A stretch of 15,812 bases of DNA, taken from the NCBI GenBank assembly GCA_026391215.1, contig JAPLDX010000006.1, forward strand, positions 1 through 15,812, given 5' to 3'. A model generated the notes under the pieces. The model ran no database searches and was not told the DNA's origin. It saw only the letters and a list, made by a program, of their open reading frames with translations. Shown in pieces: positions 1 to 15,812 of the stretch. The translations under genes were made by a program, and so were the position numbers. This DNA is from Bacteroidia bacterium. Lineage in GTDB: Bacteria; Bacteroidota; Bacteroidia; Bacteroidales; VadinHA17. Position 1 is the stretch's first letter, and every line of letters starts with the position of its first letter.

Positions 1-1
1 G

Positions 2-2497
2 AGACCAGTCATTGATGGCAAGCTTGATGATGATTGCTGGAAGAACGGAACATGGGCAGGGGATTATCACCAGTGGATACCTGTTGAGGGAGCAAAGCCT
101 ACATGGCCGACGGTATTCAATATCCAGTATGATGATAAAAATCTCTATGTTGCATTCAGGGGTTACGATGGTGAGCCTGAAAAAATTAATCGCATGTCAG
201 GAATTCGTGATGAGCAGGTCGGTGATATGATGGGAGTGACATTTGACAGTTACCATGATTACAGAACAGGATTTGAATTTACAATGACAGCATGGGGACA
301 GAAATCGGATCTTGTTCTGTTCAATCCCATGGACTGGGATTTTAACTGGAATCCTGTGTGGAAAGGAAAAACAGGCCTTGAAGATTCTGCATGGATAGTC
401 GAGATGGAGATCCCTTTAAGCCAGCTTCGTTACAGCAGGGAAGAAGAACAGGTATGGGGAATGCATACCTGGAGGTGGTTATCAAGACTACAGGAGGAAA
501 GCAACTGGGAGATACAATCAAAAACCGGTCCCGGTATGCTGTATAACTTTGGCGAACTTAAAGGTATCAGCGGTTTGAAAAAATCACGCCGGCTTGAAGT
601 GATGCCATTTGTTCTTGGCGATCTTAAGACCATGAATAAAGAAACTGGAAATCCTTTCACGGAAAAGGGGCGGATTTGGGGCGGTAACGCAGGCCTTGAT
701 GCGAAGATAGGTATCTCGAGCAATTTCACTCTTGACCTGACAGTTAATCCTGATTTCGGGCAGGTGGAATCTGATCCGTCAGTAATGAACCTTACTGCAT
801 TTGAAACATTCTACGAAGAAAAGCGTCCATTCTTCCTTGAAGGACTGACAATCTTCAATTATGATTTTGATGATAAGAATCTTTTTTATTCACGCCGTAT
901 CGGACATTCTCCTTCAAGGAGTGTTTATCCGAATGATACTCTGTTTGTAAGTACACCTGACAAAACTACAATCCTGAGTGCGATCAAATTCAGCGGAACT
1001 ACTTCCAAAGGGCTGTCAGTCGGACTGATTCAAAGTCTGACTGCAAATGAATATGCCAGCCTCAGCGACCAGTATGACAACAGGAGCAAAAGCAAGGTTG
1101 AGCCACTTACTAATTATACGGTGGCCAGAATCCAGAAAGGTTATAAGGAAGGTAATACAGTGGTGGGAGGTATGCTGACCTCAACCAACAGGTTTATTAA
1201 AGAGAATAGTCTTGATTTCCTAAGCAATGAGGCTTACACTGGTGGACTGGATATCCTTCACCACTGGAAAGACAAGGAGTTTTACCTGGATGCAAAACTG
1301 CTTGGAAGCTATGTGGGGGGAAGCAAAGAGGCAATAACTGTGCTTCAGGAATCATCAGCACGATATTATCAGCGCCCAGGGGCAGATTACCTCGATTATG
1401 ACACGACCAGAACAAGTCTCAGCGGCTTCGGAGGCAAGCTGAAGATAGGAAAAGGATCAAAAGGATTTTGGAAGTACTCTGCGGGTATATCATGGCTTTC
1501 TCCGGGACTGGAGCTTAATGACCTGGGTTATATGAATACTGCAGATGAAATACTGCAGGAGAATAATGTATCTTACCTGGTCACCAAGCCGGTATCCATT
1601 TTTCAAACCCTGCAAGTTGACCTTGAACAATTCAACTCCTGGAATTTCAATGGTAACTGGCTCGGTTCAGGAGGGCACTTCTCTTTTTCATCAACTTTTC
1701 GGAATAACTGGAGCTTCCAAACAAACCTGATCTTTCACTCTCAGGCTGATGATCCCAGGAAGCTGCGCGGAGGTCCTGATATGATCATGCCATTTAACAT
1801 TATGACAATGGGAAATATAATGACCGATCCCTCAAAAAAGCTGATGTTTCTATTATCATATGGTTATGAAAGTTCCGGTAATAATTCTGCAACCAGTTAT
1901 CAGCTTAATCCTTCTATATCAATTCGTCCTTTTAATTCGTTGAGGATCAGGGTAACAGCTGATTATCAAAAGAATCAAGACAGACTTCAGTATATTACAA
2001 CCACAGATTATCTGTCTGAGAAACGATATATTCTTGGTACAATTGACCAGACAACTCTCGGGCTTACCTTCAGGGCAGACCTTAACCTGACCCCGGAATT
2101 CTCAATTCAGTATTACGGAAGCCCGTTTGTTTCAAGAGGCAGTTATTCGGAGTTTAAGCGCATCACTGATCCTCAGGCAAAAGATTATGAAAGCAGGTTT
2201 ACTCTTTTTGATGAACCCATGTCTGATGGAAATATCTATGCTCTGGATGAGAATGGAGACGACATAGCTGATTATTATATAGACAAGCCCGATTTTAATT
2301 TTCACCAGTACCGTTCTAACCTGGTCGCCAAATGGGAGTACCGGCTTGGATCTTTTATTTATCTTGTATGGTCGAGTGAACGCACAGGAAGAAGCAACCT
2401 GTCGGAAGCCTCTATTGGAGATTCTTACGGACAAATGATGGATGTTTTTCCGAGTAATGTCTTTTTGATTAAATTGAGCTACTGGTTTTCATTATAA
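2..2497 (+). CDS. DUF5916-family protein with N-terminal carbohydrate-binding family 9 (CBM9)-like domain; probable outer-membrane beta-barrel (5'-truncated by the window edge)
   Basis: The frame is open from base 2 (RPVIDGKLDDDCWKNG...YDDKNLYVAF), upstream of the ORF-track ATG at 194. PVIDGxLDD..W and W.VEMEIPLSQLRY are CBM9-like. GLDAK.GISSNFTLDLTVNPDFGQVESDP..NL.AFETFYEEKRPFFLEG and LFYSRRIG are typical of DUF5916. The C-terminal part has many amphipathic beta-strands and ends FLIKLSYWFSL. Confidence 0.88.
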   Translation, partial: RPVIDGKLDDDCWKNGTWAGDYHQWIPVEGAKPTWPTVFNIQYDDKNLYVAFRGYDGEPEKINRMSGIRDEQVGDMMGVTFDSYHDYRTGFEFTMTAWGQKSDLVLFNPMDWDFNWNPVWKGKTGLEDSAWIVEMEIPLSQLRYSREEEQVWGMHTWRWLSRLQEESNWEIQSKTGPGMLYNFGELKGISGLKKSRRLEVMPFVLGDLKTMNKETGNPFTEKGRIWGGNAGLDAKIGISSNFTLDLTVNPDFGQVESDPSVMNLTAFETFYEEKRPFFLEGLTIFNYDFDDKNLFYSRRIGHSPSRSVYPNDTLFVSTPDKTTILSAIKFSGTTSKGLSVGLIQSLTANEYASLSDQYDNRSKSKVEPLTNYTVARIQKGYKEGNTVVGGMLTSTNRFIKENSLDFLSNEAYTGGLDILHHWKDKEFYLDAKLLGSYVGGSKEAITVLQESSARYYQRPGADYLDYDTTRTSLSGFGGKLKIGKGSKGFWKYSAGISWLSPGLELNDLGYMNTADEILQENNVSYLVTKPVSIFQTLQVDLEQFNSWNFNGNWLGSGGHFSFSSTFRNNWSFQTNLIFHSQADDPRKLRGGPDMIMPFNIMTMGNIMTDPSKKLMFLLSYGYESSGNNSATSYQLNPSISIRPFNSLRIRVTADYQKNQDRLQYITTTDYLSEKRYILGTIDQTTLGLTFRADLNLTPEFSIQYYGSPFVSRGSYSEFKRITDPQAKDYESRFTLFDEPMSDGNIYALDENGDDIADYYIDKPDFNFHQYRSNLVAKWEYRLGSFIYLVWSSERTGRSNLSEASIGDSYGQMMDVFPSNVFLIKLSYWFSL

Positions 2498-2513
2498 GTT
2501 GTAATCAATCCGA

Positions 2514-2996
2514 ATGGGAGTTATATTCAGGAATATTGAAAAGAAAGATAATAAGGAGATAGCTGAGCTGATACGTTCAGTTTTCAGGGAATTCGGTGTT
2601 GATCGTCCCGGTACCGTATACTTTGATCCAACCACCGATGATCTTTTTTCATTATTCCGGACTCCGGGTTCAATGTACTGGATAGCTGAAGATGATGGTA
2701 AAATTATCGGGGGGTGCGGGATCTATCCAACACAAAACCTGCCTGAAGGTTGCGCAGAAGTAGTCAAGCTCTATCTGAATGCTTCTTACCGTAAGCTTGG
2801 TATCGGGAGGCAGTTGCTTGAACTGAGCATAGAATCGGCTAAAAAGATCGGATACAGACAGCTGTATCTCGAATCTTTACCCGAGCTGGGTAAAGCAATA
2901 AGCCTTTACCAGAAACAGGGATTCAGATTTTTAAATCACAAAATGGGCGATGAAGGGCATTTTGGATGCACCATCTGGATGATGAAGGATCTATAG
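2514..2996 (+). CDS. GNAT family N-acetyltransferase (YjgM-like)
   Basis: 160 aa. Contains IIGGCGIYP, EVVKLYL, the acetyl-CoA motif A YRKLGIGRQLL, LYLES..L..AISLY.K.GF, and the C-terminal GHFGC.IWM.K.L typical of YjgM-like GNATs. Confidence 0.92.
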   Translation: MGVIFRNIEKKDNKEIAELIRSVFREFGVDRPGTVYFDPTTDDLFSLFRTPGSMYWIAEDDGKIIGGCGIYPTQNLPEGCAEVVKLYLNASYRKLGIGRQLLELSIESAKKIGYRQLYLESLPELGKAISLYQKQGFRFLNHKMGDEGHFGCTIWMMKDL

Positions 2997-3005
2997 ATTT
3001 TAATT

Positions 3006-4580
3006 ATGAATACTACAGAAAACAACAATTCAGCAACATTCCACGGATCTGATTGTCCGTGTTGCGGAGGCAATCATGTCAGGAATGAAATATCGAGAAG
3101 AAAATTTGTAAGCGTCACCGGGACAGGGGCAATTGGAACTATTGCCCTTTCAGGTCTCTCATGGGCTGCTCTAATTGATGTTCAGGATGCAGAGAGAAAA
3201 GTCCCTCAACGCAAACCACTGGTCGTTAAACCGATTCTGACATATGAAGTGCCTACACGCAGAGCCCAGACAAGCTGGAGAAGCTGGGGCGGTATTCAGA
3301 CTGAAAAAGATGCCGCTGAGGAAATTGCACGAATAGCGGAGGAGCTTAAATCACTCAATTCACAGGCTGATTTTCCTGTAATCTTTTTGCCGGTTACCAG
3401 TGTTCGAAATGAAGAGAGCCTGAGCAATATAAAAGACATGGAATCAGCAGACTTGCTGATTATTTACGCTGCAGGAGGTGGACAGGGAATGTTTGATATT
3501 CTCAATAAAACCGGAAAGAACATTATCTTTTTCTGCCGTCATCTGTCAGGTCCGGTATATCTGTGGTATGAAATAATAAGTCCACGTTATCTAAGACAGC
3601 ATACCGACAAATTAGCAGTTAAAGGGATAGATGAAAATGATGTTGTCATCGATAACCAGGATGAACTGCTCTGGCGCTTAAGAGCATTATGCGGATTGAA
3701 GAATACCATAAACTCCAGGATACTGACCATCGGCGGTGCAGGTGCCTGGTCCCAGCCGCTGGATGTTGTAATGAAAACTGTAAATGAGAAATACAAACTT
3801 GATATTCGGGACGTATCTTATGAAGAATTAGGCACGTTGATAACTGAAGCGAGGAAGGATAATTCAGTTTTATCACGCGCCAAAAGAAATGCTGATGACT
3901 ACCTCCGTGATTCAGGAATTAAGCTGGAAACGGACCGGAAATATGTCGAAAATTGTTTTGTCCTGGAAGATATCCTTGCACGGCTGATGGAGAAATATGA
4001 ATGCAGGGCAATTACAATAAATAACTGCATGGGTACCATAATGCCGCTATCAGAAACAACTGCATGTCTGACACTGAGCCTGCTGAATGATGCAGGCTAT
4101 CTGGCTTTCTGCGAATCTGATTTTGTTGTGGTACCCATGGGTATGCTGCTTGCCAATATATCGGGCAAGCCTGCATTCTTAAATGATCCGACATATCCAC
4201 ACGATAAAGTAATTACCCTGGCTCACTGCACAGCTCCCAGGAAAATGGACGGCAAGAAAGCTGAACCGGCAAGGATACTTACCCATTTTGAATCAGACTA
4301 TGGTGCTGCTCCCAAGGTTGAGATGCTTGTGGGACAAACAGTTACAAATGTAATGCCCGATTTTATATTTGATCGTAATATTGGACTGATTGGCAAAATA
4401 ATTTCGAATCCCATGCTTGATATATGCCGCTCGCAGATTGATATCAGCTATGAATGCGACAGTAAAGCAGTCGCTGAAAAAATGCCGGGCTTTCACTGGA
4501 TAACCGTTTATGGTGATTATATAAAGGAAACCGGTTATGCTCTTAAGAAGATAGGGATTGAATTTGAAAACCTGGTTTGA
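3006..4580 (+). CDS. L-fucose/L-arabinose isomerase-like (FucI/AraA superfamily) protein with twin-arginine signal peptide
   Basis: SRRKFV (R31-R32) is followed by a hydrophobic stretch ending SWAA. The C-terminal half has AITINNCMG, CLTLSLLNDAG, AFCESDF, LAHCTAP, CRSQ and GFHW..VYGDY, resembling fucose-isomerase-like proteins. The substrate cannot be inferred. Confidence 0.72.
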   Translation: MNTTENNNSATFHGSDCPCCGGNHVRNEISRRKFVSVTGTGAIGTIALSGLSWAALIDVQDAERKVPQRKPLVVKPILTYEVPTRRAQTSWRSWGGIQTEKDAAEEIARIAEELKSLNSQADFPVIFLPVTSVRNEESLSNIKDMESADLLIIYAAGGGQGMFDILNKTGKNIIFFCRHLSGPVYLWYEIISPRYLRQHTDKLAVKGIDENDVVIDNQDELLWRLRALCGLKNTINSRILTIGGAGAWSQPLDVVMKTVNEKYKLDIRDVSYEELGTLITEARKDNSVLSRAKRNADDYLRDSGIKLETDRKYVENCFVLEDILARLMEKYECRAITINNCMGTIMPLSETTACLTLSLLNDAGYLAFCESDFVVVPMGMLLANISGKPAFLNDPTYPHDKVITLAHCTAPRKMDGKKAEPARILTHFESDYGAAPKVEMLVGQTVTNVMPDFIFDRNIGLIGKIISNPMLDICRSQIDISYECDSKAVAEKMPGFHWITVYGDYIKETGYALKKIGIEFENLV

Positions 4581-4594
4581 TCCTTCCTGATTTT

Positions 4595-5446
4595 CTAATT
4601 AATAAGGTACTGACGGTACTTATGATAGTAATAATATATCCTGCGGTATTGCAGCGGCGTTAATATACATTTGCATTTATCAGGAGAATCTGACATGATA
4701 TTGGCAACCGAGGGTATAAAGTATTTTCCATTATCGTCCCTCATTGTGCCAATATACTTACAGCTGTCAATAACCTCGTTGAAAAGACCGGGATCAGCAT
4801 AAGTATCACAAATAAAATCACCAGCTGACGAACAATTCTTCTCACTTTCCAGTTCTCTTCCGCCAGATGTTTCATGGGTTGAAAGCAATCCCATGTAATG
4901 ACCAAGCATGGTTGTAAGCGAATTTCCTCTTGCATAGCTTTTGACCAGATAGATGAAGTTACTGTCTGCCTCATTTGGGAAATATGTAAATCCATAACTT
5001 TTACCGGATCCTATTTTTATTGAATCTGCAAGGAAAATATTTATCCGGTTATTGATTGAATATTTTGTCAGAAGTTCTTTCTTGAGATTGTTATAAGTAA
5101 TAAAAGAGTAATTGTAATCATTGATATACTCAATCGTATCTATAAAAAATTGTATCCCGGCATTTTTAAAATAGCCATTTGCAAGATCCACACTGTATTT
5201 AATATCATTTTGATCCACTCCTGCTGATCCTTTTTTATTCATTATAATATGAATCATTAATGGAATATTTACAGCAGGATCCAGGGAGCTGATATCGAAA
5301 GGGAAAGAGTTTTCATCAGCATAGTTCACAACTAAAGTATCCAGAAATGATTGAGTTGCCGTGACTCCGTCAGGCAGCTGTGCTGATGCGAAGCAGTTGA
5401 TTAAAAGAAGCAATACTATCAGATAACCTTTTCCGGTATTTTTCAT
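4595..5446 (-). CDS. Secreted peptidase M43 (pappalysin/ulilysin-like) homologue with degenerate zinc motif; predicted inactive
   Basis: Signal peptide ending ASA|Q. Scaffold motifs IPLMIHII, LANGYF.NAGIQF, INIF, GFTYFP, C...GDFICDT.ADP, Met-turn NIMS and TPLQY.RI all match M43. The zinc motif reads TMLGHYMGLLSTH instead of HExGHxxGLxHTH. ATGA overlap with the upstream gene. Confidence 0.8.
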   Translation of the reverse strand: MKNTGKGYLIVLLLLINCFASAQLPDGVTATQSFLDTLVVNYADENSFPFDISSLDPAVNIPLMIHIIMNKKGSAGVDQNDIKYSVDLANGYFKNAGIQFFIDTIEYINDYNYSFITYNNLKKELLTKYSINNRINIFLADSIKIGSGKSYGFTYFPNEADSNFIYLVKSYARGNSLTTMLGHYMGLLSTHETSGGRELESEKNCSSAGDFICDTYADPGLFNEVIDSCKYIGTMRDDNGKYFIPSVANIMSDSPDKCKCILTPLQYRRIYYYYHKYRQYLIN

Positions 5447-7440
5447 AATTCATCCTTATTGAAATTAGATATCTCTCCTACGATCCTGAATTCTGTCCTT
5501 CTGTTCAGCTGTCTTCCTTCAGGATTATCGGATCCATCTTTATTGGTATTAGGTGCAACAGGATTACGCAGGCCATACCCTTTAGCGACCAGGCGTTCGG
5601 GTGAAATTCCCTGCGAGATCAGGTGACTGACAACACTTTCGGACCGTTTCTGCGAGAGTTCAATATTATACTCATCAGTTCCTTTATTGTCGGTATGTGA
5701 ACCGATCTCGACGATCCCATTCGGGAAAATATCAAACAAAGGCATTACCATTGAATCAATGATCTGCCTTGCAGTATCGCTGAGCTTATACTTGTCAAAA
5801 TCATAATAGATGTTTAACTGAATGGTGATCTTCGGCAAATAACTTATGAATGTAGTACCTATTTCAATTGTGTCGGAGCAAAAGATATCTACAGAATTCA
5901 CAGGCACCTTTTTCTCGAAATAGCCATAATTTTTTACCAGTACCTTATAATATTTATCTGTCTCAAGACCAAAATTATAGTTGCCGTTAATATCTGTGGT
6001 AGTTCTGGCTATCAGGATCTCATCATTCTCCTTTTCATCGGTCAGGTACAGCTCCACAGGAACATCAGGGATAGTGGAATTATTTTCCGGGTATTCGAGT
6101 CCAAGATGATATTTTTCATTCAGGTTGTCATAGAAGTCATAATTCACGGAATTCCGAACGGTCCCCCGGGAGTAGATCTTTACACATTCATTGACAAAAA
6201 ATGAAAATATGTCGTCACAGCAGGTGCCACTGTCTAAGGTGAAGGTGCCTGTCCGGTTGGAAGAAAAGAATCCTTCCCTGTTGCTCTTCATAATTGAGAA
6301 ATAATAATCATCACAGGATGAATTTATTGGTTTGGGCATTGGCACCGCGTCGGTCCATTTAGCTGCAGAACCTGTTGCTTTATAGATATCATATCCGCCG
6401 AGTCCGTTTTTCCTGCCCGATGAACTAAAATAGAGTGTCTGGGTTGAGATATCGTAAAAAGGAGAACACTCATCACCAAATGAGTTGACTTTATTTGAAA
6501 GAGCAAGCGGATCTTTATAGGTATCATTCTTCAGGTCATATTCGGAATACCATATATCCGTGCCTCCCTTTCCTCCGGGCCTGTCTGAAACAAAATAGAG
6601 GATATTTTTCCCTGTCCTCAGGTTTTTGCCCAATGCTGGCTGGGTAGCTGTATAATCTTCACGATTAATAGGATATGGAAGTTTTTGTGGGGTTTGCCAT
6701 TGATCACCTTCTAAACGACTGATATAGATCTCACTTATATATTCATTTTGCCAGTTCTTCCGAGATCGTGTGAAAAACAAACTCCTGCCGTCTTCCGATA
6801 TTACGGCATTGCCAGTGTTGAACCGGGGATCATTTATATTACCTTCAAGCAGTCCCGAAGAGTTCCAGATTCCGTCAATCTTTTCCGCTTTGAATATCTG
6901 CCGTACAGGATTAATTTGTGTGTTATTATCACTATAGGCTGCACCATATATAATTGTTTTATCATCAACAGGAGAAGGTGAAAAATCAATATCCGGATGA
7001 TTCAGCCCTTTTCCCGGATGGGTGACAATTATATTCCCGTTTGTATCAGCACTGTTTTTTGCCCAGTCTGAATTTGCTGAATAAACTGTCGACAGTCTTT
7101 TGTAACTGAATTTATCTTTCTTCCCGTAGTACTTTCTAAACTTCGTAAATGACTCTTTAGCGATATCATACTTTTTAAGGTTCATGCATACAATTCCTTT
7201 GCGATAATATGCCAGCGGGTATTTCGAAGGACTGGCATTAATTACAGAATCATAATACTGATAAGCCATTTCATAATCTCTTGTTTCAAAGTAAAGGTTT
7301 GCCAGCCTGTATAATAATTTAATATCCTTATCTGGTGCCAGTGCAAACAAGTTCCCTGAATTAAGAATAAACATGAACAGCAAAATGAAGCTCAAACTGA
7401 GAAAACGTGAAATTCCATATTTCATATTTCTGTCATCCAT
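5443..7440 (-). CDS. PorE-like OmpA-family protein (TPR + PD40/WD40-like propeller + carboxypeptidase-regulatory-like domain + OmpA C-terminal peptidoglycan-binding domain)
   Basis: N-terminal signal peptide (alternative start at M6, 7425). TPR-like LANLYFETRDYEMAYQYY and AYYRKGIVCMNLKKYDIAKESF. PD40 repeats LFFTRSR, LYFVSDRPGGKGGTDIW, LYFSSSGR..GLGGYDIY and GFFSSNR. OmpA domain IYYDFDK...EIGSHTDNKG.DEYN.ELSQKRSESV...AKGYG...GRQLNRRTEF. It lies directly downstream of a PorP/SprF gene. Confidence 0.92.
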   Translation of the reverse strand: MDDRNMKYGISRFLSLSFILLFMFILNSGNLFALAPDKDIKLLYRLANLYFETRDYEMAYQYYDSVINASPSKYPLAYYRKGIVCMNLKKYDIAKESFTKFRKYYGKKDKFSYKRLSTVYSANSDWAKNSADTNGNIIVTHPGKGLNHPDIDFSPSPVDDKTIIYGAAYSDNNTQINPVRQIFKAEKIDGIWNSSGLLEGNINDPRFNTGNAVISEDGRSLFFTRSRKNWQNEYISEIYISRLEGDQWQTPQKLPYPINREDYTATQPALGKNLRTGKNILYFVSDRPGGKGGTDIWYSEYDLKNDTYKDPLALSNKVNSFGDECSPFYDISTQTLYFSSSGRKNGLGGYDIYKATGSAAKWTDAVPMPKPINSSCDDYYFSIMKSNREGFFSSNRTGTFTLDSGTCCDDIFSFFVNECVKIYSRGTVRNSVNYDFYDNLNEKYHLGLEYPENNSTIPDVPVELYLTDEKENDEILIARTTTDINGNYNFGLETDKYYKVLVKNYGYFEKKVPVNSVDIFCSDTIEIGTTFISYLPKITIQLNIYYDFDKYKLSDTARQIIDSMVMPLFDIFPNGIVEIGSHTDNKGTDEYNIELSQKRSESVVSHLISQGISPERLVAKGYGLRNPVAPNTNKDGSDNPEGRQLNRRTEFRIVGEISNFNKDEL

Positions 7441-7455
7441 TGAACCTGATCATTA

Positions 7456-8523
7456 TTAATTTATTATGTAGCATGGTTGACTCGTTTTATCCCGGGAATG
7501 TGTTTTACCAGTATATATCAATGATATTTCAAATGCACCGTTAAAATTTGTTGCCTTGTGCAATGGTGAAATATTTAAATCGTAAATGAGTCCCAGGTTG
7601 AACTGAAGGAACTCTGCTCCTCCACCCAGGATAAAAGCATCAATGTCACGCCAGGGGTTTAGACGGAACATGGTTACAGCATATAATTTTTTAACCGGGA
7701 TATTTGATCCGGACATCGAAAAACCTCCCGTACTGCCAAAGAGGAATTCATTTGCTCCCGGGGTGTAGCTGTAAACCAGGCATGGTTTCAGATCAATCCT
7801 GACGTTGACAGGGATCATTACCTCACTATTAAAATTCAGTTTCATTGGCAACCGTGAGCCTGTTGAAGAGGTTAAAAATTTCTGCAAAGGCATATTCAGA
7901 TGACTTACTGAAATGCCTGCGGAGGGCATAATATTACGGATCATTGTTCGCCAGAATATTCCGGCATTAAGGTCGAAGTATCTCAGCCTGTCGCCCATCC
8001 CGTTTTCAAGACTGGGAAGGGTTTCATCGAAAACCTGGCTTGACTGGTTGAACTGGGAGCTGAAGGTTATGCCTGCAAGGTTATAGGTTTTAAAGACAAA
8101 ACCCGGCTGCAATCCTATCGTAAACTGCTGGTTTCTAAAAACTCTTGAATAGCTTGCAGAGACCATAAATTCATTTGCTGATAAGTTAAGTGACGATGAC
8201 TGATCATGCAATATAAATCCGCCAAGGCCGAATGAATGACCTGAAATAGTAAGCTTTTTATCGATTGAGGTACTGAAAGTTTCAAAAGGTACACCGATAT
8301 TTGACCATTGGTTCCTGTATATGTTTGCAATTCTTATATCCTCACCTGACATTCCTGTATTTGCAGGATTTGTCAACAGGGGAGCTGCGTAAAACTGTGA
8401 AAAATGTATATCCTGCGCCTGAAGATGTATCCCCTGGATAAACAAAAGAATAACAGCCGGAATGATTAAGCATGGGCGCTTAAGATCAGGGTTTATTGCA
8501 TTATATTTTAAACGGGATATCAT
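7456..8523 (-). CDS. PorP/SprF family type IX secretion system outer-membrane protein
   Basis: Signal peptide ending LQA|Q. Canonical motifs QDIHFSQFYAAPLLTNPANTG, YRNQW, FDLNAGI, GISVSHLN.P and YDLNIS.L.....GAFEISLIY. ATGA overlap with the upstream cargo gene. Confidence 0.94.
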   Translation of the reverse strand: MISRLKYNAINPDLKRPCLIIPAVILLFIQGIHLQAQDIHFSQFYAAPLLTNPANTGMSGEDIRIANIYRNQWSNIGVPFETFSTSIDKKLTISGHSFGLGGFILHDQSSSLNLSANEFMVSASYSRVFRNQQFTIGLQPGFVFKTYNLAGITFSSQFNQSSQVFDETLPSLENGMGDRLRYFDLNAGIFWRTMIRNIMPSAGISVSHLNMPLQKFLTSSTGSRLPMKLNFNSEVMIPVNVRIDLKPCLVYSYTPGANEFLFGSTGGFSMSGSNIPVKKLYAVTMFRLNPWRDIDAFILGGGAEFLQFNLGLIYDLNISPLHKATNFNGAFEISLIYTGKTHSRDKTSQPCYIIN

Positions 8524-8792
8524 CTTAATAGTAAAAATTCTCCGCTCTTAATGAATTTGTATCCATGAAGGGTTTCGGCTTCTACAGAATATTTATATGT
8601 ATCAATGTTTTGCGGATGACCATTGATATTTCCGTCCCATCCCTTGTTAATATCATTCGTCGTGAAAACAATCTCTCCCCAGCGGTTGAATATTTTCAGA
8701 TCAAAATTTATGATATTCTTTACCTCGAACATGAATATATCGTTGTTTGAATCACCATTTGGAGTGAACGCCGAAGGAGCTTCCAGGTAGAA
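8520..8792 (-). other. T9SS type B sorting domain (gliding motility-associated C-terminal domain) of the large PKD protein
   Basis: Contains PSAFTPNGD.NND.F, NRWG and GWDG, and ends LLLR. Confidence 0.92.
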
Positions 8793-11700
8793 ATCCCGGA
8801 TCACTTCAATATTAAATGTTTCAAAAATATCAAAACAACCATTTTCCGCTTCTACGATATAGGTTGTCGTTTCGGTAGGTGAAACCCATGGATTGCTGCA
8901 ATGGATGCATGAAATGTTTTCCCCGGGTGACCATGAATACTTCACATTGTTTTCGGTTGTTCCGATTAACAACCGGATCTTTTGGCCGATAAAAATTGAT
9001 GTATCATTCAGAGGAGACCTGTTTAAATCGAAAGGCTGATTCACCATTATCGTTTTTTCCCGGGTTGATGAACACCCGGAAGAATTTATCACCCTTGCCG
9101 TATATGTAGTCGTAACTTGCGGCTTTGCGGTAGTTTCAAAAGCTGCAGGATCATTCAGCCCGGTGGTTGGCGTCCATCTTATCTTATCATCGGCATACTT
9201 TACAACCCTGAGAATGGCGGAATTCTTGCCTGCACATATAACTGAATCACCAGCTATCGTGAAAGAAGGCAGAGCATTGATTGTAAATTTCTTTATCAGC
9301 GTATCGGTACAACCGCCTGTTTCCTTTGCAACAAGCCTGACATAATGATCGCCGGTACTGCTGAATTGTACGTTACTAAGGTCGTACCCGGTTGAAACCT
9401 GCACATCGTCAACAGCCCAATTCCATGATTTTGAATTCAATGAGCGATTCAGAAGATTCACCTTTATTCCATAGCAATAACTATAGACACTGTCACTGCT
9501 TTTAAAATCAGCCCTGACTTTTGAAACTAACAATGTGTCAAGTACCCGGATTGCATCGCAGGTTTCGTTTATCAGCTGTATTGACGGAACAATTTTACCC
9601 CTTGAAGTGTACCTGTGTGTAACAGGATTAGCGGTTGAAGTGTTCCCGTCCCCAAACAGCCATTTCCATTGACTGACATTGTCAGGGGAATCCATTTTGA
9701 AAGAGACAGCTTCATTGTAGCATATATCGCGGGGAGAAAAACTTATCAAAGCATCTGGTCCTGAAATTGAAATATTTCTGGATTTGCTGGCCTCACAACC
9801 GTTTAATGTTCTGACAGTGAGCTGAGCTTTGTAATTTCCGGGTTTTGTAAATGTATAATTGACATTATCTGAGTTTCTGCCAATCAAAACCTGTGAACCA
9901 AAAATCCAGAGAAAATCGACAGCCGGACTATTGATCGAATTATCATGGATAAAGTTTATGGTTTTAGGGTAACAATTAAAAATTGTGTCGCTGGCTGTGA
10001 AATTTGCACTTGCCTTTTCAACGCTGACATAATTTACTTTTGTGACTGTATCACGACAGCCACCTTTTGTCGCTGCCATTGATACACTGAATTGTCCCGG
10101 CGTGGTATAGACATGAGTGCCGGTTGTGACAGAGCTAATACCGTCTCCAAAATCCCACCAGAGGTTTTTCAAACTGGTATCAGCCGGGGTAAATGTAACT
10201 TCCTCTCCAAGGCAGATTGCATTGTTATCAGCCTGAAAATCACTGTTTATTCCAACCAGTCCGGTGGGTATCGCATAACTGCTGGAACATGCCCAGGCAT
10301 CATATACTGTCAAAGCCGGATAATATGTTATTTGTTCGTCGCTTGAAAAGAGGTGTGTTACATTTTTACTGTTTGTACTGTCGGACGTGTTATCACCAAA
10401 ATCCCATATCCACCTGACAATGGTCGTATCCGTTGATGTATTTTCGAAATTAACGCTCAGTTCTGGCAGGCAGCCTGATGTCGTGTCTGATGTGAAGCTT
10501 CCTGTGGGTTTGAAAATATGAACCACCTTTTGGGAAGTATCCACACAGCCATTGTCTGCTGTAACGACTAATTTTATTGTGTCTGTTCCCCTTGCAGTAT
10601 AAATATGATCATATTTGGTCAAAAAAGTCCTCCTGGGCGGAGAGTCGTCCCCAAAATACCACAGGAAGCCTTCATTAAAACAAGTATTAATGAAATCCCG
10701 GGATGATGAAGCATCTAAAATCACGGAATCGCCGGCACAAAATATAGTGTCATTCAAAGTAAAATCAGACATCACCTGGCGGACCTTTATGATCTTTGTT
10801 CTCTCCAGGGTACACCCTGATAATAAATCAAATACTGTTAGATTCACCAGGTAATCGCCGCTTTTTGGAAAGCTATAATCCAGGGAATCAACATCATTGA
10901 CATAACTTGTATCAATGTTCCATATCAATGATGTTGAGGGAGTTATAATAGATTTAAAATGATAATTCAGTGAACTGTCGCAGGTGAAAGATTCAATAAA
11001 ATTGCCGGCTGGTCCCTTTATTTTTAAAATACTTCTTTTGATAGTGTCGGAGATACAGCCATTATAGTCCACCTGAAGATTTATATCCTTAGATCCTGTA
11101 CTGTCGGAATAAATTTTTATAATCGTATCGGGTACGGATATAGAATATAAATCAAAAAGATTGTCAGCGCTGAAACGCCACATGCTTACCAATGAATTAA
11201 TACCGGCATTTCCGATAAGATGGATAGCCCCCCCGTTGCACACCTCGTCAGGAGTTACAGTAAAATCAGGCATCAGTTTATCTCCTGCTATAATTTTAAC
11301 GACCCTTGATGTATCATAACAGCTCCCGCTTTTTATTACTTCAGAAGCATAGTATTCTCCTGGTTTTGTAATAGTGTAATTCACAGGTGTTTTATTCAGG
11401 GAAGTGATCAGTTCGCTGCCTATGCTGTAAGTATATGAATCTATGTTGAAGGCCGATCTGCTGCTGTCGGATAAGATTATCTGCAATGGAACGCAACCTG
11501 ATACCTTATCAGGCATGAACCGGGCAACTGGTTTTGCAATATTGATCATCCTGGTCACTGAGTCGAAGCAAATCCCGGCATTTGATGCAACCAGTTTTAC
11601 CGGAAGTTTAATATTATACAATTCATGGCTGTAAAGCTGCTCATTGCTCTCTTGTGGAAGATCTTTATCTGTTATTGTATATGAAGCGGTCCTTTCATTT

Positions 11701-12926
11701 GATATTAGCGTGTCGGAAAAGTACCATGCAACTCTATCTGCGTTTTGCGATGAGTTTACAAAGTTTAGTTGCTGAGGCACTGAGCAAAATAAAGTATCAG
11801 CGAGAGAGAAAGCTGCTTTAATATAGCTTTTGATAAACGAAAGAGTAATGCTGTCAGTGCAGTATGAATTCTTGCCATAAACCAGCTTGATAACAATTTT
11901 CCCTGAACCTGTGACCTGATATTTCATTGAATTTCTCCCATGAAAGGTTGTGGTCTTATCGTTATCGGTAATGCTCCAGGTATAATCGGGCAGGTTCGGG
12001 TCAGAGTAGACAAATCTGAACATTCCGTCACAAATAAAAGATTTATCGAAGACTCTGTTTTTGCCATCATAAACAGTCAGAGTCCCTTTTTTATACCCGA
12101 CAGTGATATATGAATTCTTTATTAATGAATCCGAACATCCGGACTGATCAGTTGCTGTCAGCTTTACACTATAGTTCCCAATTGAATCGTATATTGATGA
12201 ATTACTTATTTCCGTTGAAGTATTCCCGTTGCCAAAGTCCCATTTATAGGTCATTGCGGATGATCCTTCTGACAGATTGGCAAATGATATATTCAGGGGC
12301 GGAACACAGGCAAAAGTATCCGATGCTGCAAAATCCGGTCTGGGCTTATCTGCAACAGTAATTATCTTATGAGATTCAAGCATGCTATAGCAGCCATTTT
12401 TGTCAGTAACTTTCAGAATCACATCATATTGCCCTGTCCTGTTATAGGAATATTGGACGGATGAGCCCTCGGTATGATCGCCATTTCTGAAATCCCACAA
12501 AAAATTTGTTATCTCTGAATCACCGGGACTGGAATTGCTCATAAAATTTATCAGCATAGGAGGGCACCCGGTTACAGGATCGGCGGTAAAACTTGCCACA
12601 GGCCCCCTGGCAATTATTAACACAGCGCTTGTGCTGTCACTGTTGATTCCATCGGAGACCTTGAGGGTGACGGTATATTGTCCGGCTTTTGTATAAAGCT
12701 GTTCTTTCACAGAATTATCGGTTGCTGAAACAACAGCACCCAGACCAAAGTTCCATGTATAGGTAATACCAGGTCCATGGGTTGAGTTATTGGTGAATCT
12801 TACTATCGTCGGGGCACAGCTGCTGATTTTGGAGCAGGTGAATTTTGCTGTAATGCCAAAGGCCGGTATAACAAGAATATGTGAAAGGACTAGAAGGAAG
12901 CAATATTTTGACCTGCATATTTTCAT
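8520..12926 (-). CDS. T9SS cargo with about 14 PKD and 2 Ig-like repeats and a gliding-motility-associated (type B) C-terminal domain
   Basis: The start is placed at ATG 12926 (MKICRSKYCFLLVLSHILVIPAFG signal peptide) rather than 12977. Repeats of A.F.....C.P..V.F.N.S....W.WDFGDG...H.Y..PG.Y.V.L......GC.D. CTD reads PSAFTPNGDSNNDIF...IFNRWGEIVF...GWDG...DTY.Y...G.F.LLR. Confidence 0.93.
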   Translation of the reverse strand: MKICRSKYCFLLVLSHILVIPAFGITAKFTCSKISSCAPTIVRFTNNSTHGPGITYTWNFGLGAVVSATDNSVKEQLYTKAGQYTVTLKVSDGINSDSTSAVLIIARGPVASFTADPVTGCPPMLINFMSNSSPGDSEITNFLWDFRNGDHTEGSSVQYSYNRTGQYDVILKVTDKNGCYSMLESHKIITVADKPRPDFAASDTFACVPPLNISFANLSEGSSAMTYKWDFGNGNTSTEISNSSIYDSIGNYSVKLTATDQSGCSDSLIKNSYITVGYKKGTLTVYDGKNRVFDKSFICDGMFRFVYSDPNLPDYTWSITDNDKTTTFHGRNSMKYQVTGSGKIVIKLVYGKNSYCTDSITLSFIKSYIKAAFSLADTLFCSVPQQLNFVNSSQNADRVAWYFSDTLISNERTASYTITDKDLPQESNEQLYSHELYNIKLPVKLVASNAGICFDSVTRMINIAKPVARFMPDKVSGCVPLQIILSDSSRSAFNIDSYTYSIGSELITSLNKTPVNYTITKPGEYYASEVIKSGSCYDTSRVVKIIAGDKLMPDFTVTPDEVCNGGAIHLIGNAGINSLVSMWRFSADNLFDLYSISVPDTIIKIYSDSTGSKDINLQVDYNGCISDTIKRSILKIKGPAGNFIESFTCDSSLNYHFKSIITPSTSLIWNIDTSYVNDVDSLDYSFPKSGDYLVNLTVFDLLSGCTLERTKIIKVRQVMSDFTLNDTIFCAGDSVILDASSSRDFINTCFNEGFLWYFGDDSPPRRTFLTKYDHIYTARGTDTIKLVVTADNGCVDTSQKVVHIFKPTGSFTSDTTSGCLPELSVNFENTSTDTTIVRWIWDFGDNTSDSTNSKNVTHLFSSDEQITYYPALTVYDAWACSSSYAIPTGLVGINSDFQADNNAICLGEEVTFTPADTSLKNLWWDFGDGISSVTTGTHVYTTPGQFSVSMAATKGGCRDTVTKVNYVSVEKASANFTASDTIFNCYPKTINFIHDNSINSPAVDFLWIFGSQVLIGRNSDNVNYTFTKPGNYKAQLTVRTLNGCEASKSRNISISGPDALISFSPRDICYNEAVSFKMDSPDNVSQWKWLFGDGNTSTANPVTHRYTSRGKIVPSIQLINETCDAIRVLDTLLVSKVRADFKSSDSVYSYCYGIKVNLLNRSLNSKSWNWAVDDVQVSTGYDLSNVQFSSTGDHYVRLVAKETGGCTDTLIKKFTINALPSFTIAGDSVICAGKNSAILRVVKYADDKIRWTPTTGLNDPAAFETTAKPQVTTTYTARVINSSGCSSTREKTIMVNQPFDLNRSPLNDTSIFIGQKIRLLIGTTENNVKYSWSPGENISCIHCSNPWVSPTETTTYIVEAENGCFDIFETFNIEVIRDFYLEAPSAFTPNGDSNNDIFMFEVKNIINFDLKIFNRWGEIVFTTNDINKGWDGNINGHPQNIDTYKYSVEAETLHGYKFIKSGEFLLLR
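8795..12855 (-). repeat. Array of about 16 tandem PKD/Ig-like domains of roughly 80-95 aa (protein-level repeat, diverged at DNA level)
   Basis: Recurring WDFG(D/N)G-like and GC.D motifs in the translation. Boundaries are approximate and counted by eye. Confidence 0.8.
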
Positions 12927-12946
12927 ATAAGGCAGCGGTATGAAAA

Positions 12947-13915
12947 TTAATGATACCAGTATTCCTTGTCTCCGCATTTAACAGTCGGAGAGGAAGACCT
13001 TGCAGGGATCCGGTATTCAAGCATGATCTCATGTGTCTGGTTCAGGGAATACGCTGAAAACAAACTTTGATCGTAAGAATATCCAATCCTTATATAAGAG
13101 GTAAACATCATTCCGAAATTAAAAGTCATCTGACGCGAAGAACGGCAGGTCAATCCAAAATCGAGTATTTCCTGAGGCCCTCTCAGGAGTGTCCCTTCCA
13201 TTAGTCTCGGCTTATGCTTAATCCGTACAGATAAATTTCCTTCCAGTATAGTGTGTTTATTGTTATTAATTATCTGGGCTCCTAAAGTATAGGTAAAAAG
13301 CTGAGGATTATCGTTTTTGTATATAGCATAGGCATAACGATGATTTGTATTCATAATCAGACTGTCTGATCTGCCCATCGAAAATAAATGAGTTGATGAA
13401 ATCCCATAAATGAAGTGAATGTTTTGAAACTCAATGCCGGCATTAACATCCGGGTGTACAGTTTTCATATTATAATAAAACAGAGAAGGATCCTGAGCAT
13501 CTTCTGCCTCGAACAGAGAACCATTGACTGAACGTGAAAATATCCCAGCCGAAAGACCCATGGATAAAGTCCACGCATCCTTTTTTGCGAGACGGAAAGC
13601 ATAGGTCACCATTGGATTGTATGTCCGGGTGATTCCGATTTTATCAATTACCAGCGACAATCCTAATGCTGAACGCATGCTTTGGAAATATTGGGATGCC
13701 TGTATATTTAAAACCTCCGGCGCTCCTTTGATGCCCATCCACTGACGACGAACGTTGGTATAAAGAAAAAGATAATCAGTGCGTGTTATAAAAGCCGGAT
13801 TGTAATAAGCCCTGTTATTCCAGTGTGTAGCCATGCTGAAATCTGACTGGGCCATTAATCCTGTCCCGGACATAAGAGTGATTGCTAAAAGAATATATGC
13901 AGATATATGCCTCAT
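12947..13915 (-). CDS. PorP/SprF family type IX secretion system outer-membrane protein (divergent paralogue)
   Basis: Start at ATG 13915 (GTG 13918 also possible). Signal peptide ending LMA|Q. Motifs YYNPAF, RRQWMGIKGAP, SALGLSL..DKIG, YAFRL, LSMGLSAG, DVNAGI and IGYSYD...THEIMLEYR. Confidence 0.9.
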   Translation of the reverse strand: MRHISAYILLAITLMSGTGLMAQSDFSMATHWNNRAYYNPAFITRTDYLFLYTNVRRQWMGIKGAPEVLNIQASQYFQSMRSALGLSLVIDKIGITRTYNPMVTYAFRLAKKDAWTLSMGLSAGIFSRSVNGSLFEAEDAQDPSLFYYNMKTVHPDVNAGIEFQNIHFIYGISSTHLFSMGRSDSLIMNTNHRYAYAIYKNDNPQLFTYTLGAQIINNNKHTILEGNLSVRIKHKPRLMEGTLLRGPQEILDFGLTCRSSRQMTFNFGMMFTSYIRIGYSYDQSLFSAYSLNQTHEIMLEYRIPARSSSPTVKCGDKEYWYH

Positions 13916-13925
13916 CACAATTAGT

Positions 13926-14162
13926 TCATCTTATAAGGGTTACGTAACCTTTTCTGTTACGGATTATCTCTTTGCTGTCTTTATAATAAATCATATAGAA
14001 ATAAGTATCGGGACTGGCAGATCGTCCATTATTCCTTCCGTCCCAGCCATCGTTGCCTTTATGTATTCTCATCCCATTCCTGTCAACAATTTCCAGTTCA
14101 AAACCCGGCATAAAAATATCATTTGTTCCATCTCCGTCAGGCGTAAATACGTTAGGGATAAA
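13926..14162 (-). other. T9SS type B sorting domain (compact variant)
   Basis: Contains IPNVFTPDGDG.ND.F, GWDG and TYFY, and ends KGYVTLIR. Confidence 0.9.
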
Positions 14163-15812
14163 AGGAATCACATCAACGTATTTGAATGAGCTGTCTGTGC
14201 AGTTTTGTTTGTCTGTTGCGGTAAGTGTAACCAGGTAATACAATGGAGTGTATGAAACATTGTATCCATGCTGGAAAATCTCGCCAGATCCGTATGAGCC
14301 ATCTCCCATAGCCCAGGCGTATGTCACACCTGTTTGAGCAGGGATGTTGCATCTTACTATATTGTTTTTTCTGTCAATTACATCAGGAGAGACTGAGAAT
14401 TCAGTTGAAGGCAGCTGATAAACAGTAACCCTGAAAGTTGCTGACTTTTTACAGCCGCGTGTATTGGTACCTGTGACAATATATGTTCCGCCATCCGACA
14501 CGGAAATTGTATCATTTGTGTTTCCCTTATCCCATAAGTAACTGATAGCCCCGGATGCTGAAAGAGTGACACTTCCGCTTCCGCATATCGACGTATCTCC
14601 CTGCATGAGGAATGTCCAGTCCGGCTCCTCAATTATGGGTTTATAAATTGTATCGGAAACACATCCCGTGCTGGAGCGTCCCAATAACCAGTATTCTCCT
14701 CCTGGAGCGCTTATTTCTATTGAATCAGCTTTTGAACCATTATTCCATGTATAATCAACTGCACCATACGCTTTTATCCATGTGCTCAGACCCGGGCAAT
14801 AGGTGGAATCACCGGTTATGCCAACCAGGGGAGGTGAGAAAGATTCAATATCTTTTGTCAGGGTATCACTGCATGCAGAAGGCAGATTATTCAGGATCAG
14901 GGTAACAGTATGCATACCGGAGGTGCTGAAAGTACACGGAGGGTCTTTATTATCAGATGTATTCCCATCCTCAAAATACCAGTTGTATGATAGAGAGCCA
15001 TGATTAGTTGACGAAAGATCTATCATCTGTACTGTATTGGAATGACAATCAATCATAAAAGAACTGAAATCAGCATGAGGGATATATTTGACTATTGAAG
15101 TATGAAGCGATACAACGCATCCTGTCGCTGATGTCATGGTACAGGAATATGATAATTTCTGATCAGGTACGTTCACCTGGAGGATCTGTAACGAATCCAG
15201 CAAAGTTCCGTTGATATCGGTCCATCTGTACTTTTCAAAACCTTCCGGTGCAATTAAGCTGGCCGCAGTATCAGATGCACAATACTTCACCGAAATATAC
15301 AGGGGATGACATTCTGCCACAAAATAGGCATATCCATAATGGTATTGCTCTGCACAATCGGCCGACATAAACTCAACCGTGACAGTCTGTCCGATGTATT
15401 TCAGGAGATTTACTCCCACCGTCGTCCAGTCTCTCCATTCAACCGGGACTGATGAACCGGACGGAATGTATGTTTTAAACCCCTTTACATATTTATTGGT
15501 TGCATACACATCATAGTTCGAGCAGTCTGGTAAAATATTACCCTGACTGTCATAAAGCGTAAGGCGAAACCTCGGTTCATCTGTTGGAGCATGTGCGGCG
15601 ATATATTGCAATACCAGGGCAAATTTAAGGATCAGCAGAGCATTTGATGAATCTATTTTCATAGTATATCTCAGGCTCTGTTCCCAGCATCTTGGCGCCC
15701 TATCTGCACTTGTGATCTCATCTCCAAGACGTGCGGAATACAGGTAACCTGATGGGATTTTTTTCAGGGCATATCCCGTATTTGCATCATATTCAGTAGT
15801 GTCTGACATAAT
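13926..15812 (-). CDS. T9SS cargo: uncharacterised N-terminal beta-rich head domain, about 5 Ig/PKD repeats and a type B C-terminal domain (5'-truncated by the window edge)
   Basis: The frame is open to the window end (ATT at 15810-15812) and no signal peptide is visible, so the true start is upstream. PKD/Ig repeats include WYFEDGNTS, YTWNNG, YLWDKG and WAMGDG. CTD reads FIPNVFTPDGDGTNDIF...DRNG...GWDG...DTYFY...KGYVTLIR. Confidence 0.9.
   Translation of the reverse strand: MMSDTTEYDANTGYALKKIPSGYLYSARLGDEITSADRAPRCWEQSLRYTMKIDSSNALLILKFALVLQYIAAHAPTDEPRFRLTLYDSQGNILPDCSNYDVYATNKYVKGFKTYIPSGSSVPVEWRDWTTVGVNLLKYIGQTVTVEFMSADCAEQYHYGYAYFVAECHPLYISVKYCASDTAASLIAPEGFEKYRWTDINGTLLDSLQILQVNVPDQKLSYSCTMTSATGCVVSLHTSIVKYIPHADFSSFMIDCHSNTVQMIDLSSTNHGSLSYNWYFEDGNTSDNKDPPCTFSTSGMHTVTLILNNLPSACSDTLTKDIESFSPPLVGITGDSTYCPGLSTWIKAYGAVDYTWNNGSKADSIEISAPGGEYWLLGRSSTGCVSDTIYKPIIEEPDWTFLMQGDTSICGSGSVTLSASGAISYLWDKGNTNDTISVSDGGTYIVTGTNTRGCKKSATFRVTVYQLPSTEFSVSPDVIDRKNNIVRCNIPAQTGVTYAWAMGDGSYGSGEIFQHGYNVSYTPLYYLVTLTATDKQNCTDSSFKYVDVIPFIPNVFTPDGDGTNDIFMPGFELEIVDRNGMRIHKGNDGWDGRNNGRSASPDTYFYMIYYKDSKEIIRNRKGYVTLIR

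Follow-up and report, generated by a model that had tools for sequence, protein, structure and literature searches.

Handling of type B T9SS cargo between Sec export and anchoring through PorP and PorE is poorly understood. The closest described gene arrangements to the locus examined here are PG1035-PorP-PorE in P. gingivalis and Fjoh_3952-3951-3950 in F. johnsoniae, in which a cargo is grouped with its cognate PorP/SprF shuttle and a PorE-like anchor (PMC9143113, PMC12618676). Term searches in the text of both papers, supplements aside, found no metalloprotease-like gene in type B modules. We analyzed a stretch of DNA of 15,812 nucleotides from a Bacteroidia bacterium (the window), the minus strand of which follows the same operon logic. 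Unlike the two described modules, it contains a conserved fourth gene, specific to one cargo family, that encodes an M43-like protein (P0001).

An active M43 peptidase carries the motif HExxHxxGxxH, which supplies three His ligands and a general-base Glu. A Tyr switch two residues past the Met of the Met-turn is a further feature of M43 (PMC11674741). In the zymogens a cysteine switch is provided by Cys23 of promirolysin (PMC11674741, PMC8259862), and the construct of cytophagalysin CPL1 starts at Q20 with the switch at C24 (PMC11674741). The protein from the window resembles proulilysin (8CDB), promirolysin (6R7U/6R7V) and CPL1 in its predicted fold, including an N-terminal prosegment (Z 20.9–21.6). 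It also resembles the M43 zymogens in its Met-turn Met, conserved Cys residues and C-terminal helix, and in having Gln after the signal peptide with the switch position three to four residues further on. It departs from them in reading T-M-x-x-H-x-x-G-x-x-S instead of HExxHxxGxxH; in its family the Tyr switch is replaced by Asp, Asn or Glu and the Cys switch by Asp. Unlike CPL1 and mirolysin, it lacks both a CTD and any domain after the catalytic-like one.

Proteins with a comparable combination of features are found in another metzincin family (M12B), where ADAM22, ADAM23 and ADAM11 pair a metzincin domain and retained Met-turn with a degenerate zinc motif and act by protein binding. The ADAM22 motif, QSLAHNIGIISD, keeps the second His alone and has Ser at the third (PMC11266112). 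These are eukaryotic membrane proteins, unlike the protein described here, and the likeness is one of analogy, not descent. Neither M43 nor pappalysin appears in the accessible text of that 2024 review of pseudo-metallopeptidases, and searches of the literature, supplements aside, for pseudoproteases, metzincins or M43 in connection with T9SS yielded nothing closer. The initial annotation of this DNA, made from the sequence alone, knew of no such component of PorE/PorP systems, and we likewise found none described in the literature searched. We view the protein as an M43 pseudo-peptidase, and its gene as the fourth of a T9SS module that is otherwise known.

The operon is tightly packed, with its genes separated by no more than 15 bases or overlapping. 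It runs from a type B CTD cargo through PorP/SprF, a multi-PKD type B CTD cargo, a second PorP/SprF and the PorE-like gene to the M43-like gene, which is last (Table 1). The M43-like gene overlaps the PorE-like gene by 4 bases and is convergent with an open reading frame at 3006–4580 on the plus strand, the stop codons of the two lying 14 bases apart. In NCBIfam the PorE-like protein matches CHU_0125_OmpA (1.6e-77) and T9SS_PorE (1.8e-64), both below the curated cut-offs.

Table 1 Coordinates of the operon genes and of features within the M43-like gene.
Feature	Coordinates	Strand	Basis
M43-like pseudo-peptidase gene (P0001, 283 aa)	4595..5446	-	Uninterrupted ORF and translation; 213 homologues; AF2 pLDDT 94.1; best structural matches M43 zymogens; dN/dS 0.136
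Met-turn N249-I-M251-S-D253; Met retained, Tyr-switch position Asp	4688..4702	-	Translation
Degenerate extended zinc motif T179-M-L-G-H183-Y-M-G-L-L-S189-T-H-E192 (TMLGHYMGLLSTHE)	4871..4912	-	Translation, homologue alignments
Retained prosegment-like segment, residues 23–53; Asp26 (codon 5369–5371) at the cysteine-switch position	5288..5380	-	Structural alignment to zymogens
Signal peptide, residues 1–22, MKNTGKGYLIVLLLLINCFASA, ending ASA	5381..5446	-	Read from translation
PorE-like protein, 665 aa (TPR, PD40/WD40-like, OmpA_C)	5443..7440	-	Pfam OmpA 2.4e-16, TPR, PD40
PorP_A, PorP/SprF family, 355 aa	7456..8523	-	PF11751 7.5e-36; TIGR03519 151 bits, cut-off 90.55
Multi-PKD cargo, 1485 aa, T9SS type B C-terminal sorting domain	8520..12977	-	PKD_4 5.4e-78; CHU_C 6.2e-14; TIGR04131 53.7 bits, cut-off 35
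PorP_B, PorP/SprF family, 323 aa	12947..13918	-	PF11751 1.1e-36; TIGR03519 149.9 bits
First cargo, at least 628 aa, PKD domains and type B sorting domain, 5' end beyond the window	13926..15812	-	PKD_4, CHU_C; TIGR04131 38.2 bits

Cleavage of the M43-like protein by SPI would expose Gln23, compatible with the Q-rule of Bacteroidetes (PMC5837995, PMC10653852), under which the exported protein probably carries an N-terminal pyroglutamate. Gln23 is invariant in a 27-row alignment (A1) and is Gln in 117 of 118 close homologues. By close homologues we mean a set of 121, the protein itself and 120 listed of 213, of which 118 were aligned at the N-terminus. A lipoprotein was also considered and is unlikely because Cys18 is not conserved in the 27-row alignment. 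No CTD family of type A or type B sorting domains was found in the protein with Pfam or NCBIfam, and its C-terminus lies 2 residues past the final match to the M43 profile. The signal peptide as read and the absent CTD match, both of which had been proposed, suggest that the protein is probably periplasmic.

PF05572 matched the protein taken by itself at E 0.0029 and 18 bits, under its gathering score of 23, a further difference from the M43 zymogens above. An NCBIfam search returned no family, and a close-family profile searched against solved structures recovered no solved M43 (best E 0.47). An exhaustive search returned 2959 representatives at E ≤ 1e-3, and intact relatives are matched directly at ~1e-30 to 1e-37. 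In a set of 151 rows (the 150 best of these representatives plus the query, four rows being too short to span the motif), 108 read H-E-H-H with NxMSY and GDxxCDTPADP. A 95-sequence profile that includes intact relatives, and of whose members 51 match PF05572 at E ≤ 0.001, found ulilysin (1.4e-16) and pappalysin-2 (3.4e-14), and also pappalysin-1 and mirolysin.

The AF2 model built from this 95-sequence alignment (pLDDT 94.1, pTM 0.91) supersedes an earlier one from a shallow alignment of 27 sequences (pLDDT 60.6). Foldseek ranked ulilysin (E 2.9e-10), PAPP-A and mirolysin at the top, and VIA-align paired the model with proulilysin at Z 21.6 (rmsd 3.2, 243 aligned), PAPP-A at ~21, promirolysin at 20.9 and mature ulilysin at 20.1. 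The best 18 rows of VIA-align were all M43 (ulilysin, mirolysin, PAPP-A and PAPP-A2; Z 19.1–21.6, 205–243 aligned), and the best non-M43 metzincin reached Z 13.1. Profile, Foldseek and VIA-align all point to M43, and the predicted structure confirms the M43 catalytic-domain fold that the initial annotation had recognized. The scaffold motifs it had listed, GFTYFP, GDFICDT and TPLQYRR, are present in an uninterrupted frame. Across the 95 homologues C205, C213, C229, C258, G209, D210, T215, N249, M251 and Q266 are invariant, and D214 is nearly so; the four Cys are candidates for the disulfides of M43, and D210, D214 and T215 for its calcium-site segment.

Counted in codons from the start (5446), the zinc motif lies at 4871–4912, and the translation agrees with the earlier reading of that region. 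The first His is replaced by Thr, the catalytic Glu by Met and the third His by Ser, and the second His is retained. On the coding strand the codons of T179 (ACC), M180 (ATG) and S189 (TCA) are each two or more base changes away from those of His (CAY) or Glu (GAR), in accordance with the multi-base changes claimed originally. The dead motif is conserved, a point that the initial annotation had proposed to check: the zinc-site classes of the 121 close homologues are TMHS (108), TLHS (7), AMHS (2) and one each of IMHS, TMHT, NMHS and TMHA; a search of all 121 for His179 or Glu180 found neither (0/121), and HExxH likewise occurs in 0/121. The Met-turn also reads as described at the outset, NIMSD without Tyr. 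M251 is present in 121/121 close homologues, and position 253 holds Asn in 67, Asp in 41, Glu in 11, Ala in 1, Gly in 1 and Tyr in none (0/121), compared with Tyr in 36 of the 38 HEHH relatives in the 95-row alignment. Of the features of an active M43 peptidase the protein keeps the Met of the Met-turn, whereas the complete HExxHxxGxxH motif and the Tyr switch are gone. Most likely the protein is unable to cleave peptides and acts by binding.

The N-terminal region of the protein has kept the form of a zymogen. In the AF2 model, residues 24–53 superpose by VIA-align on the prosegments of proulilysin and promirolysin: residues 21–283 align with proulilysin 18–323 and residues 24–283 with promirolysin 21–321, and mature ulilysin and mirolysin align from model residue 54 only. 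Residue 24 is paired with promirolysin residue 21, which puts Asp26 on Cys23. Asp26 occurs in 118/118 aligned close homologues. In the 95-row alignment the same column is Cys in 35/38 HEHH proteins and 8/9 three-His proteins that lack the Glu, and among the 48 proteins minus a His ligand it is Asp in 35, Asn in 8, Cys in 3 and Ser in 2. Striking as this raw, descriptive pattern is, relatedness-aware tests for co-loss of zinc ligands with the Cys switch, and of Glu with Tyr, were not significant because only 3–4 independent pairs were available. The initial annotation had seen no Cys-switch propeptide. The switch Cys is indeed absent, with Asp in its place, but the prosegment itself is there. 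Because the prosegment is retained with an invariant Asp at the switch, it probably fills the former cleft in cis. This weakens the proposal of an open peptide-binding cleft, and the functional surface may lie elsewhere.

The 120 listed of the 213 homologues are 61–96% identical to the protein and share dozens of invariant positions. Median pairwise dN/dS (NG86, pairs with dS < 2 only) is 0.136 for the M43-like gene (19 of 153 pairs), near the 0.119 of the PorE-like gene (16 of 105 pairs) and the 0.149 of PorP_A (17 of 105 pairs). These values support purifying selection on the M43-like gene and bear out the original expectation of an intact, selected frame with dN/dS below 1. Lost catalytic residues and purifying selection are thus found together, as in a pseudoenzyme.

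In the source assembly (3.39 Mb, 98.9% complete) the cut-off for the PorP family is passed by 8 genes, and there are several PorE-like TPR/WD40/OmpA paralogues. It holds a single M43-like gene: PF05572 matches this protein alone, a search with the protein returned one copy, and no intact M43 gene was found. As the genome has just one M43-like gene for its 8 PorP-family members, that gene is not a general component of PorE/PorP systems, contrary to what had been supposed. In a phylum-wide sample of 401 genomes a short stand-alone copy turned up in just one more, G087, and no match at E ≤ 1e-20 was found in 7 genomes of the same order.

Among related genomes the PorE-like gene lies directly upstream of the M43-like gene in 18/18 loci, and the synteny with porE- and porP-like genes foreseen by the initial annotation is conserved. 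PorP_A and the large cargo are also present in 16 of these loci, the contigs of the other two ending inside the PorE-like gene. A tree of 95 proteins separated 64 short proteins (262–298 aa) from longer HEHH forms at SH-aLRT 100, and a second tree gave a short clade of 59 rows at SH-aLRT 88, both trees being quick searches. The 64 short proteins include a 43-member clade (SH-aLRT 99) in which HEHH does not occur; three short HEHH proteins form the sister group of that clade. The clade of the window protein appears from these alignments to comprise short (~270–298 aa) stand-alone M43 proteins with intact HExxH, Glu-less HQxxH or fully degenerate sites. Short intact Bacteroidota M43 proteins (P0144, P0151, P0160 and those encoded at L050, L051, L064 and L065) are like the window protein in length class and clade, and the genes have a common neighborhood of PorP, PorE-like protein and multi-PKD type B cargo. 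Unlike the window protein, they retain HExxHxxGxxH, the Tyr and, where the N-terminus was aligned, the Cys switch. No study of these short intact proteins was found in the literature. Because intact HEHH short relatives share the neighborhood, the association with the module is older than the loss of catalysis.

Deeper loci were taken from a scan of metagenome contigs covering the best 80 of 466 confirmed relatives, with the G087 locus added; PorP, PorE and type B CTD neighbors in metagenome loci were called by HMMs built for this analysis. Ten of 14 complete short M43 genes have PorP, a PorE-like gene or type B cargo nearby. In the second tree the short genes L071, L076 and L083 fall among the long forms, and L063 and L089 are basal. 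A gene for PorP, a PorE-like protein or type B cargo adjoins the M43 gene at all 9 metagenome loci within the short clade and at L128, a genome locus (10/10); the site states of these ten are HEHH in 6, HQHH in 2, HMHH in 1 and HVHH in 1. Partial short genes in L075 and L086 are likewise linked. We did not accept the link at L076, where a type B protein is encoded 2.5 kb away but the M43 gene groups with long forms. Among 44 long M43 genes examined as a control, PorP was within 8 kb of 1, a PorE-like gene of 0, and 1 had a type B CTD of its own. Gene order at the linked loci takes the form of PorE then M43, of M43 overlapping PorP followed by PorE, of PorP-M43-cargo, or of M43 divergent from cargo-PorP-PorE. 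Six of 6 large neighbors of short M43 genes pass the curated TIGR04131 cut-off of 35 (39.8–58.3 bits), and 5 of them are collinear with the 1485-aa cargo over ~1300–1520 aa at 27–29% identity.

We think it probable that the protein is a 'frozen zymogen', non-catalytic but under selection, with the role of a binding accessory to one type B cargo module. It would be a Sec-exported homologue of the pappalysin/ulilysin/cytophagalysin-type M43 metzincins, probably periplasmic, that retains the whole zymogen architecture (prosegment, catalytic-domain fold, Met-turn Met, the GDxxCDT..ADP segment and four invariant Cys). Both switches, Tyr and Cys, are lost, as are the general-base Glu and two of the three His that bind zinc. 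Its ancestry would lie in short stand-alone M43 proteins that by then served a single type of T9SS type B module, in which a multi-PKD cargo of ~1300–2000 aa goes with a PorP/SprF shuttle and is anchored to peptidoglycan by a PorE-like protein. The present lineage would have kept it as a non-catalytic accessory of the module, with its translation coupled to that of the PorE-like gene, and it may associate physically with the PorE-like protein, PorP or the cargo. The initial proposal of a selected pseudoenzyme serving the T9SS module is upheld in its fold, residue losses, purifying selection and synteny; the open cleft is made less likely, and the role as a general PorE/PorP component does not hold.

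The conservation of Asp26, His183, His191 and Glu192 could also be explained if residues such as these formed a non-canonical site through which the protein still bound metal or worked as an enzyme, its chemistry or specificity having changed. H183 is invariant in the 27-row alignment and is His in 121/121 close homologues, positions 191–192 read HE in 119 and HD in 2 of the 121, and D26 is equally constant. His191 and Glu192 had been suggested as alternative ligands, but the residues that match them in intact HEHH relatives are His in 35/38 and, at the second position, Glu in 18/38 or Gly in 13/38. The 'HTHE' continuation is thus already ancestral in intact relatives and not compensatory, so we rejected this pair as replacement ligands. 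Neither the general base nor the Tyr switch remains, and positions 179 and 180 drift, which is unexpected for ligands (T/A/I/N and M/L in the close family, T/C/R/S/A and M/Q/L in the wider clade). A non-canonical enzymatic or metal-binding site is quite unlikely. We regard as equally unlikely a periplasmic protein that is under selection for some task outside the T9SS module, its adjacency reflecting shared regulation or chance. Gene order does vary among lineages, so there is no single fixed operon, but the linkage survives rearrangement in several gene orders, the adjoining cargo belongs to the same homologous family, and a module gene is linked at 10/10 short-clade loci outside the close family and 18/18 within it, as against 1/44 long M43 genes. 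Linkage of this kind across lineages would be expected of a component of the module.

Pseudo-peptidases often regulate active cousins (PMC11266112), and the retained prosegment would also suit a regulator acting in trans, as decoy or inhibitor, on an active M43 protease; with no other M43 match in a 98.9% complete genome, such a role is very improbable. As for a decaying relic without function, the lost catalytic residues and the frameshifted copy in one MAG (L018) are what such decay would produce, but the frame is intact in the other 17 of 18 related loci, dN/dS is 0.07–0.24 across 12 listed pairs with dS < 2, and the many homologues at ~60–96% identity keep their invariant positions. We give this explanation almost no credence.

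The binding accessory we favor may be one outcome of a longer history, and graded intermediates lead from intact to dead sites. They include HQxxH...H forms in which the Cys switch is retained and Tyr has become Phe, TQ..H..S forms, TL/TM..H..S forms, and forms minus all three His (SLSF, ALSR, QLNN). A more speculative extension, which we put forward tentatively and hold to be somewhat doubtful, is that short stand-alone M43 proteins are an unrecognized fourth component, dedicated to type B modules of a widespread kind (with a multi-PKD surface protein, PorP shuttle and PorE-like anchor). They would once have been periplasmic processing or quality-control proteases, possibly a type B counterpart of the type A protease-family proteins, and would more than once have been converted to a dead, binding-only 'frozen zymogen'.

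The conservation of an additional gene together with one cargo family suggests that the secretion module has a helper not yet described in the literature searched. The intact, Glu-less and fully degenerate states form a natural series from which the function of the protein, and the time at which catalysis became dispensable, may be read, and the proposal is testable in any cultivable Bacteroidota species with a short-clade gene. With this protein, M43 would also join the metallopeptidase families in which pseudo-peptidases are known. Among the public runs that match the stretch no RNA runs were found; the matching DNA runs are labelled freshwater sediment.

Some M43 proteins carry a natural Glu-to-Gln replacement at the catalytic position, giving HQxxHxxGxxH, and were found both among the collected homologues (P0134, P0140, P0143, P0147, P0157, P0182 and P0198) and at two loci (L048 and L057). 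All three His ligands are retained in these proteins and the Tyr switch is Phe in most of them. The Cys switch is present in eight of the nine three-His rows of the homologue alignment, and is mostly retained in the E-to-Q proteins. The E-to-Q proteins look like permanently latent, zinc-bound forms that bridge the intact members and the dead ones. Within the group of longer M43 proteins, P0217 (475 aa) has a degenerate site reading R-Q-H-P at the His1, Glu, His2 and His3 positions, with Tyr replaced by Asp. Here the catalytic site seems to have been lost independently, in a protein that does not belong to the clade of short, stand-alone forms.

The window's own genome (contigs C18, C120, C38, C12 and C122) has several additional PorE-like open frames with TPR/WD40/OmpA domains, ~480–960 aa long, along with eight PorP-family genes. 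This genome therefore contains many type B modules, only one of which includes the M43-like gene. At two related loci (L015:10832-13898 and L017:2030-3754), extra, smaller type B CTD proteins are encoded directly downstream of the M43-like gene on the opposite strand. In one related MAG (L018:10001-10800), a frameshift breaks the M43-like gene into two overlapping frames, which may reflect either an assembly error or a true pseudogene; the remaining operon genes are intact.

Other genes flanking the operon in the window
Feature	Position	Strand	Basis or arrangement
DUF5916 protein, N-terminus weakly CBM9-like	2-2497	+	Pfam search
GNAT acetyltransferase	2514-2996	+	Pfam search
524-aa ORF	3006-4580	+	Convergent with the M43-like gene

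Synteny of the DUF5916 and GNAT acetyltransferase genes is retained in the related locus L001, where the 524-aa ORF is also kept beside the operon (85% identity). The Pfam search returned no family match for this ORF. At its N-terminus, a CPCC motif is followed by a putative twin-arginine-like signal (SRRKFVSV...).
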